Below are positions 1-64,000 of a DNA stretch of 64,000 nucleotides, one piece after another. The notes below the pieces were generated by a model, which had not been told where the DNA came from, did no database searches, and saw only the letters and a list, made by a program, of their open reading frames with translations. Every line of letters begins with the position of its first letter. Position 1 is the first letter of the stretch. The DNA comes from Escherichia phage phiEC1. The DNA is taken from the sequence record KY608965.1. The stretch is one strand, 5' to 3'. Both the position numbers and the translations under genes were made by a program.

Positions 1-1863
1 TTTAAACGTGTGTTTGGTAATACTGAAGAAGAACGCCGTCGTATTGAACCAGGGTACACCAGTATGTCTACTGATGGTGTTGAGTTATCTATTTCATCTA
101 GTAATTTTAAATTTCTAGAATCAGATATTGTTGATGACCCAAAAACACAAGTCAAGTACGGTTTAATCGGTGCTGTTAAATATGAGTATCCTCGTGAATG
201 GCTGGCTGATAAACATTATCATATGATGGCATTTATTTCAACTGAAGACTCTCAATGGGAATCGTTCACTCCTCAACCTATGGAATACTACGCTGAGCCA
301 TTCTTTAGTTATTCTAGAAAGTCTGGTACTCGTTGTTGGATTAATAACTCAGACAAGGCCGTTGTAATTTATTCTGATTTACTTTACACTAAGGTTATTG
401 AGAATCATCCACTTAGTTCTTCAGACCGTGAAGTTCATGAATATTGGAAGGACGGTGACTGTACAATAGTGATGCCTAACGTAGATTTCACCGGATTTAA
501 AAAATATGCATCCGGCATGATTTTCTATAAATCATCAGGTGAGATTATTTCTTATTATGATTTTAGTTATCGTGTTAGAGATAATGTTTCTATAATTTGG
601 AAGCCTACTAATATATTCTTAACAGCATCATTACAAAACCAAGAAAAAGATACCACATGGACTCCTGTAGAAGAGAACGGTATTGCAGACCCAGATTTAC
701 GACCATTGCTCACTACAATGATGCCGGAGTCTTATCTTTTAGATAATACAAACTTCGAAGCATTCTGCGAGGCTTATATTCAGTATCTTTCTGACGGCTA
801 TGGGACCCATTATAACAATCTTTTAAATCTTATTAAAAATCAATATCCACGCGAAGAACATGCGTGGGAATACTTATGGTCTGAGATTTATAAAAGAAAC
901 ATTTACTTAAACGCCGAAAAACGCGATTTAGTGTCTCGTTTCTTTGAATCAAGAAGTTATGACTTCTATTCAACTAAAGGAACTGAAGCATCATATAAAT
1001 TCTTGTTTAAAGTGCTTTATAACGAAGATGTTGAAATTGAAATTGAATCTAGTTCCGGGACCGAATATGATATCATCATTGAATCTGATTCGTTGACAGA
1101 AGATTTGGTCGGACAAACCATATACACCGCGACAGGACGTTGTAATGTGACGTATATCGAGAGAAGTTACTCTAAAGGTAAATTACAATGGACCGTAACA
1201 ATTCACAACCTCTTAGGTCGTTTAATCCAAGGACAGGAAGTTAAAGCTGAAAGACTCCCTGGTTTTGAAGGTGAAATTGTTCGTGGTATTAAAGGTAAAG
1301 AGCTTTCTCAGAACAACATCGATTACATAAATCGTGGTAGAGCATACTACGTAATGAAGATTAAATCTAAACTTCCATCGTCTCGTTGGAAATCAGACGT
1401 ATTACGTTTTGTTCATCCAGTTGGATTTGGATTTATCGCAATTACACTTCTCACAATGTTTATTAACACTGGATTAACACTTAAACATGTTGAAACCATT
1501 ATTAATAAATACAAAAACTATAAGTGGGATTCTGGATTACCGACTAAATACGCAGACCGAGTGGCTAAATTAGACCCACAAGGAAATGTTGAGTTTGACC
1601 CTATTACAGGTAAAGCTATATATGAAATAGGCCCTATGGCTGGTCAAGATTATCCATTGCCTGAAGATTATAACGCTGAAAACAATAACTCTATATTTCA
1701 AGGTCAGCTTCCATCAGAACGACGTAAACTGATGAGCCCGTTATTTGATGCGTCCGGAACAACATTCTCTAGATTTAGAGATTTGGTTGAACAACGGTTA
1801 ATCGATAATGTAGGAAATCCAAGAGACCCCGTGAATCCACCACAGGTTAAATTAGATGAATGA
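1..1863 (+). CDS. 7: Baseplate wedge protein gp7, C-terminal part (gene starts upstream of the window)
   Basis: Frame of track ORF 10..1863 stays open back to nt 1; 8-nt overlap with gp8 start as in T4; assignment by synteny. Confidence 0.8.
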   Translation, partial: FKRVFGNTEEERRRIEPGYTSMSTDGVELSISSSNFKFLESDIVDDPKTQVKYGLIGAVKYEYPREWLADKHYHMMAFISTEDSQWESFTPQPMEYYAEPFFSYSRKSGTRCWINNSDKAVVIYSDLLYTKVIENHPLSSSDREVHEYWKDGDCTIVMPNVDFTGFKKYASGMIFYKSSGEIISYYDFSYRVRDNVSIIWKPTNIFLTASLQNQEKDTTWTPVEENGIADPDLRPLLTTMMPESYLLDNTNFEAFCEAYIQYLSDGYGTHYNNLLNLIKNQYPREEHAWEYLWSEIYKRNIYLNAEKRDLVSRFFESRSYDFYSTKGTEASYKFLFKVLYNEDVEIEIESSSGTEYDIIIESDSLTEDLVGQTIYTATGRCNVTYIERSYSKGKLQWTVTIHNLLGRLIQGQEVKAERLPGFEGEIVRGIKGKELSQNNIDYINRGRAYYVMKIKSKLPSSRWKSDVLRFVHPVGFGFIAITLLTMFINTGLTLKHVETIINKYKNYKWDSGLPTKYADRVAKLDPQGNVEFDPITGKAIYEIGPMAGQDYPLPEDYNAENNNSIFQGQLPSERRKLMSPLFDASGTTFSRFRDLVEQRLIDNVGNPRDPVNPPQVKLDE

Positions 1864-2860
1864 TTCAAGTGTTATCTATCGTGCAATAGTTACATCAAAA
1901 TTTAGAACAGAGAAAATGCTGAATTTTTATAATTCGGTTGGGGATGGAGATGATAAGAACTCCATTTATATTACGTTTGGACGTTCAGAGCCTTGGGCGT
2001 CAAATGAAAATGAGGTGGGCTTCGCCCCACCTTATCCTACAGATTCTGTTCTTGGTGTTACTGATATGTGGACCCATATGATGGGCACCGTTAAAGTTTT
2101 ACCTTCAATGTTAGATTCTGTTATTCCTAGGCGTGATTGGGGAGATGTGCGATATCCAGACCCTTACACGTTTAGAATTAACGATATAGTCGCATGTAAT
2201 ACTGCTCCGTACAACGCGACAGAAGTTGGAGCCGGTTGGTTAATTTACCGTTGTTTAGACGTCCCTGACGTAGGGCTCTGTTCAATAGAATCTTTAGATA
2301 ATAAAGATGAATGTCTTAAATTAGGTGGTAAATGGACCCCGTCTGTTCGTTCTATGTCTCCTCCTGAAGGCAGAGGCGATGCTAATGGGGTTATCGAAAC
2401 CGGTGATGGATATATTTGGGAATACCTTTATGAGATTCCTGCCGATGTGTCAATTAACCGTTGCACTAATGAGTATCTTGTAGTTCCATGGCCGGAAGAA
2501 ATTAAAGAAGACCCTACGCGTTGGGGATACGAAAATAACTTAACTTGGCAACAAGATGACTATGGCTTGATTTACCGTGTTAAAGCCAATACGATGCGGT
2601 TTAAAGCATATTTTGATTCTGTTTATTTCCCTGAGGCAGCTTTGCCTGGTAACAAGGGTTTTAGACAGATATCAATTATCACAAACCCATTAGAAGCTAA
2701 GAAAAATCCAAATGACCCTAATGTTAAAGCAGAAAAGGATTATTACGACCCTAGAGACCTGCAACGTCATTCTGGTGAAATGATTTATATGGAAAACCGA
2801 CCACCTGTTATTATGGCAATGGACCAAACAGAAGAAATTAACATTTTGTTTATGTTTTAA
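1856..2860 (+). CDS. 8: Baseplate wedge protein gp8
   Basis: 334 aa, same length as T4 gp8; sequence matches recalled T4 gp8 (MNDSSVIYRAIVTSKFRTEKMLNFYNS...); synteny. Confidence 0.93.
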   Translation: MNDSSVIYRAIVTSKFRTEKMLNFYNSVGDGDDKNSIYITFGRSEPWASNENEVGFAPPYPTDSVLGVTDMWTHMMGTVKVLPSMLDSVIPRRDWGDVRYPDPYTFRINDIVACNTAPYNATEVGAGWLIYRCLDVPDVGLCSIESLDNKDECLKLGGKWTPSVRSMSPPEGRGDANGVIETGDGYIWEYLYEIPADVSINRCTNEYLVVPWPEEIKEDPTRWGYENNLTWQQDDYGLIYRVKANTMRFKAYFDSVYFPEAALPGNKGFRQISIITNPLEAKKNPNDPNVKAEKDYYDPRDLQRHSGEMIYMENRPPVIMAMDQTEEINILFMF

Positions 2861-2863
2861 TTA

Positions 2864-2888
2864 GGGAGCCTTCGGGCTCCCATTTTTG
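2864..2888 (+). terminator. Rho-independent terminator after gene 8
   Basis: GGGAGCC-TTCG-GGCTCCC hairpin followed by ATTTTTG. Confidence 0.8.
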
Positions 2889-2892
2889 TATC

Positions 2893-2900
2893 TATAAATA
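2893..2900 (+). promoter_or_regulatory. Late promoter (TATAAATA) for gene 9
   Basis: Exact TATAAATA 32 nt upstream of the gp9 ATG. Confidence 0.75.
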
Positions 2901-2932
2901 GAATATAATATCGGACAACAAAAGGCAGAATT

Positions 2933-3805
2933 ATGGCATTTTTTAAGCAAACTCCTAAACAATTAATCGATACCGGCGAAATTGGTAATGCCTCAACAGG
3001 TGATATCTTATTCGACGGTGGTAATAAAATAAATGACGATATCAACGCTATTTACAATGCATTTGGCGATCAACGTAAAATGGCCGTAGCAGATGGAACC
3101 GGACCTACAGGTCAAACTATTCATGCCACAGGTTATTATCAAAAAGGAAAGGCAGCTGATTATCAAACTCCTATTAAACCAGGCACTATGCATGATATTG
3201 ATGCTTCTGATGGTGGTGTGATTGTTATTATTGACCGTCCTGAATTAGGTGACTCTGTAGAATTCATAAACTCTAATGGGTCTATTTCTGTTAACAATCC
3301 TTTAAGTATCCAAGTAACCGATGGTTCGATTAAAGGTGTTCTTAATAATCTTGTTATTTCCACACCTTATACCCATGTTGTTCTTCGTTGTGTTGAAATT
3401 AATGGGCCGACTTCAGTATGGAATTATTCTACTGATAGCATGTTTGGACAGAAAGAATCTCCTGTTGATGGGACTTGGAGTCTTACAGGAAACACAGTTT
3501 CTATTCCTCTGTTTTATCGCACGGATTATAACATGGCTAAATTGCTTGTTACATGTCAATCCGCTGATGGTAGAAAAATAAAAACATGCGAAATAAATAT
3601 TCTAATAGATACAATTAACTCAGAAGTTCTTTCTACCGAATTTGCAGTAATGCGAGTTGGTAATGTAGATGAAACCGACGAGATTGCTAATATTAGCTTT
3701 AGTATTATTAACAACTTTGCTACTATGACGATTACATCCGATATTATTGGATTACGTTCAGCAGTTAAAATTATCTCAACTCAGAAAATTGGGGTCGCTC
3801 AATAA
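2933..3805 (+). CDS. 9: Baseplate wedge / long-tail-fibre attachment protein gp9
   Basis: 290 aa; matches recalled T4 gp9 (…LIDTGEIGNASTGDILFDGGNKIN…); late promoter and terminator just upstream. Confidence 0.93.
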   Translation: MAFFKQTPKQLIDTGEIGNASTGDILFDGGNKINDDINAIYNAFGDQRKMAVADGTGPTGQTIHATGYYQKGKAADYQTPIKPGTMHDIDASDGGVIVIIDRPELGDSVEFINSNGSISVNNPLSIQVTDGSIKGVLNNLVISTPYTHVVLRCVEINGPTSVWNYSTDSMFGQKESPVDGTWSLTGNTVSIPLFYRTDYNMAKLLVTCQSADGRKIKTCEINILIDTINSEVLSTEFAVMRVGNVDETDEIANISFSIINNFATMTITSDIIGLRSAVKIISTQKIGVAQ

Positions 3806-5610
3806 TGAAACAAAATATTAAAATTGGTAACGTCGTTGATGACGGACAAGGCGATTACCTTCGTCGAGGTGGTGAAAAGATAAATGAGAACTTTGACGAA
3901 ATCTATTATGAATTAGGTGATGGTGAAGTTCCTTATGCCGCTGGTGCATGGAAGACTTATGATGCGGCTGATGGTCTTAATCTTAAGGCTGCTTGGGGTA
4001 AATCTTATGCAATTAATACTACTTCTGGGCGAGTTTCGGTAAATCTTCCTAAAGGGACAATTGCAGACTATAATAAAGTTATTCGTGCTCGTGACGTATT
4101 TGCAACTTGGAACATTAACCCTGTTACTTTAATTCCGGCAAACGGAGACACGATTAAAGGTTCTTCATCTCCAGTAGAAATTAACGTTCAGTTCTCTGAT
4201 TTAGAATTAGTTTATTGTGCTCCTGGACGTTGGGAATACATCAAGAACAAACAAATTGATAAAATAGTTAGCTCTGACATTAGTAACGTTGCTCGTAGAG
4301 AATATCTGGTTGAAACCCAAGGTCAGACCGATTTCATGGATGTTTTTAACGGGACCTCTTATAACGTTAACAACATTCGCGTAAAACATCGTGGCAACGA
4401 ATTGTATTATGGTGATGTATTCAGTGATAATAGTGATTTTGGTTCCCCAGGCGCTAATCCTGGTGAACTGGTTGCACTTGATGGATTTAATATTAGATTA
4501 CGCCAACCATGTAATGTTGGGGACACTGTACAAATTGAGACATTCCTAGATGGTGTTTCTCAGTGGCGTAGTTCATATACTCGTCGCCAAGTTCGCATTT
4601 TAGATAGTAAATTGACTGCTAAAAAGTCTATTGATGGAAGTATTTACGTCACTGATTTGAGTACGTTCCGATCTATTCCATTTACAGCATTTGGTATTAA
4701 TCCTACAGAACCACCTAACCCGAATTCGTTAGAAGTTCGCTTCAATGGTATTCTCCAAGAATTAGCTGGTACTGTTGGAACTCCTATTTTCCGTTGTGAA
4801 GGTGTGGATGCTGATTCTGAAGAGTCATGCGCTAATCTCGGTGGGACATGGACTCAATCATATACAGATTATGCGATTGAATATACTGATAATATCCCTA
4901 GCGCAATTCTGTTTGACCGTCAATTTGAAGACCAGGACATTATTACCATCACATGGTTTAATAACGATTTAGGAACTCTTCTTGAAATGGAAGAAATCCT
5001 TGATGTCGCTGATGAGAAATATGTTTCTCAAGGGTCTAACATTGAAATTACCGGTGACGTTGCATTAACCGATTTCGATAAAATTGGATGGCCTAATGTA
5101 GAACCTGTTCCTAAGTACGAACGTGAATTCTCGACTATCTCAGCAATATTTGATACAATTTATCCTGTCGGGACTATTTACGAAAATGCGGTTAACCCTA
5201 ATAATCCGGCCACTTATTTAGGTTTTGGTTCGTGGAAAATTTGGGGACAAGGCAAAGTATTAGCAGGTTGGAATGATGACGCGTCGGATCCTAATTTTGC
5301 ATTAAATAATAATGACCTTGACATCAACGGTAACCCTACTCATACCGCAGGTGGTACTGTTGGTGTAACAACTATCACATTAGAAAATGCCGATTTACCA
5401 GCTACACAAACAGATGAAAAGGTTCTTATTTCTGATGATAATGGTACGGTAATTATAGGCGGTTGCCAATATGACCCAGATGCAGAAGGTCCTATTTACA
5501 CTAAATATCGTGAAGACCATGCAAAGACTAACGGATCTCATGTTCCAGCGCGTTCTATAACTAATATTCAGCCATCTATAACTGTATACCGTTGGGTAAG
5601 GATTGCATAA
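3805..5610 (+). CDS. 10: Baseplate wedge protein gp10
   Basis: 601 aa (T4 gp10 is 602 aa); TAATG overlap with gp9 stop; synteny. Confidence 0.9.
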
Positions 5611-6269
5611 TGACTGTACTTAATACAAAGGCGGGAGTTATTTCCCGTCATGCTGATTTTTTGAATTACAGAAAAAATCCAGCTCAAATTGATGTTTTAA
5701 ACAACCAAGCTGTAGGTTCCGTGACTATTTCTCAGTTAGCTCGTGGTTTTTATGATGCTAACGTAGAATCTGCAATAAATGATGTCCATAATATGGCACG
5801 AGCTGATATTGGTACTGTTGTAACAAACACTTCAGGCATATCGCCTGAAGGTACAGCACAAGTTGATTATTGGACTTTTTCTGGTGATGTTCTCGACGAT
5901 ACTTTGGCCCCTGGAACGCCGGTCGTTATTAACGTATTTGGACTTGCTGTTAAAGCAACAATTGGTATGACTGATAACGAATTAACTGCACAAGTTCGTA
6001 TAGCTTTACAAGAAGCCATTGCTAATCAAATCGCTATTTCTTCTTATAAAGACCATCCATCCGAAGGTAATAAACTTCAGGTGACATATTTAGATAACCA
6101 ACGTCATGTGTTGCCAACATATGCTTCGTTTGGTGTAACAATTTCGCAAGAAATTTTGTCTGAAGCAAAATCCGGATACGGAACATGGAATTTATTGGGT
6201 GCCCAAACGGTTACTCTTGATAACCATGATACTCCTACCGTTTTCTACCACTTTGTGAGAGCCTCATGA
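5610..6269 (+). CDS. 11: Baseplate wedge protein gp11 (short-tail-fibre attachment)
   Basis: ATG at 5610 overlaps gp10 stop (TAATG); 219 aa as in T4 gp11; track ORF from 5592 starts at a non-ATG codon. Confidence 0.88.
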
Positions 6270-7849
6270 GTAATAACAATACATACCAACACGTTTCAAA
6301 CGAATCCATTTACGTTGAATTCGACCCTACGGGGACGAATTTTCCAGATACAGTCACTAATGTCCAAGCCGCATTAGCTGCTATTTCTCCTTCAGGTGTT
6401 AATGGTGTACCGGAAGCAACAACTACTACACCAGGAATTATTCAAATAGCTACTCCACAAGAAGTTATTGATGGATTAGATAATAATAAAGCTGTTACTC
6501 CAGCATCACTGAATGCTCGTCTACAATATCCTAATGCAACCGAAACTCAATATGGCTTAACTCGTTATGCTACTGAAGATGAAGCAGTAACCGGAACTAT
6601 TGACGATGCATCAATTACTCCGCTTAAATTGAATCAAAAAATAGACAATGTATTTCAGACAAAAGTGTCAACAGAAGCAACAAATGGTGTAATTAAAATT
6701 TCAACTTCTGCTGCCGCATTAGCTGGTTCTGATGATACAACGGCAATGACTCCGTTAAAAACGCAACAATTAGCAATTAAACTTATTTCACAAATTGCTC
6801 CAAATAATAGTGACGCCACCGAATCTATTACAGGTGTTGTTCGTTTGGCTACAGTTGCTCAAGCACAACAAGGCACCCTGCGTGAAGGCTATGCAATTTC
6901 GCCTTATACCTTTATGAATTCAGTAGCATCAGAAACTAATAAAGGCGTCGTTAAACTAGGGACACAGACTGAAGTAAATAGTAACAACTCTTCAGTTGTA
7001 GTGACCGGCGCAACATTAAACGGGCGTGGGGCTACAACTTCTTTACGTGGAGTTGTTCGTTTAACTACACAAGCGGGTAGCCAATCAGGTGGTGATGGTT
7101 CTTCTGCTCTTGCTTGGAATGCTGATGTTATCCACCAACGAGGCGGACAAACTATTAATGGCACACTTCGCATTAATAATACGTTGACGGTTGGTTCTGG
7201 CGGCGCTAATATAACTGGTAATGTCAATATGACAGGTGGTTATATTCAAGGCAATCGTATTGTGACTCAAAATGAATTAGACCGAATTCTTCCAGTTGGC
7301 GCTATTACAATGTGGGCTGCAGATAGTTTACCGAGTTCCGACTGGCGCTTCTGTCACGGTGGGACTGTTTCTGCTTCAGAATGTCCAGTATATGCTTCCA
7401 GAATTGGGACACGATATGGTGGTAGTTCTTCTAACCCAGGCTTGCCTGATATGCGTGGATTATTTGTTCGTGGCTCAGGTCGTGGCTCTCACTTAACAAA
7501 TCCAAATGTTAATGGTAATGACCAGTTTGGTAAGCCTAGATTAGGTGTAGGTTGTACTGGTGGATATGTTGGTGAAGTACAGAAACAACAGATGTCTTAT
7601 CATAAACACGCTGGCGGATTTGGTGAGCATGATGATTCTGGAGCATTCGGTAATACCCGTAGATCAAATTTTGTTGGTACACGTAAAGGACTTGACTGGG
7701 ATAACCGTTCATACTTCACCAATGACGGATATGAAATTGACCCGGCATCACAACGAAATTCCAAATATACATTAAATCGTCCTGAATTAATTGGAAATGA
7801 AACACGCCCATGGAACATTTCTTTAAACTATATCATTAAGGTAAAATAA
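6266..7849 (+). CDS. 12: Short tail fibre protein gp12
   Basis: 527 aa as in T4 gp12; ATGA overlap with gp11; repeat-rich fibre sequence. Confidence 0.92.
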
Positions 7850-9297
7850 TGGCTGATATATCTCTGGTAGATTTACCATATGTTGACGGCCCGCCAGACG
7901 CGGGTCAGAGTCGTATTGAATGGATTAAAAACGATGAAGAAATAACAGGTGCCGACACAAAATACGGTTCTGAAGGTGTAATGAACCGTCCTATTGTTGA
8001 AGTTCAACGTAACGTAGAAGCGTTAGATGTTAATATTAAAACTATAGCATCTTCTTTGAATACGGCCAATGAAGATATCAAAGTTATTCAAGGTATTTTA
8101 GATGTTTCTGGGGATGTTGATGCTCTTGCACAGATAGGCCAGAACACCCAAGATATCGATGTCATTAAAGTCACAGTTCAAACTCATGCCAGTGAATTGA
8201 ATGATTTGAATGAACATATTGATGCGAATACTGATGATATTGGTGTTTATAATCAGGAAACAGATTCAGTTTATAGAACGGTTCGTAATGACCTGCTTTG
8301 GATTAAAAATGAATTAGGACAATATACTGGTCAAGATATTAATGGGGTTCCTACTCCAGGAAATGATAGCACTGGTATGAAACGCCGTATTATGACTAAT
8401 AGCTCCGTAATTGTTGACCACGGCGTTCGATTAACTGATTTAGAAACTAAATTTGCTGATTCTGACGTCGGCTCTTTAACTATTGAAGTCGAACGCTTAC
8501 GCGAAGAAATGGGACCTCGTACTTCTTTCACTACTCCAGTGTTTAGTCGTCTTTCCGGTATTGATTTAACCTTGTCGCGTCAAAATGCTGACTTGGACGG
8601 CATTAAACAGTCTATTGGATATCCTAATACGACTTCTATTATTACTACCACTAATGCAAATAGTTCAGCAATAAATGACATTAATCTTGAGCTCAATCAA
8701 TCAGGTGGTATTAAACCTCGTTTGACTACAGTAGAAACTGCCATTGGCGCTGATGATTTGCCTACTACAATCCAAGGTCGTATTAAACTCAATACTGATG
8801 CTATCGGAGCATTGAACACTGTTGTCGGCTCTGATTCTTCGTCAGGATTGCGTTTTAATGTGTCATGGTTAAATAACGTAGTTGGTGTTGACGCTTCAGG
8901 TGGGAAACCGGAACCAGCCGGCTCTTTGCTTTATCGTACTCGAGAGCTTGAAGGAACTATCAGTGGGATGAGTAATGACATTCAGAACATTCAAACTGAT
9001 GTTGGGACTACTACCACAGGAATTAAGGGTTCTGTAAACACATTAAATACTCTTATAAATGGCACCAACCCAAATGGTTCGACTGTTGAAGAACGCGGTA
9101 TATTGCCTACAGTTAAAAGTCATGATACGACAATTAATAGTTTAACTTCTAGAATTGCTACTCTTGAAACTGATTTGGCCGCTGCAGAAGCTGAAATCCA
9201 AACTCTTAAGGAAGCTGGATATATTGAAGATGCTCCTTCAGACGGTAAATTCTATGTTCGCAAAGATGGTGCATGGGTTGAACTTCCTACAGCTTAA
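7849..9297 (+). CDS. wac: Fibritin (whisker antigen control, neck whiskers)
   Basis: 482 aa; C-terminal foldon-like motif GYIEDAPSDGKFYVRKDGAWVEL; coiled-coil heptad repeats; synteny. Confidence 0.92.
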   Translation: MADISLVDLPYVDGPPDAGQSRIEWIKNDEEITGADTKYGSEGVMNRPIVEVQRNVEALDVNIKTIASSLNTANEDIKVIQGILDVSGDVDALAQIGQNTQDIDVIKVTVQTHASELNDLNEHIDANTDDIGVYNQETDSVYRTVRNDLLWIKNELGQYTGQDINGVPTPGNDSTGMKRRIMTNSSVIVDHGVRLTDLETKFADSDVGSLTIEVERLREEMGPRTSFTTPVFSRLSGIDLTLSRQNADLDGIKQSIGYPNTTSIITTTNANSSAINDINLELNQSGGIKPRLTTVETAIGADDLPTTIQGRIKLNTDAIGALNTVVGSDSSSGLRFNVSWLNNVVGVDASGGKPEPAGSLLYRTRELEGTISGMSNDIQNIQTDVGTTTTGIKGSVNTLNTLINGTNPNGSTVEERGILPTVKSHDTTINSLTSRIATLETDLAAAEAEIQTLKEAGYIEDAPSDGKFYVRKDGAWVELPTA

Positions 9298-9303
9298 TGA
9301 AAA

Positions 9304-9317
9304 GGGCCTTCGGGCCC
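9304..9317. other. Intercistronic GC hairpin with UUCG tetraloop (wac/13)
   Basis: GGGCC-TTCG-GGCCC; no U-tract on + strand, TTTTCA on - strand. Confidence 0.6.
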
Positions 9318-9329
9318 TAAAGGATTTAT

Positions 9330-10256
9330 ATGTCAGGTTATAATGCACAAAACCCTAAAGAATTAAAGGACGTAATATTACGTCGTTTAGGCGCTCCTAT
9401 TGTAAATGTTGAATTAACTACAGACCAAATTTATGATTGTATTTCACGAGCGTTAGAACTTTATGGCGAATACCATTTTGACGGGTTGAATAAAGGTTTC
9501 CATGTATTTTTTGTTGATGACGAAGAAAAATACCGTCACGGCGTATTTGATATGCGTGGTTCTAACGTATTTGCTGTAACAAGAATTATAAGAACAAATG
9601 TTGGCTCTATTACTTCAATGGATGGTAATGCAACTTATCCATGGTTCACTGATTTCCTTTTAGGAATGGCAGGTGTTTCAGGTGGTATGGGTAGTAATTG
9701 TGGTAAATTCTACGGCCCTAACGCTTTTGGCGCTGATCTCGGGTATTATTCTCAATTAGTATCTTATATGGGTATGCTTCAAGATATGATTGCTCCTCTT
9801 CCAGATTTTTGGTTTAACTCTGCAAACGAGCAATTAAAAGTAATGGGTAACTTTAGACAAAAAGACGTCATTATCGTTGAATCGTATGTTCGCTCTTATA
9901 TCGAGACCCATAAGATGGTAGGAAATACAGTAGGGTATGGTCAGGTCGGTCCTCGTGATTCATGGTCTATTTCTGAACGTTATGACAACCCAGACCATAA
10001 TTTGGTCGGACGACGAGTCGGTGAAGATCCTGCAACCAAACAAGGCGCATATAACAACCGTTGGGTTAAAGATTATGCGACTGCATTAGCTAAAGAGCTT
10101 AATGGACAAATTCTTGCTAAACATCAAGGTATGATGTTACCTGGTGGTGTCACTGTTGACGGTGTTCGATTAATTGAAGAGGCTCGTTTAGAAAAAGAAG
10201 CTTTACGAGAAGAGTTATATTTACTGGACCCTCCTGCAGGTATTTTGGTAGGTTAA
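9330..10256 (+). CDS. 13: Neck protein gp13
   Basis: 308 aa (T4 gp13 is 309 aa); synteny between wac and 14. Confidence 0.9.
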
Positions 10257-10257
10257 T

Positions 10258-10893
10258 ATGGCGACATACTACAGATTGTATATTACAACATTTGAAACAT
10301 CCACTGGTATAAAGATTTATGGTGGTAAACACAAATCAGTTTACGAAGACCCTTCAAAAGACCCTTATACTGGGTCTGGTACCTTTATACGAAGGGCCAA
10401 AAGAAAATACGGTCCGTCTTGTATAAAAGAAATTATATGGTCTAAGCCATTTGAATCTAAAGCTCTAATGGATGAAGCTGAAGAGTTACTGGTAGATGAA
10501 TTATCCATTTTAGAAAATTGCGCAAATCTTGTTAAAGGTGGTGCAGGCGGAAGGTCGTATATTAACCCAGAAGATAATCCATCTATAGGACAAAAACGTT
10601 CAGCCCAATCTAAAAAGAAAATGTCTGACGCCGCAAAATCAAGAAAATGGACTGAAGAAGGGTTAAGAAAACGTAAAGAATCTACAGCAAGAATGTGGAA
10701 AGATTTCAAACATAGACATCCTGATTTTTCTGGTTCAAAAAATCCAGCAGCTCGAAAAGTTAGTGTAAATGGTAAAATATTTAACACCTGCAAAGAATGT
10801 GGTGAAGAATTTAATATCACATCAAGCGCGGTTATAGGCCGATGCAAAAACAACAAACCTAAATGGGCAGGATGGAATTATGTCGACGTATAA
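10258..10893 (+). CDS. GIY-YIG homing endonuclease (seg-like), inserted between genes 13 and 14
   Basis: N-terminal GIY-YIG-type motifs (YYRLYITT…[10 protein letters not shown]…YTGSG), NLVKGGAGG motif, Lys/Arg-rich C-terminal DNA-binding tail ending …[21 protein letters not shown]…WAGWNY, paralogous to the ORF at 62702..63385. Confidence 0.8.
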
Positions 10894-11644
10894 TTCAAAT
10901 TTATTTGCAAAGTTAGAAACCCGAGAAGGCTATTCTAAAACTAATGAAACCGAGATTTTAAACAAATACGTGAACTTCAACAAATACGAAAATAGTCAAA
11001 CCCTAGCTGATGTGTTAGTAGCAGAAAGCATACAGATGCGCGGTATTGAGTGTTTTTATGTTCCACGTGAATATGTTGCCGTGGACCTTATCTTTGGTGA
11101 GGACCTTAAAAATAAATTTACTAAAGCATGGAAATTTGCTGCATATCTGAACTCTTTTGAAGGTTATGAAGGAGCGAAATCGTTCTTCAGCAACTTCGGA
11201 ATGCAAGTTCAAGACGAAGTTACATTATCTATTAACCCAGGTCTTTTCAAACACCAGGTCAACAATCAGGAGCCCAAGGAAGGTGATTTAATATACTTCC
11301 CAATGGACAACAGTTTGTTTGAGATTAACTGGGTTGAACCATATGACCCATTCTATCAAGTAGGTAAAAATGCGATTCGTAAAATTACTGCAGGCAAGTT
11401 TATTTACTCTGGCGAAGAAATCAATCCGGTGCTTCAGAAAAACGAAGGTATCAATATACCTGAATTTAGTGACTTGGAACTTAACCCTGTTAGAAATCTT
11501 GACGGTATCCATGACATTAATATCGATGAATATTCTGAAGTTGAGCAAATCAATTCAGAGGCAAGTGAATACGTTGAGCCGTATGTAGTAGTTAACAACC
11601 GTGGTAGACAAAATTCACCATTTGACGATGGGTTTATGAATTAA
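10880..11644 (+). CDS. 14: Neck protein gp14
   Basis: 254 aa (T4 gp14 is 256 aa); sequence matches recalled T4 gp14 (…NLFAKLE…NFNKYENSQ…). Confidence 0.9.
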
Positions 11645-11696
11645 TAAATAGATAAGATAAAGCAAACACCGGTCGAAAGGCCGGTTAGGAGAAATG

Positions 11697-12518
11697 ATGT
11701 TTGGTTATTTTTACAACTCGTCGTTCAGGCGATATATCACAATGATGGGCGATTTGTTTTCAAATATCCAAGTTAACCGTCAATTGTCTACAGGCAATAA
11801 ATTAATTAGAGTTCCTATTACGTATGCATCTAAAGAGCACTTTATGATGAAACTTAATAAATGGACCTCTATAAACTCACAAGAAGATGTGGCTAAAGTC
11901 GAAACTATTCTACCACGTATAAATCTCCAAATGGTAGATTTCGTTTATAACCCAACGTTTAAAACGAATATATTGAATAACTCTCTTTTGAGTAAATCGA
12001 CTAAGGATATTGTAGACCAATACAACCCATCACCAATTAAAATGATTTTTGAACTGAGCATCTTTACTCGTTATGAAGATGATATGTTCCAAATCGTTGA
12101 GCAAATTATTCCATATTTTCAGCCGCATTTTAATACGACTATGATTGAGCAATATGGGCAGGATATTCCATTTGAAAGGGATATTAAAGTCGTATGGATG
12201 GCAGCAGCAATGGATGAACAAATAGACGGTGATAATTTATCCCGTCGACGTTTAGAGTGGTCATTAACATTTGAAGTAAATGGATGGATGTATCCTCCGG
12301 TAGGCGCAGCTGAAGGCCTTATTAAAACGACTTATCTTGATTTTCATGCTAATGAACGAGACCTTCAAACAGCCGCCAGCGTTTTTGAATCAGTTGATAC
12401 AGAAATTAAACCGAGAGACGTTGAAGCACAAGATTGGAATGGTGAAGTTGAACAAACTTATACTCATGATATTCCAATCCCGACTCCACCAACCCCTCCT
12501 GGTCCTAGAAAACAATAA
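11697..12518 (+). CDS. 15: Tail sheath stabiliser / tail completion protein gp15
   Basis: Starts MFGYFYNSSFRRY as in T4 gp15; AGGAG Shine-Dalgarno 5 nt upstream of the second ATG; 273 aa. Confidence 0.92.
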   Translation: MFGYFYNSSFRRYITMMGDLFSNIQVNRQLSTGNKLIRVPITYASKEHFMMKLNKWTSINSQEDVAKVETILPRINLQMVDFVYNPTFKTNILNNSLLSKSTKDIVDQYNPSPIKMIFELSIFTRYEDDMFQIVEQIIPYFQPHFNTTMIEQYGQDIPFERDIKVVWMAAAMDEQIDGDNLSRRRLEWSLTFEVNGWMYPPVGAAEGLIKTTYLDFHANERDLQTAASVFESVDTEIKPRDVEAQDWNGEVEQTYTHDIPIPTPPTPPGPRKQ

Positions 12519-14844
<2,326 letters not shown>

Positions 14845-14871
14845 AAATAAAGCAAATTAAGAGGAATTAAA

Positions 14872-16854
14872 ATGTCACTTCTCTCTCCGGGCGTTGAGCT
14901 CAAAGAAACTACCGTACAGAGTACTGTAGTTAATAACTCCACTGGTACTGCTGCCTTGGCTGGAAAATTCCAATGGGGACCTGCATTCCAGATTAAACAA
15001 ATCACTGATGAAGTTGCATTGGTTGATATGTTTGGTACTCCTAATACGGATACAGCAGATTATTTCATGTCTGCTATGAACTTCCTTCAATATGGTAATG
15101 ACCTTCGTGTTGTACGCGCAGTTGACCGTGATACTGCTAAGAACTCATCTCCTGTAGCAGGCAATATTGAATTCACAATCTCTGCTGCTGGTAGTAACTA
15201 TGCAGTTGGTGATAAAATTATCGTTAAGTATTTGACCGAAACTGTTGAAGCAGATGGTTATGTCACTTCAGTTGATGTCGATGGTAAAATTCTTAACATT
15301 TATATCCCAACCGGTAAAATTATTGCTCGTGCAAAAGAAATTAATGAATATCCGGCATTGGGTTCTAACTGGACCGCCGAAGTTGCCAGTTCTTCTTCTG
15401 GACTCTCTGGCGTTATTACAATTGGTTCTATCGTAACCGATTCGGGTATTCTGTTAACTGAAGTTGAAACTTCTGAAGAAGCTATTACTTCTCTAACTTT
15501 CCAAGAATCTATTAAAAAATATGGTGTCCCAGGCGTAGTTGCTCTTTATCCTGGTGAACTTGGCGACCAGCTCGAAATTGAAATCGTATCTAAAGCAGAC
15601 TACGACAAAGGTGCTTCAGCCCAGTTAAAAATTTATCCTGATGGTGGTACTCGCGCATCTACTGCTAAAGCAATCTTTGGGTATGGCCCACAAACTGATG
15701 ACCAATATGCAATTATCGTTCGTCGTAACGATGCTGTAGTCCAGAGTGTAGTTCTTTCTACTAAACGCGGTGAACGCGATATTTATGGTAGTAATATCTT
15801 TATTGATGATTTCTTTGCTAAAGGCGCAAGCAATTATATTTTCGCTACAGCACAAGGTTGGCCAAAAGGTTTCTCTGGCGTAATCAAACTTGGCGGTGGC
15901 TTATCATCTAATGAAACGGTTGACGCTGGCGATTTAATGGAAGCTTGGGATTTGTTTGCTGACCGCGAATCTGTTAATGCGCAGTTGTTTATTGCAGGTT
16001 CTTGTGCAGGTGAATCTTTAGAAGTTGCTTCTACAGTTCAGAAACATGTTGTAGCAATTGGTGATTCTCGCCAAGATTGCTTGGTTCTTTGCTCACCGCC
16101 ACGTGCAACTATAGTCGGTATTCCTGTTAATCGTGCAGTTGATAATCTGGTTGATTGGCGTACTGCGTCAGGAACTTACACTGATAATAACTTTAATGTA
16201 AGTTCTACTTATGCCGCTATTGACGGTAACTATAAATATCAATATGATAAATATAATGATGTGAATCGTTGGGTTCCATTAGCTGCTGATATTGCTGGTC
16301 TTTGTGCTCGCACAGACAATATTTCTCAGCCTTGGATGTCTCCTGCCGGTTATAACCGTGGACAAATTCTTAACGTTATTAAGCTTGCGATTGAAACTCG
16401 CCAAGCACAACGTGATCGTTTGTATCAGGAAGCTATTAACCCTGTTACTGGTACCGGTGGTGATGGGTATGTTCTGTACGGTGATAAAACTGCCACTTCC
16501 GTTCCTTCACCATTTGACCGTATTAACGTTCGTCGTTTGTTCAATATGGTTAAAACGAACATTGGTTCAGCATCTAAATATCGCCTGTTTGAATTGAACA
16601 ACGCATTTACCCGTTCTTCTTTCCGTACAGAGACTTCTCAATATCTACAGGGTATTAAAGCTCTCGGTGGTGTATATAACTTTAAAGTTGTTTGTGATAC
16701 TACCAATAATACCCCAGCAGTTATCGACCGTAATGAATTTGTAGCTACTTTCTACTTACAACCTGCCCGCTCGATAAATTATATTACGTTGAACTTTGTA
16801 GCAACAGCAACTGGTGCCGATTTCGACGAACTGATTGGTGCTGTAGGTGGTTAA
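14872..16854 (+). CDS. 18: Tail sheath protein gp18
   Basis: 660 aa (T4 gp18 is 659 aa); late promoter TATAAATA overlapping the gp17 stop. Confidence 0.95.
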   Translation: MSLLSPGVELKETTVQSTVVNNSTGTAALAGKFQWGPAFQIKQITDEVALVDMFGTPNTDTADYFMSAMNFLQYGNDLRVVRAVDRDTAKNSSPVAGNIEFTISAAGSNYAVGDKIIVKYLTETVEADGYVTSVDVDGKILNIYIPTGKIIARAKEINEYPALGSNWTAEVASSSSGLSGVITIGSIVTDSGILLTEVETSEEAITSLTFQESIKKYGVPGVVALYPGELGDQLEIEIVSKADYDKGASAQLKIYPDGGTRASTAKAIFGYGPQTDDQYAIIVRRNDAVVQSVVLSTKRGERDIYGSNIFIDDFFAKGASNYIFATAQGWPKGFSGVIKLGGGLSSNETVDAGDLMEAWDLFADRESVNAQLFIAGSCAGESLEVASTVQKHVVAIGDSRQDCLVLCSPPRATIVGIPVNRAVDNLVDWRTASGTYTDNNFNVSSTYAAIDGNYKYQYDKYNDVNRWVPLAADIAGLCARTDNISQPWMSPAGYNRGQILNVIKLAIETRQAQRDRLYQEAINPVTGTGGDGYVLYGDKTATSVPSPFDRINVRRLFNMVKTNIGSASKYRLFELNNAFTRSSFRTETSQYLQGIKALGGVYNFKVVCDTTNNTPAVIDRNEFVATFYLQPARSINYITLNFVATATGADFDELIGAVGG

Positions 16855-16886
16855 TAAGACGCCTGATGGGCTATTTCGGTAGCCCA

Positions 16887-16894
16887 TATAAATA
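16887..16894 (+). promoter_or_regulatory. Late promoter (TATAAATA) for gene 19
   Basis: Exact TATAAATA between hairpin 16868..16885 and the gp19 start. Confidence 0.75.
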
Positions 16895-16966
16895 TACTAT
16901 ATCGTTTAAAAATTAATTCTATGGGCGTCTGGTTAATCCTAAGCCCATATTACTACAGAGGCTAAT

Positions 16967-17458
16967 ATGTTTGTAGATGACGTAACTCGCGCCTTCGAAT
17001 CTGGTGATTTCGCTCGCCCTAACCTGTTCGAAGTAGAAATCTCTTATCTTGGGCAAAACTTTAGCTTCCAGTGTCGTGCTACGGCTCTTCCTGCTGCAAT
17101 CGTTGAAAAGGTTCCTGTTTCTTATATGAACCGTAAAATTAACGTGGCCGGTGATCGTACATTCGATGATTGGACTATTACAGTAATGAACGATGATGCT
17201 CATAGCATTCGTCAGAAATTTGTTGATTGGCAAGGTATTGCAGCAGGACAAGGTAATGAAATTACCGGTGGTAAACCTGCTGAATATAAAAAGACTGCTA
17301 TCGTTCGTCAATTTGCTCGTGATGCTAAAACGGTCACTAAAGAAGTTGAAATTGTCGGCTTGTGGCCTACTAACGTTGGTGAAGTATCTCTTGATTGGGA
17401 TTCGAATAACGAGATTGAAACGTTCGAAGTAACTCTTGCTCTTGATTGGTGGGAATAA
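16967..17458 (+). CDS. 19: Tail tube protein gp19
   Basis: 163 aa as in T4 gp19; late promoter 16887..16894. Confidence 0.95.
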   Translation: MFVDDVTRAFESGDFARPNLFEVEISYLGQNFSFQCRATALPAAIVEKVPVSYMNRKINVAGDRTFDDWTITVMNDDAHSIRQKFVDWQGIAAGQGNEITGGKPAEYKKTAIVRQFARDAKTVTKEVEIVGLWPTNVGEVSLDWDSNNEIETFEVTLALDWWE

Positions 17459-17506
17459 TCCGGTTGGGGAGAAATCCCCAGCTTCCCGTGATGACGGAGA
17501 AGTCCA

Positions 17507-17514
17507 TATAAATA
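17507..17514 (+). promoter_or_regulatory. Late promoter (TATAAATA) for gene 20
   Basis: Exact TATAAATA 28 nt upstream of the gp20 ATG; GAAA-tetraloop hairpin at 17465..17480. Confidence 0.75.
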
Positions 17515-17542
17515 TAACTATAATTCCCATTTGGAGAATACA

Positions 17543-19114
17543 ATGAAATTTAATATCTTAAGTTTGTTTGCTCCATGGGCAAAAATGGACGAACGTGATT
17601 ACAAAGACCAAGAAAAAGAAAATTTAGAATCTATCACCACACCAAAATTAGACGATGGCGCTAAAGAATACGAAGTATCTGAAAATGAAGCACAGCAAAC
17701 ATATAATGCTATGTTTCAGAGAATGTTCGGTAGTCAAGAACCAGGGCTCAAATCAACCCGTGAATTAATCGATACGTATCGAAATTTGATGACGAACTAT
17801 GAAGTGGATAACGCGGTCTCTGAAATAGTTTCTGATGCTATCGTATATGAAGATGATACAGAAGTCGTTTCTATAAATTTAGACAACACAAAATTTAGTC
17901 CAAATATAAAATCAATGATGTTGGATGAATTTAACGAAGTGTTGAATCATTTATCTTTCCAACGTAAAGGTTCAGACCATTTTAGGCGTTGGTATGTAGA
18001 TTCTCGAATTTTCTTCCATAAAATTATTGACCCTAAACGCCCTAAAGAAGGTATTAAAGAGCTTCGTCGTTTAGACCCACGCCAAGTTCAATATGTCCGT
18101 GAAGTTATTACAACCACTGAAGCCGGTGTTAAAATAGTCAAGGGTTATAAAGAATATTTCATTTATGACACATCACACGAATCTTATGCTTGTGATGGTC
18201 GCATATATGAAGCTGGCACAAAAATAAAAATCCCTAAAGCCGCGATTGTTTATGCCCATTCTGGTTTAGTTGATTGTTGTGGTAAAAATATCATCGGTTA
18301 TTTGCATCGGGCTATTAAGCCGGCGAACCAATTAAAACTTCTTGAAGATGCCGTCGTAATTTATCGTATTACTCGTGCTCCCGATCGTCGTGTATGGTAC
18401 GTTGATACAGGTAATATGCCTTCAAGAAAAGCAGCAGAACATATGCAACATGTTATGAATACGATGAAAAACCGTATTGCATATGATGCTACTACAGGCA
18501 AGATTAAAAACCAGCAGCATATTATGTCGATGACCGAAGATTATTGGTTACAACGACGTGATGGTAAAGCAGTAACAGAAGTTGACACATTACCAGGTGC
18601 AGATAATACTGGAAATATGGAAGATGTACGTTGGTTCCGTAATGCGCTTTATATGGCTTTACGTATTCCTATTACCCGTATTCCAAGTGACCAAGGTGGT
18701 ATACAGTTTGATGCTGGTACTTCTATTACACGAGATGAATTATCATTTGGTAAATTTATTCGTGAGCTGCAACATAAATTTGAAGAGATATTCCTAGACC
18801 CGCTTAAAACTAATTTAATTCTTAAAGGAATTATTACAGAAGATGAGTGGAATGATGAAATAAATAATATTAAGATAAAATTTCATCGGGATAGTTATTT
18901 CTCGGAATTAAAGGATGCTGAGATTCTGGAGCGTCGAATTAATATGCTTCAGATGGCCGAACCATTTATTGGTAAATATATTTCTCACAGAACAGCTATG
19001 AAAGATATTCTTCAGATGTCTGACGAGGAAATTGAACAAGAGGCTAAGCAAATTGAAGAAGAGTCGAAAGAGGCTCGTTTCCAAGACCCCGACCAAGAAC
19101 AAGAGGATTTTTAA
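17543..19114 (+). CDS. 20: Portal vertex protein gp20
   Basis: Starts [18 protein letters not shown] as in T4 gp20; 523 aa; late promoter 17507..17514. Confidence 0.95.
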
Positions 19115-19350
19115 TGGACGATTTAATTCAAGCTATTAAATCAAACGACCTCGTTGCTACTCGAAAGTTTTTTGAAAGTGCAATGGCAGAAAAAGCGGTT
19201 CGTTTGATTGAAGCGCGTAAAGCAGAAATCGCTTCTCAATTTTTGATTGAAGGCGAAGAACCTGAAGAAGAAAAGAAAGCTAAAGCTTCGGAAGACGACG
19301 CTGATGAAGGCGATGACGACGAAGACGAAGATGATGAGGACGATGAATAA
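19114..19350 (+). CDS. 67: Prohead core protein gp67
   Basis: 78 aa with acidic C-terminal tail; synteny between 20 and 68. Confidence 0.85.
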
Positions 19351-19775
19351 TGTATCTTATCCCTGAATCTTATGAATTGGTACTCGAAAATGTCGAAGCA
19401 CTTATTCCTGAAGCACAGGGCCGAATCGATGCATTGTCTTCTGCTCTCGATATTGACGATATAAATACTATTATCGAGAACATGCTTGAAACTGAAACGG
19501 ATTTAGCTGTTGCAATGGCTTCCATTATTAATGAAGAACAGTTAAATGAGTTTATCGTTAAACATGTTTCTTCTCGTGGTGAAGTCACCCGCACTAAAGA
19601 CCGTAAAACTCGTGAACGTAACGCGTTCCAAACCACTGGTCTTTCTAAAGCAAAACGTAGACAAATCGCTCGTAAGGTCGTTAAAGCTAAAAAAGCTAAC
19701 CCTTCAGGCCAAGTTAAAGGCTTGCGTAAGCGTAAAAAGGCTCTTAAACGTCGTAAAGCATTAGGATTAAGCTAA
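19350..19775 (+). CDS. 68: Prohead core protein gp68
   Basis: 141 aa as in T4 gp68; synteny. Confidence 0.85.
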
Positions 19776-20422
19776 TGAATAAACCCGAGTTACTTATTGA
19801 AACTTGGGGTCAACCCGGTGAGATTATTGATGGCGTTCCAATGTTGGAATCTCATGATGGAAAAGATTCTGGCTTAAAACCAGGGCTTTATATAGAAGGT
19901 ATTTTTCTTCAGGCAGAGGTTGTTAACCGAAATAAACGTTTATATCCTAAACGCGTTTTGGAAAAAGCAGTAAGTGACTATATTAAAGAACAAGTCGCAA
20001 CCAAACAAGCCCTTGGAGAATTAAACCATCCACCTCGTGCAAATGTTGACCCTATGCAAGCCGCTATCATTATTGAAGATATGTGGTGGAAAGGAAACGA
20101 TGTATATGGACGTGCTAGAATTATTGAAGGCGACCATGGTCCCGGCGATAAATTAGCTGCTAATATACGAGCTGGTTGGATTCCGGGTGTTTCCTCTCGT
20201 GGTCTTGGTTCTTTAACCGACACCAATAAAGGGTACCGTATCGTGAACGAAGGATTTAAATTAACCGTCGGCGTAGATGCCGTATGGGGACCTTCTGCTC
20301 CAGATGCTTGGGTTACTCCTAAACAAATATCAGAATCAGAATCAGAAAATTCGGTGGAAATCACCAAAAACAGTGCTGACGAAGCATTTAAAGCTCTCGC
20401 AGAGAGTTTAAAAGCATTATAA
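19775..20422 (+). CDS. 21: Prohead core scaffold protease gp21
   Basis: 215 aa (T4 gp21 is 212 aa); synteny upstream of 22 and 23. Confidence 0.9.
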   Translation: MNKPELLIETWGQPGEIIDGVPMLESHDGKDSGLKPGLYIEGIFLQAEVVNRNKRLYPKRVLEKAVSDYIKEQVATKQALGELNHPPRANVDPMQAAIIIEDMWWKGNDVYGRARIIEGDHGPGDKLAANIRAGWIPGVSSRGLGSLTDTNKGYRIVNEGFKLTVGVDAVWGPSAPDAWVTPKQISESESENSVEITKNSADEAFKALAESLKAL

Positions 20423-20425
20423 ATA
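20418..20425 (+). promoter_or_regulatory. Late promoter (TATAAATA) for gene 22, overlapping gp21 stop codon
   Basis: Exact TATAAATA 30 nt upstream of the gp22 ATG. Confidence 0.7.
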
Positions 20426-20455
20426 ATAATGTAATCTAAACCACAGGACACTAAA

Positions 20456-21268
20456 ATGATCAAAGAACAACTTTTGAAAGAAGCTCAGAACATCGAGACT
20501 TCAGTTGCTCTTAATAGTGTTTTCGAATCAGTAGAACTGTCTCCGGACGTTAAAGCTAATTTCAGCACTGTATTCGAAGCCACCGTTAAGCAGGAAGCAG
20601 TCAAACTGGCTGAATCTCATATCAAAGCCATCGCCGAAAAGGCTGAAGAAGAAGTTGAAAAGGCTAAAGAAGATGCTGAAGAGAAAGCTGATAAAAAATT
20701 GGCTGAACAAGCTTCTAAATTCCTGGACCATCTTGCAAAAGAATGGCTCGCAGAAAACCAAATCGCAGTTGATAAAGGCATTAAAGCTGATTTGTTCGAA
20801 TCCATGCTTGGTGGTCTGAAAGAACTGTTTGTTGAACATAACGTTGTTGTTCCAGAAGAATCTGTAGATGTTGTAGCAGAAATGGAAGAAGAGCTGGCCG
20901 AACATAAAGAAGAAACCGCTCGTTTGTTCGAAGAAGTTACCAAACGTGATGCATATATCAATTACGTTCAGCGTGAAACCGCTATTAATGAAAGCGTAAA
21001 AGACCTGACTGAATCTCAGAAAGAAAAAGTTATTGGCCTGGTTGAAGGTATGGATTATTCTGACGCATTTGGTACTAAGTTAACTGCTATTGTAGAAATG
21101 GTTAAAGGTTCTACTAAAGAAGAAGCCGATATTACCGAAAGTATAAATACAGTTGACAATGACGCTGCCGGTCTTAATTTTGTTGCCGAAGCAGTTGACA
21201 CTACCACAACTCAGGTAGAACAGAATTCTAATGTAAGTTTATATGCGAAAGTCGCATCTCGTTTCTAA
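20456..21268 (+). CDS. 22: Prohead core scaffold protein gp22
   Basis: 270 aa, Glu/Lys-rich helical scaffold; late promoter 20418..20425. Confidence 0.9.
   Translation: MIKEQLLKEAQNIETSVALNSVFESVELSPDVKANFSTVFEATVKQEAVKLAESHIKAIAEKAEEEVEKAKEDAEEKADKKLAEQASKFLDHLAKEWLAENQIAVDKGIKADLFESMLGGLKELFVEHNVVVPEESVDVVAEMEEELAEHKEETARLFEEVTKRDAYINYVQRETAINESVKDLTESQKEKVIGLVEGMDYSDAFGTKLTAIVEMVKGSTKEEADITESINTVDNDAAGLNFVAEAVDTTTTQVEQNSNVSLYAKVASRF
21142..21149 (+). promoter_or_regulatory. Late promoter (TATAAATA) for gene 23, inside the 3' end of gene 22
   Basis: Exact TATAAATA about 137 nt upstream of the gp23 ATG. Confidence 0.6.
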
Positions 21269-21285
21269 TTTAAAGGTTAACACAA

Positions 21286-22854
21286 ATGACTACTATCAAA
21301 ACTAAAGCTCAGCTCGTAGACAAATGGAAAGAACTGCTGGAAGGTGAAGGCCTGCCGGAAATCGCTAATAGCAAGCAGGCTATTATCGCTAAAATCTTCG
21401 AAAACCAGGAAAAAGATTTCGAAGTATCCCCTGAATATAAAGACGAGAAAATCGCTCAGGCATTTGGTTCTTTCTTGACCGAAGCTGAAATTGGTGGTGA
21501 CCACGGTTATAATGCTCAGAATATTGCAGCAGGTCAAACCTCTGGTGCAGTAACCCAAATTGGGCCGGCAGTTATGGGTATGGTTCGTCGTGCTATTCCT
21601 AATCTGATCGCTTTTGATATTTGTGGTGTTCAGCCTATGAACAGCCCGACCGGTCAGGTATTTGCTCTCCGTGCAGTATATGGTAAAGACCCTATCGCTG
21701 CTGGCGCTAAAGAAGCTTTCCATCCGATGTATGCCCCAGACGCGATGTTCTCTGGTCAGGGTGCTGCTAAGAAATTCCCAGCTCTGGCTGCTGACACTAC
21801 TACTGTTGTAGGTGATATCTATACTCACTTCTTCCAAGAAACTGGTACTGTATATCTGCAAGCTTCTGCTATCGTAACACTTGATTCTGGTGCAACTGAT
21901 GCAGCTAAATTAGATGCAGAAGTTAAGAAACAAATGGAAGCTGGTGCACTGGTAGAAATCGCTGAAGGTATGGCTACTTCTATCGCTGAACTCCAGGAAG
22001 GTTTCAACGGTTCTACCGATAACCCATGGAATGAAATGGGCTTCCGTATCGATAAACAAGTTATCGAAGCTAAATCTCGCCAGCTGAAAGCTGCTTACTC
22101 TATCGAATTAGCACAAGACCTCCGTGCAGTACACGGTATGGATGCTGATGCTGAACTGAGCGGTATTCTGGCTACAGAAATTATGCTAGAAATCAACCGT
22201 GAAGTTGTTGATTGGATTAACTACTCTGCACAGGTTGGTAAATCTGGTATGACCCTGACTCCGGGTTCTAAAGCTGGCGTATTTGACTTCCAGGACCCGA
22301 TTGATATCCGTGGTGCTCGTTGGGCCGGTGAAAGCTTTAAATCTCTGTTGTTCCAGATTGATAAAGAAGCAGTTGAAATTGCTCGTCAAACCGGCCGTGG
22401 TGAAGGTAACTTCATTATCGCTTCCCGTAACGTAGTTAACGTACTGGCTTCAGTTGATACTGGTATTTCTTACGCTGCACAGGGCCTGGCTTCTGGTTTT
22501 AATACCGACACTACTAAATCTGTGTTTGCCGGTGTACTTGGTGGTAAATACCGCGTATACATCGACCAGTATGCTAAACAGGATTACTTCACCGTTGGTT
22601 ACAAAGGCGCTAACGAAATGGATGCAGGTATTTACTATGCTCCTTACGTTGCACTTACCCCACTGCGTGGTTCCGATCCTAAGAACTTCCAGCCGGTAAT
22701 GGGCTTTAAAACTCGTTACGGTATCGGTGTTAACCCGTTTGCTGAAAGTTCCCTGCAGGCTCCAGGTGCTCGCATCCAGTCCGGTATGCCGTCTATCCTG
22801 AACAGCCTTGGTAAGAACGCTTACTTCCGCCGTGTATATGTAAAAGGCATCTAA
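21286..22854 (+). CDS. 23: Major capsid protein gp23
   Basis: 522 aa (T4 gp23 is 521 aa); high codon bias; strong terminator downstream. Confidence 0.97.
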   Translation: MTTIKTKAQLVDKWKELLEGEGLPEIANSKQAIIAKIFENQEKDFEVSPEYKDEKIAQAFGSFLTEAEIGGDHGYNAQNIAAGQTSGAVTQIGPAVMGMVRRAIPNLIAFDICGVQPMNSPTGQVFALRAVYGKDPIAAGAKEAFHPMYAPDAMFSGQGAAKKFPALAADTTTVVGDIYTHFFQETGTVYLQASAIVTLDSGATDAAKLDAEVKKQMEAGALVEIAEGMATSIAELQEGFNGSTDNPWNEMGFRIDKQVIEAKSRQLKAAYSIELAQDLRAVHGMDADAELSGILATEIMLEINREVVDWINYSAQVGKSGMTLTPGSKAGVFDFQDPIDIRGARWAGESFKSLLFQIDKEAVEIARQTGRGEGNFIIASRNVVNVLASVDTGISYAAQGLASGFNTDTTKSVFAGVLGGKYRVYIDQYAKQDYFTVGYKGANEMDAGIYYAPYVALTPLRGSDPKNFQPVMGFKTRYGIGVNPFAESSLQAPGARIQSGMPSILNSLGKNAYFRRVYVKGI

Positions 22855-22878
22855 TCTTAATTGATTAAATCTTATTTT

Positions 22879-22904
22879 GGGAGACTTCGGTCTCCCATTT
22901 TTGG
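22879..22904 (+). terminator. Rho-independent terminator after gene 23
   Basis: GGGAGAC-TTCG-GTCTCCC followed by ATTTTTGG. Confidence 0.85.
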
Positions 22905-22906
22905 TT

Positions 22907-23176
22907 TTATTTCTGTGCAATTTCGATGTAAGTTTTCAAAATATTTTGCCAATTAGGCATACCTTCTTGGACATATGCCGGAGAACCGTCTTTGTTTTTG
23001 AATGATGCAAGTTTATCAGTGGCCCAATAACCTTTAGCTCGAGCTTCAGAATCAACTTTCATCCATACTTTGTTGAAGGCATTACCATTAACTTTTGCAC
23101 CATATTTTTCTACTAACTTAACTGCTTCAGCTTCCAGAACTTTTAAAGTATCTCGTAAGAAACGTGCTTTAGTCAT
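22907..23176 (-). CDS. Hypothetical early protein (orphan) encoded antisense within the capsid gene block
   Basis: 89-aa ORF with ATG, GAGGAG Shine-Dalgarno and its own early-type promoter (GTTTAC-N18-TACTAT) at 23207..23236. Confidence 0.6.
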   Translation of the reverse strand: MTKARFLRDTLKVLEAEAVKLVEKYGAKVNGNAFNKVWMKVDSEARAKGYWATDKLASFKNKDGSPAYVQEGMPNWQNILKTYIEIAQK

Positions 23177-23206
23177 TTTGTTTACTCCTCTGTAGTTGAT
23201 AAGTCT

Positions 23207-23236
23207 ATAGTATCACATACCAAATACGTTGTAAAC
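23207..23236 (-). promoter_or_regulatory. Early promoter for orphan ORF 22907..23176
   Basis: On - strand GTTTAC-N18-(TGTGA)TACTAT; back-to-back with late promoter of gene 24. Confidence 0.6.
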
Positions 23237-23242
23237 AATCTT

Positions 23243-23250
23243 TATAAATA
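23243..23250 (+). promoter_or_regulatory. Late promoter (TATAAATA) for gene 24
   Basis: Exact TATAAATA 26 nt upstream of the gp24 ATG. Confidence 0.75.
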
Positions 23251-23276
23251 ATCTATATCACATAAGGAAAAATGCA

Positions 23277-24560
23277 ATGAGTAAAATCCAAAAATTATTG
23301 CGTGAATCTACAACGTCTACTAGCAACTCAATCGGTCGCCCAAATCTCGTTGCTTTGACTCGCGCTACGACTAAATTAATATATTCTGACATTGTGGCAA
23401 CACAAAGAACTAATCAACCTGTTGCTGCTTTTTATGGTATTAAATATCTTAACCCAGACAACGAATTAACATTTAAAACTGGTGCTACTTATGCAGGCGA
23501 AGCTGGATATGTAGACCGAGAAAAAATTACTGAGCTCACAGAAGAATCAAAAGTCACACTAAATAAAGGTGATTTTTTCAAATATAATAATATCGTCTAT
23601 AAAGTGTTAGAAGATACGCCGTTTGCAGATATTCAGGAAAGTGATCTAGAATTAGCTCTTCAGATTGCGGTCGTTCATTTAAAGGTACGGCTATTTTCAG
23701 ATGCAGCGGTAACAAGCAAATTTGAAAGCTCTGGTAGCGAAATTTCTGATGCAAGATTCCAGATTAATAAATGGCAAACTTCAGTCAAATCTCGTAAACT
23801 TAAAACCGGCCTCACGGTTGAATTAGCGCAAGATTTAGAAGCGAATGGATTTGATGCCCCTAACTTCTTAGAAGATTTGCTTGCTACTGAAATGGCTGAT
23901 GAAATTAATAAAGATATTCTTCAGTCTTTAATTACTGTATCTAAACGTTATAAAGTTACTGGAATTACTGACACCGGATTTATTGACTTGAGTTATGCAT
24001 CTGCTCCGGAAGCAGGTCGTTCGTTATATCGAATGGTGTGTGAAATGGTTTCGCATATCCAAAAAGAGTCAACTTATACTGCAACGTTTTGCGTAGCTTC
24101 AGCTCGTGCAGCTGCTATTCTTGCTGCTTCTGGTTGGTTAAAACATAAGCCGGAAGATGATAAGTATCTTTCACAAAATGCTTATGGATTCTTGGCAAAT
24201 GGATTACCTCTTTACTGCGATACCAACAGTCCGTTAGATTATGTTATTGTGGGTGTTGTAGAAAATATCGGCGAAAAAGAGATTGTAGGGTCCATCTTTT
24301 ATGCTCCATACACTGAAGGAATGGATTTAGACGACCCGGAACATGTCGGTGCATTTAAAGTTGTAGTTGATCCGGAAAGCTTACAACCGTCTATAGGTTT
24401 ATTGGTTAGATATGCTTTATCAGCAAATCCTTACACAGTAGCAAAAGATGAAAAAGAAGCGAGAGTAATTGATGGCGGGGACATGGATAAAATGGCAGGA
24501 CGTTCAGACTTGTCTGTTTTACTCGGTGTTAAATTGCCTAAAATTATTATAGATGAATAA
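23277..24560 (+). CDS. 24: Capsid vertex protein gp24
   Basis: 427 aa as in T4 gp24; late promoter 23243..23250. Confidence 0.95.
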   Translation: MSKIQKLLRESTTSTSNSIGRPNLVALTRATTKLIYSDIVATQRTNQPVAAFYGIKYLNPDNELTFKTGATYAGEAGYVDREKITELTEESKVTLNKGDFFKYNNIVYKVLEDTPFADIQESDLELALQIAVVHLKVRLFSDAAVTSKFESSGSEISDARFQINKWQTSVKSRKLKTGLTVELAQDLEANGFDAPNFLEDLLATEMADEINKDILQSLITVSKRYKVTGITDTGFIDLSYASAPEAGRSLYRMVCEMVSHIQKESTYTATFCVASARAAAILAASGWLKHKPEDDKYLSQNAYGFLANGLPLYCDTNSPLDYVIVGVVENIGEKEIVGSIFYAPYTEGMDLDDPEHVGAFKVVVDPESLQPSIGLLVRYALSANPYTVAKDEKEARVIDGGDMDKMAGRSDLSVLLGVKLPKIIIDE

Positions 24561-24563
24561 ACG

Positions 24564-24590
24564 AAAAAGGGACCGTAAGGTCCCTTTTTT
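24564..24590. terminator. Bidirectional terminator between gene 24 (+) and rnlB (-)
   Basis: AAAAA-GGGACC-GTAA-GGTCCC-TTTTTT. Confidence 0.85.
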
Positions 24591-24591
24591 G

Positions 24592-25590
24592 TTATGATAC
24601 TAATTCAATCCATGCAGGACGCAGAACATCTTGCACCATTCTAATTAATTCTTTCTTAACAAGACTCGGGTCATTGGATGATGTTAATACAATACCTTCA
24701 CGAGAAGTTTCTTCTAGAATATCTTTAACAGTCAATCCAGTCACTTTACCGAAATCTTTTGGCGTTACAGTCCCAATCTTAGAAATCACATTGTTAACAC
24801 GATTTAGTGTAACATAACAAGCTAGAACATCAAGCAAGTTTTTGTCAATTTCAGTTAATTGAACCTTAGTTTTAATAGGCTTATCAGACTTTTTCTTTTC
24901 ACTGAATTTAGAGTTCTTGCACTTAATCGCTACACGAGTACCGTTTGGCAGCCATTTAGGGAAACAAGGCTTCAGAACATAACCTTCTGCAGTATTATCA
25001 CCAATAACATTAGCATCAAATACACAATTATTTGCTTCGACAAGGTCTTCCGATGCCGTAGCGTTATAAGCGGCTAAGACGGAATCAAGGTCATTTGGAA
25101 TCATGATAAGAGAATCAAATGTTCCACGTCCAAGCATTGGTGCCATTTTAAAGCCGAATTCATTACAGAAATCTTGCATTTCGTAATCGGTCAAATACGT
25201 ATTATCACCACTTTCTGTATTGATAATGATATCGAACACATAAAAATCTTTTTCACCGTAGTCAACACCTTTCTGGATTCCACCACCAGCGAATTCACCG
25301 AATACTTGATATGATACGGCTCGAGCTGTGTACATGACTTCTTGAACGGCTTTAATAGCCTTATCATACTTCTTGAGTACGATTTCATAACCATAAAAAT
25401 CTTCTGCTGGAAGAATAGGGCCTGTGCGCTTGGCGCATGTGACGTTGTCACGTTCAATTATTAACGAGAAGTTGGTCCCGTGGATTTTCTCACGTGCTAC
25501 CCAAACACCAGTAGTCAAACCATTAGTGTAGAGTTTTTCAATAAACTTAGAGTTGTAGTGGTTTTCAAGACTGCTGTATTTCTTAAACAT
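24592..25590 (-). CDS. rnlB: RNA ligase 2 (RnlB)
   Basis: 332 aa; matches recalled T4 Rnl2 ([21 protein letters not shown]…); nucleotidyltransferase lysine motif KIHGTN. Confidence 0.93.
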
Positions 25591-25681
25591 AAATCACCAT
25601 TATAAATAATAATATCAAAATAATTAGCAGAGACTCTATCTCCGACCCGATGTTTAATTTGAATGGATAGAACCTAGATTC

Positions 25682-25709
25682 ATTATACCATCAAAAAATG
25701 TAAAGCATA
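25682..25709 (-). promoter_or_regulatory. Middle (MotA-dependent) promoter upstream of rnlB
   Basis: On - strand TATGCTTTA (MotA box) then 13 nt then TATAAT. Confidence 0.6.
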
Positions 25710-25961
25710 TTAGAACTTGATTTCTATCCAATGTCCATCACGTTGGTCGTGATTAATTTTGTACTGAAAGCCGTTATCACGAAGCCATTGACCGATTTGC
25801 TCGGTGATAGTTAAATCATTCTTTGACGGATAGTACGTGAATTGTGTCTGGCCTTTGTCAGCGGCTTTCTCTGCCATCACAGAGAAGTTAGTAATAAAAT
25901 CACTCAACAAATTGGCCTTAGTGGCCAGAGCCCTTTCTCTTAATTCCTGTGCAAAACTCAT
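25710..25961 (-). CDS. Hypothetical protein (position of T4 24.2)
   Basis: 83-aa ORF with ATG; synteny between rnlB and hoc. Confidence 0.55.
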   Translation of the reverse strand: MSFAQELRERALATKANLLSDFITNFSVMAEKAADKGQTQFTYYPSKNDLTITEQIGQWLRDNGFQYKINHDQRDGHWIEIKF

Positions 25962-26152
25962 TTCTTCACCTTTTTGTTAATCAAACGTTTACGGTATACA
26001 ACTTTTTCTTTTGCTTTAAACTTTGACCGAGCTGTCTCGGCTTTAGTCCATAGTAATCCAACTTCTTTAGGTTGTAAACCAATTTTTTGAGCAATTTCTA
26101 CGAATGAAAATCCCGCCTCATGTAATGTATAAACTTCAACTTCAGCTCTCAT
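25958..26152 (-). CDS. Hypothetical small basic protein (position of T4 24.3)
   Basis: 64-aa ORF, ATGA-type overlap with downstream ORF; Lys-rich C-terminus. Confidence 0.5.
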   Translation of the reverse strand: MRAEVEVYTLHEAGFSFVEIAQKIGLQPKEVGLLWTKAETARSKFKAKEKVVYRKRLINKKVKK

Positions 26153-26220
26153 AATCGATCCCGTATTATTTGGTTTGTGCCATTATATACATCAATCTCA
26201 AGTTGTGTTTTGTATGCTTT

Positions 26221-26247
26221 AAAAACGAAGAAAGGGGCCGAAGCCCC
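26221..26247 (-). terminator. Rho-independent terminator after hoc
   Basis: On - strand GGGGC-TTCG-GCCCC followed by TTTCTTCGTTTTT. Confidence 0.75.
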
Positions 26248-26253
26248 TTACGA

Positions 26254-27384
26254 TTATGGATATGTATAGATGATACCAGTTTCTAAAGCAGTTTTATTGA
26301 TGACGTATCCATTACGTGATTCTTGAACATCAACTTCCGGATAGTCTTTCATCATCTTCTGAAGCGTATAACGATGCAGGTAGTATTTACTATCTAGATC
26401 GTCAATTTTCCAATCTTTACCTTCTTCAGTCATTTTTTGGATTTCATCCATAACCCACCAACCGCACCAGATGTAAGCTGAAGTACGATGTGGAAGAGGA
26501 TGAACATAAGGTAATTCACCTTCTGGTTCCGGAGCAACTTTATCAGTCACTTGAACTTGACCTTCTGCTGTAATAGTTTTGCTATCATAGTCATCTGCAG
26601 TAACGATGGCAGTCACTTCAATAGTTTGACTTCCAACAGATGAAGTATCAACGGTATATACATTAGTTGACCCTTCTACAGGAGAAGAATCTTTCTTCCA
26701 TGAATATTCAATTTGCGCTTCTTCTGGGGCATCAGTGACATTAACAGTAAATGTAGCTGAAGCATCTTGCTGAACGTTAATAGAAGGAGGAGTCAATGTA
26801 ACCTGTGGATTCATTGTCTTCTTATTAACCGTTAATGATACTTCATTCGAAGTAACTTCCTTTGCATCATAATCTGTCGCAGTTACTTGAGCTACACATT
26901 TAATTCTTTTTACTCCACTTGTAGTTGGAGTATAGCTAAATGTAGAGTTAGTTTCTCCACCAACCTGTGAATCATCTACATACCACTGATACGTAGCAGA
27001 CGCTCCAGCCGGTTGAGAAGCTAAGGCAGCAGTAAATTGAACTGGGGTTCCAATTACTCCAGCTGAAGGACTATTGGGAGTTACTGCCAACGTAGTTGTC
27101 TGAGTTTTATTTTTAACCGTGATAGTCGTAGTAATTTCTGCCGTTTCAGCGTCAGTATCAGGAATAGTATTTGTTGCAACAACTTTAATTGTTTTTGTTC
27201 CGGCAGGTCCTTTTAACACATAATCAAAAGTTTCTGCCGATCCTACTTGAGGAGCATCATCCACAGTCCAAGCATATGTAATAGTTCCACCTTCAGTTTC
27301 ACCACTGGGAGTGGCAGTAAACTGCTTAGTCTCATCTATAACTCCAGTAGGTGTTTTAGGAGTTATATCAACTGTAAAAGCCAT
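26254..27384 (-). CDS. hoc: Highly immunogenic outer capsid protein Hoc (Ig-like domains)
   Basis: 376 aa as in T4 Hoc; matches recalled T4 Hoc including C-terminal capsid-binding region (…ELPYVHPLPHR…WCGWWVMDEIQ…). Confidence 0.93.
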   Translation of the reverse strand: MAFTVDITPKTPTGVIDETKQFTATPSGETEGGTITYAWTVDDAPQVGSAETFDYVLKGPAGTKTIKVVATNTIPDTDAETAEITTTITVKNKTQTTTLAVTPNSPSAGVIGTPVQFTAALASQPAGASATYQWYVDDSQVGGETNSTFSYTPTTSGVKRIKCVAQVTATDYDAKEVTSNEVSLTVNKKTMNPQVTLTPPSINVQQDASATFTVNVTDAPEEAQIEYSWKKDSSPVEGSTNVYTVDTSSVGSQTIEVTAIVTADDYDSKTITAEGQVQVTDKVAPEPEGELPYVHPLPHRTSAYIWCGWWVMDEIQKMTEEGKDWKIDDLDSKYYLHRYTLQKMMKDYPEVDVQESRNGYVINKTALETGIIYTYP

Positions 27385-27393
27385 AAGTTATCC

Positions 27394-28062
27394 TTATTTT
27401 AATGTTACGAAAGAAGAATTACGAGTTTCACGAATTAGGACTGATCCATCGCGATTAATATAATAAATTAAGCTAAATAATGTTTGGTGAGCAGAAGCAT
27501 GCACAAAACTAGTTGGGCGGGATTTCCAATCAGGTGTTTCGGCTATCCATTGATAAATCCACCAAGGAACAGTAACATACCCTGGGCCTTTGCCTAATTT
27601 AATAAGTGTAGGACTAAAATTTTCAGGCAGAACAAATTTTACTTCTTTATTTACCTCTGACTCAGGCTCTTTTTCAGATTCAACAACCTGAGTAATTGCT
27701 TCTTCGAATATATCATGGTCGAATTCTTTTTCTTGTTCGACAACTTCTAATACTTCAACTTGTTCTGTTGGAGAATCAAACAACAGAATAGCTTCTTCTT
27801 TAACCTCTTCGTTGGTGAAATTAACACCGTCCACATCATCTGCGGCAGTAATTAAATCGGTGATAGATAATCCATCAGTTTCAGGTAACGGTTCATCAGC
27901 CAGTGCGTTAAGAGCTTCTTCAATATCAATAACAATATTATCGAATGATTTTGTTTTCTTAACACTAATGCCAAATTGTTCCGCATATTCAAACAGTTTA
28001 GCTTTGGCTTCCTTTTTATCGGAAAGAGCACGTAACTCTTCAATATAGTCTTTATCGATCAT
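27394..28062 (-). CDS. inh: Inhibitor of prohead protease (Inh)
   Basis: 222 aa acidic protein at the T4 inh position between hoc and uvsW. Confidence 0.7.
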   Translation of the reverse strand: MIDKDYIEELRALSDKKEAKAKLFEYAEQFGISVKKTKSFDNIVIDIEEALNALADEPLPETDGLSITDLITAADDVDGVNFTNEEVKEEAILLFDSPTEQVEVLEVVEQEKEFDHDIFEEAITQVVESEKEPESEVNKEVKFVLPENFSPTLIKLGKGPGYVTVPWWIYQWIAETPDWKSRPTSFVHASAHQTLFSLIYYINRDGSVLIRETRNSSFVTLK

Positions 28063-28075
28063 AGTATTTCCTCAT

Positions 28076-28083
28076 TATAAATA
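28076..28083 (+). promoter_or_regulatory. Late promoter (TATAAATA) for uvsW
   Basis: Exact TATAAATA 29 nt upstream of the uvsW ATG. Confidence 0.7.
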
Positions 28084-28112
28084 TAACTATATTTATTACA
28101 TGGTAATTTGAC

Positions 28113-29627
28113 ATGACTGACATTAAAGTACATTTTCATGATTTTAGTCACGTTCGCATTGAATGCGACGAAAGTACGTTTTACGAACTTCGTGACTTTT
28201 TTAGCTTTGAAGCTGACGGGTATAAATTTAACCCAAAATATCGCTATGGGCAATGGGATGGTAGAATTAGACTTTTAGATTACAATCGTTTGTTACCATA
28301 TGGACTTGTAGGTCAAATAAAAAAGTTCTGTAACAATATGAGTTATTCTGTATGGATTGACCCTAAAATCTTTGAGACTGAAGACCTTACCAGGGAAGAT
28401 TTTGACGCATGGCTTTCTAAACAAGAAATTTATTCGGGCAACACCAAAATCGAACCACATTGGTATCAAAAAGATGCAGTATATGAAGGACTAGTTAATC
28501 GTCGTCGAATTTTAAACCTTCCGACATCAGCAGGTAAATCACTAATCCAAGCACTTTTAGCTCGGTATTATCTAGAGAACTATGAAGGTAAAATTCTCAT
28601 TATCGTCCCTACAACAGCATTGACAACCCAGATGGCTAATGATTTTGTTGATTATAGCTTGTTTAGTCATTCGATGATTAAGAAAATTGGCGGTGGTGCT
28701 GATAAAGCGGACAAATCTAAAAACGACGCTCCAATTATTGTTGGCACATGGCAAACGGTAGTTAAGCAGCCTAAAGAATGGTTCTCTCAGTTCGGTATGA
28801 TGATGAATGATGAATGCCACTTAGCAACAGGCAAAAGTATTTCTTCAATCATCTCAGGATTAAATAATTGCATGTTTAAATTCGGTTTATCTGGCTCATT
28901 AAGAGACGGAAAAGCCAATGTAATGCAGTACGTAGGTATGTTCGGCGAAATCTTCCGTCCTGTTAGCACGTCTAAATTAATGGAAGACGGACAGGTAACT
29001 GAGCTTAAGATTAATAGTATTTTCCTTCGTTATCCGGACGAATTCACGGTTAAATTAAAAGGTAAAACATACCAAGAAGAAGTTAAAATTATTACCGGAC
29101 TAAAACGTCGTACAAAGTGGATTGCTCAACTTTCGGTCAAATTGGCTAAGAAAGACGAGAACGCCTTTGTAATGTTTAAACACGTTACACACGGTAAAGA
29201 AATATTTGAAGCTATTAAAGAGCTTGGATACGAAAAAGTTTATTACGTATCGGGTGAAGTTGATACTGAAACACGTAACGCGCTTAAAGTCATGGCAGAA
29301 AATGGTAAAGGCATTATTATTGTCGCATCATATGGAGTATTCTCTACTGGTATTTCAGTCAAGAATCTTCATCATGTTATTTTTGCCCATGGTGTTAAAT
29401 CAAAAATTATCGTACTTCAAACCGTAGGTCGTGTGCTTCGTAAGCACGGTTCTAAAGCTGTTGCTACAGTTTGGGATCTCATCGATGACGCAGGTGTAAA
29501 ACCTAAATCATTAAATACTAAAAAGAAGTATACTCATCTTAATTACTTGTTAAAACACGGTATTGATCGTATCCAGCGTTACGCTGATGAGAAATTTAAC
29601 TATGTAATGAAAACAATTAATTTATAA
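28113..29627 (+). CDS. uvsW: UvsW DNA/RNA helicase (SF2)
   Basis: 504 aa; Walker A PTSAGKS, DECH box; matches recalled T4 UvsW. Confidence 0.95.
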   Translation: MTDIKVHFHDFSHVRIECDESTFYELRDFFSFEADGYKFNPKYRYGQWDGRIRLLDYNRLLPYGLVGQIKKFCNNMSYSVWIDPKIFETEDLTREDFDAWLSKQEIYSGNTKIEPHWYQKDAVYEGLVNRRRILNLPTSAGKSLIQALLARYYLENYEGKILIIVPTTALTTQMANDFVDYSLFSHSMIKKIGGGADKADKSKNDAPIIVGTWQTVVKQPKEWFSQFGMMMNDECHLATGKSISSIISGLNNCMFKFGLSGSLRDGKANVMQYVGMFGEIFRPVSTSKLMEDGQVTELKINSIFLRYPDEFTVKLKGKTYQEEVKIITGLKRRTKWIAQLSVKLAKKDENAFVMFKHVTHGKEIFEAIKELGYEKVYYVSGEVDTETRNALKVMAENGKGIIIVASYGVFSTGISVKNLHHVIFAHGVKSKIIVLQTVGRVLRKHGSKAVATVWDLIDDAGVKPKSLNTKKKYTHLNYLLKHGIDRIQRYADEKFNYVMKTINL

Positions 29628-29652
29628 GGGCTTCGGCCCTTAGGAGATAAAA

Positions 29653-29886
29653 ATGGTACTTGAATTTAAACAATTTTTATACGAAGCATCTATTGACGAA
29701 TTCATGGGTAAAATTGCTAGTTGTCATACCTTAGAAGGGCTTGAAGAATTGGAAGCTTATTATAAGAAACGTATAAAAGAAACGGAATTAAAAGATACAG
29801 ATGATATTTCTGTCAGGGATGCCTTAGCAGGTAAGCGTGCCGAACTTGAAGGCGACGATGATGAGGATGAGGAAGAAGACTTCTAA
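29653..29886 (+). CDS. uvsW.1: UvsW.1 helicase accessory protein
   Basis: 77 aa with acidic tail, directly downstream of uvsW as in T4. Confidence 0.85.
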   Translation: MVLEFKQFLYEASIDEFMGKIASCHTLEGLEELEAYYKKRIKETELKDTDDISVRDALAGKRAELEGDDDEDEEEDF

Positions 29887-29888
29887 TT

Positions 29889-29918
29889 AAAAAAAGGCCC
29901 GACCTTTTTGGAAGGGCC
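29889..29918 (-). terminator. Terminator-like hairpin between uvsW.1 and the uvsY operon
   Basis: GGCCC…GGGCC stem; on - strand followed by TTTTTTT. Confidence 0.55.
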
Positions 29919-29944
29919 AAAAACCATAGGCAAAAAAGGTAACA

Positions 29945-30112
29945 CTATAGTAAAAGTTGGGTTTCGTTCAATTGCTCTTCTGAACTTTCTGAAACCGGCA
30001 ATTGTTGTACATAATTATAACAAGGACCAGGATGTGCTGGACCTTTGTCTGTTTCAACAACCAATGCAGAATCGATTGGAGTTTTACAGACAACACAAAT
30101 CTTATCTGACAT
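29945..30112 (-). CDS. Small Cys-rich hypothetical protein (55 aa), not in the supplied ORF track
   Basis: ATG at 30112 preceded by TAGGAGG Shine-Dalgarno; translation MSDKICVVCKTPIDSALVVETDKGPAHPGPCYNYV…; position of T4 uvsY.-1. Confidence 0.55.
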   Translation of the reverse strand: MSDKICVVCKTPIDSALVVETDKGPAHPGPCYNYVQQLPVSESSEEQLNETQLLL

Positions 30113-30144
30113 GATTGCCTCCTAAGTTGAAATTACATATCTAT

Positions 30145-30369
30145 TTATACCATTCGCATGCACATATCGATACCCATATCTTTTGTATAAAAATACTCGT
30201 CGATGTACCCAGCAAACTTCCCTTTAATATAAAGGACGTCTTCGCCACAAGGATGGTCTGCCAGGATACGAATATCCTGACGACGTAGATGATACTTTTC
30301 CATTAAGAATTTAATTTCAGTTTCAAATTCTTCATCATTATTAAAGGCATCTTCAATTGAATAACGCAT
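30145..30369 (-). CDS. Hypothetical protein (position of T4 uvsY.-2)
   Basis: 74-aa ORF; start overlaps uvsY stop (TAATG). Confidence 0.6.
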   Translation of the reverse strand: MRYSIEDAFNNDEEFETEIKFLMEKYHLRRQDIRILADHPCGEDVLYIKGKFAGYIDEYFYTKDMGIDMCMRMV

Positions 30370-30782
30370 TATTGCCCCGCTTCAAATTCTCGCATATCTT
30401 GGATATGTTTAAGTGCAAAACTACGAGACTTAACTGCGTCAAGTGCACCACTACAGAACTCAAGTAAAATTCCCCAGTATTGTAAAGTAGTCTCTATTTT
30501 AAGCACATCTTTATCTGCGGCCAGGACAGTTTTCATTTCAGATTTCTCATATCGGTCCATACTGAATTCATCACCATCACCTCGTCCCGAGTAGTAGTCT
30601 AATCTTGCTTTTAGAGCAGTTTTCTTCTGAGTCTCTATACGCAACATTTCTTTACGAATAAATGAGTGCTTACGTAGCCATTTGCTGTATAACTTAACAT
30701 TATTCGCCGTCTCATATTGCAACTTTGTCGTATCAATAGCTAAGTCTGCGTCTAACTCTTCCTGTAAATCTTCCAGCTTCAT
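30369..30782 (-). CDS. uvsY: UvsY recombination mediator
   Basis: 137 aa from internal ATG (MKLEDLQEEL…) matching T4 UvsY; MotA-type middle promoter upstream. Confidence 0.92.
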   Translation of the reverse strand: MKLEDLQEELDADLAIDTTKLQYETANNVKLYSKWLRKHSFIRKEMLRIETQKKTALKARLDYYSGRGDGDEFSMDRYEKSEMKTVLAADKDVLKIETTLQYWGILLEFCSGALDAVKSRSFALKHIQDMREFEAGQ

Positions 30783-30837
30783 AATGTTCTCTCTTTTAAC
30801 TAATAATCTCCCGGCTGTATCGGAAGGACCTAAAACC

Positions 30838-30864
30838 ATTATACATAGGTTGCCTTGAAGCATT
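30838..30864 (-). promoter_or_regulatory. Middle (MotA-dependent) promoter for uvsY
   Basis: On - strand AATGCTTCA (MotA box) then 12 nt then TATAAT, 55 nt upstream of the uvsY ATG. Confidence 0.7.
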
Positions 30865-31261
30865 ACACTCTATTGCTTGATGCTAACTGAAGTTTGATTT
30901 GTTCGATATCATCAGGGTTATCTACGACCGAAAATCTAATCTCTACTATAACTGTATAGTCATCATATACTGGCATTACACTTACAGAAAGTTTGTCGAT
31001 GCGCGGCTCATAGTTACGGACGGCTGCCTGGATATTACGCTCAATCGTATCAGCTGTAAGTGGTGTCATGTTCTCGAAAAGTTCATCAACCAAATCGCAT
31101 CCAAATTCAGGGTCGAAGGGGCGTGAGCCTTTTCTAGTTGTCACTATACCAAGAAGACTATTTTTAATAGAACGAAGTCCTACAGAACGAGCAACGTCCT
31201 TGTTCCAATCCATACGCATTTCTGGGTCGATATCTGAATAAAGTTTATTGATATTAGACAT
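30863..31261 (-). CDS. 25: Baseplate wedge protein gp25
   Basis: 132 aa as in T4 gp25; synteny. Confidence 0.92.
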   Translation of the reverse strand: MSNINKLYSDIDPEMRMDWNKDVARSVGLRSIKNSLLGIVTTRKGSRPFDPEFGCDLVDELFENMTPLTADTIERNIQAAVRNYEPRIDKLSVSVMPVYDDYTVIVEIRFSVVDNPDDIEQIKLQLASSNRV

Positions 31262-31887
31262 TATAGTAACTCAAAGAATTCTTTGAGGCCTCGTATTGTG
31301 TGAACGTGTGACGCCCCACATTTGGGACATTTAATAGGCGTTGCCAGATAAATTGATGGCGATACCAAAAGATTTTTAATATTGATCATGTCATCTTCTG
31401 TTATAAGGCCGTAAAGGTCGTTTATTTCGGCTTCAGTTAAATCTTCAACAGGGATGGACTCTCCATTGACAAAAACGGCCTCAATACATGAAGCAATCAT
31501 TAATGCGATATTTTTATCGTCAAATAATTTAGGTTGGCGGAACTTAATTTTAATACCACTAAACGAATACCAGGGATCGGCCTGTTCATCCAATTGAGTA
31601 TGCAATAAATTCATATAGACTTGAAATGAATGCCCACAGGAACAATTCCAGGTGTGTTCTTGATTCACTTCACCTAACGAATGTGCCCACAGATTTACCA
31701 ACAATAGCTCGGCTTCTTGTTTAGTCAAGTTTTTAGCATTAGAGCAATTAGTGATAATATTGTTCACTGCTGATTCAATAGTACCGGTAGCCCGCGCACC
31801 TATGAGTCCTAAATATTCTTTTAAAGTAAAGGCTCTACAATTCACTTCTTTATCGCCTAAACGTACGGTAAACGTATATTTGTACAT
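31261..31887 (-). CDS. 26: Baseplate hub protein gp26
   Basis: 208 aa as in T4 gp26; late promoter on - strand at 31906..31913. Confidence 0.9.
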   Translation of the reverse strand: MYKYTFTVRLGDKEVNCRAFTLKEYLGLIGARATGTIESAVNNIITNCSNAKNLTKQEAELLLVNLWAHSLGEVNQEHTWNCSCGHSFQVYMNLLHTQLDEQADPWYSFSGIKIKFRQPKLFDDKNIALMIASCIEAVFVNGESIPVEDLTEAEINDLYGLITEDDMINIKNLLVSPSIYLATPIKCPKCGASHVHTIRGLKEFFELL

Positions 31888-31905
31888 GTTAACTCCTTTA
31901 TTGTT

Positions 31906-31917
31906 TATTTATAAATA
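31906..31917. promoter_or_regulatory. Overlapping divergent late promoters for gene 26 (-) and gene 51 (+)
   Basis: TATTTATAAATA reads TATAAATA on both strands (31906..31913 on -, 31910..31917 on +). Confidence 0.7.
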
Positions 31918-31934
31918 ATAGAAAAGGAGTAATT

Positions 31935-32687
31935 ATGGCTAATATAATTCGTTGTAAATTACCGGATGGTGTTCATCGTTTCAAGCCGTTCACCGTGGCG
32001 GATTATAGAGACTTTTTACTAGTTAGAAATGACATCGAACATCGTTCACCACAAGAACAAAAAGAAATAATTGCCGATCTGATTGATGATTATTTTAATG
32101 AATACCCTAAAACATGGCAACCATTTATATTCTTGCAAGTTTTTGCAGGCTCTATAGGCAAAACAAAAGTTCCCGTTATTTTCACTTGCCCTAAATGCTC
32201 TAAAGAAAAAACTGCACCATTTGAGATATATCAAAAAGAACTAGTCGAACCTGAACTTGATGTTGCTGGTATAAAAATACGTTTTTCTTTCCCTGAAAAG
32301 TTTTATGACAACAAAGCATTAATGATAAGTGAAAACATAAAAGAAGTATATTATAACGATGAATGGTACCCATGGAATGATTTGACTGAAGAGAACCAAA
32401 TCCAAGTAATAGAAGCAATAGACATTGACTCACTCGAGAAGGTTATTGCTTCTATGAACCCTATTAATTTGACCCTTAGATTAGGTTGTTGTGAACGTCA
32501 TGTTAAAACATATACTGATATCTTAGAGGTTTTTAAATTGTTAGTTAACCCTGATGAGATTTTTACATTCTATCAGATAAACCATTCACTAGTAAAGAGT
32601 CAATACACATTGGATTCTATTATGCAAATGATTCCTGTTGAACGTGGTATTGCTTTAACATTAGTAGAAAAGGACCATAAAAAATGA
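31935..32687 (+). CDS. 51: Baseplate hub assembly catalyst gp51
   Basis: 250 aa (T4 gp51 is 249 aa); late promoter 31910..31917; AAGGAG Shine-Dalgarno. Confidence 0.9.
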
Positions 32688-33859
32688 CAGTATTCCAACG
32701 TCCAGGATATCCTAACTTAAGCGTTAAATTATATCAAGATTATTCGGCTTGGCAAGAAAATAGATACGTTGAACTCGCAGCAACAATAACAACTTTAACC
32801 ATGCGAGATTCGCTATATGGAAGAAATGAAGGGATTCTTCAATTTTATGACACTAAAAACATCCACACTAAAATGGATGGTAGACAGATAGTCCAAATCT
32901 CTGTTTCAAATTCAAACACACCTCTCCAAGTTAGAACTCGAATTTACGGATGTAGACATTATTCTGTGTCTGTGGACTCAAAAGGTGACAATATTATTGC
33001 AATTGAGCTTGGAACAATACATTCTATAGAGAACCTTAAATTTGGGCGGCCATTCTTCCCAGACGCAGGAGAATCTATACGTGAAATGTTAGGTGTCATA
33101 TATAAAGACCGTACATTAATTACTCCGCCAATAAACACTATTAATGCTTATGTTCCTGATATTCCTTGGACAAGCACATTTGATGATTATTTGGCATATG
33201 TCAGAGAATTAGGACTTGCTACAGCGAGTGATAAGTTCGTATTCGTATGGCAAGATATTTTAGGCGTAAACATGATTGACTACGATACTCTTATTGGTCA
33301 GGAAGGCATTAAGATGATTGTAGGCGAGCCAAATACCGTAGGTCAGTATATTCAAGAGCTTGAGTATCCATTAGTATGGGATTTCACCTGGATGACTAAA
33401 GCCAACCAATTTACAAGAGACCCTATTAAAAACGCCACAATATTCGCCCATTCATTTTTAGATACATCTATTCCGGTTATTGTTACTGGCGATGGTGATA
33501 ATGCTATTCTTGTGTCAAGATCCGGCGGATATTCCGAAATGACCTATCGTAATGGATTTGAAGAAGCAAGTCGTCTTCAGACAATGGCTCAATACGACGG
33601 TTATGCTAAATGCACTACTACAGGTAATTTTAACATAACGCCTGCTACTAAAATTATATTTGTTGACCAAAAGAACCAATTCAAATCCGAATTTTACGTG
33701 GATGAAGTTATTCATGAGTTATCAAATAACAACTCACAAACTCATCTGTACATGTTTACCAACTCAATGGTGTTAGAACCTGTTAACCCAGTTAAGGTTA
33801 AAAATGAACTTAAATCTGATTCTACCTCTAAAGAAAATAATTCTACCACAGTCCAATAA
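32684..33859 (+). CDS. 27: Baseplate hub protein gp27
   Basis: 391 aa as in T4 gp27. Confidence 0.93.
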
Positions 33860-34337
33860 AAAGGTAATGATTCCCAAATTAGGGCTCAAACATTATAATC
33901 TTTTAAAGGACGTTAAAGGTCCTGATGAAAACATGAAAATCTTAGCTGATTCTATTTGTAAAAATATGAGTCCTGCTGATTTTGATTTTGCATGTCTACA
34001 TATATTGGAATTTAATAACAAACTTAAGTCTGAAGTTGAAAAAGACGGATTCACATATAAACTAGATGACGTCTATGTATGCCAACGAACAGAATTCCAA
34101 TTCCAAGGCAATACTTTTTATTTTAGACCTCCAGGCAAATTTGAACAATTCGCTACAATCAGTGAAATGCTATCAAATTGCTTAATAAAAGTTAATGACG
34201 AAGAGAAAGAAATTTCTTTCCTTGAGATGCCTGCTTTTGTAATCAAATGGGCAGAAGACCTTTCGACAACTATTGCTATTCCAGGCCCTAATGGTCCTAT
34301 TAAGGGTATAGCAGAAATTATTGGATTGCTTGAATGA
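33804..34337 (+). CDS. 28: Baseplate hub distal subunit gp28
   Basis: 177 aa as in T4 gp28; 56-nt overlap with gp27. Confidence 0.88.
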
Positions 34338-36106
34338 AACCTGAAGAAATGAAATCCATGCGTAGAAATAAGGTCATTGCCGATAATAAACCACAAAAAG
34401 TAGCTGCAACAGCAGCTACCGATTCATTAGAAGCATTGAATGATATTTCATCAAAACTAGACGATGTCCAAGCCGCGTCTGAACTCACATCGCAAAGTGT
34501 AGAAGATAAAGGCAATGGAATTATTGAATCAATTGGAGACTTAAAGAATTCGACAGATAATACTGCTGAAGGCACAGAGCTTATCGCAGAAGTTATTGAA
34601 AAACAAACTGAAGTCACTAAAAGTATAAATGAAGTTTCTAGTGCAATAAGCTCTAAGTTAGACCGATTAGCTACATTATTAGAGCAAAAATTACAAACAT
34701 CTACCGCTATTCAAAATACAGGAGGCACCTCTCTTGAAGTAATTGAGAACGCGATACCTGTTAAAGTGGTTGAGAACGAAACTTCTGATGAGTTGTTTAA
34801 AGCATTACCTACACCTGAAAAGATTGATAATAAGCCAGACGAAGATTTCTTCCCAGCCCCGGTTCAAGAAAGTGCTAATTCTACTTCCGATTCTAAAGGT
34901 GGAATTAGCTTTAAATTGAGTGATAAAATTGCAATGCTCACCAAAACAGTTCAAGCCGGGTTTAATAAATCAATATCAATTTCAGACAGAATTGCTGGAA
35001 TGCTTTTCAAATACACTATAACGGCTGCTATTGAAGCAGCAAAAATGGCCGCACTTATTCTTGGTATTGTTATCGGTATTGATTTATTGATAGTCCATTT
35101 CAAATATTGGACAGACAAGTTCACTTCTGCCTGGGATTTATTTGATGAAAACTTTACTAAATTCTCTGACGAAGCTAAAGAGTGGGGTAAATTCTTAAGT
35201 GATATATTCACTTCTATTGACTCGATAAAACAATTGTGGGAAGCTGGAGACTGGGGTGGTTTAACCGTTGCTATTGTCAAAGGTGTAGGAACAGCATTAA
35301 TGAACTTAGGTGAACTAATTCAATTAGGAATGGCTAAACTCTCCGCGTCTATATTGCGTGCTATAGGTTTTGGTGATACCGCGGACGAAATAGAAGGACG
35401 TGCTTTAGAAGGATTCCAAGAAACTACTGGGAACAAATTAAAGAAAGAAGACCAAGAGAAAGTCGCTAAATATCAAATGAAGCGTGACGATGGGGAATTA
35501 GGAACCGTTTCTAAAGGTCTTGATATGCTACAACGCGGCAAAACATTCGTTACTAACTGGGTTCGTGGTAACGACAATAAAGAAGAGTTTAGTACAAGTG
35601 ATGAGCGCGCTGCGGAATCAGCAAAATTAAAAGAGTTACCTGAAGAGGAACGTAAAGAGGCGTATATAAAAGCGAATGAAACTCGTGCTGCACTGGTTAG
35701 ATTTGAGGATTATATCGATAAAATCGATATGACTAATCCGGAAAATGCTAAAAACGTCGAGAAGTCTTATGCTGATTTAAGTAAACTTATTAAAGACCCT
35801 GAACTTAATAAAACTCCTGTTGTTAAAAAGGAAATAGATGCTAGATTTGAAAAGCTAAATAATAAAATGGCTGAAGCCAAAAAGGCTCAGACAACAGTTA
35901 AGCCTGAATCTTCGACTAAATCTCCGGAAGCAAAACAAGTTCAGTCAATAGAGAAAGGACGTGCTTCTGAATCTAAACAACAGCAACCGGTAGCGGCGAT
36001 TAGTAACACAAATAATGTCGTCAAAAAGAATACCGTAGTCCAGAATATGACCCCTGTAACAAGTACAACGGCTCCTGGAATTTTCCATGCCACCGGTGTT
36101 AATTAA
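34334..36106 (+). CDS. 29: Tail tape measure / baseplate hub protein gp29
   Basis: 590 aa as in T4 gp29; synteny. Confidence 0.92.
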   Translation: MKPEEMKSMRRNKVIADNKPQKVAATAATDSLEALNDISSKLDDVQAASELTSQSVEDKGNGIIESIGDLKNSTDNTAEGTELIAEVIEKQTEVTKSINEVSSAISSKLDRLATLLEQKLQTSTAIQNTGGTSLEVIENAIPVKVVENETSDELFKALPTPEKIDNKPDEDFFPAPVQESANSTSDSKGGISFKLSDKIAMLTKTVQAGFNKSISISDRIAGMLFKYTITAAIEAAKMAALILGIVIGIDLLIVHFKYWTDKFTSAWDLFDENFTKFSDEAKEWGKFLSDIFTSIDSIKQLWEAGDWGGLTVAIVKGVGTALMNLGELIQLGMAKLSASILRAIGFGDTADEIEGRALEGFQETTGNKLKKEDQEKVAKYQMKRDDGELGTVSKGLDMLQRGKTFVTNWVRGNDNKEEFSTSDERAAESAKLKELPEEERKEAYIKANETRAALVRFEDYIDKIDMTNPENAKNVEKSYADLSKLIKDPELNKTPVVKKEIDARFEKLNNKMAEAKKAQTTVKPESSTKSPEAKQVQSIEKGRASESKQQQPVAAISNTNNVVKKNTVVQNMTPVTSTTAPGIFHATGVN

Positions 36107-36114
36107 GGATTATT

Positions 36115-37224
36115 ATGATTAGTGTAAAAGAAATAGTAGTAGATGCAAAGGATTTAAATAAAGCAATCCCAGTCTCAGAAAGTGCTGGGCAAAGCACTAA
36201 AACCGAAACAACTACTAAAACTTATGTTGCTCAATTTCCTACAGGAAGAGCAGCCGGAAATGACTCCACAGGAGACTTCCAGGTAACAGACCTTTATAAG
36301 AATGGATTATTATTTACCGCGTACAATATGTCTGCACGTGATTCAGGATCCCTCAGGAATTTACGTCCGGCGTATGCCGGGACTTCATCTAATGGTATCA
36401 TATCAGATTTAACTGATAATGTGAAAGATGCGGTGACTAAATTCTCAAATGGATTGCTTCCTGCCGGAGCTAATAAGTCTACTATAAATAAAACTCCTGT
36501 TGCTAATATACTTTTGCCACGTTCCAAATCTGACGTTGATACAACTTCACATCGTTTTAATGATATCGGTGATAGCCTTATTACTAAAGGTGGAGGTACT
36601 GCTACAGGTGTTTTAAGTAACATTGCTTCTACTGCAGTTTTTGGTGCATTAGATTCTATTACTCAAGGGCTTATGGCTGATAATAACGAGCAGATTTATA
36701 CGACTTCTCGTAGTATGTATGGCGGTGCTGAGAACCGTACTAAAGTCTTTACATGGGATTTAACTCCACGTTCGACTGAAGACCTTATGGCTATTATAAA
36801 CATTTACCAGTATTTTAACTATTTCTCATATGGTGAGACCGGTAAATCACAGTACGCCCAAGAGATTAAAAGTTATTTAGACGAATGGTACCGTTCAACG
36901 TTTATTGAGCCTATGACGCCAGATGATGCAGTAAAAAATAAGACATTGTTTGAAAAGATTACTGCGTCATTAACAAACGTATTAGTTGTAAGCAACCCTA
37001 CAATTTGGATGGTTAAAAACTTTGGTTATACATCTAAATTTGACGGGTTAACTGATGTATTTGGCCCGTGTCAAATACAAAGCGTACGTTTTGATAAAAC
37101 TCCAAATGGACAATTTAATGGTCTCGCTGTTGCTCCTAACTTACCGTCAACATTTACGTTAGAGATAACAATGCGAGAAATTATTACATTAAACCGTTCT
37201 TCACTTTATGCGGGGACTTTCTAA
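36115..37224 (+). CDS. 48: Baseplate tail-tube cap gp48
   Basis: 369 aa (T4 gp48 is 364 aa); synteny. Confidence 0.9.
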   Translation: MISVKEIVVDAKDLNKAIPVSESAGQSTKTETTTKTYVAQFPTGRAAGNDSTGDFQVTDLYKNGLLFTAYNMSARDSGSLRNLRPAYAGTSSNGIISDLTDNVKDAVTKFSNGLLPAGANKSTINKTPVANILLPRSKSDVDTTSHRFNDIGDSLITKGGGTATGVLSNIASTAVFGALDSITQGLMADNNEQIYTTSRSMYGGAENRTKVFTWDLTPRSTEDLMAIINIYQYFNYFSYGETGKSQYAQEIKSYLDEWYRSTFIEPMTPDDAVKNKTLFEKITASLTNVLVVSNPTIWMVKNFGYTSKFDGLTDVFGPCQIQSVRFDKTPNGQFNGLAVAPNLPSTFTLEITMREIITLNRSSLYAGTF

Positions 37225-38186
37225 TGTACTCTTTAGAAGAATTTAATAACCAAGCTATAAATGCAGATTTCCAACGAAACAATATGTTTAGTTGTGTATT
37301 TGCTACTACGCCATCGACCAAATCATCTTCACTAATTTCGTCAATTGGTAGTTTTGCTTATAATAACTTAGGGTTGGATTCTGATTGGTTAGGATTGTCT
37401 CAAGGTGATATCAATCAGGGCGTAACAACCCTGATTACAGCAGGAACACAGAAATTAATTCGAAAATCAGGTATAAGTAAATACCTGATTGGAGCAATGA
37501 GTCAACGTACGGTACAAAGCTTGTTAGGTGAGTTCACGGTAGGATCTTATCTGATAGACTTCTTCAATATGGCATATAATAATACAGGTTTAATGATTTA
37601 TTCTGTAAAAATGCCTGAGAACCGATTATCTTATGAAACGGATTTCAACTATAACTCCCCGAACATCCGAATTACCGGCAGAGAAATGGACCCATTAGTA
37701 ATAAGCTTTAGAATGGATTCCGAAGCATCTAACTTTAGAGCAATGCAAGACTGGGTAAACTCGGTCCAAGACCCTGTAACAGGTCTTCGCGCTTTACCAC
37801 AAGACGTCGAAGCAGATATTCAGGTTAATTTACATGCACGAAATGGTTTACCACATACCGCTGTCATGTTCACTGGATGTATTCCTGTTAGTGTCTCTTC
37901 TCCTGAGTTAACGTATGATGGTGATAATCAGATAACAGTTTTTGATGTAACATTTGCTTATCGCGTTATGCAATCAGGTGCTGTAAATAGACAGGCTGCT
38001 TTAGAATGGTTGGAATCAGGACTTATTAGTAGTGTTTCAGGAATGTTTGGAAATAATCAGAATGATTCTGGTCTAGGAAGTGCAGTATCAAGACTTTCTA
38101 GATTAGGTGGGACCGCTGGAGGTGTGTCTAATATAAACACATTGACAGGTGTGGTGAATTCTGCGTCAAGAGTTTTAGGACTATAA
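37224..38186 (+). CDS. 54: Baseplate tail-tube initiator gp54
   Basis: 320 aa as in T4 gp54; synteny. Confidence 0.92.
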   Translation: MYSLEEFNNQAINADFQRNNMFSCVFATTPSTKSSSLISSIGSFAYNNLGLDSDWLGLSQGDINQGVTTLITAGTQKLIRKSGISKYLIGAMSQRTVQSLLGEFTVGSYLIDFFNMAYNNTGLMIYSVKMPENRLSYETDFNYNSPNIRITGREMDPLVISFRMDSEASNFRAMQDWVNSVQDPVTGLRALPQDVEADIQVNLHARNGLPHTAVMFTGCIPVSVSSPELTYDGDNQITVFDVTFAYRVMQSGAVNRQAALEWLESGLISSVSGMFGNNQNDSGLGSAVSRLSRLGGTAGGVSNINTLTGVVNSASRVLGL

Positions 38187-38213
38187 GAAAAAGGGAGACA
38201 ACGTCTCCCTTTA
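38186..38213. terminator. Terminator hairpin after gene 54
   Basis: AGAAAAA-GGGAGAC-AAC-GTCTCCC-TTT. Confidence 0.7.
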
Positions 38214-38218
38214 GGGGT

Positions 38219-38512
38219 TTATTTACGGAATGAAAGGAATGCTGGTGCTCGGAATGGAGTATCATCTTTAGAGTATTTAACTAATACGACCATTGGTACC
38301 TCTGTTTCTAAATGACCTGTCACTACACCGACAAAAATTTGATCAGTGTGCTCAGGGTCACGAAAGTTTTTAAGAGGTTCCATAGCAATATGGAATGCAC
38401 CTGGGAATACTCGATTCAATTCGTCAATCACAGCTTCGTTAAAAACATCATCTGCCGGGATAACATCTTCAACTACTAGTTCTTGACCATTAAAGCGAAG
38501 CATAGATTTCAT
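38219..38512 (-). CDS. Hypothetical early protein (alt.-1 position)
   Basis: 97 aa from ATG at 38512 with GAGGA Shine-Dalgarno, directly downstream of early promoter 38542..38571; longer track ORF would overlap the promoter. Confidence 0.6.
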   Translation of the reverse strand: MKSMLRFNGQELVVEDVIPADDVFNEAVIDELNRVFPGAFHIAMEPLKNFRDPEHTDQIFVGVVTGHLETEVPMVVLVKYSKDDTPFRAPAFLSFRK

Positions 38513-38541
38513 AACGTTTTCCTCATGTTGTTGATGGGATG

Positions 38542-38571
38542 ATAGTATCACACATCCATGTGTTTGTAAAC
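38542..38571 (-). promoter_or_regulatory. Early promoter overlapping the alt stop codon
   Basis: On - strand GTTTAC-N18-(GGATGTGTGA)TACTAT. Confidence 0.65.
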
Positions 38572-40658
38572 TATCCTTGGACAAATTTAAACGGAACTGA
38601 TTCTAAATCCATTAAAGATGCTAACAATTTCAAACCTTTAGGTGCACTAGTTTTTTCTACAAATGAGGAGAACGATACCGGCTCATCTGATTCGATTTCA
38701 CCCGTCATAGCAACCACCTCGCCTGTTTCCATGAGAACATCGCCATCATAAATGACGGCTTCATCCAACTGGTCTGAGGACATGACTTCAGCTTGAATAA
38801 ATTTAAGGTTGGATTCTAAACCTGCACCAGTATCAGATGACGCATCTGTAATTTTATTTATCTGCAAGAGAATGCCTCTAGGCAAAATAATTTCTTGCTC
38901 ATTAGGGTGATTACTCAACTGTCCTGGATAAATCACGTTAACTTTATGGGCGCCATCAATAGCCCATCCAACGTTAACACGGATTTGTTCTGGTGCATGC
39001 ATAGCTGTTCTTACTTGACTAGGAGAAATAGTAACACCTTCGTCATTATTGTCAATGTTAAGCTCTTTGCGAACTTCTTCAGGAGCAAGTCCAAGGGCAA
39101 CGTTCTCTTTAAACCCGCCAAAAATAATAGGAGCTAGTGAAGTGGAAACATAGTTTCTGAAGTAGAATACCTTATTTTTAACCATTGCTTCATAAATAGG
39201 CATTCTGATAGACTGGGCTCTATACAACGTTAGTCCTTCAGGTAAACGGTCTCCATTTAAAAACGCCGAATCAAGACCATCAATAGCGCGTTTAACTTCA
39301 TCTTCATCTGCAACATCGTAAAAATCTGGTTTATAACGACCTAACAACATATTATTGATATCGGTATACGCAGAAGAGGCATATTCACGAATAGCTCGTT
39401 TTTCAGCAACAGAGTATTGTTTAGGGTCCCGATTCATTGTTATATTAAAGGTGCCTCTAGCCGATTCTCGTGCATAAGTATACATCACATTAGACAAGAA
39501 CGCTGATTTACGTTGTTTCCAAGTTCTTTCAGATACTTCAGCTAAAACATCGTCAGGCAGTTGGAAATTATCACGTCTAAAATCTTCAAACCATTCGTCT
39601 CTAATAGAGTCTGCAATTTCGTTTGCAGCTTCAACAAAAGCGGCTAATGCTTTAACAGATGTTGTTTTTTCAGTTTTAATTTTCTTAGCAAACTTTTCTA
39701 AAGTTGGCTTAATAACACTGCCATAAGAAACTTCATCAGCAAATCTAAAGGATTCATCAATACGATTATAAATCTTATTTTCGATATCAGCAACTAAAGT
39801 GCCTTTTGCTGTGGACGATGCTTGGGCTAGTACGATTTCATATGCTTCAGGAAGTAATTCAGCTGTAGCTGGGCCACTAACTTCTTTAGCAGAATTTTCG
39901 TATTTCTGGAATAGCTCACCTTCTTGGCGGTCAGCTTCTAAAGATTGACTTGCTGCAATAGCGCGACGAGAAATTTTAGTACGAGCAATAACAGGCTTAT
40001 CTTTACGTTTTTCTTCTACAGCAGCAATAGAACCAGCGATAGCCGTTTCTTTGGTGACCTTTTCGCCAGTCTTTTTACTCACATAAACTTCACCAACATC
40101 AGAATCTACTTTCGTGTACAACTCTGTGTTAATGTTAGGGATGCCTTTAATATCTTCAATGTTGGCATTTTTACGAACCATCATCACATAGGTGTGTTTA
40201 CCTGTGAATTGATACATTGCAGACAATACTTTAAAACGACCACCAGTTTTAGTAGAAACTAAACGAGCAAGAAGAGTTTGAAGTTGTTGTCCACGTCCTT
40301 TCAATTTCTTAGTAGGGAATCGGAACAAAACTGCATCCATACGAAGAGCTTTAACCTGTTCATACACTGTATTGAAAATGGTGTTGATTGCATCAATAGG
40401 AGCAGGACCAAGACCATTTTTCAATTCGGCGAGATTACCCTTTTCAGAAAGACTCATAATAACGACATGAGCGTATTTGTCACCAAGTTTAACTTGTTTT
40501 ACAGCATCTCCTTCGGAAAGGTAAGAGAATAAACGAACTACGATGTTTGTATCGATATCACCAATTTTCCAGACTTGTGGAACTTTAGCTTTAGGGTTCA
40601 AATTGACGACAGGAAGACTGCCTTCAGATTCAAACACTTCATTTAATTGTTCAGACAT
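38571..40658 (-). CDS. alt: Alt ADP-ribosyltransferase (packaged, modifies host RNA polymerase)
   Basis: 695 aa; ART-type R / S-T-S / E motifs (LTLYRAQ…VSTSL…EQEIILPRG); C-terminus …PFKFVQG; synteny next to gene 54. Confidence 0.9.
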   Translation of the reverse strand: MSEQLNEVFESEGSLPVVNLNPKAKVPQVWKIGDIDTNIVVRLFSYLSEGDAVKQVKLGDKYAHVVIMSLSEKGNLAELKNGLGPAPIDAINTIFNTVYEQVKALRMDAVLFRFPTKKLKGRGQQLQTLLARLVSTKTGGRFKVLSAMYQFTGKHTYVMMVRKNANIEDIKGIPNINTELYTKVDSDVGEVYVSKKTGEKVTKETAIAGSIAAVEEKRKDKPVIARTKISRRAIAASQSLEADRQEGELFQKYENSAKEVSGPATAELLPEAYEIVLAQASSTAKGTLVADIENKIYNRIDESFRFADEVSYGSVIKPTLEKFAKKIKTEKTTSVKALAAFVEAANEIADSIRDEWFEDFRRDNFQLPDDVLAEVSERTWKQRKSAFLSNVMYTYARESARGTFNITMNRDPKQYSVAEKRAIREYASSAYTDINNMLLGRYKPDFYDVADEDEVKRAIDGLDSAFLNGDRLPEGLTLYRAQSIRMPIYEAMVKNKVFYFRNYVSTSLAPIIFGGFKENVALGLAPEEVRKELNIDNNDEGVTISPSQVRTAMHAPEQIRVNVGWAIDGAHKVNVIYPGQLSNHPNEQEIILPRGILLQINKITDASSDTGAGLESNLKFIQAEVMSSDQLDEAVIYDGDVLMETGEVVAMTGEIESDEPVSFSSFVEKTSAPKGLKLLASLMDLESVPFKFVQG

Positions 40659-40690
40659 AGTGTTTTCCTTTTAGTAATAATTTATATTTA

Positions 40691-40716
40691 TGCCAAAAAG
40701 AGCCCGAAGGCTCTTA
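40691..40716 (-). terminator. Rho-independent terminator upstream of alt
   Basis: On - strand AGAGCC-TTCG-GGCTCT followed by TTTTTGG. Confidence 0.7.
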
Positions 40717-40902
40717 ATCCACAATCGGAAGCAAAGTACGATAAACTTCAAAATTAGGGCCTTTTTCGTACTTATCAAAATTGTCCATAAAAATATTATA
40801 AGAATCGTTATTAGGAAAATCTAATATAATCTGAGAGCAAGAGGTGGAAACATCTCCACCATCCTTCTTAGCTACAATAACTGTTTCTAAATAAGCTTTC
40901 AT
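40714..40902 (-). CDS. Hypothetical protein translationally coupled to DNA ligase
   Basis: ATG at 40902 overlaps ligase stop (TAATG); 62 aa; followed by terminator hairpin. Confidence 0.5.
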   Translation of the reverse strand: MKAYLETVIVAKKDGGDVSTSCSQIILDFPNNDSYNIFMDNFDKYEKGPNFEVYRTLLPIVD

Positions 40903-42395
40903 TATAAACCTGTCTGGGACCACGGTCCGAATACGTCTTCAAATGAATCCGCTTCTGTTTTATCAAAACGGAACCCTTTAATAATTGGAAGGAAAATACC
41001 TACAGTACCTTCACGGCCTTTAGAATGAACCCAACCATTACATTCGCAATCAGCAATACGTCCAATCAATTTACCTTCACGAGCTTCAGCCATTAATCGT
41101 TCACGGTCTAAATCATGACGCTCATCTAAAGGAATAAGAACCTTTACACCATCAACTGTTTTATGAGTTGTATCTTTAAACCCTGAACCACAATCGGTTG
41201 TAATACGACGACAACGTGATACGAGTTCGACACCACCTAATTTGTTAGGGTCTTTAGAGTGTTCGTAGTATCCTACAACTTCTAAAGCGATATCAATAAC
41301 TTCTTTAAATTTAATTAGGTTCTTAGAGCGTTTGTTTTCCCAATATGAATCACGGTTTTTAAGGATAATACCTTCAAGACCTTGGTCAACATATTTTTTA
41401 TAAACCACTTTAGCTTCGTCAAGATTACGAACTAACTGATTTTCAATTGGCTCAATTCGCTTAAAGCCTTCAGCCATATTTTCAAGAGCAGCAAAACGAA
41501 CATCGTATTTCTGACCTTTAATTTTGCCATCAGAATAGACTTCATCTAAAGGAACATAGTCCCAGGCTTGAAGAACCATACCTTCCGCTTCTTTAGGAGA
41601 AATAGTCCCTTGAAGAGATTTATTTGCTAAACCGTTTGAAGTGCTACGGTCTGCAACTTGTACTTCTTCAGATTCTTCATTATCACCAAATAAGAACGAC
41701 AGGTCATTTCCTGAGCTCACAGCCTTTTTAATATCAAATGAATGATAAACCAATTCACCGTCGATTAAAACCCCATTAGGGTGTTTTTCACGGGCTTCTT
41801 TAGTCATTTCCATTAGTTCATCTGCTAATAGGGTAAGACCATGGTATTCATTACCAGCACGAGAAAAGAATTGAACACCGTCATCACGAACTTCAGCGAA
41901 ACAACGAGCACCATCTGCTTTTAATTGAGCAAATGCAGGCCATTTAATATTTTTAGTAATCAATTTCTCGTCATATGCAGATGCTAACATCTGCGGTTGC
42001 AATTGAATAAGTCCAGGCCATACCTTATTCGCGATAGACACTGAAGCACCTACTTCAAGGTCTCGCATCATTACACGACGTAGTACTTCTACATCATCAG
42101 GTTTACCGTCAGCGATATAACCCATGAGCTCTTTAATTGCTGCATTACCAGTGAGCTTACGAGTGGCTAATGTGAACTCAATAAAATCCAACATGTCATC
42201 TAATTCAAGAAGGCCATACGCTTGAGACCTTTCACCTGGTCCTGGCCATTTCTTAATATAATACTGAATGCCACGTGCATACGTTAAACGATATACACGT
42301 TCAAGTAATTTGTTGTCCTTATTTTTCTTAAGGATTTCCTGTTTTGTTTTAGTAGAACCGATCGCAGCTATTTGGTTTAAAATATCTAAAATCAT
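40902..42395 (-). CDS. 30: ATP-dependent DNA ligase gp30
   Basis: 497 aa; adenylation motif KADGARC; matches recalled T4 ligase. Confidence 0.95.
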   Translation of the reverse strand: MILDILNQIAAIGSTKTKQEILKKNKDNKLLERVYRLTYARGIQYYIKKWPGPGERSQAYGLLELDDMLDFIEFTLATRKLTGNAAIKELMGYIADGKPDDVEVLRRVMMRDLEVGASVSIANKVWPGLIQLQPQMLASAYDEKLITKNIKWPAFAQLKADGARCFAEVRDDGVQFFSRAGNEYHGLTLLADELMEMTKEAREKHPNGVLIDGELVYHSFDIKKAVSSGNDLSFLFGDNEESEEVQVADRSTSNGLANKSLQGTISPKEAEGMVLQAWDYVPLDEVYSDGKIKGQKYDVRFAALENMAEGFKRIEPIENQLVRNLDEAKVVYKKYVDQGLEGIILKNRDSYWENKRSKNLIKFKEVIDIALEVVGYYEHSKDPNKLGGVELVSRCRRITTDCGSGFKDTTHKTVDGVKVLIPLDERHDLDRERLMAEAREGKLIGRIADCECNGWVHSKGREGTVGIFLPIIKGFRFDKTEADSFEDVFGPWSQTGL

Positions 42396-42661
42396 TTGAT
42401 ATCCTCGATTTTGGTTACGGTTCTATTATAAGCCACTTCATCTAGAAGCGATTTCAGCGTTTTCTGATAAGTGGTAATCCATTTACCGAGTCCTTCAACA
42501 TAATATTCTGAAATGTAGATGAACCCTTGTTCAACACACTCTTTAAATATTTCTGCGTCTTTTACTGAACGAAACACCGGCCAGTCTCGAAAGAACATGT
42601 TAACATGACCGTAGTCACGTGTGGTGTTTTTGCCATCTGTAATATCATGAACTACAAACAT
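42392..42661 (-). CDS. Hypothetical protein (30.x accessory cluster)
   Basis: 89-aa ORF with ATG; 4-nt overlap with ligase start. Confidence 0.55.
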   Translation of the reverse strand: MFVVHDITDGKNTTRDYGHVNMFFRDWPVFRSVKDAEIFKECVEQGFIYISEYYVEGLGKWITTYQKTLKSLLDEVAYNRTVTKIEDIK

Positions 42662-42670
42662 AATTAGCCC

Positions 42671-43486
42671 TTAACAATTTATAGACCAAGTCCATTTGGA
42701 CGAATCTAAAGGAAAGTTTTGAATCGTCCACCATGGCTGCATATCGGTTGGTCCTGGAGTTCGCCAAGTATACGGATTCGACGGAGCGCCAATTTGATTA
42801 GGCCATGCACCTGGGCTTGTTGCACCTGATTCTTTAAGCAAATCCGCCAATCGTTTTAAAAGGTCTTCACGATCTGAATCTGAATTATGCTCAGGTGGAA
42901 TCAAACGAGATTCAATATCATCCCACGTGTGTACACGTTGTGCAGTGCGAGGAATATCATCACGTTCACCACGAGCCAACCAATAAATCGGTACATTAAG
43001 AATTTCTGCCGCATGGTCACAATGATGAGCTAAATCGTCAACGTAACAAATTACGTTATATTTTGTTTTAGCTAGTTCGAATAATTGTTCCTTTGAAGAA
43101 TCATGACCACACATCATTACTTCAGAGAAAGCGCCTGGGAACAAAGCATTCAAATTAAATTGTCTATTCAATCGAGCATCAATTGAATCACCTAGCGCCG
43201 TCACGGCTACAAAATTATAGTCTTCTTTTAGTTTATTGATAACTCGAAGAGCATCAGAATAAGGCGCTAAGTAACGAATAAAATCAGAGCTATTATATTT
43301 TTCTATTAATTGTTTACCAAGGTTATCGTCGGTATTGAACAGTTTACCAGGAGAAATAAATTTTTCGTCCTGAATCATTTTTAAAATATGTTCTAATGGA
43401 AGATTATATTTTTGGGCAAAATAAGGAAGTCCAGATTGCCAACTTAAACATACACCATCAATATCAGTCAAAATAGTAGGCTTCAT
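42671..43486 (-). CDS. HAD-superfamily hydrolase-like protein with Trp/Pro-rich C-terminal extension
   Basis: N-terminal HAD motif I ILTDIDGV, later hhhDD motif ICYVDDLAHH; ATGA overlap with upstream ORF. Confidence 0.6.
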   Translation of the reverse strand: MKPTILTDIDGVCLSWQSGLPYFAQKYNLPLEHILKMIQDEKFISPGKLFNTDDNLGKQLIEKYNSSDFIRYLAPYSDALRVINKLKEDYNFVAVTALGDSIDARLNRQFNLNALFPGAFSEVMMCGHDSSKEQLFELAKTKYNVICYVDDLAHHCDHAAEILNVPIYWLARGERDDIPRTAQRVHTWDDIESRLIPPEHNSDSDREDLLKRLADLLKESGATSPGAWPNQIGAPSNPYTWRTPGPTDMQPWWTIQNFPLDSSKWTWSINC

Positions 43487-43941
43487 AAAGAGTCTCTTAA
43501 TAGGTTTAACACATCAACAAATTCAGTTTCGGTTAGTATTGTATCATCTTTTGTTAGGTGGCTAGCCATGCTGTGCTTCAAAATTTTTCCTTTAGAGGCT
43601 TGTAAGGCATCACGAAATCCCTTATTTTGGATCGCTGCTTCAAAATATGCATTTGTGTATAATTCTTTCCACGCTTCAGAGTATCTTGAAAATGGAACTC
43701 CCAACCAGAAGAGGGTCCCACGGTCCTGAGCTCTTGCATAAGACCTTCCAGCTTGTTGGGCGGCAAGCCCGGATAGTCCAAATATACGTCTTTGTTGTTC
43801 AACATTTTTCACCTTACATCCTTGGAGAAACCCTTCAAGACCTCCGAATTGAATACCGTCCATAACAAAAGGCCATTGAGCAAAGTTACTTAATGCACAT
43901 GACGGCCACTTAAAATTACTTCTTATTTCTAATTCAGACAT
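43483..43941 (-). CDS. NADAR/YbiA-like (DUF1768) domain protein, putative ADP-ribose processing enzyme
   Basis: Motif …LSNFAQWPFVMDGIQFGGLEGFLQGCKV… resembles the YbiA/NADAR core (SNFA-WP…DG…E…Q-K); start taken at first ATG, a GTG at 43950 is also possible. Confidence 0.5.
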   Translation of the reverse strand: MSELEIRSNFKWPSCALSNFAQWPFVMDGIQFGGLEGFLQGCKVKNVEQQRRIFGLSGLAAQQAGRSYARAQDRGTLFWLGVPFSRYSEAWKELYTNAYFEAAIQNKGFRDALQASKGKILKHSMASHLTKDDTILTETEFVDVLNLLRDSL

Positions 43942-44149
43942 CTTTAACACTTATAATTTCAACATCAGCCCAATGACCATAACCAGGTATACGATCTTCG
44001 ATAGATAAATTTCCGTCATTTTTAGGTAGTTTAATCGATGTGATATACGGTTCTAAATGGTCTTCTGTATGCGGAGAAACATCTGTCACACGATAAGTAA
44101 CTTCAACCATTTCCGTACCAAACAATTTCTGGATTAGTTTATTCAACAT
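43934..44149 (-). CDS. Hypothetical protein
   Basis: 71-aa ORF with ATG, overlapping neighbours in an operon-like array. Confidence 0.5.
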   Translation of the reverse strand: MLNKLIQKLFGTEMVEVTYRVTDVSPHTEDHLEPYITSIKLPKNDGNLSIEDRIPGYGHWADVEIISVKDV

Positions 44150-44336
44150 GTTTCAACCCTTTAATAGGAGATAACTCTTTACCCATACGTATGTCAGAAG
44201 TCCAATCAACCCATTGAACAGCATACGCTTCATTGATAATTCCAGCGGCGGTTTTAAATTCAGGGAGAACTTTAAAAATCACCCCAGGAATTCCAACACC
44301 TTTTAATTGGACTGTTTGTGCTATTAAAAATTTCAT
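44139..44336 (-). CDS. Hypothetical protein
   Basis: 65-aa ORF with ATG; candidate early promoter 44361..44391 upstream. Confidence 0.5.
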   Translation of the reverse strand: MKFLIAQTVQLKGVGIPGVIFKVLPEFKTAAGIINEAYAVQWVDWTSDIRMGKELSPIKGLKHVE

Positions 44337-44360
44337 ATTTTTCCACTTAGTAAAGAAATC

Positions 44361-44391
44361 ATTATACTCTAATCCGTCCTTGGATGTAAAC
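44361..44391 (-). promoter_or_regulatory. Candidate early promoter
   Basis: On - strand GTTTAC-N19-TATAAT; long spacer lowers confidence. Confidence 0.4.
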
Positions 44392-45005
44392 TACTTAACG
44401 AAATTAATTTCTACCGGATGAACAACAGGTTGAGCAGTGATATATTGAGTAATTGCTTTCATGACTAGAGCTTCAGAACCAGGATTTTTCTCAACGAATT
44501 CACGTGCTTGGTTATGAGCTTCAAGTTCACTTAGTAAACCACTTCGTTGGCATCCACGGTCTTGAGTACCCTGTTCAGATAAAAAGACGACGATGTATTT
44601 TTCATCGTCATAAGATTTAGACGGTTGAGCAAATGTTCCTTTACTTCCGAAAGGAGAGTTATGACGCCACATCACGCCGTGAGGAGTTTCAACCTTCGTA
44701 TATTCGTGCGGGCCATTTTTCTTAATTTCTTGATGTGGAACTTCATGGACCTTAGGGTTAGGACATTCAATAAAATGCTCGTCTAAATCGGTCGAGAATA
44801 TTAAAGTAAAACAATTACTGAATTTACCAACACCTGCCTGATAAATTTTACCTTCAGAAGTTCTAATTTCACAAACTGAGCCGGCATCAGTAACTTCTAA
44901 AACTTCAAAAGGCTCGATAAGGTCATATGAGAACATGTTTTTAAGGCGTGGAGTAATATCCCCATTTTTAAAATTCATTTTATAAAAAGTATTAACTTTA
45001 AACAT
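44391..45005 (-). CDS. Hypothetical protein
   Basis: 204-aa ORF with ATG; His-rich central region; GC hairpin upstream. Confidence 0.6.
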   Translation of the reverse strand: MFKVNTFYKMNFKNGDITPRLKNMFSYDLIEPFEVLEVTDAGSVCEIRTSEGKIYQAGVGKFSNCFTLIFSTDLDEHFIECPNPKVHEVPHQEIKKNGPHEYTKVETPHGVMWRHNSPFGSKGTFAQPSKSYDDEKYIVVFLSEQGTQDRGCQRSGLLSELEAHNQAREFVEKNPGSEALVMKAITQYITAQPVVHPVEINFVK

Positions 45006-45040
45006 AATTTCCTCAGTGGGAGCCGAAGCTCCCAGTTAAA

Positions 45041-45406
45041 TTAGATATCGAATTCATTAAGAACTACATCAAAGATTGCTTCCAGGTGTTCAGGTTTAGC
45101 TCGGTTGCTCAGGATGTGACGAATCCAAGTTTTAACCAGAAGCTTACGATTAACACCGTTCCAGCAAGGATGAGTACCTAAATCACGCTGACGGAAATCG
45201 TCATCTAATGCAATTTTGAAGTTGGAACCTTCCATCGTGATTGAAACCGTGATGCCATTTTCAAATCGCATATAAACGTAATTAGGAGTCATGCACTGTT
45301 CGATTTCACATACTGAACCATTTTTATGTTTCCATAAGCAAATAACTTCAGAAGAACCAGCGATACCGTTAGAAACATATTTACGTTCGAAGTTGATGTA
45401 GTTCAT
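45041..45406 (-). CDS. Hypothetical early protein
   Basis: 121 aa from ATG at 45406 (track ORF begins at an upstream TTG that overlaps the promoter); promoter 45448..45476. Confidence 0.6.
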   Translation of the reverse strand: MNYINFERKYVSNGIAGSSEVICLWKHKNGSVCEIEQCMTPNYVYMRFENGITVSITMEGSNFKIALDDDFRQRDLGTHPCWNGVNRKLLVKTWIRHILSNRAKPEHLEAIFDVVLNEFDI

Positions 45407-45434
45407 TTTATTCTCCAGATGTTTAAGTTGTTTG

Positions 45435-45469
45435 TTGGTACAGGTATATAATAACATAACCTGTACCAA
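45435..45469. repeat. 11-bp perfect inverted repeat bracketing the -10 of an early promoter
   Basis: TTGGTACAGGT (45435..45445) and ACCTGTACCAA (45459..45469) separated by 13 nt containing the -10. Confidence 0.85.
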
Positions 45470-45476
45470 AGTAAAC
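45448..45476 (-). promoter_or_regulatory. Early promoter for ORF 45041..45406
   Basis: On - strand GTTTAC-N17-(TGT)TATTAT; -10 bracketed by an 11-bp perfect inverted repeat. Confidence 0.65.
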
Positions 45477-45480
45477 TGTT

Positions 45481-45849
45481 TTATGCAACTTTAATCCAAT
45501 TGTCTAAATTTAAAACACCTTTGGCTTTCATTTTTTCGATCAGGTTATCTGCTGTAATGCGTCCATTTTGATACCATGTAACATCTTCAGAGTAACCAGT
45601 TTCTTCGTCAACATATGTTTCTGAACGAATTTTACCTGTAATAATAGTTTTTAATTCGTATGTGTCACCTGTGAAAAAGTTTGCTAACACAATTTTCCAA
45701 GAGAAATCATCAGAAGGACCTTCAGGGGTCATACAACCTACGAACTCAAATTGCTCTTTGTATAACATCCACTGGAATTCTTTAATTTCGATAGCTTTAT
45801 AACCGTCGTGGTCTTTACATTTGATGTATGAGTTCAGATTGATTTTCAT
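45481..45849 (-). CDS. Hypothetical early protein
   Basis: 122-aa ORF with ATG; early promoter 45891..45919. Confidence 0.6.
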   Translation of the reverse strand: MKINLNSYIKCKDHDGYKAIEIKEFQWMLYKEQFEFVGCMTPEGPSDDFSWKIVLANFFTGDTYELKTIITGKIRSETYVDEETGYSEDVTWYQNGRITADNLIEKMKAKGVLNLDNWIKVA

Positions 45850-45890
45850 TTTATTCTCCGGTTGTTTTATTGATTAGGTGGTACAAGTCT

Positions 45891-45919
45891 ATAGTAACAC
45901 ATCCTACAGGAGAGTAAAC
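45891..45919 (-). promoter_or_regulatory. Early promoter for ORF 45481..45849
   Basis: On - strand GTTTAC-N17-(GGATGTGT)TACTAT. Confidence 0.65.
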
Positions 45920-45949
45920 ATCTTTTTTAAACTTTTTCTGCCCTAAACG

Positions 45950-45974
45950 CACAAAAGGGAGACCGAAGTCTCCC
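45950..45974 (-). terminator. Rho-independent terminator after small basic ORF
   Basis: On - strand GGGAGAC-TTCG-GTCTCCC followed by TTTTGTG. Confidence 0.8.
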
Positions 45975-45979
45975 TAAAA

Positions 45980-46159
45980 TTATGCAACAACCTTTCCAAA
46001 ACGAGAAGCATCATCTCGAAGAACTGCACGTGCTCTGCGCATGATCTTCTCAACTGTTTGATTAATACGAGAGTTCGACCCACGCTTGTATCCAGCGCGT
46101 TTAGAGGTACCATCAACTTTCTTTTCAACTGCTTTCTTTGCTTTAGCTTGTTTTGCCAT
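45980..46159 (-). CDS. Small basic hypothetical protein (59 aa), not in the supplied ORF track
   Basis: ATG at 46159; translation MAKQAKAKKAVEKKVDGTSKRAGYKRGSNSRINQTVEKIMRRARAVLRDDASRFGKVVA; followed immediately by a canonical terminator. Confidence 0.5.
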   Translation of the reverse strand: MAKQAKAKKAVEKKVDGTSKRAGYKRGSNSRINQTVEKIMRRARAVLRDDASRFGKVVA

Positions 46160-46322
46160 TATAAATTCTCTTTAAATGAAAATGCAGGACTTATTGACAT
46201 TGCCTGCGCAAGCCCTCAAGGGGAACATAGGTTTTGGGTATTTAACGACAGGATAACCATAAACCCGTCATCATACCTACCATGACTTACACAGCTAACC
46301 TTTTGCTGACGCATGATAGCAA

Positions 46323-46571
46323 TTATTTCAAAGTAATAACAAAATGACGAACTGCTTTGCGTGCTGCAGAAGCCAGAGGCTTAGCATATTTCAATTCATC
46401 TTTAGCTTCCAGTTCAGAAGCCAAAGTAGCCTGAGCAGGATTCAGATGTTTGAAATATCGCAGGATTTCCAGTGCTTCGGCTTCAACATCAATTGAAGCG
46501 CCGTAGTTTTCGTGACCGTTATTCCATGCGTTGCGTTGCAGTTCAAGAGCGTGTTGTAATTGTTTAATCAT
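46323..46571 (-). CDS. rIII: rIII lysis-inhibition accessory protein
   Basis: 82 aa, adjacent to gene 31 as in T4; matches recalled T4 rIII; late promoter upstream. Confidence 0.8.
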   Translation of the reverse strand: MIKQLQHALELQRNAWNNGHENYGASIDVEAEALEILRYFKHLNPAQATLASELEAKDELKYAKPLASAARKAVRHFVITLK

Positions 46572-46687
46572 TTTAAATTCTCAATTCGAGATAATATTTA
46601 GTAGCCACGTTCGTCTGAATTTCACCTTCTTTCGACAAGTCTCTCAGTTGTAGGCTACCGCTTAGAAGAGTGTTCTCTTCATATAGT

Positions 46688-46695
46688 TATTTATA
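46688..46695 (-). promoter_or_regulatory. Late promoter (TATAAATA) for rIII
   Basis: Reverse complement of TATTTATA immediately downstream of the gp31 stop. Confidence 0.6.
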
Positions 46696-47028
46696 TCACT
46701 TATAAAGACACGGAATAGCTTTATAGTGGCATGTTACGAATTTCTGTTTAATTTCTTTAGGTTGTTTAAGTCCCAAAGCCACAAATGGATGTGGAACATT
46801 TCGAATTTGTCCAACTGGTAGTGGAGTCAAATCACCAACTTCAACAAAACCTTCAGGAACATCAGGACCTACAGAATGAACTACACATAGTTCAGGAACT
46901 TCACCTTGAACACGTTTACCAATCACAAGTCCTGATTCGGTAACTTCTTCATCACCTGCTTGAGCGGGTTCAGAAACCAGAATGACATATTCACCAACAG
47001 CACGAATTGGGAGTTGTACTTCAGACAT
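46696..47028 (-). CDS. 31: Co-chaperonin gp31 (GroES analogue)
   Basis: 110 aa; matches recalled T4 gp31 (MSEVQ…[23 protein letters not shown]…); MotA-type middle promoter upstream. Confidence 0.95.
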
Positions 47029-47058
47029 CTTATTTCCTTGTTGTTTGACGATAGATTA

Positions 47059-47085
47059 ATAATACCATACTATTCGTAAAGCATA
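47059..47085 (-). promoter_or_regulatory. Middle (MotA-dependent) promoter for gene 31
   Basis: On - strand ATATGCTTTA (MotA box) then 12 nt then TATTAT. Confidence 0.7.
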
Positions 47086-47382
47086 TTACATAAGAAGCAA
47101 ACGTTCGACCGGAGTACCATCAACCGAAATTACTTTATCAAGGCGGAAAGAACGCCACTGACCTAACTTGGTATCGAATGCTCGAACTGATTCACGAGGT
47201 TCATAACGAACTTCTGTTGCTGGATTGTTATTGACATATTTGACTTCAAGTTCATCGCGCGAAGCAAACATAGTGCGTACATCACCGTTAGCCTTTTCAA
47301 ATACAACACAATGAACGCCTACAGACAGAATAGTTTTAATACGTTCACGAAGAACCATAGTTTCTTGTTCAGTTAAAATCAT
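47086..47382 (-). CDS. Hypothetical protein between cd and 31
   Basis: 98 aa from ATG at 47382 with GGTGA Shine-Dalgarno; track ORF starts at GTG 47394. Confidence 0.55.
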   Translation of the reverse strand: MILTEQETMVLRERIKTILSVGVHCVVFEKANGDVRTMFASRDELEVKYVNNNPATEVRYEPRESVRAFDTKLGQWRSFRLDKVISVDGTPVERLLLM

Positions 47383-47383
47383 A

Positions 47384-47965
47384 TTATTCACCACAAAAGT
47401 TTCGGATTTGTTCCCAATTCAGAGAACGAAGATTATTACGAGAGTACTGAATTACTTCAATACCAGCTTGTTTTAGAATATCTGCCCAATTTTCAGGAGA
47501 TCGGTCGTATAATTCTGCGTATACAACCTTTTTAATACCTGACTGCGTAATAGCTTTAGTGCAATCAGGACACGGAGAAAGCGTAGTATATAACGTAGCA
47601 CCTTCAATAGAATTACCTTTACGAGCGGCAAACAAAATTGCATTCAATTCTGCATGGATTTCATTATTAGCAGACCATGCACTATGAGCAGCTCGATGTT
47701 CTTTGGCTAAAACAAAATTATCTACCCGTCCAAATGCTGTAGTGCCTTCTTTATGTCCAGCAACGATGACTGGGATTGGTTTATTCTTCAACCAACCATT
47801 TTCAGATGCATGTTCGCAACAGTTAACGCCACCTGCAGGTGAACCGTTATATCCAGTAGAGATAATGCGTCCATCTTTTTCAATGACGGCACCAACTTTC
47901 CATGAACAACATTTTGATTCTTGAGAAATCAGATATGCAATCTGAAGGTATGTGCTAGCTTTCAT
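47384..47965 (-). CDS. cd: dCMP deaminase
   Basis: 193 aa; zinc-binding deaminase motifs HAELNAI and PCPDC; matches recalled T4 Cd. Confidence 0.95.
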   Translation of the reverse strand: MKASTYLQIAYLISQESKCCSWKVGAVIEKDGRIISTGYNGSPAGGVNCCEHASENGWLKNKPIPVIVAGHKEGTTAFGRVDNFVLAKEHRAAHSAWSANNEIHAELNAILFAARKGNSIEGATLYTTLSPCPDCTKAITQSGIKKVVYAELYDRSPENWADILKQAGIEVIQYSRNNLRSLNWEQIRNFCGE

Positions 47966-48957
47966 TATTGAACCTTATTAATATAAGTTAACAGCTCTTT
48001 AGTTTGTTCCCAACTGATGCACGCATCGGTAACGGAAACGCCATAGGACATATTATCAGAAATTTTTTGATTTCCTTCATGTAGGAACGATTCTATCATA
48101 ATTCCTTTGACCAAATCATTAGCTGCTAAATTTTTACCAATACCAATTTGATTGCTATAATGCCCATCAGCGTTTGCATGGCTACAGTCAACCATTACAT
48201 AATGATTCAGACCTACTGCCCTTGCTTTGTTAGAAGCTTCTTGAATATCAGAAGAATGATAGTTCGGGCCGTTGGTCCCGCCACGCAATACGATATGCGT
48301 ATTCTGATTACCTTCAGCTTCAACAATGCCTACAGTACCATCGACGTCCATACCCATATACCGATGAGGCCAGGCGGCACTATACATCGCGTCTGTAGCT
48401 ACTTTAATAGAACCATTGGTTGCGTTCTTGAAGCCTACGCACATCGGTAGACCTGAAGCAATTTCACGATGTGTCTGACTTTCAGTCGTACGGGCGCCAA
48501 TAGCAACCCATGAGAAAATACCAGAAAGATACTTAATCGTGAATGGGTCTAATACTTCAGTTGCTAATGGAAGTCCCATACGTAGAAGTTTACGACACAA
48601 TGTTCGTGCAACTATAAGACCGTGGTTCATATCAAAACTTCCGTCAAGATATGGATCATTTACAAGACCTTTCCAACCTACGGTAGTTCGAGGCTTTTCA
48701 AAATAAACGCGCATCACTAACAGAACATTAGGAAGACGAGTTTGAAGTTCAGCCAGACGTTTGCCGTATTCAACAGCAGCAATAGGGTCATGAATTGAAC
48801 AAGGACCTACAACAATAAGTTTGCGTGGGTCTTCACCGTTCATAATCGAATTAACTTGTTCGCGATGAGAAGCCACTTGTGATGCGTAAGCTTCCGACAA
48901 AGGAATAATCTCAGCCAGTTCTTTTGGAGAAATAAGTTTTCCGACGACAGGTAACAT
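47965..48957 (-). CDS. 3-deoxy-D-arabino-heptulosonate-7-phosphate (DAHP) synthase, class I (AroG/AroF/AroH-like)
   Basis: 330 aa; blocks GPCSIHDP, MRVYFEKPRTTVGWKGL, IGARTTESQTHRE, VGFKNATNGS, IVLRGG…PNY, SHAN, ESFLHEGNQ, ITDACI matching recalled E. coli AroG; stop overlaps cd start (TAATG). Confidence 0.93.
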   Translation of the reverse strand: MLPVVGKLISPKELAEIIPLSEAYASQVASHREQVNSIMNGEDPRKLIVVGPCSIHDPIAAVEYGKRLAELQTRLPNVLLVMRVYFEKPRTTVGWKGLVNDPYLDGSFDMNHGLIVARTLCRKLLRMGLPLATEVLDPFTIKYLSGIFSWVAIGARTTESQTHREIASGLPMCVGFKNATNGSIKVATDAMYSAAWPHRYMGMDVDGTVGIVEAEGNQNTHIVLRGGTNGPNYHSSDIQEASNKARAVGLNHYVMVDCSHANADGHYSNQIGIGKNLAANDLVKGIMIESFLHEGNQKISDNMSYGVSVTDACISWEQTKELLTYINKVQ

Positions 48958-49077
48958 AACAATCCTTAGGAGATATAAACAGATTCTGATTCAACAATAC
49001 CTTTAACCGGATTAGACAGGCTAAGTTGGTAGTGCTCAGATTTATGACCATTCTCGATAGTAATGAGATAGCTCTCA

Positions 49078-49314
49078 TTATAGTGTTCCATATACTCGAG
49101 TTGCTTCAACAAGACCATCACTGCCTAATTTAAGGCTAGTAATCTGGTCACCATCTTTAGGATTAACGATTATGAGAAAAGAACGTGGAGATTCTTGAAT
49201 AACTCGTAATGTTGCATCCTGGAAACGTTCAGACACTTTATTGATGAGTGCTTGAGCAAATTCTTTTACTTTAATCTGAAATTCGTGTACTGTAATTGGG
49301 GTTTCACTTAGCAT
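49078..49314 (-). CDS. Hypothetical early protein
   Basis: 78-aa ORF with ATG; early promoter 49344..49373. Confidence 0.55.
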   Translation of the reverse strand: MLSETPITVHEFQIKVKEFAQALINKVSERFQDATLRVIQESPRSFLIIVNPKDGDQITSLKLGSDGLVEATRVYGTL

Positions 49315-49343
49315 TTCGATTTCCTCATTGTGTTGGTAGAGTT

Positions 49344-49373
49344 ATAGTATCACAACTCCACCATGTTGTAAAC
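49344..49373 (-). promoter_or_regulatory. Early promoter upstream of ORF 49078..49314 (and probably the DAHP synthase-cd operon)
   Basis: On - strand GTTTAC-N18-(GTTGTGA)TACTAT. Confidence 0.65.
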
Positions 49374-49375
49374 CA

Positions 49376-49651
49376 TTAAATTGCTTTGCATTCAATTTTT
49401 TGTGTACCGAAATTGATATCACATTGGATAACTAAATCGCCGTCAAGATCAAATACCACTATGACGTGTGCAGACCCAGGGAGAAGAGTAATAGCAATAG
49501 AATCTACTTGGTCTGGGAGTAAAGCATTGAGTACATGAGTTAGTTGAGCATGAACTCTGAGTTCGGCTGCATTATCAAGCACTTCAAACATATTATTAGC
49601 AATAATCTGACTGAAGACTACCTTTACAATTTCAGAATAAGTTGGGAACAT
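49376..49651 (-). CDS. Hypothetical protein
   Basis: 91-aa ORF with ATG. Confidence 0.5.
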   Translation of the reverse strand: MFPTYSEIVKVVFSQIIANNMFEVLDNAAELRVHAQLTHVLNALLPDQVDSIAITLLPGSAHVIVVFDLDGDLVIQCDINFGTQKIECKAI

Positions 49652-49658
49652 AATTACC

Positions 49659-49883
49659 TCAGTGCACAGTATTTACTTTAACTCGAACAACAAATCGCTC
49701 GGTTGGTTCACCTACAGGAACAAACTCTACATGATATTCGCCTTTGTATCGAGTATTCAGGTCATTACGAATTCCTGCGAGTTTGTTGATTAATGTAGGA
49801 CTCATATTAAGTCCCACTAGTTTACGAAGCATTTTGTATGCTTCATCTTCGATTTCATGATGTTTATCGTACATAGTTTTCAT
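49659..49883 (-). CDS. Hypothetical protein
   Basis: 74-aa ORF with ATG. Confidence 0.5.
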   Translation of the reverse strand: MKTMYDKHHEIEDEAYKMLRKLVGLNMSPTLINKLAGIRNDLNTRYKGEYHVEFVPVGEPTERFVVRVKVNTVH

Positions 49884-50054
49884 TTAACCATTCAATTGCC
49901 TGGTCGACGTTATCAAATATGCCACCGTCCAAACGTTCTTCATGCTCATAGTTCAGCACATCAATACCGAACTGTCCATTTACTAAAGGCCAGGCAACAA
50001 ACAAATATTCTTTATGCCGTTCAATGGCCTCAATCACTTCATATAATCGTTTCA

Positions 50055-50055
<1 letters not shown>
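49864..50055 (-). CDS. Hypothetical protein
   Basis: 63-aa ORF with ATG; overlaps neighbours. Confidence 0.45.
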
Positions 50056-51141
<1,086 letters not shown>

Positions 51142-51142
<1 letters not shown>

Positions 51143-51441
51143 TATTTTATTCCTAAGAAAATTTCAAGAATACGAATGTTATGCTCGCGCCGGTCTTTAT
51201 TAATTTCAGCAACGTTTTTATTAATTGACGTACTTCTAACGTTTGAAGAAATAAATTTAATCATATGACTTTTGAGTTGTTGCAAATCCAACCCTTTTTC
51301 TTTAGCAGCTTTACGAAGAGCTTTACCTGCTTCATCTAGTGCCTTTGCTGCATCTTTGTCATAATTGCCAAGTGACATTCCACGGCAGATATCAATATAC
51401 TCATCAGACCGTTTGATGTAATTCTCTAGTAATGTTTTCAT
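51142..51441 (-). CDS. Hypothetical early protein
   Basis: 99-aa ORF with ATG; early promoter 51470..51499. Confidence 0.55.
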
Positions 51442-51469
51442 TTAGATTTCCTCAATTATCCATAGGAGC

Positions 51470-51499
51470 ATTATACTCTGCTCCTGAGAGTTTGTAAAC
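51470..51499 (-). promoter_or_regulatory. Early promoter for ORF 51142..51441
   Basis: On - strand GTTTAC-N18-TATAAT; -10 bracketed by a 7-bp inverted repeat. Confidence 0.55.
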
Positions 51500-51723
51500 T
51501 ATTTTACTAAAGATTCAATATACTCGTGAAGAGCTTTAGTCGCTACTGCCCACTTATTCTGATATTCATTTTTCAGATTAGCACGAGACTGAACTAACAA
51601 GCGGTCATTAGTCGGAGGCAAAGATTCTAATCGTTGAATCTGGCGCCCATAAATCATAGCCGCCATTTCAGATTCATAGATAAGCCCTTTAATGTATTCA
51701 TGCTGTTCTTTAGTCATTGGCAT
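51499..51723 (-). CDS. Hypothetical protein
   Basis: 74-aa ORF with ATG. Confidence 0.5.
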   Translation of the reverse strand: MPMTKEQHEYIKGLIYESEMAAMIYGRQIQRLESLPPTNDRLLVQSRANLKNEYQNKWAVATKALHEYIESLVK

Positions 51724-52004
51724 TTTTCCTCTTTTAAACCACTACGATAATAACATATCATAGTTTTCTGGTCATGTACATATCTTTTTACATCGTTTAA
51801 CCAGATACGAAATTCTTGAGAGTCTTCAAATGGCATTCCAACCCATGGATTACCATCAATAACCTTTACTTGCCATTTCTGGTTATATTCAACAATAGAT
51901 TCAGGCCATGGCGGATGTAAAGTTTCTTTAGGGCTTAAGGGCACATCCTGGGCACATCCAGCCAAAATGCCAATAGATAATACAACTGCGGTTAATTTAA
52001 TCAT
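51714..52004 (-). CDS. pseT.2: Outer-membrane spanin (o-spanin lipoprotein), PseT.2-like
   Basis: Signal peptide with lipobox LAGC (MIKLTAVVLSIGILAGCAQ); 96 aa; immediately downstream of the i-spanin. Confidence 0.7.
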   Translation of the reverse strand: MIKLTAVVLSIGILAGCAQDVPLSPKETLHPPWPESIVEYNQKWQVKVIDGNPWVGMPFEDSQEFRIWLNDVKRYVHDQKTMICYYRSGLKEEKCQ

Positions 52005-52357
52005 TCTGAGAGCTTCCTGAGGTCTTCTGCAAAGGAATCGAAGGACCTGTTGATTTGTTTTTCGACCAATCCTGGCTTACTTGCCACCACGTTCTTCTTC
52101 TTCGAATCCTGACGGAGCTTTTCATTTTCAGCCTTAAGTTGGTCAACTAAAACACGGTTCTTATAAGTCATTTCTTCGATTGACTGATATTGAACTTTGA
52201 AGTCGTCTAATACTTTAGCATTGTTTTTAGCAGCCTCTTTAACAGAAGCTAATTCAGTATTCAACGAATCAACTTTGTTGTTTAAGACAACTATTGTTAC
52301 AGTAGAAACTAGAGCAAAAGCTGCTACTATAACATAAATCGGATTTACTTTAAGCAT
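52001..52357 (-). CDS. pseT.3: Inner-membrane spanin (i-spanin), PseT.3-like
   Basis: N-terminal transmembrane helix (IYVIVAAFALVSTVTIVVL) followed by coiled-coil periplasmic domain; 118 aa. Confidence 0.7.
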   Translation of the reverse strand: MLKVNPIYVIVAAFALVSTVTIVVLNNKVDSLNTELASVKEAAKNNAKVLDDFKVQYQSIEEMTYKNRVLVDQLKAENEKLRQDSKKKNVVASKPGLVEKQINRSFDSFAEDLRKLSE

Positions 52358-52845
52358 GTTTGAATAATCTCAATGATTTCGTCTCGGGATAATCCATTGA
52401 TAAGAACTGTTTTAGGCCCATCAGTTTGGATTTTGTAGGTCTCAAACATTACACACAACTCTTCTGCTGTATGATATGGACTTGAGATTCCGAGGCGGTT
52501 GAATTTGTCGGTAAGAGGGTCGCAAATGATGTAGAATTTTATACCTGCGATATGTACATTTGGTTGACTAATATTAATGAACACATTAGCGTCATATTTA
52601 GTTAAATTGTTTTGAAGAAATTCTACCATAGCATTAACTGCTTCCGGCATTGCTTCACGTTTCTCTTCAGCGTATCGGGTGGAATATTCCTTTTGCTTTA
52701 ACTTCTTTTTAGCATTTTTCGCTAGAGTAGTACGAAGGTCTGTAAGATAACCAACTGCACGGCCTTTCTTAAAGACCCGGATTCCATCTGTAGAATCACC
52801 AAATGCTGCCACAACCATATCGTTAGTAATCAATTGCATATTCAT
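52345..52845 (-). CDS. alc: Alc, inhibitor of host transcription
   Basis: 167 aa from ATG at 52845 with GAGGAG Shine-Dalgarno downstream of early promoter; matches recalled T4 Alc. Confidence 0.8.
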   Translation of the reverse strand: MNMQLITNDMVVAAFGDSTDGIRVFKKGRAVGYLTDLRTTLAKNAKKKLKQKEYSTRYAEEKREAMPEAVNAMVEFLQNNLTKYDANVFINISQPNVHIAGIKFYIICDPLTDKFNRLGISSPYHTAEELCVMFETYKIQTDGPKTVLINGLSRDEIIEIIQTCLK

Positions 52846-52874
52846 AATTTTCTCCTCGTGTTGTTGATAAACCC

Positions 52875-52904
52875 ATAGTATCACCATCCTTGGTGTTTGT
52901 AAAC
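52875..52904 (-). promoter_or_regulatory. Early promoter for alc
   Basis: On - strand GTTTAC-N18-(GGATGGTGA)TACTAT. Confidence 0.65.
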
Positions 52905-52906
52905 CG

Positions 52907-54040
<1,134 letters not shown>

Positions 54041-54057
54041 TCAGTTAGTTTTTTTAA

Positions 54058-54087
54058 ATTGTACCACAATCCTTGTGGTATGTAAAC
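54058..54087 (-). promoter_or_regulatory. Early promoter for rnlA, overlapping denA stop
   Basis: On - strand GTTTAC-N18-TACAAT. Confidence 0.6.
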
Positions 54088-54497
54088 TACTTTTTCTTAT
54101 GTTGGATATTCCAAGGCGGGTTGAACTTTTTGATAAAAAGTGGTTCTTCAAGGTCCATTGTTGCGATGGTCATTGAACCAAGTTCGTTAGTGACTGAAAG
54201 GTCAAAACATTGGCGGGCCCAGAATTCAACCTTTTTGCCTTGCATTAAGGCATCCAAAATCATAAGTGATTTTCTTGAATCTGAAGTCTGGTCTTTTCGA
54301 TTTATGGCTGTTCGATAATAGTTAATGCGTTTCTTTAAATTCTTGGTTTTACCAATATACACAAGTTCGTCATCTATAGCAATAGCATATATGACGTTTT
54401 TCTTATTAGGGACATCAACGGTTTTAATTGTTGCATCTTCTAATAGCTCCAATTCTATATATTTAATAAAGGAATATTCGGCGGCAATATCTTTCAT
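54087..54497 (-). CDS. denA: Endonuclease II (DenA)
   Basis: 136 aa as in T4; GIY-YIG-like motif VIYAIAIDDELVYIGKTKNL. Confidence 0.9.
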   Translation of the reverse strand: MKDIAAEYSFIKYIELELLEDATIKTVDVPNKKNVIYAIAIDDELVYIGKTKNLKKRINYYRTAINRKDQTSDSRKSLMILDALMQGKKVEFWARQCFDLSVTNELGSMTIATMDLEEPLFIKKFNPPWNIQHKKK

Positions 54498-54505
54498 AAT
54501 AAAGT

Positions 54506-54519
54506 GGGACCGAAGTCCC
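54506..54519 (-). other. Intercistronic hairpin between nrdB and denA
   Basis: On - strand GGGAC-TTCG-GTCCC, short U-tract only. Confidence 0.5.
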
Positions 54520-54523
54520 GTCC

Positions 54524-55702
54524 TTAGAAATATTTTTTGTATGAATTGATTACATTTTGGTCTACATCATTATCAATTTGTGCGACAAGATAAGAACTGA
54601 TTTCAACTTCCTGAGGAGCTGCTTGAACTAAATCAGAGTTCAGATATTCACGAATCCAAGGATACGGATGCTTGGTCGGAGCATCAGTGATTGGGCATGG
54701 CAAACCGCACTGTTTCATACGAGACACAGTCAAGTAATCAACAAAAGCACACATACTCTGCGTATTGATACCTGGACATGTACCATCTTTAAAGAGGTGT
54801 GCAGCCCATTCCTTCTCTTGACTATTTACTTCCATAAAGATATCTACTGCTTCTTGCTCACACTCTTTAGCAATTTGAACCCATTCATCCCCATCAACAC
54901 CAAGTTGGAGCTGTCGAATAATGTACTGAGTGCCTTTAAGGTGGAGTTGTTCGTCACGAGCGATGAACTTCATAATCTTTGCATTACCTTCCATAATTTC
55001 CATGTTCTTATGGAAGTTGAAAGTACATGCAAAAGATACATAAAAACGAATAGCTTCTAAGGCGTTAATAACGTGTAAGCAGAGATAAAGAGACTTCATT
55101 AATGCACGTTTACATTCTTCCACATGCATAAGACTATTTGAATATGCATCCAAATCATATTCATTTTCGGAAAAACATTTAAAAATTTCTTTAGCATTTT
55201 CCCATTCACGTGTTTTAACTAGAACATCATCATAATATTTGCCGATTGATTCCGCACGTTTCATAATTGCTTCATCTAATACAATCTCATCAAATACCTT
55301 CGATGGATCAGTATAAAGATTTCGCATGATATGAGTATATGAACGAGAGTGAATGGTTTCACTGAATGTCCATGTAGCAACCCATGTATCTAATGAAGGG
55401 TCGGAAAGCAATGCCATAAGTACCGCAGATGGTGCCCTGCCTTGGATAGAATCCAATAATGATTGATACTTAAGGTTGTTCGTAAAGATGTTCTGTTGGA
55501 ACTGTGGAAGCTTATTGAACTGCGCAGAGTCCAACATCAAGTTTACCTCTTCAGGGCGCCAAAAAAACGACAATTGCTTTTCAATAAGCTCTTCAAAAAC
55601 TTTATGGCGTTGAATATCGTAACGCGCAAGGCCAAGACCAGAACCAAAGAACATTGGTTCATTCAAAACATCAACTTTTTGGGTATTAAAAACTGTACTC
55701 AT
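54524..55702 (-). CDS. nrdB: Ribonucleotide reductase small subunit (NrdB), uninterrupted
   Basis: 392-aa continuous ORF; di-iron R2 family; synteny. Confidence 0.93.
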   Translation of the reverse strand: MSTVFNTQKVDVLNEPMFFGSGLGLARYDIQRHKVFEELIEKQLSFFWRPEEVNLMLDSAQFNKLPQFQQNIFTNNLKYQSLLDSIQGRAPSAVLMALLSDPSLDTWVATWTFSETIHSRSYTHIMRNLYTDPSKVFDEIVLDEAIMKRAESIGKYYDDVLVKTREWENAKEIFKCFSENEYDLDAYSNSLMHVEECKRALMKSLYLCLHVINALEAIRFYVSFACTFNFHKNMEIMEGNAKIMKFIARDEQLHLKGTQYIIRQLQLGVDGDEWVQIAKECEQEAVDIFMEVNSQEKEWAAHLFKDGTCPGINTQSMCAFVDYLTVSRMKQCGLPCPITDAPTKHPYPWIREYLNSDLVQAAPQEVEISSYLVAQIDNDVDQNVINSYKKYF

Positions 55703-55718
55703 TATATTCTCTCAATAG

Positions 55719-55736
55719 TGACTCATCCATGAGTCA
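55719..55736. repeat. 18-bp perfect palindrome in the nrdA-nrdB intergenic leader
   Basis: TGACTCAT-CC-ATGAGTCA, 16 nt upstream of the nrdB ATG. Confidence 0.8.
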
Positions 55737-55752
55737 ATTATAAACAAAATTC

Positions 55753-58008
55753 TTAAAGCTTACAAGCGGAGCAATCTTCAGCTTTAGGCGTTTCTAACTC
55801 ATAGTCATCTGTACCAGAACCATCTCGAGTGTTATGATAGTAAAGGTTCTTACCACCAAAGTACCAGAAGTAAAGCAAGTCATCAAGCATTACAGACATT
55901 GGCACTTTGCCTTTCTCAAAGACTGAAGGGTCGTAGTATGTATTAGCAGAAGCAGATTGGCACACCCATTTTAACATGATAACAACTTGTGTCAGATAAG
56001 GCTTATTACCTTTCTTAGCGAGTTTCCACGCATAGTCATAAAGACCCATGTTGTGTTCAATATTAGGAACTACTTGACGGAAATTACCTTCTTTAGATTC
56101 TTTAATACTTACTGGGCCACGAGGTGGTTCAATACCATTTGTGCTATTTGAGACCTGGCTGCTTGATTCGCATGGCATGAGAGCACTGAGTGTACTGTTA
56201 CGAATCCCGTGTTCTTTAAGTTCGGCTCGTAGTTCTTCCCAATCACATACATAGTTTGGGGCTGCGATTTGGTCAATCTTTTTATTGTACCAGTCGATAG
56301 GTAATTCGCCTCGAGACCATTTAGTGTCTGAATAATACTCGCAACGTCCTTTTTCTTTGGCAAGTTTGATTGACGCTTTGATAAGGCCATATTGTAATCT
56401 CTCAAACAATTCATGAGTCAAATCGTTAGCATCTTCGTATGAAGCAAAGTTAGAAGCCAACCAGGCTGCATAGTTAGTAACACCAACACCTAGGTTTCGA
56501 CGCTTTTTAGCTTTTAAAGCTTCTGGAACCGGATAGTCTTGATAGTCTAACAAGTTATCAAGTGCACGTACTTGCACTTCAGCAAGTTCATTAATTTTAT
56601 CTTGGTCTTGCCAATCAAATTTATCAAGAACAAAAGCAGAAAGAGTGCAAAGTCCAATTTCAGCATCAGGACTATTAACATCATTAGTTGGAATAGCTAT
56701 TTCACAACATAGATTGCTCTGACGAATAGGAGCTTTTTCACGAATAAACGGGGTGTAGTTATTCGTGTTATCAACAAACTGTGGATAAATTCGAGCAGTG
56801 CCAGAACGTTCAGTCATGAACAATTCAAAGAGTTCTAGTGCTTTGATTCTTTTCTTTCTGATTGTTGGGTCTTTTTCAGCTTTCTCATAAAGCTCACGGA
56901 ATTTATCTTGATCTTCAAAGAACGAGTAGTATAGTTCGCCTGACATTTCGTGAGGGCTAAATAAAGTAATATAATCATTTTTACCAAGGCGTTCCATCAT
57001 AAGGTCATTAATCTGAATTCCGTAGTCCATATGTCTAATACGGTTTTCATCCACGCCTTTGTTATTTTTCAGAACCAACAGGTTCTCTACTTCTAAGTGC
57101 CACATCGGATAATACGCTGTAGCAGCACCACCACGAATACCACCTTGAGAACAAGATTTTACTGCAGTTTGGAAATGTTTCCAGAATGGAATAACACCAG
57201 TATGTCGAACTTCACCCATACCAATCTTAGAACCTTCTGCACGAAGCATACCAACGTTGATACCGATACCAGCTCGTTTAGAAATATATTCAATAATTGA
57301 TGCTGAAGTTTTGTTAATAGATTTTAACGAATCACCGGCTTCAATAACTACACAACTAGAGAACTGGCGGGTTGGAGTACGAGCACCTGCCATAATTGGG
57401 GTTGGCAATGAAACTTGATGAGTAGAAACGGCATCATAAAAACGAATAATATGTTTCAAACGGTCATGAGTTTCGTCTTGATGTAAGGCCATGCCAATAG
57501 CCATGATAGCAAACTGTGGAGTTTCATAAATCTTCCCAGTTGTTTTATCTTTAACTAGATATTTTTCTTTAAGCTGCATAGCACCAGCATAAGTCAGGTC
57601 AAAGTCTCGTTCATGTTTAATCTGTGAATCGAGATAAATGATTTCTTCTGCTGAATATTGAGACAACAGCTCAGGGTCATATTTGCCTTCATTAACACAA
57701 TAAGAAATATGGTCGATAAAAGCAGGTGGTTCAAACTGCCCATACACATCTTTACGAAGTGCAAACATTAATCCTTTAGCGGCAACATATTGATAGTCAG
57801 GTTCTTCGACAGAAATCAAGTTAGCTGCAACTTTAATACAAATCTTCTGGATATCTTTGGTGCTCATCCCATCAACCAGATGAGTCTTAATTTCTTCATA
57901 CAATTCGTATGGGTCGATTTGTGTTCCTTCACACTGCCAAGTTAAGACTTGAATAATTTTCTGTGCATCAAAATTTTGGGATACACCACTGCTCTTAGTT
58001 ACTTGCAT
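55753..58008 (-). CDS. nrdA: Ribonucleotide reductase large subunit (NrdA)
   Basis: 751 aa; active-site region NLCCEI; ATP-cone N-terminus; synteny. Confidence 0.95.
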   Translation of the reverse strand: MQVTKSSGVSQNFDAQKIIQVLTWQCEGTQIDPYELYEEIKTHLVDGMSTKDIQKICIKVAANLISVEEPDYQYVAAKGLMFALRKDVYGQFEPPAFIDHISYCVNEGKYDPELLSQYSAEEIIYLDSQIKHERDFDLTYAGAMQLKEKYLVKDKTTGKIYETPQFAIMAIGMALHQDETHDRLKHIIRFYDAVSTHQVSLPTPIMAGARTPTRQFSSCVVIEAGDSLKSINKTSASIIEYISKRAGIGINVGMLRAEGSKIGMGEVRHTGVIPFWKHFQTAVKSCSQGGIRGGAATAYYPMWHLEVENLLVLKNNKGVDENRIRHMDYGIQINDLMMERLGKNDYITLFSPHEMSGELYYSFFEDQDKFRELYEKAEKDPTIRKKRIKALELFELFMTERSGTARIYPQFVDNTNNYTPFIREKAPIRQSNLCCEIAIPTNDVNSPDAEIGLCTLSAFVLDKFDWQDQDKINELAEVQVRALDNLLDYQDYPVPEALKAKKRRNLGVGVTNYAAWLASNFASYEDANDLTHELFERLQYGLIKASIKLAKEKGRCEYYSDTKWSRGELPIDWYNKKIDQIAAPNYVCDWEELRAELKEHGIRNSTLSALMPCESSSQVSNSTNGIEPPRGPVSIKESKEGNFRQVVPNIEHNMGLYDYAWKLAKKGNKPYLTQVVIMLKWVCQSASANTYYDPSVFEKGKVPMSVMLDDLLYFWYFGGKNLYYHNTRDGSGTDDYELETPKAEDCSACKL

Positions 58009-58071
58009 ATATTCCTCAGTATAGGTTGATAGACATTACTCCAAACGGGATAGTATTTATCCCGTTAATTT

Positions 58072-58097
58072 ATTATACACTTTTAAACTGAAGCGTT
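58072..58097 (-). promoter_or_regulatory. Candidate middle promoter for nrdA
   Basis: On - strand AACGCTTCA (MotA-box variant) then 11 nt then TATAAT; leader hairpin CGGGATA…TATCCCG at 58046..58064. Confidence 0.5.
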
Positions 58098-58350
58098 AAT
58101 TATCCTCAGCAATAATTTCTTCATATTCTTTAGGAGTCAAGACTGTAATATCGAAATAAACCAGAGGCTCTTTTTCCATACCGAATCCACCACAGAATTC
58201 ACGATATTCATAAATTCGTTCATGTGAATGGCAAATGAATCGTTCACCTTTAACTGTGATTTCACTATTCGGTGAAGGGATATCCAGTTCACTTGGATTT
58301 TTCATTTCAAAAATTGTGGTGCCATATGAATTAATAAAACGTAAAATCAT
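58096..58350 (-). CDS. Hypothetical protein downstream of td
   Basis: ATG at 58350 just after td stop; longer track ORF would overlap td by 62 nt. Confidence 0.45.
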   Translation of the reverse strand: MILRFINSYGTTIFEMKNPSELDIPSPNSEITVKGERFICHSHERIYEYREFCGGFGMEKEPLVYFDITVLTPKEYEEIIAEDN

Positions 58351-58351
58351 T

Positions 58352-59212
58352 TTATACCGCCATTTTAGCTTTGATAGCTGGATGTGATTCGTAATTTTTA
58401 AGAATGAAATCACTCGGATTCATATGCTCTGTTACCCAATGAAGCTGTAATGTCGTGCTCCAATCAGAGAATCCTTCAGGCCAATCAATTTTAAGTTCAC
58501 ACAGTTCTTTAGGCTCACGACGAAGAACTTCTTTGCATTGTTCTACATGATTGCTGTAGATATGCGTGTTGCCGCCTGAGAACACTAAATCACCTGGGAT
58601 AAGATTACACATCTTCGCTACGATATGAGTCAAGGCAGCGTATGAGGCAATATTAAACGGTAGTCCTAAGAATACATCTACTGAACGTTGATACCATTGC
58701 AGGTCAAGATGACCATTACGTACGTTGAACTGATAAAACATATGACATGGAGGAAGAGCCATTTGGTCGATTTCAGCCGGGTTCCATGCAGAAACAATTT
58801 GACGTCTGTCATTAGGAAGAGCTTTAATACGATCGATAGTTTTAACCAATTGGTCCACACCACCGAAATCACGCCATTGTTTACCATATATAGGACCAAG
58901 TTCACCACTATGATAACCAAGGTCTTTTGCCTGATTTTCGTAATTATCGTCCCAAATAGTTTTACCTTCAATAAGGCTACCATGAGTACGAAGACGTAAA
59001 TCATTAACGTTGGTAGAACCAGATATAAACCAAAGTAATTCAGCGATACAAGCTTTCCATGCCAGTTTCTTAGTTGTTACTGCAGGAAATCCTTTAGTCA
59101 GGTCCCAACGCAATTTAGTCCCGAAAAGAGCAATAGTGCCTGTACCTGTACGGTCGTCTGTTTCATAGCCATTTTCTAGGATATCATTAATCAGGTATTG
59201 GTATTGTTTCAT
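58352..59212 (-). CDS. td: Thymidylate synthase, uninterrupted
   Basis: 286 aa as in T4 Td; active-site PCH motif (…ALPPCHMFYQFNV…); ATGA overlap with frd. Confidence 0.95.
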   Translation of the reverse strand: MKQYQYLINDILENGYETDDRTGTGTIALFGTKLRWDLTKGFPAVTTKKLAWKACIAELLWFISGSTNVNDLRLRTHGSLIEGKTIWDDNYENQAKDLGYHSGELGPIYGKQWRDFGGVDQLVKTIDRIKALPNDRRQIVSAWNPAEIDQMALPPCHMFYQFNVRNGHLDLQWYQRSVDVFLGLPFNIASYAALTHIVAKMCNLIPGDLVFSGGNTHIYSNHVEQCKEVLRREPKELCELKIDWPEGFSDWSTTLQLHWVTEHMNPSDFILKNYESHPAIKAKMAV

Positions 59213-59796
59213 TTATACACACTCTCAGTAATTTCGGTGAGTTCATCGATTCTGTAGTAATGAGATTCTACCATAGAACGTTGAAGCATAATATCTTGGA
59301 CGAAATCTTTATCAAGTTGAACATCGGAATTAACACGACATTTCTTAATGATTTTAGTCATCACGATTTCATCGGCATAAGGCAGTGCTTGTTTTAATAA
59401 AGCAGGACCGCCAATAACCGAGACATCAACATGTTCAGTAGAAAGTTTAAACGGTACGTCAGTTGCAGGGCTAAACAGGTTAATTTCGCCACCGGTTACC
59501 AAGGTAATAAATTCAGATTGGGTGATATAGAACCGTGCAAGTTCGTCGCTTTTAGTCCTAGGCAGTTTTCTAGACATATCGGTGACAACTACATGAGTAC
59601 GATCTGGGAGTAGACGAGGTAATGATGCAAAAGTCTTAGCACCCATAACCATTACAGTGTTTTTAGTGCGAGCAACAAAGTTACTCATATCTTGTTTGAT
59701 ATGCTTCCATGGAAGTCCATCACCTAATCCAAAAGCATATTCCAGTTTATCATCAACTGTTTTAGATGGTGCGCATGCGAATACTAATTTAAGCAT
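59209..59796 (-). CDS. frd: Dihydrofolate reductase
   Basis: 195 aa (T4 Frd is 193 aa); synteny upstream of td. Confidence 0.92.
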   Translation of the reverse strand: MLKLVFACAPSKTVDDKLEYAFGLGDGLPWKHIKQDMSNFVARTKNTVMVMGAKTFASLPRLLPDRTHVVVTDMSRKLPRTKSDELARFYITQSEFITLVTGGEINLFSPATDVPFKLSTEHVDVSVIGGPALLKQALPYADEIVMTKIIKKCRVNSDVQLDKDFVQDIMLQRSMVESHYYRIDELTEITESVYK

Positions 59797-59798
59797 TT

Positions 59799-60047
59799 TT
59801 ATTTCCTCAGATTTTTCTTAACAACTTTCCAATCAGCTTTAAACGATTCAACATCAGAGTGGCAAATCCAGAATCCTGCGCTTTCGCCGTCTTCATAAAG
59901 TGGACATCCATCACATTCTTCATTCCAGCCCATTTCACGTAAAGCTGCTTCAGCTTGTTCAAGGAGTTCAGCATCTTTATCAAGGATGTTGAAGTACCAT
60001 TTGCCTTTAACTTCAGAATCGTTAATGCTTTGGCGTTGTAATTTCAT
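59799..60047 (-). CDS. Hypothetical early protein (frd.1 position)
   Basis: 82-aa ORF with ATG; early promoter 60084..60113. Confidence 0.55.
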   Translation of the reverse strand: MKLQRQSINDSEVKGKWYFNILDKDAELLEQAEAALREMGWNEECDGCPLYEDGESAGFWICHSDVESFKADWKVVKKNLRK

Positions 60048-60075
60048 TTTATTCTCCGTTGCTTCATTTGTTTTG

Positions 60076-60106
60076 ACAGGGTAATAGTATCACACCATTA
60101 CCCTGT
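60076..60106. repeat. 10-bp perfect inverted repeat bracketing the -10 of an early promoter
   Basis: ACAGGGTAAT (60076..60085) and ATTACCCTGT (60097..60106) separated by 11 nt containing the -10. Confidence 0.85.
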
Positions 60107-60113
60107 TGTATAC
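60084..60113 (-). promoter_or_regulatory. Early promoter for ORF 59799..60047
   Basis: On - strand GTATAC-N18-(GGTGTGA)TACTAT; -10 bracketed by a 10-bp perfect inverted repeat. Confidence 0.6.
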
Positions 60114-60475
60114 TATTTTATTCCAAAAATTTCTTTAATTTCTGCAATCACATCTCGAGCATTTTCCGTAGTCACTTCAAAGATGAGTGATTGTTTAGAA
60201 ATAGACTCTGGAGATACCTCGATGAAGTGTTTAAACTCATCATCATAAAGCTCAAAATATGAACCTGGCTTACCATCAAAACCGAATTCAGTACCGTCTC
60301 GCATAGTTACACGGGTTACACATTTATCATCATCATAATCTGTGTTCATGTCTTTTACAACAAAACTAGGACCATGAAGCTCAATCAAAGCCAGCATATC
60401 GGCGTTTTGTGGGCATTCATTGGCGAAGATAGCTTTACATTCTGGATTGATGATATAAGTTTTTCCAATTTTCAT
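60113..60475 (-). CDS. Hypothetical early protein, tandem paralogue A
   Basis: 120-aa ORF; clear similarity to the ORF at 60537..60923 (…YIINP…FANEC…HGPSFVV…VTM.DGTE…YFE.Y..EFK.F.EV…). Confidence 0.6.
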   Translation of the reverse strand: MKIGKTYIINPECKAIFANECPQNADMLALIELHGPSFVVKDMNTDYDDDKCVTRVTMRDGTEFGFDGKPGSYFELYDDEFKHFIEVSPESISKQSLIFEVTTENARDVIAEIKEIFGIK

Positions 60476-60507
60476 TTTGATTTCCTCTCATTTGTTTTGA
60501 TAGGATT

Positions 60508-60537
60508 ACTATAACATAGTCCTATCTTTTTGTATAC
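60508..60537 (-). promoter_or_regulatory. Early promoter for ORF 60113..60475
   Basis: On - strand GTATAC-N18-TATAGT; flanked by GATAGGA/TCCTATC inverted repeat. Confidence 0.55.
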
Positions 60538-60923
60538 TACTTTTTAAAAGTTTTTTGCAAAAGTTTGATGATTTCGTCGACGTTGGTTTCATCTACGATA
60601 CAATGGATTTTTGTTACACCTAAAGTTATACCTTCGTTAGTAGATTGAGGCTTTTCTAAAGTTACCTCAGTAAAGTATTTGAATTCTTCAGAGTAAATCT
60701 CAAAATACGTCTCAAGTGGGCCACCAGCCATGTATTCAGTGCCGTCTTCCATAGTTACACGTACCACACAGTCACCAGCACAATCATCACTTTCCATTTC
60801 ATCTACAACAAAACTAGGTCCGTGCTTCTCTATTAAATTTAGCATCATTACATTGCAACGGCACTCGTTAGCAAAGTCATCTTTAAATAAAGGGTTAATG
60901 ATATAAGATTTTCCGATTTCCAT
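60537..60923 (-). CDS. Hypothetical early protein, tandem paralogue B
   Basis: 128-aa ORF; paralogous to 60113..60475; early promoter 60953..60981. Confidence 0.6.
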   Translation of the reverse strand: MEIGKSYIINPLFKDDFANECRCNVMMLNLIEKHGPSFVVDEMESDDCAGDCVVRVTMEDGTEYMAGGPLETYFEIYSEEFKYFTEVTLEKPQSTNEGITLGVTKIHCIVDETNVDEIIKLLQKTFKK

Positions 60924-60952
60924 TTTGATTTCCTCATGTTGTTGATAGGTCT

Positions 60953-60981
60953 ATACTAACACATTCAGGGAAGAAGTAAAC
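60953..60981 (-). promoter_or_regulatory. Early promoter for ORF 60537..60923
   Basis: On - strand GTTTAC-N17-(GAATGTGT)TAGTAT. Confidence 0.6.
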
Positions 60982-61005
60982 AACTTTTTCAGCAATTTAC
61001 AGATA

Positions 61006-61030
61006 CTCAAAAGGGAGACCGAAGTCTCCC
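61006..61030 (-). terminator. Rho-independent terminator after gene 32
   Basis: On - strand GGGAGAC-TTCG-GTCTCCC followed by TTTTGAG. Confidence 0.85.
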
Positions 61031-61036
61031 GATTTA

Positions 61037-61939
61037 TTATAGACCAGCTAACAGGTCATCGAGGTCGCCATCATCAGAGGATGAGGTAGAGCTCATGAAG
61101 TCATCTTCAGTTTTTGCAGAACTAAAGGCTTCCATGTCTTTATCAAAATCGTCAAGGTCAGAAGCAACTTTATCTGCAACAGAAGCTGCTGCGGCTGCTG
61201 CACCACCAAGAGCGGCAGTACCAAGAACCTTAGCGAAAGATTCATTTAATTTTTCAAAGGACTTGAACTGGTCTTTAGCCGTCAAAGTAGTAAGGTCTAC
61301 CATCTGGTCATATAGTTCTTTCTGGAATGCTTCGTCATTAATACGAGGAATTTCAGATTGACCCAAGAATTTAGATTCGTCGTAGTTGCTAAAACCAGAA
61401 ACCTGCTTAGCTTTCAGAACGAAGTTGGCACCTTCAAACGGACAAGTAACATCAACCGGAGTTTCACCCATTTCGGTATCAACTGCAATCATTGCATTGA
61501 TTTTGTCCCAAATCTTTTTACCGAAACGATATTTAAATACTTTACCTTCGTTATCTGGAGCTTGAGGGTCTTTAACAACCAGAATATTAGCCCAATAAGA
61601 AGTTTTACGTTTCAGTTGAGAATATTCAGTTTTGTTGGTATTGTACAGGTCATTTTTACTAATGTACTGACATACAGGACAAGAGTCGTAATCACCATGT
61701 GTAGAAGAGCAATTTTCAATATACCATTTACCATTTTTCTTGAAACCGTGGTTAACAAGAATTGCAAATGGTAGTGCGTCATCAGTTTTTGCTGGCAGGA
61801 AACGAATTACCGCTTGACCATTACCTGATGCATCTAGCTTCAGCTTCCATTCGCCTTTATCTTCTGAAGAGAAACCTTTGTTACCGTTCAGTTTAGCCAT
61901 TTGAGCAGCGAGGTCAGCAGTAGATTTACGTTTAAACAT
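61037..61939 (-). CDS. 32: Single-stranded DNA-binding protein gp32
   Basis: 300 aa; zinc site (…[15 protein letters not shown]…), acidic C-terminus; matches recalled T4 gp32. Confidence 0.97.
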
Positions 61940-62026
61940 TATATTTACCTTTATTTAGATTATTTAATTTATTTACAGTTGGTTGCTACGACACTTATAC
62001 CTCGTAGCTGGTATGATTTATTTATA
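61940..62026 (-). promoter_or_regulatory. Gene 32 late promoter plus leader with autoregulatory translational operator
   Basis: TATAAATA on - strand at 62019..62026; 5' hairpin GCTACGA…TCGTAGC (61985..62008); then AU-rich leader with repeated UAAAUAAA-type elements before the ATG. Confidence 0.7.
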
Positions 62027-62055
62027 AAGTAATTTTAACACACAAGAAATAAAGC

Positions 62056-62709
62056 TTAATACTTACATGATTTGATTGTTTCTATGAACAATTTCTTAGC
62101 AGCATTTCCATCGATTTGAAGTATTTTTCGATATGCCTTTAATTTGGTAGAATAATTTTGCCAGACTAAATTGTCAGTAAGTTCGTCATGCTTATCTATA
62201 ATATTCAAGAATGAATCCAACAACAAGAAGGTTTCAAATGAAATTATATTGCTTTGTAGCAATTTGAATATGTAGCTCGACTGAACGTTGTTATTATAAT
62301 CAAATATCTCTTGAAGCGCACTAACTTCAACTTTCTTACTGAAATAGTAGATGTTACGTACGTCTTCGGCAAATGTCTCTTTAGCTTGTTTGAGACGTCC
62401 AATATATTCCCTATAGAAAACTAATGCATCAGCGTCTGATATCTCACCAATCCATGCGTCTTGGTTAGCAACTAAGTTGCTTATGAATATCAAGGTGAGT
62501 TCCTTCAATTTATATTTCTCTGCTAGTTTTTCAAAGAAATATTTATCTCGGCGTTTTTGATACGCATTATCCGAAACACGCATGCACCAGTTATATTTGA
62601 TTACGTCATACCGACCACCAAAATGGTTTTTGCACATCAAGTATAGTTTATATACCGATTTTCCATTAATATAACGTTCTCCATCAGGAGGCATGCGTAT
62701 TTTAATCAT
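62056..62709 (-). CDS. 59: Helicase loader gp59
   Basis: 217 aa as in T4 gp59; matches recalled T4 sequence (…YKLYLM…YDVIKYNWCMRVSD…). Confidence 0.95.
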   Translation of the reverse strand: MIKIRMPPDGERYINGKSVYKLYLMCKNHFGGRYDVIKYNWCMRVSDNAYQKRRDKYFFEKLAEKYKLKELTLIFISNLVANQDAWIGEISDADALVFYREYIGRLKQAKETFAEDVRNIYYFSKKVEVSALQEIFDYNNNVQSSYIFKLLQSNIISFETFLLLDSFLNIIDKHDELTDNLVWQNYSTKLKAYRKILQIDGNAAKKLFIETIKSCKY

Positions 62710-63385
62710 ATTTCCATCCGGACCATTTTGAAGATTTAAGTCTATATGTAACTAAAGACGCAGAAATATTAAAAACATTTGAAACTTCTTTACACGAGGC
62801 GTATTTTATACCATCAATAATTATAGGTTTTTGTTTTTTAATAGTTCTTTCTTTAGAATGCGACTTTGAATTTGCTATTCTAAGAGCTTCTTTGGTTGAA
62901 TCAGGCATCGGCTTATTCGTTTTTCGCCCTTTTCGGACTTTACTCAAGGCCAATTTGTGAGCTTCAGATAGTTTCTTACCCTTATTAGGTGACGGTATTT
63001 TTCTTTCTAGTCTTGTTTTAGATACTTTAGCCTTAGTCTCTTCAGATCTAGGTTTACCTAATTTAGAAAGTGAAATAGACCTTTTAGCTTCATCACTTTG
63101 TTTTTTACCAGGACCACCTTTACCACCGGGAACTAAGTTATAAGTATCATCTCGCAAAACAAAATCTTCGTTAACCAATTCTGCTTCTTTTTTATAGGCG
63201 TCCTTGTCATTATCATATTCATAAAGAATTTCGGTATAAAAATTTTTTAGTCCATATTTAGCTTTGGCCGCTAATATAGCGCGGCCTGATCCAATATACC
63301 AATCTTTCTCTTTATGTTTTTTGTGTACGCCTATATAAATTTTACCATTTATTTTATTGGTAGTTTTATACACAACGTATTTCAT
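62702..63385 (-). CDS. GIY-YIG homing endonuclease (seg-like), inserted between genes 33 and 59
   Basis: N-terminal GIY-YIG motifs (YVVYKTTNKINGKIYIGVHKK…WYIGSG), NLVPGGKGGPG, Lys-rich C-terminal DNA-binding tail …SCKEVSNVFNISASLVTYRLK…WSGWKY. Confidence 0.85.
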   Translation of the reverse strand: MKYVVYKTTNKINGKIYIGVHKKHKEKDWYIGSGRAILAAKAKYGLKNFYTEILYEYDNDKDAYKKEAELVNEDFVLRDDTYNLVPGGKGGPGKKQSDEAKRSISLSKLGKPRSEETKAKVSKTRLERKIPSPNKGKKLSEAHKLALSKVRKGRKTNKPMPDSTKEALRIANSKSHSKERTIKKQKPIIIDGIKYASCKEVSNVFNISASLVTYRLKSSKWSGWKYD

Positions 63386-63720
63386 AATAAGAAATCTAAC
63401 GTATTAGTTTTTTCACCACGAGCAACTGATGGGCGAAGCATGTTTTCGTCAATTGCTTCGCTTGTAATTTTTTCAACAATTCCTGTAGGAATAAATTTAG
63501 CAAATTGTGTTTCTGGAATAGAATTTTCTTCTAAGAAAGCAGTTGTTGCTTCTAAATAAGACATACCAAATTGTTCAACCATAGATTCGATAATGAATCC
63601 GTTTTCTTGACGGTCAAGCAATTTAGCGATATCATCTTTATCGTGTTTTACTGCTAATTCTTGTTCAGATAAACCGGCCTCATCAACCGGTTTAATATCA
63701 CTTAGTGAAAACTGTGTCAT
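63382..63720 (-). CDS. 33: Late-transcription accessory protein gp33
   Basis: 112 aa as in T4 gp33; matches recalled sequence (MTQFSL…DKDDIAKLLDRQENGFIIE…). Confidence 0.93.
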   Translation of the reverse strand: MTQFSLSDIKPVDEAGLSEQELAVKHDKDDIAKLLDRQENGFIIESMVEQFGMSYLEATTAFLEENSIPETQFAKFIPTGIVEKITSEAIDENMLRPSVARGEKTNTLDFLL

Positions 63721-63967
63721 AAAGCTCGACTACCTCTTCGTTTTCAGCTTCAAATTGGTCACGAGCATCTTTATGATAAAGAGCTAACAAACGATTAAAC
63801 ATTTTTCCATCGACACCAAGCTCTTCTTTAGCACGAGTACGAATGTCTTTAATCAGTTCATTATAACCAGAAATTTTAAGTTTGTTATCGGAAGCTTCCT
63901 TGACTAGTTTAGCCAGTTCTTCACCATGCACATCTTGATTAAATTCAACTGCTTCTTTCTTAGTCAT
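63698..63967 (-). CDS. dsbA: Double-stranded DNA-binding protein DsbA
   Basis: 89 aa from ATG at 63967 with GAGGT Shine-Dalgarno; position next to gene 33. Confidence 0.8.
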   Translation of the reverse strand: MTKKEAVEFNQDVHGEELAKLVKEASDNKLKISGYNELIKDIRTRAKEELGVDGKMFNRLLALYHKDARDQFEAENEEVVELYDTVFTK

Positions 63968-64000
63968 GTTTACCTCAGAATTCATTAATTACACTTGTTA

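Follow-up and report, generated by a model that had tools for sequence, protein, structure and literature searches.

Gene organisation at the pseT-cd locus

The window analysed here is a 64,000-nucleotide stretch of Escherichia phage phiEC1 (KY608965.1), a T4-like coliphage of the RB69 group. Within its early pseT-cd block lies a minus-strand gene for a DAHP synthase, with the position and the length of 330 aa that had been given in a sequence-only reading of the same DNA (Table 1). An in-frame TGA was found 12 codons upstream of the ATG with no start codon in between, and the short N-terminus of the protein is therefore real. The Shine-Dalgarno sequence of the gene has a homologue, TAAGG, upstream of the Kanagawavirus orthologues. 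The stop codon overlaps the cd start in the sequence TAATG at 47963-47967, as had been noted before, with the A at 47965 common to the stop codon and to the ATG of cd. From this overlap the two genes had been called translationally coupled. The overlap itself stands, but cd has its own Shine-Dalgarno sequence (AAGG at 47973-47976, 7 nt upstream).

Table 1. Features of the DAHP synthase locus, with positions in the window
Feature	Position	Strand	Description and evidence
cd, dCMP deaminase	47384..47965	-	Directly downstream; Pfam dCMP_cyt_deam_1, E = 1.6e-26; annotated cd in relatives
7-bp repeat ATAATGA, right copy	47962..47968	-	DAHP synthase stop/cd start overlap
DAHP synthase gene, type I-alpha, AroF-like	47965..48957	-	330 aa + stop, ATG start; ORF, HMM matches and model
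Shine-Dalgarno sequence AAGGA	48963..48967	-	5 nt before the DAHP synthase ATG; from reading of the sequence
Foreign cd.2 (DUF7320), 3'-end remnant	48966..49077	-	Left part of the imported cassette
7-bp direct repeat ATAATGA, left copy	49075..49081	-	cd.2 stop; cassette boundary
Resident cd.2 (DUF7320)	49078..49314	-	Directly upstream of the cassette; Pfam DUF7320, E = 7e-36; aligns with RB69 and T4 cd.2
Candidate T4-type early promoter TTTACA-17-TG-TACTAT	49344..49372	-	cd.3/cd.2 interval; predicted for cd.2, DAHP synthase and cd

The nucleotide-metabolism block around the DAHP synthase gene includes frd, td, nrdAB and cd. In T4 the gene order at this locus is pseT-cd.5-cd.4-cd.3-cd.2-cd.1-cd and a DAHP synthase is absent, which confirms the earlier statement that T4 has only small cd.1-cd.5 ORFs there. 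The interval with the candidate promoter matches the T4 cd.3-cd.2 interval almost base for base, and the T4 record lists the early promoter Pe133295 there. A promoter/terminator scan of the minus strand found no terminator-like site from the candidate promoter to cd. The DAHP synthase gene is probably transcribed early, together with the dCMP deaminase gene, from this conserved promoter upstream of cd.2. The region is mosaic, the neighbouring cd.3 being only 71% identical among close relatives. The GC3 of the DAHP synthase gene is 30%, which is phage-like, and the PADLOC defence models gave no match.

An AroF-like type I-alpha DAHP synthase

The assignment to the class I DAHP synthases was borne out by three HMMs. 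The DAHP synthase ORF scored 252 bits with the DAHP_synth_1 family (Pfam PF00793; cut-off 25.5, E = 5e-75), 428 bits with TIGR00034 aroFGH (cut-off 173) and 455 bits with NF009395 (cut-off 343). In a proper alignment all metal, PEP and E4P ligands were present, with 14/14 catalytic residues kept in the window protein as well as in each of the 25 phage-clade sequences. The metal ligands C53, H260, E289 and D311 correspond to AroG Cys61, His268, Glu302 and Asp326, and the PEP/E4P ligands R83, K88-T91 (the KPRT motif), G154-R156, K177 and R225 to AroG R92, K97-T100, G163-R165, K186 and R234. Six of the seven motifs quoted earlier occur exactly, whereas the one given as ITDACI reads VTDACI at residue 309. 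An AF2 model of the protein (pLDDT 91) superimposes on AroG 8E0U with a TM score of 0.96, and on the set of AroG, NmeDAH7PS and Aro4 with TM scores of 0.93-0.96. The beta6a/6b hairpin of the (beta/alpha)8 barrel is retained in the model (strands 198-203 and 209-214), and the N-terminal extension is present, though shortened. Judged by HMM scores, the 14 catalytic residues and the fold model, the protein is a type I-alpha DAHP synthase, and it is predicted to be catalytically competent in converting PEP and erythrose-4-phosphate to DAHP.

AroG had been used as the reference isozyme, but sequence comparison places the protein nearer to AroF than to the other E. coli isozymes. The identity is 51% to AroF over the full length, 47% to AroG and 43% to AroH, the best solved relative is E. 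coli AroF (6AGM, E = 5e-105), and the scores with the AroG- and AroH-specific NCBIfam models fall under their cut-offs. At the position of AroG S211 the phage protein has the Gly that marks the Tyr-type enzymes, as do AroF and near homologues. With AroF it also shares the fold and the metal, PEP and E4P ligands, but it ends earlier at the C-terminus and has two short deletions within the chain.

The other branch of PF00793 is formed by KDO8P synthase (KdsA), an identity that was raised by a mention of lipopolysaccharide in the phiC120 paper. KdsA is marked by a KANRS-type motif in place of KPRT. We rejected this identity, as NCBIfam returned DAHP synthase families alone at E <= 0.001 and both KPRTT and the metal-binding Cys are present. 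An unrelated DAHP_synth_1 gene is carried by Aeromonas phage HJ05, the context of which is uninformative.

The N-terminal arm and the inhibitor pocket

The sequence-only reading had suggested that the enzyme may be deregulated, weighing the shortened termini alone. Compared to AroG (350 aa) the protein is indeed shorter at both ends, but the split of 7 and 13 residues given then is wrong: 8 residues are missing N-terminally and about 5 C-terminally, and about 7 more fall in internal gaps. The missing N-terminal segment comprises AroG residues 2-9, including D6 and D7. Compared to AroF the arm is about 9 residues shorter, lacking the 9 residues that precede Ile11. Arm length is 7-11 aa in the phages and 15-52 aa in 98 cellular homologues. 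In AroF, deletion of Ile11 leads to feedback resistance (PMC10729320). For the AroF N8K mutant nothing was found in the literature.

Substitutions in the inhibitor pocket contributed most to strengthening the case for deregulation. Alignment to the Phe site of AroG showed that contact positions are replaced (P150I, Q151K, S180P and F209Y in AroG numbering; I141, K142, P171 and Y200 in the window protein). These replacements are fixed in 24-25 of the 25 phage sequences, whereas the 98 nearest cellular homologues have P, Q, S and F at 91-98/98. Only five columns in the whole protein discriminate the phage from the near cellular sequences (AroG 151, 155, 180, 209 and 223), and all five fall within allosteric-site elements. 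Against the inhibitor contacts of E. coli AroF, the phage differences are P150I, Q151K, D155G, S180P and F209Y (AroG numbering). The inhibitor main chain is bound by Q151/Q152 and S180/S181, and the mutants P150L, S180F and F209A/S are feedback-resistant (PMC9529685). With the roles of the residues taken from PMC9529685 and PMC10729320, the AroF-type inhibitor site (Gln152, Ser181, the conserved Pro and the N-terminal arm) is not intact in the phage protein. The phage enzyme thus has natural changes at the positions of the engineered alleles AroG P150L/S180F/F209A and AroF delta-Ile11, but it stacks several of them and uses other residues (Ile, Pro, Tyr, Lys).

The pocket substitutions are not unique to phages, because the pocket positions vary across the wider family. 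In representatives of 50%-identity clusters the canonical PQDSFT signature occurs in only 56/150 and a P at position 180 in 22/150. The notion that cellular enzymes always have Q151 and S180, which is true for the 98 nearest homologues, fails among these 150 representatives and was dropped. Within the phage clade the pocket is better conserved than the rest of the protein (invariant columns 11/16 versus 86/300, p = 0.0015). This conservation, together with the retained hairpin, fits a working pocket as well as a dead one. As judged from its residues, the allosteric site would no longer resemble a binder of Tyr, Phe or Trp. With the N-terminal arm missing and other residues at the inhibitor main-chain contacts, we predict that the enzyme does not respond to feedback by aromatic amino acids.

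Distribution among phages

The gene had been thought atypical for this phage group, which did not hold. A tblastn search gave matches in 212 phage records, many of which are annotated as aroF or DAHP synthase; the identity is >=99% in 100 of the records, and each of the 212 has a match over >=80% of the protein. It is the majority state in Mosigvirus (about 139 records with the gene versus about 11 without), and the pseT-cd slot also contains an orthologue in Kanagawavirus, Winklervirus, Marfavirus and Bragavirus, so that synteny extends over five genera. A common orthologue at the same position in T4-like genomes makes this a known gene. It corresponds to PHROG 5045, DAHP synthase, in the category 'moron, auxiliary metabolic gene and host takeover', is annotated in more than 200 phages and figures as an auxiliary metabolic gene in the literature. 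Our literature search for experiments with a phage DAHP synthase (assay, expression, knockout) gave genome-annotation mentions only; two papers mention the gene. It is missing from RB69, mar005P1, JK36, JK42 and moha, as well as from T4 and Dhakavirus. As a homologue of a host metabolic enzyme that is variably present among close relatives, it is a phage auxiliary metabolic gene. Cyanophage pentose-phosphate and photosynthesis genes are examples of classical auxiliary metabolic genes for the controlling step of a pathway. The DAHP synthase gene resembles them in being host-derived, flux-controlling, carried by lytic phages and variably present among relatives, and differs in acting on the shikimate pathway in enterobacterial hosts.

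Shf125875, p000v, phiC120 and O157 typing phages 3/6/13 have proteins with the same sequence as the window protein (100% identity), and in other phage genera the identity is 56-77%. Both the pseT-cd slot and the pocket signature are shared with the orthologues of Shigella phage Shf125875 (gp195), Edwardsiella phages PEi20/PEi26, Klebsiella phage KLB31, Serratia phage X20 and Proteus phage PM2, with no differences noted for the Mosigvirus copies. The phage clade is monophyletic (100/100 NJ bootstraps) and nested in the group that contains AroF. Its origin would lie in an AroF-like (Tyr-type) bacterial enzyme that has long resided in T4-like phages. Against orthologues from the four other genera dN/dS was 0.14-0.21, and the gene is under purifying selection. 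The dN/dS estimates drew on 7 sequences. Within Mosigvirus amino-acid changes were not obviously depleted relative to synonymous ones (4/7 and 5/8 nucleotide differences).

A cassette with a foreign cd.2 remnant

In Mosigvirus the DAHP synthase gene is carried on a 1,113-bp cassette together with the remnant of a foreign cd.2. With the translation of the remnant (SYLITIENGH...GIVESESVYIS), the C-terminus of cd.2 from Kanagawavirus and Marfavirus shares 51-55% identity, and the window's own cd.2 just 30%. The remnant matches positions 43-76 of the 78 positions of Pfam DUF7320 with 28.7 bits, which is over the cut-off. In a direct comparison of the junctions, those of RB69 and mar005P1 were uninterrupted, with ...ACTATAATG running directly into AAAGCTAGC...

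The diversity of the cassette is about 10-fold below that of its flanks, implying that it spread recently through Mosigvirus by recombination. Together with the numbers of Mosigvirus records with and without the gene, the low diversity is consistent with selective spread. Synteny across genera had at first favoured an ancestral gene that was deleted in RB69; the foreign cd.2 remnant and the about 10-fold lower diversity oppose this. Because of these two observations we favour import into Mosigvirus followed by spread.

Proposed role in infection and alternative explanations

DAHP synthase catalyses the first rate-limiting step of the pathway, with TyrR/TrpR acting as repressors of the host isozymes (PMC10729320). 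In the infected cell host transcription would be off and the host isozymes both repressed and feedback-inhibited. A feedback-insensitive phage enzyme would then keep the flux-controlling entry step into the shikimate pathway open and may thereby provide chorismate for aromatic amino acids and/or for cofactors such as folate and quinones. That RB69 and several other Mosigviruses manage without the gene was counted against this explanation. We give somewhat better than even credence to a catalytically competent, early-expressed and feedback-insensitive DAHP synthase that holds the shikimate entry open, a reading in which we infer the expression, the insensitivity and the benefit.

Many GenBank records label the gene as an ordinary Tyr-sensitive AroF-type isozyme, which would add regulated DAHP synthase capacity. 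AroF is indeed the nearest E. coli isozyme, both in identity and as the best PDB match, the Gly at the AroG S211 position is the same, the regulatory hairpin is kept, and it is conceivable that the Lys in place of Q151 still contacts a carboxylate. However, AroF Q152 and S181 have become K and P, Ile stands at the equivalent of P150 and the N-terminal arm is cut short, and in the E. coli enzymes single changes at these pocket and arm sites abolish inhibition, which makes retained Tyr sensitivity unlikely. The pocket could also have been rebuilt under purifying selection for a non-aromatic or phage-specific effector, giving the phage its own valve on shikimate flux; a chorismate-pathway intermediate, a nucleotide and a phage-specific metabolite were named as candidates. 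Its residues are fixed across genera whose proteins are only 56-77% identical and are better conserved than the rest of the protein, the hairpin is kept, and K142 adds a positive charge and Y200 a hydroxyl to the lining of the pocket. We nevertheless regard such a valve as rather improbable: no candidate ligand was identified, the conservation may be structural, given that the segments abut active-site loops, and the same substitutions are seen singly in scattered cellular lineages. If it were true, the valve would have brought a benefit strong enough to carry the 1.1-kb cassette, by recombination, through Mosigvirus in a sweep.

In another reading the enzyme would act mainly as a sink that irreversibly removes erythrose-4-phosphate (and PEP). 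This would draw the non-oxidative pentose-phosphate pathway in the direction of pentose phosphates for nucleotides and for the arabinose on phage cytosines. The arabinosylation idea was prompted by the 'arabino' in the name of DAHP and by DNA arabinosylation in RB69-group phages. The published pathway runs from Ru5P via A5P, Ara1,5P2 and Ara1P to UDP-Araf, and uses ribulose-5-phosphate (PMC13326640). A phage A5P isomerase also occurs in the DAHP synthase-bearing Mosigvirus, Winklervirus, EcS1, SdyM_006 and Proteus phiP4-3, and the location within the nucleotide-metabolism block (frd, td, nrdAB, cd) would suit a sink as well. On the other hand, the isomerase occurs without DAHP synthase in RB69, mar005P1, JK36 and about 57 Acinetobacter phages, while 25 Klebsiella phage records have DAHP synthase and fewer than 3 Klebsiella records match the isomerase. 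Strict coupling to cytosine arabinosylation was rejected, as the pathway proceeds without DAHP synthase and co-occurrence with the A5P isomerase fails both ways; the sink in its general form has a low probability in our view. The lowest is that of a passenger, neutral or selfish, which sits in a hyperplastic region and contributes nothing to infection. The absence from RB69, T4 and Dhakavirus and the mosaic surroundings, with cd.3 only 71% identical among close relatives, would fit a passenger, but the dN/dS of 0.14-0.21 across genera, the intact active site in 25/25 sequences, the hits over at least 80% of the protein in 212/212 records, the synteny in five genera and the near fixation in sequenced Mosigvirus make this very hard to believe.

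Significance

New in this analysis are the kinship with AroF, the rebuilt inhibitor site of the phage clade and the cassette with its foreign cd.2 remnant and low diversity. Most RB69-group coliphages carry the gene, including model phages and therapy candidates such as BASEL Bas46/47, the O157 typing phages and the LF82 phages, and the sweep-like spread of the cassette suggests a real, measurable benefit. If the feedback insensitivity is true, the phage protein would be a DAHP synthase with several 'fbr' changes of natural origin, and of direct interest for shikimate-pathway engineering, which now relies on single-site AroG/AroF mutants. It would also give a clear example of how a gut phage forces open a committed biosynthetic step of its host.

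The phage gene encodes an AroF-like DAHP synthase

The 330-aa minus-strand ORF that the sequence-only reading had assigned to DAHP synthase (DAHPS) is present at the position it gave, and so is the TAATG overlap with cd, the dCMP deaminase gene downstream, in which the DAHPS TAA and the cd ATG have one base in common. As an in-frame TGA lies 12 codons 5′ of the DAHPS ATG and no start codon stands between them, the short N-terminus is genuine. Six of the seven motifs named in that reading are exact; the seventh, 'ITDACI', is VTDACI in DAHPS. Family membership is beyond doubt, with a Pfam DAHP_synth_1 match at E = 5e-75 and scores above the curated cut-offs of NCBIfam TIGR00034 (aroFGH equivalog; 428 bits vs 173) and NF009395 (455 bits vs 343). 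The AlphaFold model (pLDDT 91, pTM 0.91) superposed on AroG and on the N. meningitidis and yeast enzymes with TM 0.93-0.96. However, the earlier label AroG-like has to be replaced by AroF-like. The closest solved structure is E. coli AroF (E = 5e-105), and the residue count relative to AroG was also wrong: DAHPS lacks 8 N-terminal, about 7 internal and about 5 C-terminal residues. In an exhaustive search of a representative library, the top match was a 799-aa protein (P0121) with two tandem DAHP synthase domains, whose two matched stretches have 46% identity to DAHPS.

Features around DAHPS and their nucleotide diversity (pi) in seven Mosigvirus genomes (cassette 47965-49077, flanks within 47086-49651)
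Feature	Position	Strand	pi	Remarks
31.1	47086-47394	-	0.028	102 aa; Pfam WYL_2 match (Sm-like SH3 beta-barrel)
cd	47384-47965	-	0.050	
DAHPS	47965-48957	-	0.005	330 codons; ATG start with AAGGA ahead
cd.2 remnant	48966-49077	-	0.002	3′ end of second cd.2 (DUF7320), Kanagawavirus/Marfavirus type, diverged; looks like spacer upstream of DAHPS
cd.2			0.035	
Early promoter candidate	between cd.3 and cd.2	same as cd		TTTACA-17-TG-TACTAT
cd.3	49376-49651	-	0.18	DUF7355

Distribution in T4-like phages

The phage is a T4-like member of the RB69 group (Mosigvirus). Over a 2.7-kb region the window matches Escherichia phage CAU_ECP01 at 99.9% identity, and DAHPS is 100% identical in Shigella phage Shf125875 (Mosigvirus utam), p000v, phiC120, O157 typing phages 3/6/13 and others. 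The gene order is pseT - cd.4 - ORF227 - cd.3 - cd.2 - DAHPS - cd - 31.1 - 31 - rIII. T4 has pseT - cd.5 - cd.4 - cd.3 - cd.2 - cd.1 - cd and, as the sequence-only reading correctly stated, no DAHPS; in RB69 cd.2 directly adjoins cd. RB69 is an exception inside its own genus: about 139 Mosigvirus records carry DAHPS, and only about 11 have an uninterrupted cd.2-cd junction (RB69, two records; ECO111 5-P, JK36, JK42 and moha; mar005P1, five records). Orthologues with 56-77% identity occupy the pseT-cd slot in Kanagawavirus (PEi26, Entb_45), Winklervirus (X20), Marfavirus (PWKp18) and Bragavirus (PM2). Overall, tblastn found DAHPS in 212 phage records, often annotated as aroF, AroG or DAHP synthase. 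The family is PHROG 5045, category auxiliary metabolic gene (AMG); Olsen et al. listed the Mosigvirus enzyme as an AMG of unknown function, and a 2025 paper proposed aromatic amino-acid supply as the role of the Kanagawavirus KLB31 copy. With a common orthologue at the same slot in T4-like genomes, the gene is known, and the novelty claimed for it is not supported.

In the unrelated Aeromonas phage HJ05 (79 kb), a gene for a 387-aa DAHP_synth_1 protein with 38% identity (4899-6062) has a methyltransferase gene and an Asn-synthase-like gene as neighbours, and all of them are labelled hypothetical; this phage seems to have acquired its DAHP_synth_1 gene independently, in another context. Acinetobacter phage MD-2021a has two aroF-like genes (45-48% identity) on metagenome-binned 13- and 24-kb contigs, which may be bacterial contamination, since the gene was not seen in isolated Acinetobacter T4-like phages. 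Several record labels also deserve caution. The name 'tail fibers protein' for 31.1 in many GenBank records is probably a mis-annotation propagated via PHROG 10657, and the labels 'ribD riboflavin biosynthesis protein', 'tadA' and 'tRNA-specific adenosine deaminase' for cd in several phage records look like automated-annotation artefacts. Escherichia phage ST2 (OM982647.1) has a 171-kb T4-like, Mosigvirus-syntenic genome listed under Guernseyvirinae; Kagunavirus, which looks like a mislabel.

Origin, import and expression

The nearest cellular proteins share only about 50-55% identity with DAHPS; among them are enterobacterial AroF and various sequences from Planctomycetota, Kiritimatiellota and Pseudomonadales. 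The 25 phage sequences were monophyletic in 100/100 NJ bootstraps, nested in an AroF-containing group. GC3 of DAHPS is 30%, similar to adjacent phage genes, and comparison with the other genera gives dN/dS of 0.14-0.21 at saturated dS. DAHPS is thus an old phage gene kept by selection and was not captured recently from E. coli.

At the insertion site RB69 and mar005P1 read ...ACTATAATG directly followed by AAAGCTAGC..., with no insert; in the window an insert of exactly 1,113 bp stands there, flanked by two ATAATGA copies. The first 120 bp of this cassette are a coding remnant (SYLITIENGH...GIVESESVYIS), not random spacer. Its translation has 51-55% identity to the Kanagawavirus/Marfavirus-type cd.2 C-terminus vs only 30% to the window's own cd.2, and it scores above the Pfam DUF7320 cut-off, matching the C-terminal third. 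Some GenBank records call it a 41-50 aa hypothetical protein. In Kanagawavirus, 9 nt separate the cd.2 end from the DAHPS start. The foreign-type remnant and this spacing indicate that the cassette was imported from another T4-like phage with the order cd.2-DAHPS-cd, through an illegitimate left crossover.

Cassette diversity (0.002-0.005) is about 10-fold lower than in the adjoining cd, cd.2 and 31.1 (0.03-0.05). Because the non-coding remnant varies as little as the gene does, this suggests that the cassette is recent and has spread by recombination, and that protein constraint is not the cause; the pattern is suggestive, not proof, of a selective advantage. cd.3 is strongly mosaic (70.7% identity to LF82-1, 99.6% to Shf125875), and Mosigvirus seems to harbour two or more divergent alleles.

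The interval with the candidate promoter is nearly base-for-base that of T4, whose record marks early promoter Pe133295 there, and no terminator-like site was found before cd on the same strand; early co-transcription of DAHPS with cd is therefore likely. Since cd has its own Shine-Dalgarno sequence (AAGG, 7 nt upstream), the overlap would permit translational coupling but need not imply it.

The allosteric pocket and the predicted function

The catalytic residues are intact: all 14 positions (C61, R92, K97-T100, G163-R165, K186, R234, H268, E302, D326; AroG numbering) are kept in DAHPS and every phage-clade sequence. The allosteric site differs. AroG residues 2-9 have no counterpart in the phage proteins, whose N-terminal arm has 7-11 residues vs 15-52 in 98 cellular homologues. 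Whereas 91-98 of the 98 nearest cellular homologues keep P150, Q151, S180 and F209, 24-25 of the 25 phage sequences have I, K, P and Y at these positions. An unbiased scan, phage vs near-cellular, gave only five discriminating columns (AroG 151, 155, 180, 209 and 223), all within regulatory elements. P150L, S180F and F209A/S make AroG feedback-resistant, Q151/Q152 and S180/S181 contact the inhibitor main chain, and D155/D156 stabilises the site (PMC9529685); deletion of Ile11 makes AroF feedback-resistant (PMC10729320). With such positions altered, the GenBank label 'Tyr-sensitive' on many phage records is probably wrong.

Such substitutions also occur outside phages. Among 150 representatives of the wider family (50%-identity clusters) pocket positions vary widely and catalytic residues are kept; 56 of the 150 show the canonical pocket signature, and 22 have P at position 180. 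The phage pocket may be re-tuned instead of dead, as it is more conserved than the remaining protein within the phage clade (p = 0.0015) and the beta6a/6b hairpin is still present in the model. For the function, a role as E4P sink is a weak rival reading. A strict link to the phage cytosine-arabinosylation module was tested and rejected.

Three sequence-based results add to prior knowledge: the arguments, residue by residue, for a predicted deregulation, the make-up of the cassette, and the sweep-like pattern of diversity. The best-supported reading remains a predicted early, feedback-insensitive DAHP synthase. In the infected cell, where the host isozymes would be repressed and inhibited and transcription shut off, DAHPS would hold open the shikimate pathway at its flux-controlling entry step, and the phage may benefit through chorismate-derived products, with aromatic amino acids, folate or quinones as candidates.

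Follow-up and report, generated by a model that had tools for sequence, protein, structure and literature searches.

In phage T4, expression of the RNR genes nrdA and nrdB is known to be 'separate and coordinate', and a middle promoter of nrdB was reportedly described by Tseng et al. in 1990. According to Wilson and Edgell 2009 (PMC2790892), the T4 nrdB promoter is located inside nrdB.1/mobE and a weak terminator lies 27 nt after the mobE AUG, right after nrdA; the authors state that the nrdA-nrdB spacer of phages lacking mobE has no terminator, and they had already noted that such phages have a corresponding promoter where nrdA ends. MotA boxes are found 12 ± 1 bp from the −10 box (PMC2988021), and the mapped T4 middle starts include PnrdB at 139878 and PnrdA at 142726 (Table 1 of the same paper). 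Closely related in organization are the PeSL and PmSL cassettes (promoter-early and promoter-middle stem-loops) of T4-type phages, which were described by Arbiol et al. 2010 (PMC2839356) and Comeau et al. 2014 (PMC4122927); in the former, the stem-loop most often lies between −35 and −10 or overlaps the −10 box. A different kind of hairpin is recognized by the protein CsrA, which binds A-N-GGA in hairpin loops and has the SELEX consensus RUACARGGAUGU (PMC6692469).

Here, we have analyzed the junction of nrdA and nrdB in the window, by which we mean the whole stretch of 64,000 nucleotides from Escherichia phage phiEC1 (KY608965.1). The window is from a Mosigvirus, an RB69-type T4-like phage; its nrdA-nrdB segment is 96-98% identical to the Mosigvirus phages LH01, TH12, Shf125875, ATK47, and PhAPEC2 and matches 869 T4-like phage records. 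Both genes are on the − strand and are separated by a spacer of 50 nt, which in the mRNA sense reads TAA-GAATTTTGTT-TATAAT-TGACTCA-TGGA-TGAGTCA-CTATTGAGAGAATATA-ATG. The features of the junction are as follows, with the basis of each in brackets:

55753..58008, − strand: nrdA, RNR large subunit, 751 aa (ORF list and annotation of relatives)
55765..55760, − strand: σ70 −35-like TTGTAA (σ70 scan: TTGTAA-17-TATAAT, 10/12)
55754..55760, − strand: MotA-box-like AGCTTTA, which overlaps the stop codon of nrdA and precedes the −10 box by 11 nt (sequence)
55737..55742, − strand: −10 box TATAAT (TAnAAT kept in 22/22 variants)
55719..55736, − strand: RNA stem-loop with 5′ arm UGACUCA 55736..55730, loop UGGA 55729..55726, and 3′ arm UGAGUCA 55725..55719 (fold and covariation)
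55726..55730, − strand: invariant A-N-GGA, here A55730, U55729, G55728, G55727, and A55726 (invariance and spacing)
55709..55713, − strand: Shine-Dalgarno-like GAGAG, 6 nt before the nrdB ATG (55702) (sequence)
54524..55702, − strand: nrdB, RNR small subunit, 392 aa, no intron (ORF list and annotation of relatives)

Other hairpins are found at the outer borders of the same genes. Between nrdB and denA (54506-54519, − strand) there is a classic GGGAC-UUCG-GUCCC hairpin followed by ACUUUAUUAUG, which is called a terminator by ARNold-based annotations in relatives; UUCG-loop hairpins are the commonest intergenic hairpins (9 in the window and 18-19 in TH12). Upstream of nrdA (58044-58099, − strand), a MotA-box-like AACGCTTCA is separated by 11 nt from an extended −10 box, GTGTATAAT (58077..58072), and 6 nt past this box lies an 8-bp hairpin, ACGGGAUA-AAUAC-UAUCCCGU (58065..58045). 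The predicted nrdA start falls at the base of this hairpin, so that the middle nrdA transcript would have a 5′-terminal stem-loop, unlike the nrdB cassette.

The + strand reads TGACTCATCCATGAGTCA at 55719-55736, where two 8-nt complementary arms (TGACTCAT and ATGAGTCA) flank a 2-nt centre, CC on the + strand and GG on the mRNA-sense − strand. An earlier note on this DNA, made from the letters alone, had described an 18-bp perfect palindrome lying 16 nt upstream of the nrdB start, just after the nrdA stop. The location proved correct (the repeat ends 16 nt before the ATG), as did the position and arms, but the centre is not self-complementary, and hence the element is an 8+2+8 inverted repeat and no strict 18-bp palindrome. 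As RNA it becomes UGACUCA-UGGA-UGAGUCA, a 7-bp stem with the 4-nt loop UGGA, and the 27-mer has a ΔG of −8.0 kcal/mol (z = −3.35 against shuffles). With 3 G-C among the 7 pairs, the tail CUAUUGAG, and no call in a terminator scan, it does not qualify as an intrinsic (Rho-independent) terminator. Perfect inverted repeats with arms of at least 8 nt and a spacer of at most 6 nt number 17 in the window versus 9.5 ± 3.2 in dinucleotide shuffles; therefore, the repeat alone is not significant, and it is conservation and covariation that show the element to be real. In the window, the exact pattern is found once, the palindrome has no further copies, and the core CAYGGAYG is not enriched as a repeated word (3 matches versus 4.3 expected). 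A Rfam search of the whole window gave nothing at the gathering threshold (locally, one meaningless csRNA match with E = 1.1), and a tRNA/tmRNA search found none.

Loci from viral contigs (given our own numbers, L, below) were compared, of which 38 surround nrdB and 80 surround the C-terminal end of nrdA. In all cases with a NrdA identity of ~74% or more and without a homing endonuclease gene directly at the nrdA stop, a hairpin is located 0-3 nt past TAnAAT. A total of 22 distinct sequence variants of the nrdA cassette were collected, and the exact cassette type is present in 189 phage records. The stem arms differ between phages (TGACUCA, UGACUC, GCUCA, GGCUCA, AGGCUC, GGACCA, GACCA with G·U, GAGGACA, AGGGAUA, GGGAUA, and ACCACA) with complementarity kept. 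In an alignment of 18 sequences anchored on GGA, with a 7-pair helix, 86.5% of the cells are paired versus 65.7% in shuffles (0/500), double-sided changes occur in 6/7 pairs, the three central pairs are never broken and show 3 pair types each, and the covariation score is 0.62, compared with at most 0.15 when the partners are slid by 1-3 columns. The element is an RNA stem-loop with a covarying stem, conserved across many T4-like phages, and the expectation of the earlier note that such a hairpin lies in the nrdA-nrdB spacer, where it would be able to influence the relative expression of the two genes, is borne out as far as the structure and its conservation are concerned.

The same data bear on the idea, also raised in that note, that the repeat is an ideal dimer-binding operator. 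Near-perfect dyad symmetry in this genome fits a DNA operator for a dimeric regulator, and, since palindromes of this size arise by chance, the repeat might also be functionless. However, the arms are kept in complementarity and not in sequence, and the only invariant bases (A-N-GGA) are asymmetric and specific to the mRNA-sense strand, which contradicts the operator claim; there is also no other copy in the window, and 22 variants together with 189 phage records exclude chance, so that this pair of explanations is extremely improbable. The remark that the palindrome does not match the NrdR box agrees with our search: taking the consensus to be the 16-bp palindrome acaCwAtATaTwGtgt, we found no match within 3 mismatches near nrdAB, and the single match in the window, at 5498, is below the chance expectation.

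The loop behaves differently from the stem. Alignment columns A11, G13, G14, and A15 are invariant, and A-N-GGA is found in 22/22 variants, where N is U, C, or A. The closing pair is C-G in 17/18 sequences and U-A once. The base after GGA, which is the partner of A11, varies from U to C or A and is never G, and the pair is broken without compensation in 5/18 sequences, implying that A is conserved for something besides pairing. The hairpins are weak, with ΔG values from −3.3 to −10 kcal/mol. Neither a small ORF from the loop AUG nor pairing of the 5′ arm with the AUGAGU start of nrdB is conserved (the L005 type has ACGGAC in the loop and the L007 type starts with AUGUCU).

Three features had been overlooked in the earlier note: the abutting TATAAT (55742..55737), a predicted start in the loop, and a linkage to the nrdA 3′ end. 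The −10 box is perfect and directly abuts the repeat. The last nrdA codons (...TGT AAG CTT TAA) include the MotA-box-like GCTTTA, and GCTTTA-N11-TATAAT fits the MotA spacing rule. The SA79RD record annotates a 'T4 middle promoter GCTT(N13-15)TATAAT', whose end coincides exactly with the start of the repeat, and in other lineages an extended −10 box (TGATATAAT) is fused with the nrdA stop. Counted from the −10 box, the invariant A is at the 7th or 8th nt in each of the 22 variants, and it is preceded by a pyrimidine at −1. When the mapped T4 starts were checked against the sequence, PnrdB was found to begin at the 7th and PnrdA at the 6th nt after the −10 box. Since the stem begins 0-3 nt past this box, the invariant A is brought to 7-8 nt past it, where mapped T4 middle promoters start; A55730, the 7th nt, is the predicted +1 of the nrdB promoter and lies inside the loop. 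With such a start, the promoter transcript would lack the 5′ arm, and the hairpin could form only in read-through RNA that contains nrdA. As a general motif, a −10 box followed at once by a hairpin is not enriched in the window (6 versus ~10 in shuffles), and two seeming hairpins with a GGA loop, at 33.9 and 34.3 kb, are inside a + strand CDS and were dismissed as chance. No description of the hairpin or its loop was found in our literature search, including the accessible parts of Wilson and Edgell 2009 (PMC2790892).

The position of the invariant A suggests another explanation, in which the loop is conserved for promoter function, with C(−1)A(+1) and the first transcribed bases forming the start site, and the dyad around +1 acts as DNA, for example, as a non-template-strand hairpin in promoter escape, or is a PeSL relic. 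The constant distance of A from the −10 box and the pyrimidine at −1 are consistent with it, as is an apex shared with early-promoter spacer dyads of the same genome. However, A-Y-GGA is absent from the mapped T4 PnrdA and PnrdB starts and from the positions past −10 in the few TH12 early-type matches listed, which speaks against a general requirement of the start region; moreover, sense-strand stem covariation with G·U pairs is the prediction for an RNA helix, and no known σ70 mechanism uses such a dyad. A constraint on the start site or the initial transcribed sequence is possible for A and not obviously for GGA, and we regard the explanation as a whole as improbable.

The A-N-GGA apex also resembles the binding sites of CsrA/RsmA, which likewise have GGA in an apical loop, an invariant A before it (two bases upstream of GGA, as found in 22/22 variants), and a C-G closing pair, and which are located upstream of a Shine-Dalgarno sequence that often has a second GGA. 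Host CsrA might bind the hairpin and control downstream translation or stability on read-through RNA, or it might protect the 5′ end of promoter-initiated RNA starting with A-Y-GGA; either would be compatible with our main explanation given below. The conserved (C/U)A-N-GGA-N-(G/A) apex, with A and GGA invariant, both N free, and the closing pair nearly constant, fits this proposal, and a second GGA is present in the downstream Shine-Dalgarno sequence, 16-22 nt away, in most lineages (GAGGAAA, GCGGAAA, UAGGAAA, and AAGGAAA in several of them). That the base after GGA is never G argues against selection for likeness to a Shine-Dalgarno or RegB site. On the other hand, the window and its closest relatives have GAGAGAA and thus lack the second GGA (the Shine-Dalgarno-like GAGAG of the window contains none), the base before GGA is mostly a pyrimidine in the nrdA hairpins whereas the CsrA SELEX prefers a purine, and, unlike CsrA/RsmA sites, the element belongs to a phage intercistronic spacer fused to a promoter. 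In a limited literature search, no paper was found that connects CsrA with T4-type phages, and matches to so short a motif are not very specific. Moreover, early-promoter spacers keep GG(A/G) even without a stable hairpin, and GGA in these spacers may be a promoter-family consensus. Control by CsrA is, in our judgment, a possibility on the unlikely side. The broader proposal that the A-N-GGA hairpin, with the start placed in its loop, is a docking site of a GGA-specific RNA-binding protein, most plausibly host CsrA, is doubtful.

The phage endoribonuclease RegB offers another candidate reader, since it cuts GGAG/U in intergenic regions of early mRNAs and, acting alone, does so where GGA is unpaired and the fourth nucleotide constrained (PMC3014915; PMC1702504); loop GGA(U) might then be a cleavage site that inactivates read-through early transcripts. 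Yet the known sites are GGAG or, rarely, GGAU within an A-rich 7-nt consensus in single-stranded RNA: T4 intergenic GGAU was cut at 2/30 sites and needs the A-rich 3′ consensus, cleavage at GGAA is very inefficient, none of the intergenic GGAC sites of T4 has the A-rich sequence that is required, and sites within a structure resist cleavage (PMC1702504). Here the fourth base is never G and the 3′ flank is the stem UGAGUCA, which is not A-rich, and RegB cleavage is very unlikely.

The distribution of the element among related phages indicates which gene it belongs to. Where 1-2 ORFs are inserted before nrdB (L015-L031, L069, and L084), TAnAAT and the hairpin are still directly after nrdA, ahead of the inserted ORF; thus, the element moves together with the 3′ end of nrdA rather than with the ribosome-binding site of nrdB. 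In L032 (1027-1500, on one contig with L067), nrdA and the GGA cassette are separated by an inserted ORF of ~120 aa that brings its own GGGGAC-UUCG-GUCCCC hairpin, so the cassette precedes nrdB there and does not follow nrdA. L069 and L084 have a different common inserted ORF (MFDNI(F/Y)KNGKF…), located after the cassette.

The interval from the nrdA stop to the nrdB start is occupied by a mobE-type homing endonuclease gene in both T4 and LF82-1, and the hairpin is absent there. The earlier note had held that its idea would fail if the palindrome were missing in close relatives with normal nrdB expression, and this is half the case: these two phages lack the hairpin, by mobE insertion, yet their nrdB has its own promoter, and the hairpin is hence dispensable for nrdB expression as such. 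A single homing endonuclease ORF of 213 aa fills the entire gap in LF82-1 (L003, 1500-2141), and the T4 interval (L043, 4217-4917) contains mobE (141 aa) and nrdB.1 (83 aa); the 5′ ends (…TAATGAATTATCAAAAAATCTATAA…) and 3′ ends (…AATGCTTTAAGATGGCATTATGATAAATGTAAATTTAAGGATT…) of the two inserts are near-identical, suggesting that mobE and nrdB.1 of T4 correspond to one gene that has been split.

Distant T4-likes (NrdA at most 67% identical; L076-L123) instead have a GC-rich, terminator-like UUCG/GNRA hairpin, often with a U-tract, in the first 60 nt after nrdA; in L087 and L088 the hairpin is nested in a promoter spacer, TTGACG-CGGGGAGAAATCCCCG-CTATAAT. The nrdA hairpin of the window shares with T4-type C(UUCG)G and terminator hairpins the position directly after a stop codon; in contrast to them, it is not GC-rich, has neither a stable tetraloop nor a U-tract, and has a conserved loop sequence. 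A hairpin after nrdA is thus nearly universal in the sampled phages, and the A-N-GGA version is clade-specific.

Compared with the described systems, the nrdA element belongs to the known PeSL/PmSL kind of promoter/stem-loop, and its novelty lies in the A-N-GGA loop and the predicted start within it. Like those cassettes, it is a compact intergenic module that runs on one strand from an upstream stop codon to a downstream Shine-Dalgarno sequence and ATG (here a 50-nt spacer, GAGAG, and the ATG at 55702), it combines a promoter of σ70 or Mot-box type with a stem-loop that adjoins or overlaps promoter elements and would act on transcripts from upstream, and it is located at a junction where relatives gain, lose, or swap ORFs. 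The promoter is predicted from GCTTTA-N11-TATAAT and TTGTAA-N17-TATAAT, the −10 box being kept in 22/22 variants. The stem-loop lies just downstream of −10 and spans the predicted start, which is at the edge of the published range; it does not fit the strict sense of the 2014 paper, in which the stem-loop is upstream of the promoter (PMC4122927), whereas the 2010 paper allows it within or overlapping the promoter (PMC2839356). Also unlike PeSL/PmSL, the nrdA stem-loop is weak, AU-rich, and without a U-tract, the upstream half of the promoter is within the nrdA coding sequence and not in an AT-rich spacer, and the loop stays unchanged throughout a deep clade in which the stem turns over, a pattern not seen in the accessible PeSL descriptions.

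Cassettes of this kind form a repeated family within a genome that goes along with indels or ORF exchange. Four early-type cassettes with apical GGA are found in the window on the same strand as nrdA, each right after a stop codon, giving 5 apical-GGA promoter hairpins including nrdA versus 0.9 expected (P≈0.003); the TH12 genome has 8 such hairpins versus 3.6 ± 1.8 expected, with the sense-strand loop orientation GGA 8 versus TCC 1. In the denA→rnlA spacer (54031-54086, − strand; TAG-TTTACA-TACCACAA-GGA-TTGTGG-TACAAT), the 17-nt spacer of a T4-early-type promoter is itself a hairpin (54062-54080) with apical GGA; T4 and T4-type loci have ATGCTT-CCACA(C/T)-GGA-GTGTGG-TACTAT at this place, so that the Mosigvirus and T4 types are related by a compensatory change from A-U to C-G, with U·G as the intermediate. 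The cassettes at 38512-38570, 51441-51498, and 52887-52906 (− strand), all right after stop codons, read AACACATGGATGTGTGA, AACTCTCAGGAGCAGAG, and AACACCAAGGATGGTGA and have a dyad or hairpin with central GGA in the spacer; a crude ORF caller put a start codon inside the last of them, and the start of its downstream gene is provisional. Across the whole TH12 genome (L124-L127) there are 24 early-type promoters TTTACA-N17-TAnnnT, many with the spacer consensus …ATAGGACTATG(T)-TATAGT and GG(A/G) at spacer positions 9-11, and three near-identical copies read GTTTA-CAACCA-AGGA-TGGTTG-GAG-TATAAT. GG(A/G) keeps its fixed position even with only a weak dyad (…ATAGGACTATG-T-TATAGT); therefore, spacer GGA may be a promoter-family consensus or reflect shared descent, the argument for a family of GGA-reader hairpins is weakened, and the early spacers are not used here to explain the nrdA loop.

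On balance, we lean towards the explanation that the conserved stem-loop is part of a PeSL/PmSL-type cassette that insulates nrdA read-through and restarts nrdB, with a reader of the loop in addition, and consider it moderately probable. The cassette directly 3′ of nrdA would be composite, one half being the stem-loop and the other the middle-type promoter of nrdB. The transcript of this promoter, beginning at loop A55730, would lack the 5′ arm, leaving the hairpin to read-through RNA from nrdA, where it would most likely insulate the two units by partial attenuation and/or as a barrier at the 3′ end of the nrdA message, and the promoter would restart transcription for nrdB. Insulation plus restart would yield the 'separate and coordinate' expression of nrdA and nrdB. 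The T4 nrdB middle promoter has the same role, as a restart promoter giving nrdB its own transcript besides nrdA read-through, but its start inside nrdB.1/mobE has no associated A-N-GGA hairpin. Positional analogues, namely the weak terminator at T4 mobE and the UUCG/GNRA hairpins of distant T4-likes, lend support to insulation by analogy; the weakness of the hairpin, the want of a proper U-tract, its being missed by the terminator scan, the statement of Wilson and Edgell that this spacer has no terminator, and the fact that T4 and LF82-1 do without it count against it. Insulation alone does not explain the invariant loop either, and the constancy of A-N-GGA would suggest that something additionally reads the loop sequence.

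The importance of this finding is modest: what looked like an operator palindrome becomes a well-supported RNA structure, of which 22 compensatory variants exist in nature. This structure is connected with a known restart promoter and with the PeSL/PmSL cassettes that organize T4-type genomes, and it becomes apparent what is displaced by the insertion of mobE-type homing endonuclease genes at the nrdA-nrdB junction. If the hairpin were a docking site, early read-through and middle promoter-initiated nrdB mRNAs would differ in a structured site and could be treated differently, and the hairpins with apical GGA in early-promoter spacers might follow the same principle. If a host or phage protein reads the loop, the phage would distinguish read-through from promoter-initiated mRNAs in an essential nucleotide-metabolism operon, and, were CsrA that protein, this could be the first case that connects T-even phages with regulation of the CsrA type.

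Follow-up and report, generated by a model that had tools for sequence, protein, structure and literature searches.

An inverted repeat across an early promoter of Escherichia phage phiEC1 and its likely identity as a PeSL-type stem-loop cassette

Why should the -10 box of an early phage promoter lie between the arms of a perfect inverted repeat? We address this question at a site upstream of the frd.1 homologue in a 64,000-nucleotide stretch of Escherichia phage phiEC1 (KY608965.1), the whole of which we refer to as the window. An initial annotation had described a perfect 10-bp inverted repeat bracketing this -10, and the description holds in both its parts: on the + strand, 60076-60085 (ACAGGGTAAT) and 60097-60106 (ATTACCCTGT) are fully complementary across an 11-nt spacer, and the -10 hexamer TACTAT (60084-60089, minus strand) falls inside the repeat. 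The arms reach 13 nt if one G.T mismatch is allowed (60076-60088 and 60094-60106, 5-nt loop). This architecture has already been described in the literature as that of promoter-early stem-loops (PeSLs), and the element at 60076-60106 is very probably a PeSL-type cassette. We hold with moderate confidence to the fuller statement, that of a PeSL-type cassette whose stem-loop marks where the upstream gene ends in read-through RNA and which itself forms a joint between exchangeable gene blocks.

Locus and promoter architecture

The region around the repeat (59-62 kb of the window) is 100% identical to Escherichia phage Mizar (PV714129) and shares about 97% identity with LH01 and related phages classified as Mosigvirus (RB69-like T-even phages); 38-58 kb shows 97.4-97.8% identity to Mizar, LH01, CAU_ECP01 and ATK47 (about 97.6% to Mizar). 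These identities mark the window as T-even DNA of the RB69-like Mosigvirus type. The offset to the Mizar record shifts along the window, and coordinates taken from the Mizar annotation are exact for 59-62 kb only. Genes on the minus strand follow a T4-like order: 32, the frd.2 homologue, an extra 120-aa ORF, the frd.1 homologue, frd and td. The extra ORF (60113..60475, minus strand; PHROG 622, function unknown) sits between two promoter cassettes, at 60499-60536 and 60045-60115.

Read along the minus strand, the second of these cassettes opens with the stop codon of the upstream ORF (TAG, 60115-60113, in the sequence AAAATAG), which abuts the -35 hexamer TATACA (60107..60112) at a stop-to--35 distance of 0 nt. 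The 17-nt spacer ACAGGGTAATGGTGTGA between -35 and -10 holds the 5' arm (ACAGGGTAAT on this strand; 60097..60106, the first 10 nt of the spacer) and a TGn motif (60092-60090), which together with TACTAT (60089-60084) makes an extended -10 (60084..60092) in the loop of the perfect DNA repeat. The 3' arm (ATTACCCTGT on this strand; 60076..60085) begins with the final 2 nt of the -10 and reaches about +1. Past the -10 the order is TACCCTGT, CAAAACAAATGAAGCAAC, GGAG, AATAAA and ATG, down to 60045, the Shine-Dalgarno GGAG (60057-60054) and the ATG (60047-60045) of the frd.1 homologue forming the 3' end of the cassette (60045..60057). We infer promoter activity here, and standard sigma-70 geometry would place the start site at 60077/60076. 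Folded as sense RNA, the region gives a predicted 14-bp hairpin with three G.U pairs (-19.1 kcal/mol, z = -4.39; 0 of 200 shuffles as good), in which the 5' strand of the stem is prolonged to 60093 through G.U pairs, UGA makes up the loop and the -10 hexamer becomes part of the 3' strand.

Four further promoters had been named as sharing the arrangement with different arms. All are present as described, and all lie on the minus strand; the one at 38537..38570 (-35 38565-38570, -10 38542-38547) is weak, its 5-bp repeat GGATG/CATCC at 38537-38557 having a minimum free energy (MFE) of -6.1 kcal/mol that is indistinguishable from background. The neighbouring cassette at 60499..60536 has a -35 TATACA (60531-60536), a -10 TATAGT (60508-60513) and the stem GATAGGA/TCCTATC (60499-60526; RNA MFE -10.4 kcal/mol). 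That at 51459..51498 combines a -35 TTTACA (51493-51498) and a -10 TATAAT (51470-51475) with the stem AGGAGCA/TGCTCCT (51464-51485; MFE -12.2 kcal/mol). At 49334..49372, a position orthologous to the curated early promoter Pe133295 of the T4 GenBank record, a -35 TTTACA (49367-49372) and a -10 TACTAT (49344-49349) accompany a stem at 49334-49363 of 10 bp with one mismatch, which is a G.U on the sense RNA (13 bp counting G.U pairs). Two minus-strand promoters extend this list. The cassette at 45435..45475 (-35 TTTACT 45470-45475, -10 TATTAT 45448-45453; MFE -18.0 kcal/mol) places perfect 11-bp arms, TTGGTACAGGT/ACCTGTACCAA, around its -10 (45435-45469). The promoter at 54058..54086 (-35 54081-54086, -10 54058-54063; MFE -8.2 kcal/mol) carries an 8-bp hairpin, TACCACAA gga TTGTGGTA (54062-54080), that lies almost entirely in the spacer, its final two bases overlapping the -10. 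A hairpin at 52882-52895 is likewise wholly or almost wholly inside a promoter spacer.

Hairpin frequency at early promoters

Taken alone, one perfect 10-bp repeat would not stand out in 64 kb; the window holds five with loops of 3-16 nt (expected 1.5 ± 1.3), two of which sit on early promoters. Promoter-like sites were chosen independently of the repeats, as TTTACW-N16-18-TAYWAT followed by a Shine-Dalgarno and start codon within 70 nt. The 13 window sites were picked from a scan allowing two mismatches. A genome-scale set, for which no more than one mismatch overall was allowed, covered Mizar 1-87436 together with the window and gave 43 sites, all on the early-gene strand and none on the opposite strand. 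The segment folded consisted of the spacer, the -10 and 20 nt, and hairpins of ≤ -10 kcal/mol were counted as strong.

The 13 window promoters have a mean MFE of -9.15 kcal/mol, vs -4.68 ± 0.6 for shuffles that preserve the -10 (0 of 2000 as low) and -5.9 ± 0.69 for chimeras joining a promoter's own spacer to another promoter's downstream half (0 of 5000 as low). Strong hairpins occur at 5 of the 13, as opposed to 6.7% of same-strand background 43-mers (P = 0.001), and at 17 of the 43 genome-scale sites, as opposed to 6% of background 43-mers (P = 1.5e-10); repeats are thus commoner near early promoters than in matched windows, the reverse of the even spread that the initial annotation had named as counting against it. 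The genome-scale set also stands apart from shuffles (z = -16.8) and from cross-promoter permutations (z = -9.6).

An independent metagenome sample behaves in the same way. In IMG/VR, the pattern GTTTACA-N14-TGN-TACTAT, which leaves both arm positions free, yielded 119 unique sites whose own-pair mean MFE is -7.67 kcal/mol vs -4.98 ± 0.23 for cross pairs (z = -11.5). Hairpins of ≤ -10 kcal/mol are found at 34% of sites in contigs with T4-like proteins vs 11% in other contigs (P = 0.003). Chance is excluded for the promoter set as a whole. As a side observation, to which we attach little weight because its gap calling is noisy, a heuristic survey of all intergenic gaps found more hairpins than in random segments, with or without promoters (62% vs 38%).

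Gap length and the level of action

The distribution of hairpins depends on the space available between genes. As the gap we take the number of nucleotides separating the -35 from the closest stop codon upstream that ends a sizeable ORF. In Mizar plus the window, strong embedded hairpins are present at 17 of 32 promoters with a gap of ≤25 nt and at 0 of 11 with a longer one (P = 0.0013); a strong hairpin is absent from the other 15 with tight gaps, and an embedded hairpin is therefore not obligatory there. A separate upstream hairpin appears in 5 of 6 clean gaps of 26-100 nt in the same sequences, including 5 of 5 between 30 and 56 nt. In these five the promoter itself is hairpin-free, and the hairpin between stop and promoter reaches -12.8 to -16.4 kcal/mol. 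Such stand-alone hairpins mostly have a G+C-rich stem, a UUCG loop and a U-run. The locus provides its own contrast: the minus-strand promoter at 60953-60980 has a stop-to--35 gap of 56 nt and no embedded hairpin (MFE -3.1 kcal/mol), and upstream of it, after gene 32, stands a UUCG-tetraloop terminator, GGGAGACTTCGGTCTCCC followed by TTTTG (61030-61013, minus strand). T4 repeats the pattern, with embedded structures in 13 of 21 tight-gap promoters vs 3 of 16 others (P = 0.010) and an upstream hairpin in 8 of 11 mid-length gaps. Embedded and stand-alone hairpins substitute for each other, which is expected of an RNA role at the end of the upstream cistron and not of the tuning of promoter DNA.

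We propose that the repeat is the stem-loop part of a PeSL-type cassette, a compact T4-type intergenic unit of about 65 nt that includes a short leader ahead of the Shine-Dalgarno. With the stop codon touching the -35 there is no room for a separate hairpin, so that its arms would take the only positions free of sigma-70 contacts, namely the upstream spacer and the stretch from -6 to +1; the arms would bracket the -10 because these are the sole positions not fixed by sigma-70. Transcripts from the cassette's own promoter would start where the 3' arm ends and would not contain the hairpin. With the predicted +1 in the closing bases of that arm, both arms would occur only in read-through RNA: transcripts arriving from upstream promoters would carry the 14-bp hairpin just past the upstream stop. 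On that RNA it may mark the end of the cistron, by attenuating or weakly terminating transcription and/or by blocking 3' exonucleases, and so do the job that stand-alone terminator hairpins would do where space allows. A sister class of early promoters, present in Mizar, T4 and relatives from metagenomes and exemplified by the one upstream of regB, has a spacer that pairs with the Shine-Dalgarno of the next gene, an arrangement that makes sense only in RNA; this class accounts for 0 of the 13 window promoter sites. Of the structural options first offered for the repeat, a stem in read-through RNA is consequently the better supported, by the gap rule, the +1 position and the Shine-Dalgarno-pairing class, and a cruciform has nothing specific in its favour.

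The embedded hairpins are not intrinsic terminators of the usual form. No U-run follows the embedded stems on the sense strand, their tails being CAAAACAAAUGA (as at 60076-60106) or CUAUCAAC, and a minus-strand terminator scan lists the gene 32 terminator (61013-61030) and none of the embedded hairpins, that at 60076-60106 included. Given both results we speak of a putative attenuation and/or 3'-end protection; termination at these hairpins, if any, is probably partial or factor-dependent. A search of the literature for mapped 3' ends or start sites in T4 found nothing usable. We also rejected an antisense terminator: TTTTT follows the 60499-60526 stem on the + strand, and elsewhere the tail is the complement of the -35 (TGTAAA...), so the idea does not generalize.

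Another RNA-level account, which we consider unlikely, would have the read-through RNA cut just before the hairpin, in an A/U-rich stretch near the stop and -35. This would leave the hairpin at the very 5' end of the downstream message, which it would then shield from 5'-end-dependent decay by RNase E. It fits every statistic that favours an RNA-level role, and the layout suits it: the A/U-rich single-stranded segment UAAAAUAGUAUACAAC lies immediately 5' of the 60076-60106 hairpin, and the leader and Shine-Dalgarno of the next gene come after. It leaves unexplained why the embedded hairpins are replaced by terminator-type hairpins with U-runs, which are 3'-end elements of the upstream gene.

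A role for structure in the DNA itself is quite unlikely. It could take the form of a cruciform on supercoiled DNA or a single-strand hairpin, with the -10 in the loop modulating the open complex, or, under that same low estimate, of a target for structure-specific nucleases (endonuclease VII, gp46/47) that stimulates recombination. The 60076-60106 region does fold better than shuffles as a DNA strand (-8.9 kcal/mol, z = -4.68), and the repeats at 60076-60106, 45435-45469 and 51464-51485 are perfect on both strands. Moreover, PeSL stem-loops are reported to halt sequencing polymerases when the template is single-stranded, and crossovers to map within the loop or beside it (PMC2839356). At 49334-49363, however, the sense RNA folds to -16.9 kcal/mol and the antisense strand to only -8.1. 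The position of the hairpin relative to the -10 is variable, lying in the spacer at 54062-54080 and 52882-52895, and its register shifts between orthologues; promoter mechanics, furthermore, do not predict the loss of embedded hairpins downstream of a stand-alone terminator. On energetic grounds, repeats of the dimensions found here (7-11 bp stems, central spacers of 8-14 nt) are ill suited to cruciform extrusion.

Strand counts of mismatches bear less on this choice than they first appear to. Inside stems, G.T outnumbers A.C by 7:0 and 11:4, an excess that we rejected as decisive proof of an RNA-level stem: it stems from pairs involving the fixed TGn and -10 bases, and outside these the ratio is 3:3. 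Sense-strand stability is therefore largely a property of the promoter consensus (...ATGGTGTGATACTAT), and the counts are compatible with a DNA-level role too.

Changing arms, cassette exchange and related systems

The hairpin at this position is maintained while its arms change. All 13 of 13 IMG/VR loci that encode frd.1 relatives have this promoter type with a hairpin (-15.6 to -20.1 kcal/mol), and their arms vary, with pairs such as AGGGCTAT/ATAGCCCT, GATAGGGTA/TACCCTATC, GGAGCTAT/ATAGCTCC and GGTGTAAGAT/ATCTTACACC. T4 also has a hairpin at the corresponding frd.2-frd.1 promoter, near 146.1 kb, with the sequence GTTTACA-TCAGGGTAGTAGTGTGA-TACTAT-TACCCTATC. RNAalifold returned no consensus hairpin from an ungapped alignment of 11 orthologous promoters, because stem registers differ slightly between lineages. 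In a same-register subset, selected for folding and hence illustrative, compensatory double changes are seen at 3 of 7 pairs, and pairing holds in 95.7% of cells. The promoter at 60499-60536 offers a stepwise example at one stem position: the window has A-U there, mobillu has G-C, and both SHSML-52-1 and LH01 have G.U. Among 25 hairpin-bearing promoters of the IMG/VR sample, the arms take no fewer than 19 distinct sequences. The initial annotation had argued from differing arms for a structural role over a single sequence-specific repressor, and this reasoning is borne out: arms vary between promoters and between orthologues with complementarity kept, which excludes a common operator.

The cassettes also mark where gene content differs. 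SHSML-52-1 and mobillu lack the 120-aa ORF (60113-60475) and one cassette; in its place is a single hybrid cassette, the left part of which matches 60499-60536 and the right, Shine-Dalgarno part 60045-60075. The two cassettes around this ORF have the flanks AGTATACAA and TCAAAACAAATGA in common, and the roughly 60 nt of similar sequence that the cassettes share would make them crossover points for the insertion and deletion of gene cassettes. LH01 has a second indel, an insertion that separates frd from frd.1 and has no cassettes at its boundaries, so PeSLs do not account for all of the indels here.

Such exchange raises the thought that the repeats have no function of their own and are neutral scars or passengers of cassette mobility, left by recombination or template switching between PeSLs. 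The cassette-bounded indels at the locus speak for it, as does the T4 GenBank record, in which the 14 nt between the Pe133295 arms were once reported inverted, a sign that the repeats invite rearrangement or error. We nevertheless judge it very unlikely. Neutral scars would decay, whereas here arms change with pairing kept, compensatory double changes and G.U intermediates included; complementarity is promoter-specific in both the genome-scale and the metagenome permutations; and the dependence on gap length recurs in two genomes. Least of all do we credit pure chance, or an operator whose palindrome would be bound by a dimeric protein, for although a perfect 10-bp palindrome-like repeat over a promoter is classic operator geometry and one such repeat per 64 kb is within expectation, arms that differ at every promoter and between orthologues could not all be read by a single protein, and the permutation and background tests exclude chance for the set.

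The closest published counterparts of the proposed stem-loop cassette are the PeSLs of RB49 and phi1, which run from an upstream stop through an A/T-rich region, -35, -10 and stem-loop to a Shine-Dalgarno and ATG, most often with the stem-loop in the interval from -35 to -10 or across the -10 (Arbiol et al. 2010, PMC2839356). Feature by feature, the 60045-60115 unit corresponds: it begins at an upstream stop in an A/T-rich stretch (TAG 60113-60115, abutting the -35); its sigma-70 boxes lie within the 17 ± 1 bp spacing (TATACA-17-TACTAT with TGn, one -35 mismatch); a stable stem-loop is placed in the promoter (-19.1 kcal/mol, z = -4.39); a Shine-Dalgarno and start codon close its 3' end (GGAG 60054-60057, ATG 60045-60047); copies are many among early ORFs (the window has 13 promoter sites, the set that adds Mizar 1-87436 has 43, and every one is on the early strand); and an ORF indel, the absence of 60113-60475 from SHSML-52-1 and mobillu, has its junctions inside cassettes. 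The likeness extends to G-T stem pairs, to stem-loops between the boxes or over the -10, and to cassettes that flank small ORFs of unknown function gained and lost. The RB49/phi1 elements differ in their near-perfect TTGACA/TATAAT boxes and G-run/C-run stems, where those here have TTTACW or TATACA as -35 and mixed, A/T-richer stems. Promoter, attenuator or terminator and mini-circle activities have been demonstrated for RB49/phi1 only: in the one published terminator test, a G/C-rich RB49 stem lowered lacZ expression as much as rrnB T1 does, and ORFs were excised as mini-circles when cassettes recombined (PMC2839356).

PeSLs of PST and T4 come closer in sequence, with an early consensus TTTACW-N17-TAYWAT and stems of the form AGnA-loop-TCnT, such as AGGGTA...TACCCT (Comeau et al. 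2014, PMC4122927). The promoters here have the same consensus and the same stem type, AGGGTA...TACCCT stems among them. A figure legend in that paper puts the PST stem-loops 'just upstream of the promoter'; many of those here and in T4 are instead inside it, with the -10 in or adjoining the loop, specifically where the stop abuts the -35. The genome studied here, of Mosigvirus type, adds to those covered by that analysis. Promoter-plus-stem-loop elements have likewise been described at T-even internal-protein loci (Repoila et al. 1994, as cited in PMC2839356), and related elements are present at the internal-protein loci of Mizar (record 76952-77687).

Two better-known RNA elements invite comparison. 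In T4 genes e, soc, 49 and I-TevI, a hairpin hides the ribosome-binding site on long transcripts and a promoter lies in its 5' strand (PMC3014915); as proposed here, the embedded promoter yields two kinds of RNA, of which the read-through kind folds and the promoter-proximal kind does not. In those T4 hairpins the pairing involves the Shine-Dalgarno or AUG, and the promoters are late ones. The 60076-60106 hairpin contains an early one and ends about 20 nt before the Shine-Dalgarno, and we rejected sequestration of the ribosome-binding site, as the stem ends at 60076 and the GGAG at 60054-60057 is unpaired in the MFE fold. With intrinsic terminators the element shares a stable stem-loop just beyond a stop codon, and in these genomes it is positionally interchangeable with true terminators; it differs from them in having no U-run after the sense-strand stem. 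A search of 38000-64000 against Rfam 15 gave 0 matches at or above the gathering score.

What is modestly new is the complementary distribution of embedded and stand-alone hairpins by gap length in two genomes; the available text of the published PeSL papers lists stem-loop positions and does not state this distribution. The gap-length rule, seen in Mizar plus the window and replicated in T4, argues, in a simple and testable way, for an action of the stem-loops on read-through RNA where the upstream gene ends. It also raises a question beyond the PeSL papers, as far as their available text goes, namely how a hairpin without a U-run attenuates or stabilizes RNA. For annotation, such repeats are better labelled promoter/stem-loop cassettes than operators or cruciforms. 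The established picture of T4 early transcription is unaffected by these findings.

We venture one generalization, as a tentative idea that is possible rather than probable: T-even phages might follow a placement rule of one end-of-cistron hairpin per early joint, which, where the stop abuts the -35, becomes part of the promoter, holds the -10 in its loop and lacks a U-run, spacers encoding the 5' strand of either a short hairpin or a longer one that hides the Shine-Dalgarno. If this were true, promoter-proximal and read-through transcripts of one gene would be systematically different molecules, and hairpins without a U-run would need a non-canonical way, factor-assisted or decay-based, of ending or stabilizing RNA. 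In T4-type therapeutic phages, the cassettes mark likely boundaries of exchangeable gene cassettes.

Loop orientation in the T4 element

The T4 element orthologous to window 49334-49363 lies at 14263-14341 of comparison locus L144 (T4 record 133262-133340), with arms GGTAGAG/CTCTACC. The T4 GenBank record flags 14 nt at 133300-133313 as 'inverted complement of previously reported sequence', a change that corrects early promoter Pe133295. On the minus strand these nucleotides read TTGTGATATTATAG and coincide exactly with the loop that the two arms enclose, -10 included. Either the repeat provoked a mistake in the older sequencing, or the loop really flips between its arms.

Leaders and stems outside the cassettes

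Most PeSL-type cassettes carry a conserved start region and leader 3' of the -10 (..CCTATCAAC.. or ..TCAAAACAAATGA..), both being C/A-rich and G-poor (for example, window 60063-60075 and 60486-60498); the conserved stretch after the -10 is likely to include the start site. The hairpin AGGGGCT-atca-AGCCCCT in the 45-nt T4 frd.3-frd.2 intergenic gap (T4 locus L019, 5031-5075) has neither promoter nor U-run, showing that such stems exist without a promoter too. At window 58044-58066, in the nrdA.1/nrdA.2-homologue region, a perfect 9-bp repeat (AACGGGATA/TATCCCGTT) surrounds TACTAT, lacks a TTTACW -35 and is followed by a T-rich tail on the plus strand. Three other perfect repeats, of 10-11 bp with short loops, occur at window 24564-24589, 37465-37490 and 38190-38212, two of them flanked on both sides by A-runs/T-runs (AAAAAGGGACC...GGTCCCTTTTT; AAAGGGAGAC...GTCTCCCTTT); the flanked repeats resemble bidirectional terminators located at strand switches.

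Relationship to Mizar and small ORFs around frd.1

Comparing window 33000-64000 with Mizar (PV714129) gives 100% identity across 59-62 kb and only about 97.6%, with small indels, across 38-58 kb, and the offset to PV714129 shifts along the window (87216 to 87223 to 87436). The window thus looks like a mosaic relative of Mizar and LH01. Between two cassettes whose flanks are identical sits a minus-strand 120-aa ORF (PHROG 622; window 60113-60475), which is missing from SHSML-52-1 and mobillu and has no T4 counterpart at the same position. T4 has, between its promoter cassette and frd.1, an unannotated 22-codon hydrophobic ORF (MFAPYIMAAVMLVCLYLLIKAC; L019 4506-4643, T4 record 146005-146142) with its own GGAG and ATG, which is found in comparison locus L007 too and is absent from the window. 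In LH01, frd is separated from the frd.1 homologue by two additional small ORFs (L018 890-1329, LH01 record 146112-146551), which are packed with zero intergenic space, and this indel has no promoter cassettes at its borders.

Early promoters pairing with a Shine-Dalgarno region

A second early-promoter class contains in its spacer an anti-Shine-Dalgarno run, such as CTCCTCTAGTTG, perfectly complementary to the Shine-Dalgarno region of the next gene (CAACTAGAGGAG). Members lie upstream of regB in Mizar (L004 about 16800-16860, Mizar record about 61800-61858), at about 7380-7433 of comparison locus L003, and in T4 at 62796, 65412, 8217, 53942, 130309 and 166806. The same logic of hiding and freeing a ribosome-binding site is known from T4 e, soc, 49 and I-TevI (PMC3014915), but those are late promoters, whereas the class here is early; we found no description of this logic at early promoters in the literature. 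The ribosome-binding site should be hidden on read-through RNA and free on promoter-proximal RNA.

Follow-up and report, generated by a model that had tools for sequence, protein, structure and literature searches.

The closest described relative of the genes considered here is frd.2 of phage T4, the product of which has been placed together with GoF and MotB.1 in a family of proteins with an 'LSm-like fold' (Kim et al. 2025, PMC12152347). In that study a reporter RNA was not stabilised by wild-type GoF or MotB.1 but reporter mRNA was stabilised by GoF(D25Y), the active mutant being one that has lost an Asp. GoF and MotB.1 were found to dimerise, and an amber mutant of T4 frd.2 showed normal plating (PMC12152347). 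In a CRISPRi-ART screen, knock-down of T4 frd.2 had a weak effect on fitness (score 0.83, p 0.027, as against 3.29 for gene 32), and frd.2 was the only T4 gene of unknown function to be scored as 'Fit' (PMC11879866). The order of genes in this part of the T4 genome is frd-frd.1-frd.2-frd.3-32. The second system of relevance is that of the PeSL cassettes (promoter-early stem-loops) of T4-type phages (Arbiol 2010, PMC2839356; Comeau 2014, PMC4122927), which have been described as mediating indels (PMC4122927).

The locus described here, in which two frd.2-like genes (copies A and B) lie in tandem, is part of a 64-kb stretch of DNA, the whole of which is referred to as the window. Over the gene 32-frd region it is 100% identical to Escherichia phage Mizar (PV714129), whose nearest relatives (LH01, mobillu and FP43) are classed as Mosigvirus, Tevenvirinae. 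The minus-strand order is nrdA, a DUF5496 ORF, td, frd, frd.1, A, B, gene 32, gene 59, a GIY-YIG endonuclease gene and gene 33. On the strand that carries the early genes, both copies are flanked by gene 32 on one side and frd.1/frd on the other (Table 1), and the gene coordinates agree with an earlier, sequence-only reading of this DNA that had placed the pair between gene 32 and frd. A and B are the only FRD2-like ORFs in the 64-kb window, a third being absent, and an Rfam scan of 59000-62500 returned chance-level matches only (E above 0.3). Identical A+B pairs are present in the independently sequenced phages Mizar, LH01, the LF82 series and CAU_ECP01, and the tandem state is therefore not an artefact of assembly. 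The tandem is found too in FP43, with a different B allele, and the same layout with a near-identical A is seen in IMG/VR contig L016. The explanation that we favour, with a probability of about 0.7 for the whole, is that A and B are diverged lineages of frd.2 that were stacked by recombination, that both would be expressed early, and that each product would combine a protein-binding barrel with one of two types of tail.

Table 1. Positions of the genes, cassettes and repeats of the frd.2 locus in the window.
Feature	Position	Strand	Description
frd	59209-59796	-	downstream of frd.1
frd.1 (DUF5417)	59799..60047	-	Pfam PF17438, 7.7e-34; downstream neighbour, edge of variable segment
Cassette after A / before frd.1	60048..60112	-	promoter-like site TATACA 60112-60107, N17, TACTAT 60089-60084, 11/12; 14-bp hairpin 60076-60106; leader CTGTCAAAACAAATGAA; SD
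Direct repeat D3, first copy	60064..60119		56 nt, 71% identical to 60488-60543, 424-nt spacing
Copy A	60113..60475	-	120 aa; second frd.2 lineage; 'HGPSF'-type barrel (predicted) and short class II tail LIFEVTTENARDVIAEIKEIFGIK; present/absent between relatives
Cassette after B / before A	60476..60536	-	promoter-like site TATACA 60536-60531, N17, TATAGT 60513-60508, TG upstream; hairpin 60499-60526; leader CTATCAAAACAAATGAG; SD
Direct repeat D3, second copy	60488..60543		pairs with 60064-60119
Copy B	60537..60923	-	128 aa; frd.2 ortholog of single-copy Mosigvirus relatives; 'HGPSF'-type N-terminal barrel (predicted) and class I C-terminal tail GVTKIHCIVDETNVDEIIKLLQKTFKK
Early-promoter-like site before B	60953..60980	-	TTTACT (60980-60975), N16, TAGTAT (60958-60953); 11/12
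Gene 32 intrinsic terminator hairpin	61013..61030	-	GGGAGAC-UUCG-GUCUCCC then UUUU; upstream stem-loop of the cassette before B; terminator scan and RNA fold
Gene 32	61037-61939	-	upstream of copy B

The proteins encoded by A and B can be aligned by BLASTP over residues 1-90 with 52/90 identities (58%), no gaps and an E value of 3e-33. Every motif block on which the sequence-only reading had relied in calling the two ORFs clearly similar is contained in this alignment, and the pairwise comparison that it had proposed as a check puts the similarity far from chance. Over their whole length the identity of the two proteins is 47-50%, the linker differing by an indel of 8 codons. Their C-terminal 30-38 residues are left unaligned by BLASTP, yet they are homologous by the Pfam FRD2 model, and a family alignment reveals a strand-helix tail common to both. 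Scores against this model (PF03197, gathering cut-off 29 bits) were 76.9 bits for A (2e-21) and 114.6 bits for B (3.5e-33), both matches reaching the model end, and phrog_622 was likewise matched by both copies. At the DNA level the genes form direct repeats in register, the coding parts being 72-79% identical at a spacing of 448 nt and the downstream cassettes 71% identical at a spacing of 424 nt. In tblastn and pairwise comparisons B was 94% identical to frd.2 of mobillu, 77% to RB69 Frd.2 and 43% to T4 Frd.2, and it is 90-94% identical to other Mosigvirus frd.2 genes, which by homology marks it as the resident frd.2 ortholog. On these comparisons A and B represent T4 gene frd.2 (Pfam FRD2) in two lineages that diverged long ago and now lie side by side. 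The FRD2 family is small, with 32 clusters at E 1e-3 or better in a profile search of 1.84 billion representative proteins. A word-indexed protein search retrieved only 5 proteins when A was the sole query, so that searching with a profile was needed. Searching NCBIfam produced no matches, and the best match of the family profile in a sequence search of the PDB was an unrelated acetyltransferase (E 0.11). The frd.2 family is already known, and a tandem pair of this sort is a commonplace cassette polymorphism in a hyperplastic region of the T4 type.

Both reading frames are intact and an SD sequence (GAGG or GGAG) is found 7-8 nt before each ATG, that of B being GAGG at 7 nt. Among the A orthologs of ESh15, ATK47 and phage 55 most differences are synonymous (dN/dS 0.10-0.12), showing by codon comparison that A is under purifying selection. 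Neither copy resembles a pseudogene, the outcome by which the sequence-only reading had proposed that its interpretation be judged, and this possibility was rejected on account of the intact frames and the dN/dS of about 0.1.

A generic sigma-70 scan was not enriched for sites in the window (12 found vs 10.7 expected) and missed the promoter before B, and a rescan was therefore made with the published T4/PST early-promoter consensus, TTTACW N16-18 TAYWAT (PMC4122927; printed with N17). Perfect 12/12 matches were found ten times on the minus strand and never on the plus strand, with 0.65 expected from shuffled sequences, indicating that this class of motif is real and strand-specific. The promoter-like site before B lies about 30 nt past the gene 32 terminator, at the position at which T4 has a 12/12 site, and the terminator is itself kept in ATK47, ESh15, phage 55 and mobillu. 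The site before A matches the consensus at 10/12 positions, a score attained by 113 sites as compared with 117 in shuffles and so at chance level. It had been proposed that each gene has its own promoter; this is well supported for B, which has an 11/12 T4-type early site, and weakly for A. The cassette before A has its homologue in the one that separates frd.2 from frd.1 in single-copy phages, and the one before frd.1 resembles the T4 frd.2-to-frd.1 cassette when aligned with those of T4 and T4_ev151. A hairpin follows each stop codon (dG -10.4 kcal/mol, z -2.5 after B; dG -19.1 kcal/mol, z -3.95 after A). Neither hairpin has a U tract, and read-through from the strong promoter is therefore likely. 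Covariation in the hairpin after B was not above that of shuffles (151/500, five sequences), 98% of cells being paired with one compensatory AU/GU/GC pair. The description of A and B as early genes appears reasonable by homology, T4 frd.2 having been treated as early (PMC12152347) and the copies lying on the same strand as all ten perfect early-promoter matches. Transcription of both would start early, at the strong promoter that closely follows the gene 32 terminator, and any extra initiation before A would be weak.

Most relatives are without the 424-bp A cassette, which is exactly what single-copy phages such as mobillu lack. Mizar and mobillu are collinear and 93-100% identical on both flanks of one clean gap covering 60535-60115, the content of which is the A cassette, that is, leader, gene and downstream promoter/hairpin element. 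The cassette is bracketed by the D3 repeat pair and the indel coincides with the interval between the repeats. A gene 90% or more identical to A was found in only 21 phage records, a B-type gene being present in 21/21 of these, and about 216 records hold a gene at least 60% identical to B. The order of the copies also varies, being 32-B-A in Mizar, FP43 and LH01 and 32-A-B-frd.1 in ESh15, ATK47/ATK48 and phage 55. In the phages with the latter order A keeps the same leader of roughly 29 nt, and B is found 25-29 nt further on with no promoter between the two. A-like alleles also occur outside the tandem: in contig L012 an allele (P0003) that is 69% identical to A and has the same tail is the sole frd.2 between gene 32 and frd.1, and in the Tequatrovirus T4_ev151 and phage ZCEC15 an A-like barrel (70%) is joined to a T4-type tail. 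The leader CTATCAAAACAAATGAG was found at only two sites in the 64-kb window, both of them in this locus, and the idea that it represents a genome-wide mobile cassette was rejected for this reason. The limited identity of the D3 flanking repeats (only 71%) and the confinement of the leader motif to this locus are a caveat on the mechanism of recombination.

Comparison of closely related phages shows that the barrel is exchanged as a unit. Mizar and FP43 are 94-100% identical in gene 32 and 100% identical in A and in frd.1, and are separated by an island of roughly 300 nt, with 70-76% identity and a dS of about 2, that lies exactly over the B barrel. Between T4 and T4_ev151 the nucleotide identity of frd.2 is 47% over the barrel and 100% over the tail. 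On this evidence the N-terminal barrel is a swapped, hypervariable module. The class I tail, GVTKIHCIVDExNVDEIIxLLxKTFKK, is nearly invariant across barrels with only about 30% identity. When Mizar B is compared with T4, synonymous sites in this tail have reached saturation (pS 0.735, dN 0.07, dN/dS 0.024), and the suggestion that the tail is a DNA-level element such as a promoter was rejected on these grounds; judged by codon comparison, the constraint on the class I tail acts on the protein. The class II tail of A (..FEV..N...VIAEIK..FG) also occurs in P0003, in the third FRD2 gene of the Vequintavirinae phage A7_1 and, among Gaprivervirus-like phages, in the second paralog. In the sample analysed class II tails were found only with 'HGxxF' barrels and class I tails with both barrel types.

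Multi-copy FRD2 loci are common. Among 11 IMG/VR loci retrieved with the family profile five are two-copy, in either order; Gaprivervirus EAWsc9 has two FRD2 genes with frd.3 between them; and A7_1 has three in a tight row, showing that the family is not confined to the Tevenvirinae. Every two-copy locus examined has one class I and one class II tail, a regularity that rests on two independent lineages plus variants. The strand-helix tail would exist as class I (B and T4 Frd.2) and class II (A), and the two types would keep the paralogs functionally separate, a phage with both covering two specificities. We infer that the conserved tail may serve oligomerisation or the binding of a conserved partner.

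The suggestion in the sequence-only reading of a diversified host-interaction or anti-defence function can be considered in this light, and diversification of a host-interaction function would fit the hypervariable, recombining N-terminal domain. That A and B are counter-defence (anti-immunity) proteins, whose two specificities would widen the range of hosts whose defence is overcome, is a possibility that we rate below an even chance but above the other alternatives. These are small acidic proteins encoded by early accessory genes of a hyperplastic region, their barrel is hypervariable and swapped between near-identical genomes, their copy number and order vary among phages, and the T4 amber mutant plates normally in the laboratory (PMC12152347), all of which might be expected of such a function. 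However, homology to characterised anti-defence proteins was absent in Pfam, PHROGs, NCBIfam and the PDB, every dN/dS value is below 1 and no target is indicated by the data. In addition, T4 frd.2 knock-down carried a small fitness cost in an ordinary laboratory strain, which suggests that the role is general and not specific to defence.

An extended form of this proposal, which we consider rather unlikely, is that FRD2 proteins are modular early effectors. The acidic barrel of about 90 residues would be an exchangeable specificity module, passed between co-infecting phages as a cassette of about 300 bp and aimed at defence components or host factors that vary. Each tail class would mark an effector line that does not interact with the other, and the stacking of one gene of each class (or of three genes, as in A7_1) would thereby broaden the range of hosts. 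If this were true, frd.2 would, as a counter-defence or host-range locus, resemble the T4 locus for internal proteins. frd.2 is among the most conserved T4-like genes that are still without a function, and natural variants with one, two and three copies offer handles for experiments, as do the near-isogenic pairs Mizar/FP43, which differ only in the B barrel, and Mizar/mobillu, which differ only in the presence of A. The constraint on one tail type at the protein level provides a further handle.

AF2 models of A (pLDDT 89.1) and B (pLDDT 85.5) contain the same elements in the same order, namely a strand, two helices, three strands, a helix, a strand, a linker and a C-terminal helix, with E6-9, H11-20, H22-34, E37-45, E51-58, E63-65, H78-83 and E84-87 in both copies. 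The N-terminal part is predicted to be a bent antiparallel five-stranded barrel structurally related to GoF, and in this the models agree with the fold described in the literature. A Foldseek search of viral models gave 51 matches at E 1e-3 or better, the named ones all being phage proteins and including GoF, and a search of the PDB with the model of B gave nothing at this threshold. The best fold neighbours are SH3/Tudor/FeoA barrels, which are protein-binding. The family is uniformly acidic, all 89 of 89 members having a pI of 4.05-6.09 (median 4.46) and a net charge of -2 to -23 (median -12).

This acidity bears on the published RNA-chaperone idea. In such a scheme A and B would be LSm/Hfq-like proteins altering the stability or translation of phage or host mRNAs, as might be suggested by the predicted five-stranded bent barrel, by the relationship of B to GoF (E 8e-6 against GoF of phage VR7 in BFVD; E 0.004, a weak match, against the phrog_13003 GoF profile) and by the stabilisation of reporter mRNA by GoF(D25Y) (PMC12152347). 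The uniform acidity argues against Hfq-like RNA binding, and we consider this scheme distinctly doubtful. Since the acidity extends to 89 members, wild-type GoF and MotB.1 had no effect in the RNA reporter assay, the active GoF mutant has lost an Asp and the fold neighbours are protein-binding, we infer that protein binding by the variable barrel is more likely than Hfq-like RNA binding. With lower confidence, each copy may be described as a small, very acidic cytoplasmic protein in which the predicted SH3/FeoA-like N-terminal barrel would be a variable, exchangeable recognition module, the most likely partner of which is a protein, of the host or of the phage, and not RNA.

The age of the pair was estimated from codon substitutions. 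Between A and B dS is 1.27 over the barrel and 1.49 overall, with a dN of 0.33-0.42 and a dN/dS of 0.26-0.28; synonymous sites are near saturation and by this measure the duplication is not recent. The cassette downstream of A is a T4-like frd.2-to-frd.1 element and the one downstream of B is like that of single-copy Mosigvirus phages. When the dS values are taken together with the gap in mobillu, the reversal of order, the A-like alleles that occur alone and these unlike downstream elements, it would seem that the pair probably arose by the stacking of two circulating alleles through out-of-register recombination, an event seen here in its end products. Different phages would carry different frd.2 alleles, out-of-register recombination would occur between those phages at the repeated promoter/stem-loop/leader cassettes, and the outcome would be A stacked beside B.

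What a 'duplicated early gene' would most simply suggest is that frd.2 was duplicated locally in the recent past and that the copies then diverged rapidly, driven by positive selection. This would account for the register of the A and B units, leader and downstream cassette included, and for a barrel tree in which the A clade groups as sister to the Mosigvirus B clades with the T4 type apart. It is nonetheless very unlikely, as dS is near saturation at 1.3-1.5 and dN/dS is not above 1. The finding of A-type alleles alone in other phages, the reversed order in ESh15, ATK47 and phage 55 and the likeness of one downstream cassette to T4 and of the other to Mosigvirus are also against it, and a 26% difference between B barrels is found in phages whose A genes are 100% identical. 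The earlier term 'duplicated early gene' is correct as to paralogy and misleading as to duplication, the copies being old and resembling stacked alleles rather than the products of a recent in-situ event.

That A and B are metal-binding (Cys-ligand) or iron-related proteins, as hinted in the sequence-only reading from the C..C / CAGDC motifs and as a FeoA-like fold might also imply, is the least probable of the alternatives and can scarcely be maintained, Cys occurring in none of the 15 invariant columns of an alignment of 43 family members and lying at different positions in A (13/21/52), B (21/23/48/52/108) and T4 Frd.2 (57/82/108). The four Cys of the B clade could form a lineage-specific site.

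The locus may finally be compared with the known systems to which it bears some likeness. The resemblance to FeoA and other SH3-like barrels (6e55, 7r7b, the IdeR/DtxR C-terminal domain and CarD/Tudor) is one of fold only: identity is 13% or less, a Pfam FeoA (PF04023) match and a feoB context are both absent, and Foldseek found nothing significant in the PDB. GoF and MotB.1 share with A and B the prediction of a bent N-terminal barrel of five strands into which two helices are inserted, and are also small early proteins of T4-like phages with several paralogs per genome. They differ in that ordinary sequence similarity is absent and their genes lie elsewhere in the genome, and the sole functional datum, RNA stabilisation, was obtained with a GoF point mutant and not with Frd.2.

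The closest counterpart is T4 Frd.2 itself (NP_049852; PF03197; phrog_622), which is of the same sequence family, size and two-part architecture as A and B, is likewise encoded on the early strand between frd.1 and gene 32, and has the nearly invariant class I tail in common with B. However, T4 has one copy preceded by frd.3 whereas Mizar has two copies and frd.3 is absent, B is about 35% identical to T4 Frd.2 over the barrel, and the tail of A is shorter and of another type. The intergenic segments are comparable to PeSL cassettes in being short units that contain a stem-loop and a promoter-like site of the T4 early type, with the SD and start codon of the downstream gene at the 3' end. As with PeSL cassettes, copies of them separate small accessory genes in hyperplastic regions and adjoin insertions, deletions and gene displacements, as seen in the 424-bp indel relative to mobillu, bounded by 56-nt repeats, and in the A/B swap of ESh15, ATK47 and phage 55. 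Only the cassette before B is arranged as published, its stem-loop preceding the promoter; in the cassettes before A and frd.1 the stem-loop is embedded in the promoter-like site, starting after the -35 and running past the -10, and the -35 is TATACA in both. By analogy, the stacking of A and B would be the kind of event that has been described for PeSL cassettes in T4-type hyperplastic regions (PMC4122927), and the locus provides a clean example of cassette stacking in such a region.

The junction between frd.1 and frd is a second indel hot spot; the first, at which the copy A cassette is found, lies a few hundred bases away. Relatives carry 331-432 additional bases at this position, encoding one or two small ORFs, and Mizar has none. 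A hydrophobic ORF of 22 codons with its own SD was seen between frd.2 and frd.1 in T4, T4_ev151, ESh15 and one Logan contig. The T4 version reads MFAPYIMAAVMLVCLYLLIKAC, and the reference record of that phage has no annotation for it; the ORF is missing from both the window and Mizar. Annotation is also incomplete in ATK47, where neither the A-type gene nor frd.1 is recorded, and copy counts based on annotation would therefore overlook this two-copy phage.

Coordinates of the features discussed, by phage or contig
Feature	Source	Position	Strand
frd.1/frd insertion point	window	~59797	
Extra DNA, frd.1/frd	LH01 (L002)	590-1029	
Extra DNA, frd.1/frd	FP43 (L010)	2180-2518	
22-codon ORF	T4 (L006, NC_000866)	~1010-1080	minus
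22-codon ORF	ESh15 (L007)	~2345-2413	
22-codon ORF	contig with A-like sole frd.2 (L012)	~2735-2803	
A-type gene	ATK47 (L008, KT184309)	1501-1863	
frd.1	ATK47 (L008, KT184309)	~2345-2600	
Three tandem FRD2 genes	A7_1 (L013/L015, OP795442)	40583-41716	
FRD2 locus	EAWsc9 (L011)	3213-3644 and 4226-4567	
First FRD2 copy	IMG/VR locus (L026)	2284-2646	
Hairpin after copy B	window	60499-60526	plus (as read here)
ORF between nrdA and td	window	58096-58350	minus
GIY-YIG gene	window	62702-63385	minus

The FRD2 family is not confined to T4-like phages, since Escherichia phage A7_1, a member of the Vequintavirinae, has three FRD2 genes in tandem. These encode proteins of 124, 119 and 125 aa and are spaced by 10-11 nt; the third shows 47% identity to copy A and shares its type of tail. 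In the Gaprivervirus EAWsc9 a stretch of 23 residues (EVDGDAPVDTQTIHVQVNHKNAA) occurs twice, as an exact tandem repeat, within the second FRD2 paralog, and frd adjoins a gene annotated as a toxin of the PemK/MazF family. The first FRD2 copy of the IMG/VR locus has an aberrant N-terminus (MSSIHIVLNLSLILVH...) followed by an ordinary T4-type C-terminal half, and a frameshift, a pseudogene or a sequencing error are possible explanations.

When the hairpin after copy B is read on the plus strand, TTTTT follows on its 3' side and the structure scores as an intrinsic terminator. Such a terminator might halt antisense transcription entering the early genes.

Two other ORFs of the window may be compared with T4. 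Between nrdA and td lies a small ORF with matches to DUF5496 and phrog_2458, both families of unknown function, and the Mizar record for this ORF gives a BLASTp match to y14B, the 10.1-kDa nrdA-td intergenic protein of T4. The homing-endonuclease-like GIY-YIG gene matches the I-TevI DNA-binding domain (1e-11) and a SegE-type GIY-YIG domain (1.5e-4). It lies between genes 59 and 33, whereas the endonuclease of this region in T4, SegG, sits between genes 32 and 59.

Follow-up and report, generated by a model that had tools for sequence, protein, structure and literature searches.

The window analysed here, a stretch of 64,000 nucleotides from Escherichia phage phiEC1 (sequence record KY608965.1), carries an open reading frame lodged between genes 33 and 59 that overlaps both of its neighbours, which raises the question of what this frame encodes and of how such a gene could enter and persist at a junction of that kind. 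The window phage is a Mosigvirus (RB69-like T-even coliphage). Taken as a whole, the explanation that we consider very probable makes the frame a free-standing Seg/I-TevI-type homing endonuclease gene (HEG), present in Mosigvirus as an optional 676-bp cassette at the 33/59 junction and homing to the intact form of that junction.

Identity of the 33/59 reading frame

Direct reading of both junctions confirmed the overlaps described in the initial annotation for this 227-aa frame, namely 4 nt (ATGA) shared with gene 33 and 8 nt shared with gene 59 (Table 1). The location is intergenic, with complete gp33 and gp59 ORFs on either side, and the 59-32 spacer in the window (116 bp) contains no ORF. 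A group I intron context was considered for the gene and ruled out, since no Rfam family, group I introns included, was matched anywhere in the window.

Table 1. Positions of the features discussed, numbered from the first nucleotide of the window
Feature	Position	Strand	Basis
Gene 33, late-transcription co-activator	63382..63720	(-)	Pfam Trans_coact 3.5e-26
Overlap of gene 33 stop and endonuclease start, ATGA	63382..63385	(-)	Read directly
Endonuclease ORF, 227 aa, ATG start	62702..63385	(-)	Mechanical ORF list and direct reading
Seg-type GIY-YIG nuclease domain, aa 1-92	63110..63385	(-)	Family profile vs 1LN0
Linker rich in Lys and Arg, with repeats resembling NUMOD3, aa 93-182	62840..63109	(-)	Composition and weak NUMOD3 match
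I-TevI-type C-terminal DNA-binding (helix-turn-helix) domain, aa 183-226	62708..62839	(-)	Pfam PF20987
Segment absent from HEG-less Mosigvirus genomes, 676 bp	62711..63386	(-)	Carrier and non-carrier genomes aligned, 10 of each
Overlap of endonuclease stop and gene 59 start, ATGATTAA	62702..62709	(-)	Read directly
Gene 59, helicase loader	62056..62709	(-)	Pfam T4_Gp59_N 1.9e-49, T4_Gp59_C 6.3e-44
Second Seg-like GIY-YIG endonuclease gene, between neck genes 13 and 14	10258..10893	(+)	BLASTP, phrog_314

The assignment of the gene to the Seg-like GIY-YIG homing endonucleases, as originally proposed, was borne out by matches to TIGR01453 over essentially the full length of the protein (aa 4-226; 74.2 bits, cut-off 56.05), to the 'homing endonuclease' family phrog_314 (1.9e-55) and to the Pfam family PF20987, I-TevI_DNA-bd (aa 183-226; 45 bits, cut-off 27, E 1e-11). 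These matches support the conclusion that the frame encodes a putative free-standing GIY-YIG homing endonuclease of the T4 Seg/I-TevI family. Near-identical GenBank records label it either 'homing endonuclease' or 'Seg-like homing DNA endonuclease', and a literature search found no paper on the 33/59 endonuclease.

A family profile (A1) built from 22 homologues matched 1LN0, the catalytic domain of I-TevI, at positions 1-92 (E 7.6e-17), and the residues invariant among those homologues are Y6, Y17, G19, E67 and N83. All the residues expected of a GIY-YIG catalytic domain, namely the Tyr of GIY, the Tyr-x-Gly of YIG, the Glu and the Asn, are present, and the 33/59 protein shares with T4 SegA-E a 'GxH...YxGSG' motif, while its scores against the Pfam families SegE_GIY-YIG (22.5 bits) and GIY-YIG (11.5) lie under their respective cut-offs of 25 and 22.6. 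The GIY-YIG N-terminus noted at the outset stands as a domain, but the 'WYIGSG' quoted for it corresponds to the Seg-subfamily 'YMGSG' motif and not to YIG; alignment with I-TevI places 'GIY' at V4-V5-Y6 and 'YIG' at Y17-I18-G19. Likewise, what had been read as a 'Lys-rich C-terminal tail' resolved into two parts, a linker rich in Lys (aa 93-182) and, after it, a structured DNA-binding domain of the I-TevI type (aa 183-226). The linker (K+R = 28/90 aa; Lys 22%) lines up with the SEETKxKIS repeats of homologues, and its NUMOD3 match is a weak one under the cut-off (E 0.011, 16.1 bits). The DNA-binding structure of I-TevI, 1I3J, was matched by phmmer with an E of 4e-4 and with the family profile at 9e-7.

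Only two ORFs in the window matched the family profile, the other being the gene between neck genes 13 and 14, whose product also matched phrog_314 (2.6e-37) and likewise ends in an I-TevI DNA-binding domain. Comparison of the two proteins by BLASTP established a similarity beyond chance (about 30% identity over ~230 columns, E 2e-15 to 2e-14), and their designation as paralogues holds only in the broad family sense; it fails in the sense of a recent duplicate, as T4 SegD is closer to the 33/59 protein (39.5% vs 30%). By BLASTP, T4 SegD, SegC, SegB, SegE and SegA are all nearer to the 33/59 protein than is the 13/14 protein, the nuclease domain of which is closest to SegF, and these affinities indicate that the two genes represent independent acquisitions from the Seg pool, with no within-genome duplication. 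The 13/14 gene is itself optional (12/199 matching records), and the presence of the 33/59 gene in SHSML-52-1, from which the 13/14 gene is absent, shows that the two genes segregate independently.

Occurrence at the junction among relatives

The comparison with HEG-less 33-59 junctions that had been suggested was undertaken within the genus on individual GenBank phage records, the IMG/VR scans with gp59 and endonuclease queries having given few Mosigvirus loci and serving for cross-genus context and the family alignment. The whole locus was covered in 28 of 170 matching phage records, the gene being carried by ~18% (about one in five) of close relatives, and the HEG-less records listed covered 65% of the locus in two pieces. 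Within the relatives examined the difference proved to be the precise presence or absence of a 676-bp segment, bordered by a TATGA direct repeat that leaves its ends ambiguous by 5 bp; in the HEG-less members of this set, genes 33 and 59 overlap each other directly, the overlap in FP43 being 4 nt. Carriers and non-carriers were both found within one species, Mosigvirus shsm521. The gene is therefore distributed as a Seg-type gene is, sporadically among co-linear close relatives and with an exact empty site.

Inspection of the junctions showed that the cassette is inserted exactly at the overlapping stop/start (ATGA) of genes 33 and 59, so that the former position of the gene 59 start is now the cassette's own start, and that a replacement gene 59 start (ATGATTAA) lies inside the cassette's last codons; since the cassette brings this replacement with it, the 33-59 operon remains intact. 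The gene 59 start ATGATTAAA is kept in 16 of the 21 T-even-like loci compared, and conservation of the junction sequence at the 3' end of gene 33 extends across genera. The 33/59 junctions of Dhakavirus, Winklervirus and Karamvirus are also occupied, in these cases by diverged copies with 52-61% identity, each of which starts ATGATTAA(A/G), a duplicate of the gene 59 start, and the 8-nt overlap between endonuclease and gene 59 recurs in Dhakavirus IME540 and Karamvirus KMB20.

The state of the individual copies bears on a reading that we consider improbable, according to which the gene is an inactive or decaying relic that persists because its 3' end now supplies the gene 59 start region, such that only a precise deletion could remove it. 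Decay is the expected end of HEG life cycles, and in the AV116 copy an extra nucleotide (1 nt inserted) disrupts the reading frame beyond about codon 103, although this frameshift could be a sequencing error. The column of the I-TevI catalytic Arg27 is moreover occupied by K27 in the alignment, and no clear equivalent of that Arg is evident; however, Arg is likewise absent at this position from T4 SegA-E, a Lys there being typical of the Seg subfamily, and the four of these reported to be active, SegA, B, C and E (PMC2988022), have the same loop without Arg27. The relic reading is further opposed by the intact 227-aa frame in 10/10 sampled copies, by the excess of synonymous codon differences among them (up to 24 synonymous vs 10 non-synonymous), and by the retention of the catalytic Tyr, Glu and Asn in four genera despite divergence to 52-61% identity.

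The age and distribution of the lineage were also weighed against the proposal that this is a domesticated nuclease, kept mainly for inter-phage competition (marker exclusion) or some other benefit to the phage and hence not purely selfish. A cross-genus pairwise identity similar to that of gp33 (52-61% vs 59-66%) indicates that the lineage has kept to a single junction over a time comparable to the divergence of the genera, and the composition of the gene is like that of its neighbours (32.3% GC vs 33-34%). Against this, carriage by only ~18% of close relatives argues against a strong benefit, and marker exclusion and homing are mechanistically the same, and the proposal is given little chance of being correct.

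Expression, target site and immunity

No Shine-Dalgarno sequence was visible upstream of the endonuclease start, where the sequence is the same as that which serves the gene 59 start in HEG-less FP43 and other HEG-less loci. The T4 late-promoter consensus was absent from the endonuclease gene and from the sequence just upstream of it, the sole minus-strand TATAAATA in the region being located upstream of gene 32; sigma-70-like matches showed a modest excess over shuffled sequence (16 vs 10.4 ± 2.4) that was regarded as uninformative. No terminator was found between genes 33 and 32, the only terminator-like hairpin lying downstream of gene 32. Such an arrangement recalls the T4 Seg genes, which are promoterless cassettes overlapping the upstream ORF and capable of intronless homing (PMC2988022).

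A predicted RNA hairpin pairs the AUG at the gene 33 stop, but its stability was no better than that of shuffles (z -0.7 to -1.3), as was the case for the folds around the two overlapping starts generally (z -0.5 to -1.3), and regulation of the overlapping starts by RNA structure is for this reason not claimed. The translational coupling to gene 33 that we infer would thus rest on the ATGA overlap and the missing Shine-Dalgarno sequence. A precedent is provided by T4 MobE at the nrdA/nrdB junction, the start codon of which is similarly fused with the stop codon of the gene before it (UAAUGA), suggesting that coupling keeps its expression low (PMC2988022), although MobE is an HNH-family and not a GIY-YIG nuclease and occupies another locus.

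The sequence flanking the cassette was compared in 10 carriers and 10 non-carriers, the latter picked as those most similar to the window. No carrier-specific SNP was fixed across the 2563 aligned columns; within 50 bp on each side, 9/10 non-carriers match some carrier exactly, and HEG-less AV111 is the same as the window over 125 bp downstream. Because no flanking SNP separates carriers from non-carriers, the target is taken to span the 33/59 junction, with immunity probably conferred by the insertion itself; the 3' end of gene 33 is predicted to form the upstream half of the homing site and the 5' end of gene 59 the downstream half. An I-TevI-style CNNNG cleavage motif was not seen by eye within 30 bp upstream of the junction, an absence with no diagnostic value, given that the motifs differ among GIY-YIG enzymes.

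The characterised T4 Seg enzymes cut away from their own insertion sites (PMC2988022), and a junction-spanning target would consequently be atypical for the family. The same precedent, which extends to the characterised free-standing T4 endonucleases (PMC2988022), lends some weight to a different account, in which a SegF/SegG-like enzyme has its cleavage site within gene 59 or 33, at a remove of tens to hundreds of bp from the insertion point, and carriers are protected by distant variants. In gene 59, all ten carriers share one haplotype at positions 62650 and 62618-62628, from which 6/10 and 4/10 non-carriers, respectively, depart, and the first 100 bp of the gene are less diverse in carriers (0.027) than in non-carriers (0.050). 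Nevertheless, the non-carriers AV111 and mobillu bear the exact carrier haplotype over at least 100 bp on both sides without the cassette, so that the haplotype is not carrier-specific, and co-conversion or hitch-hiking would explain its pattern equally well; together with the want of any fixed difference, these observations make the distant-site account unlikely, if less so than either the relic or the domesticated nuclease. The shared carrier haplotype and the lower diversity at the start of gene 59 may be read as the only indirect hints of site-specific cleavage and of super-Mendelian inheritance with co-conversion.

On the preferred reading, that of a cassette homing to the intact junction, the endonuclease would be transcribed within the dsbA-33-59-32 message, and coupling to gene 33 termination would give it a low level of translation. 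In a mixed infection with a HEG-less relative, the C-terminal domain of the monomeric enzyme would bind that relative's intact 33/59 junction, and the tethered nuclease domain would introduce a staggered double-strand break near that junction. Repair of the break by T4-type recombination, with the HEG-carrying genome as template, would then copy the cassette together with a short flanking stretch, and in carriers the recognition site, divided by the 676-bp insertion, would no longer be cut.

Comparison with known systems and implications

The closest T4 protein to the 33/59 endonuclease is SegD (39.5% identity over 200 aa, E 3e-37), with which it shares the nuclease motifs of the Seg type (GxH...YMGSG) and, in related form, the helix-turn-helix region at the C-terminus, the I-TevI-type C-terminal domain being clearer in the 33/59 protein. 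The two genes differ, however, in orientation relative to their neighbours and in site, and orthology with SegD was rejected on the grounds of position (33/59 and not 23/24) and of an identity too low at 39.5%. T4 SegG presents the closer parallel in context, as a free-standing promoterless GIY-YIG cassette that adjoins gene 59 in the 33-59-32 transcription unit (PMC2988022), but it borders gene 59 on the opposite side, between 32 and 59, and cleaves within gene 32 at a distance from its insertion site (PMC2988022). BLASTP of SegG against the 33/59 protein gave no match even at E up to 10, and given this lack of sequence similarity and the different position, orthology with SegG was also rejected. 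Dhakavirus IME540 holds both SegG and the 33/59 endonuclease, and the two can therefore coexist.

I-TevI, encoded by the T4 td group I intron, has the same succession of GIY-YIG domain, linker and C-terminal helix-turn-helix domain, and its mode of action, with an insertion-spanning target and immunity by insertion, is the one proposed above for the 33/59 endonuclease. It differs in being intron-encoded where the 33/59 gene is free-standing, in an overall identity of only 27%, and in a cysteine-bearing linker region (KFCKCG...CSKC) with no aligned counterpart in the 33/59 protein. It may be, and we put this forward only tentatively, that this Seg lineage acts like an intron-encoded endonuclease without an intron, recognising the intact gene 33 stop/gene 59 start, immunising its host genome by insertion alone, and capturing and replacing the gene 59 start.

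In itself the 33/59 endonuclease is an ordinary selfish gene of a kind that is routine in T-even genomes, and GenBank annotation already names it a homing endonuclease. The Seg family nevertheless gains a junction-specific lineage not characterised before, and carrier and non-carrier phages of the same collections, such as AV110 and AV111, whose flanks are otherwise identical, offer a clean natural system in which to test intronless homing outside T4. The gene 59 start, captured and then regenerated in a conserved manner, illustrates a way for a selfish gene to settle in a translationally coupled essential operon and leave it unbroken. If the tentative proposal is true, the gene would lead a doubly coupled, 'seamless' life in an essential operon, unlike the distant cleavage and polymorphism-based immunity of T4 SegF/SegG, and its lineage, which occupies the same junction in four or more T-even genera, would be one that recognises that junction intact.

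Family assignment and gene context

Searches against family models placed the product of the ORF between genes 33 and 59 (the 33/59 endonuclease) in the I-TevI type of group I intron endonuclease (NCBIfam TIGR01453: aa 4–226, 74.2 bits against a cut-off of 56.05), with additional matches to Pfam I-TevI_DNA-bd (aa 183–226, 45 bits against 27) and PHROG 314, 'homing endonuclease' (1.9e-55). Taken alone, the Pfam nuclease-domain models fell below their cut-offs (SegE_GIY-YIG, 22.5 versus 25; GIY-YIG, 11.5 versus 22.6). An alignment of 22 homologues taken from the fetched loci, deployed as a profile against structures, matched the I-TevI catalytic domain (1LN0) over positions 1–92 (E = 7.6e-17) and the I-TevI DNA-binding domain (1I3J; E = 9e-7). 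Residues Y6, Y17, G19, E67 and N83, invariant in that alignment, correspond to I-TevI Y6, Y17, G19, E75 and N90, so that the GIY motif is VVY (4–6) and the YIG motif YIG (17–19). The string WYIGSG, quoted as part of the GIY-YIG N-terminus in the initial annotation, corresponds to the Seg-subfamily signature 'YMGSG', common to T4 SegA–E. The 'Lys-rich C-terminal tail' (22% Lys over residues 93–182, with a sub-threshold NUMOD3 match) is a linker, and a folded helix-turn-helix DNA-binding domain follows it. The column of I-TevI Arg27 holds Lys27, and Arg is likewise absent there from T4 SegA–E; as PMC2988022 lists activity for SegA, B, C and E, its lack is probably a subfamily trait rather than a sign of inactivation.

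Both the limits of the ORF and its overlaps with gene 33 (4 nt) and gene 59 (8 nt) had been placed exactly, as confirmed by the ORF list and by reading of the minus strand. Gene 33 ends ...GAT TTC TTA TTA TGA, the endonuclease ATG lying within TTATGA to give the ATGA overlap, and the endonuclease ends ...GGA TGG AAA TAT GAT TAA, which contains the gene 59 ATG and gives the ATGATTAA overlap. The GC content of the gene (32.3%) is like that of its neighbours (33–34%).

Features of the window, with the basis of each assignment
Feature	Coordinates	Strand	Basis
33/59 endonuclease ORF, 227 aa	62702..63385	-	mechanical ORF list
Gene 33 (T4 gp33), 112 aa	63382..63720	-	Pfam Trans_coact 3.5e-26
Gene 59 (gp59), 217 aa	62056..62709	-	Pfam T4_Gp59_N 1.9e-49, T4_Gp59_C 6.3e-44
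Gene 32 (gp32 single-stranded DNA-binding protein)	61037..61939	-	annotation of near-identical records
13/14 endonuclease, between neck genes 13 and 14	10258..10893	+	neck genes named by matching-record annotation

An optional cassette at the 33/59 junction

Megablast of positions 61900–63800 against 50,697 phage records matched 170, of which 152 at at least 95% identity, and the loci fetched from these matches were all from Mosigvirus, the RB69-like T-even genus, bar two records with anomalous taxonomy lines. The ORF was present, with the whole query covered, in 28 of the 170 records, carriers in which it is annotated as 'homing endonuclease' or 'putative Seg-like homing DNA endonuclease'; the records listed without it (HEG-less) were covered over 65% of the query in two pieces, and in one of them, FP43, gene 33 runs straight into gene 59 with a 4-nt overlap. 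Alignment of ten carriers with ten non-carriers, a comparison with HEG-less junctions, gave a single 676-bp gap between TATGA repeats, a direct repeat that would provide a route for precise loss of the cassette. Mosigvirus shsm521 includes both FP43 and the cassette-bearing SHSML-52-1, and the cassette is thus polymorphic within one species.

All ten sampled Mosigvirus copies were intact at 227 aa, and the most divergent of these differed from the window copy at 24 synonymous and 10 non-synonymous codons, a pattern that fits purifying selection, and copies from four genera retain the catalytic residues. In the copy of Escherichia phage AV116 a 1-nt insertion (an extra C) puts the ORF out of frame from about codon 103 onwards, between nuclease domain and linker, and reflects either early decay or a sequencing error; the record annotates just the C-terminal 138 aa.

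Diverged copies located at the same junction by tblastn and locus retrieval came from Dhakavirus (IME540, AnYang and LQ5), Winklervirus (Serratia phages CHI14, CBH8 and LC53, and Kosakonia phage Kc304) and Karamvirus (KMB20), and a locus from a gp59 scan of IMG/VR (L014) held the same copy as the Winklervirus phages. In Enterobacter phage KMB20 an intact 200-aa ORF (L110:1501–2103) begins at a duplicated ATGATTAAG; the record annotates just a 132-aa C-terminal ORF, and its start therefore appears to be mis-annotated. Genes 33 and 59 were adjacent in 20 of 21 T-even-like gp59 loci from IMG/VR, so the empty junction is the default. Between-genus identities of the endonucleases (52–61%) are similar to those of gp33 (59–66%) and lower than those of gp59 (73–80%), and no pair is exceptional. 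The lineage therefore seems to have occupied this junction for a long time, and recent cross-genus transfer is disfavoured.

The empty site, a T followed by ATGATTAAA in 16 of the 21 T-even-like loci compared, places the gene 33 stop TGA within the gene 59 start, and gp59 there begins MIK. In Dhakavirus, Winklervirus and Karamvirus carriers, ATGATTAA(A/G) forms the endonuclease's own start (MIK...). In Dhakavirus and Karamvirus the cassette ends with another ATGATTAA, which regenerates the start of gene 59; the Winklervirus copy has ATGATAAC at its 3' site (gp59 MIT...), and its ORF extends 26 nt into gene 59. The Mosigvirus start, ATGAAATAC (MKY...), is that of the other genera minus TTA. Comparison of these carrier and empty-site starts indicates that the cassette took over the gene 59 initiation position, apparently along with its coupling to gene 33 termination, and the replacement initiation site for gene 59 lies inside codons of the conserved C-terminal ...GWKY(H)D motif of the endonuclease.

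On reading the minus strand, no Shine-Dalgarno sequence was seen before the endonuclease ATG. The sole nearby minus-strand site for the T4 late-promoter consensus TATAAATA lies at 62019–62026, upstream of gene 32, and the sole nearby terminator-like hairpin (61013–61030), just downstream of gene 32, marks where transcription of the 33-59-32 unit probably terminates; on the minus strand a T-run comes directly after its perfect, GC-rich 7-bp stem (GGGAGAC...GTCTCCC). A predicted hairpin pairs the AUG at the endonuclease position in carrier and empty-site mRNAs alike, and is no more stable than shuffled sequence. The best-supported reading is that of a promoterless cassette which would be translated via coupling to gene 33, the kind of arrangement that PMC2988022 reports for a number of seg and mob genes in T4. 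Over the whole window, exact TATAAATA sites numbered 17 against 7.3 expected; 13 of them are on the plus strand (2893–36490), which fits the structural (neck) genes annotated in that part.

Predicted target site and presumed immunity of carriers

No fixed difference between the ten carriers and ten non-carriers was found in 2563 aligned columns (window 60752–64000). For nine of the ten non-carriers, the 50 bp on either flank matched some carrier without a difference; for one, mobillu, such a match extended to 100 bp on either flank, and HEG-less AV111 matched the window perfectly over 125 bp into gene 59. As judged from these alignments, carrier immunity cannot rest on a nearby variant. With such variants excluded, and provided that the enzyme is active and its cut lies close to its own gene, the predicted recognition site would span the 33/59 junction and the insertion would interrupt it, as in the case of I-TevI, which is encoded in an intron. 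Coding for the C-terminus of gp33 (...TLDFLL) and the N-terminus of gp59 (MIKIRMPP) keeps the junction DNA strongly conserved from genus to genus, which would suit a homing site.

A cut displaced some 50–90 bp into gene 59, as for SegF or SegG, is improbable beside a junction-spanning site, given the lack of fixed differences in these flanks; some room for it is left by a T at 62650 common to all ten carriers (4/10 non-carriers), by a single haplotype at 62618–62628 in 10/10 carriers (also in 6/10 non-carriers), and by the lower diversity of carriers over the opening 100 bp of gene 59 (0.027 versus 0.050 in non-carriers). The same features are weak signs of hitch-hiking. At 62618–62628, four HEG-less genomes of the ten and none of the ten carriers have four SNPs in 11 bp, changing gp59 KNHFGG to KQHFNG, a cluster that may have arisen by mosaic recombination, may mark hitch-hiking or may represent a variant of the target site.

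Relation to other Seg endonucleases

The only other ORF of the window to match the family profile was the 13/14 endonuclease. Its gene is also optional, occurs in 12 of 199 matching records, less often than the 33/59 gene, and segregates independently of the latter. The proposal that the two are paralogous stands as regards homology (pairwise E = 2e-15) and fails as regards duplication: T4 SegD, C, B, E and A all resemble the 33/59 endonuclease more closely than does the 13/14 enzyme, which combines a C-terminal domain of I-TevI type with a nuclease domain closest to T4 SegF. Duplication within the window was rejected on these grounds, and sequence comparison marks the two as separate members of the Seg pool. 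SegD, the closest named protein (39.5% identity), is encoded at a different site, between genes 23 and 24, whereas T4 SegG, a positional neighbour between genes 32 and 59, is unrelated in sequence. Dhakavirus IME540 has a 205-aa SegG homologue between genes 59 and 32 (58% identity, E = 1e-84); a GIY-YIG endonuclease gene thus lies on either side of its gene 59 (L003:3845–4462 and L003:2498–3184), that of the 33/59 lineage being upstream. The 59-32 spacer of the window is just 116 bp.

No paper on the 33/59 endonuclease gene itself was found in the literature, and the homing-endonuclease label had already been given by GenBank annotators. Its profile matches and its optional 676-bp cassette uphold the initial annotation of a real Seg-like GIY-YIG homing endonuclease gene, an uncharacterised member of a well-known kind, the modest interest of which lies in its keeping to a single operon junction from genus to genus and in its capture of the gene 59 start.
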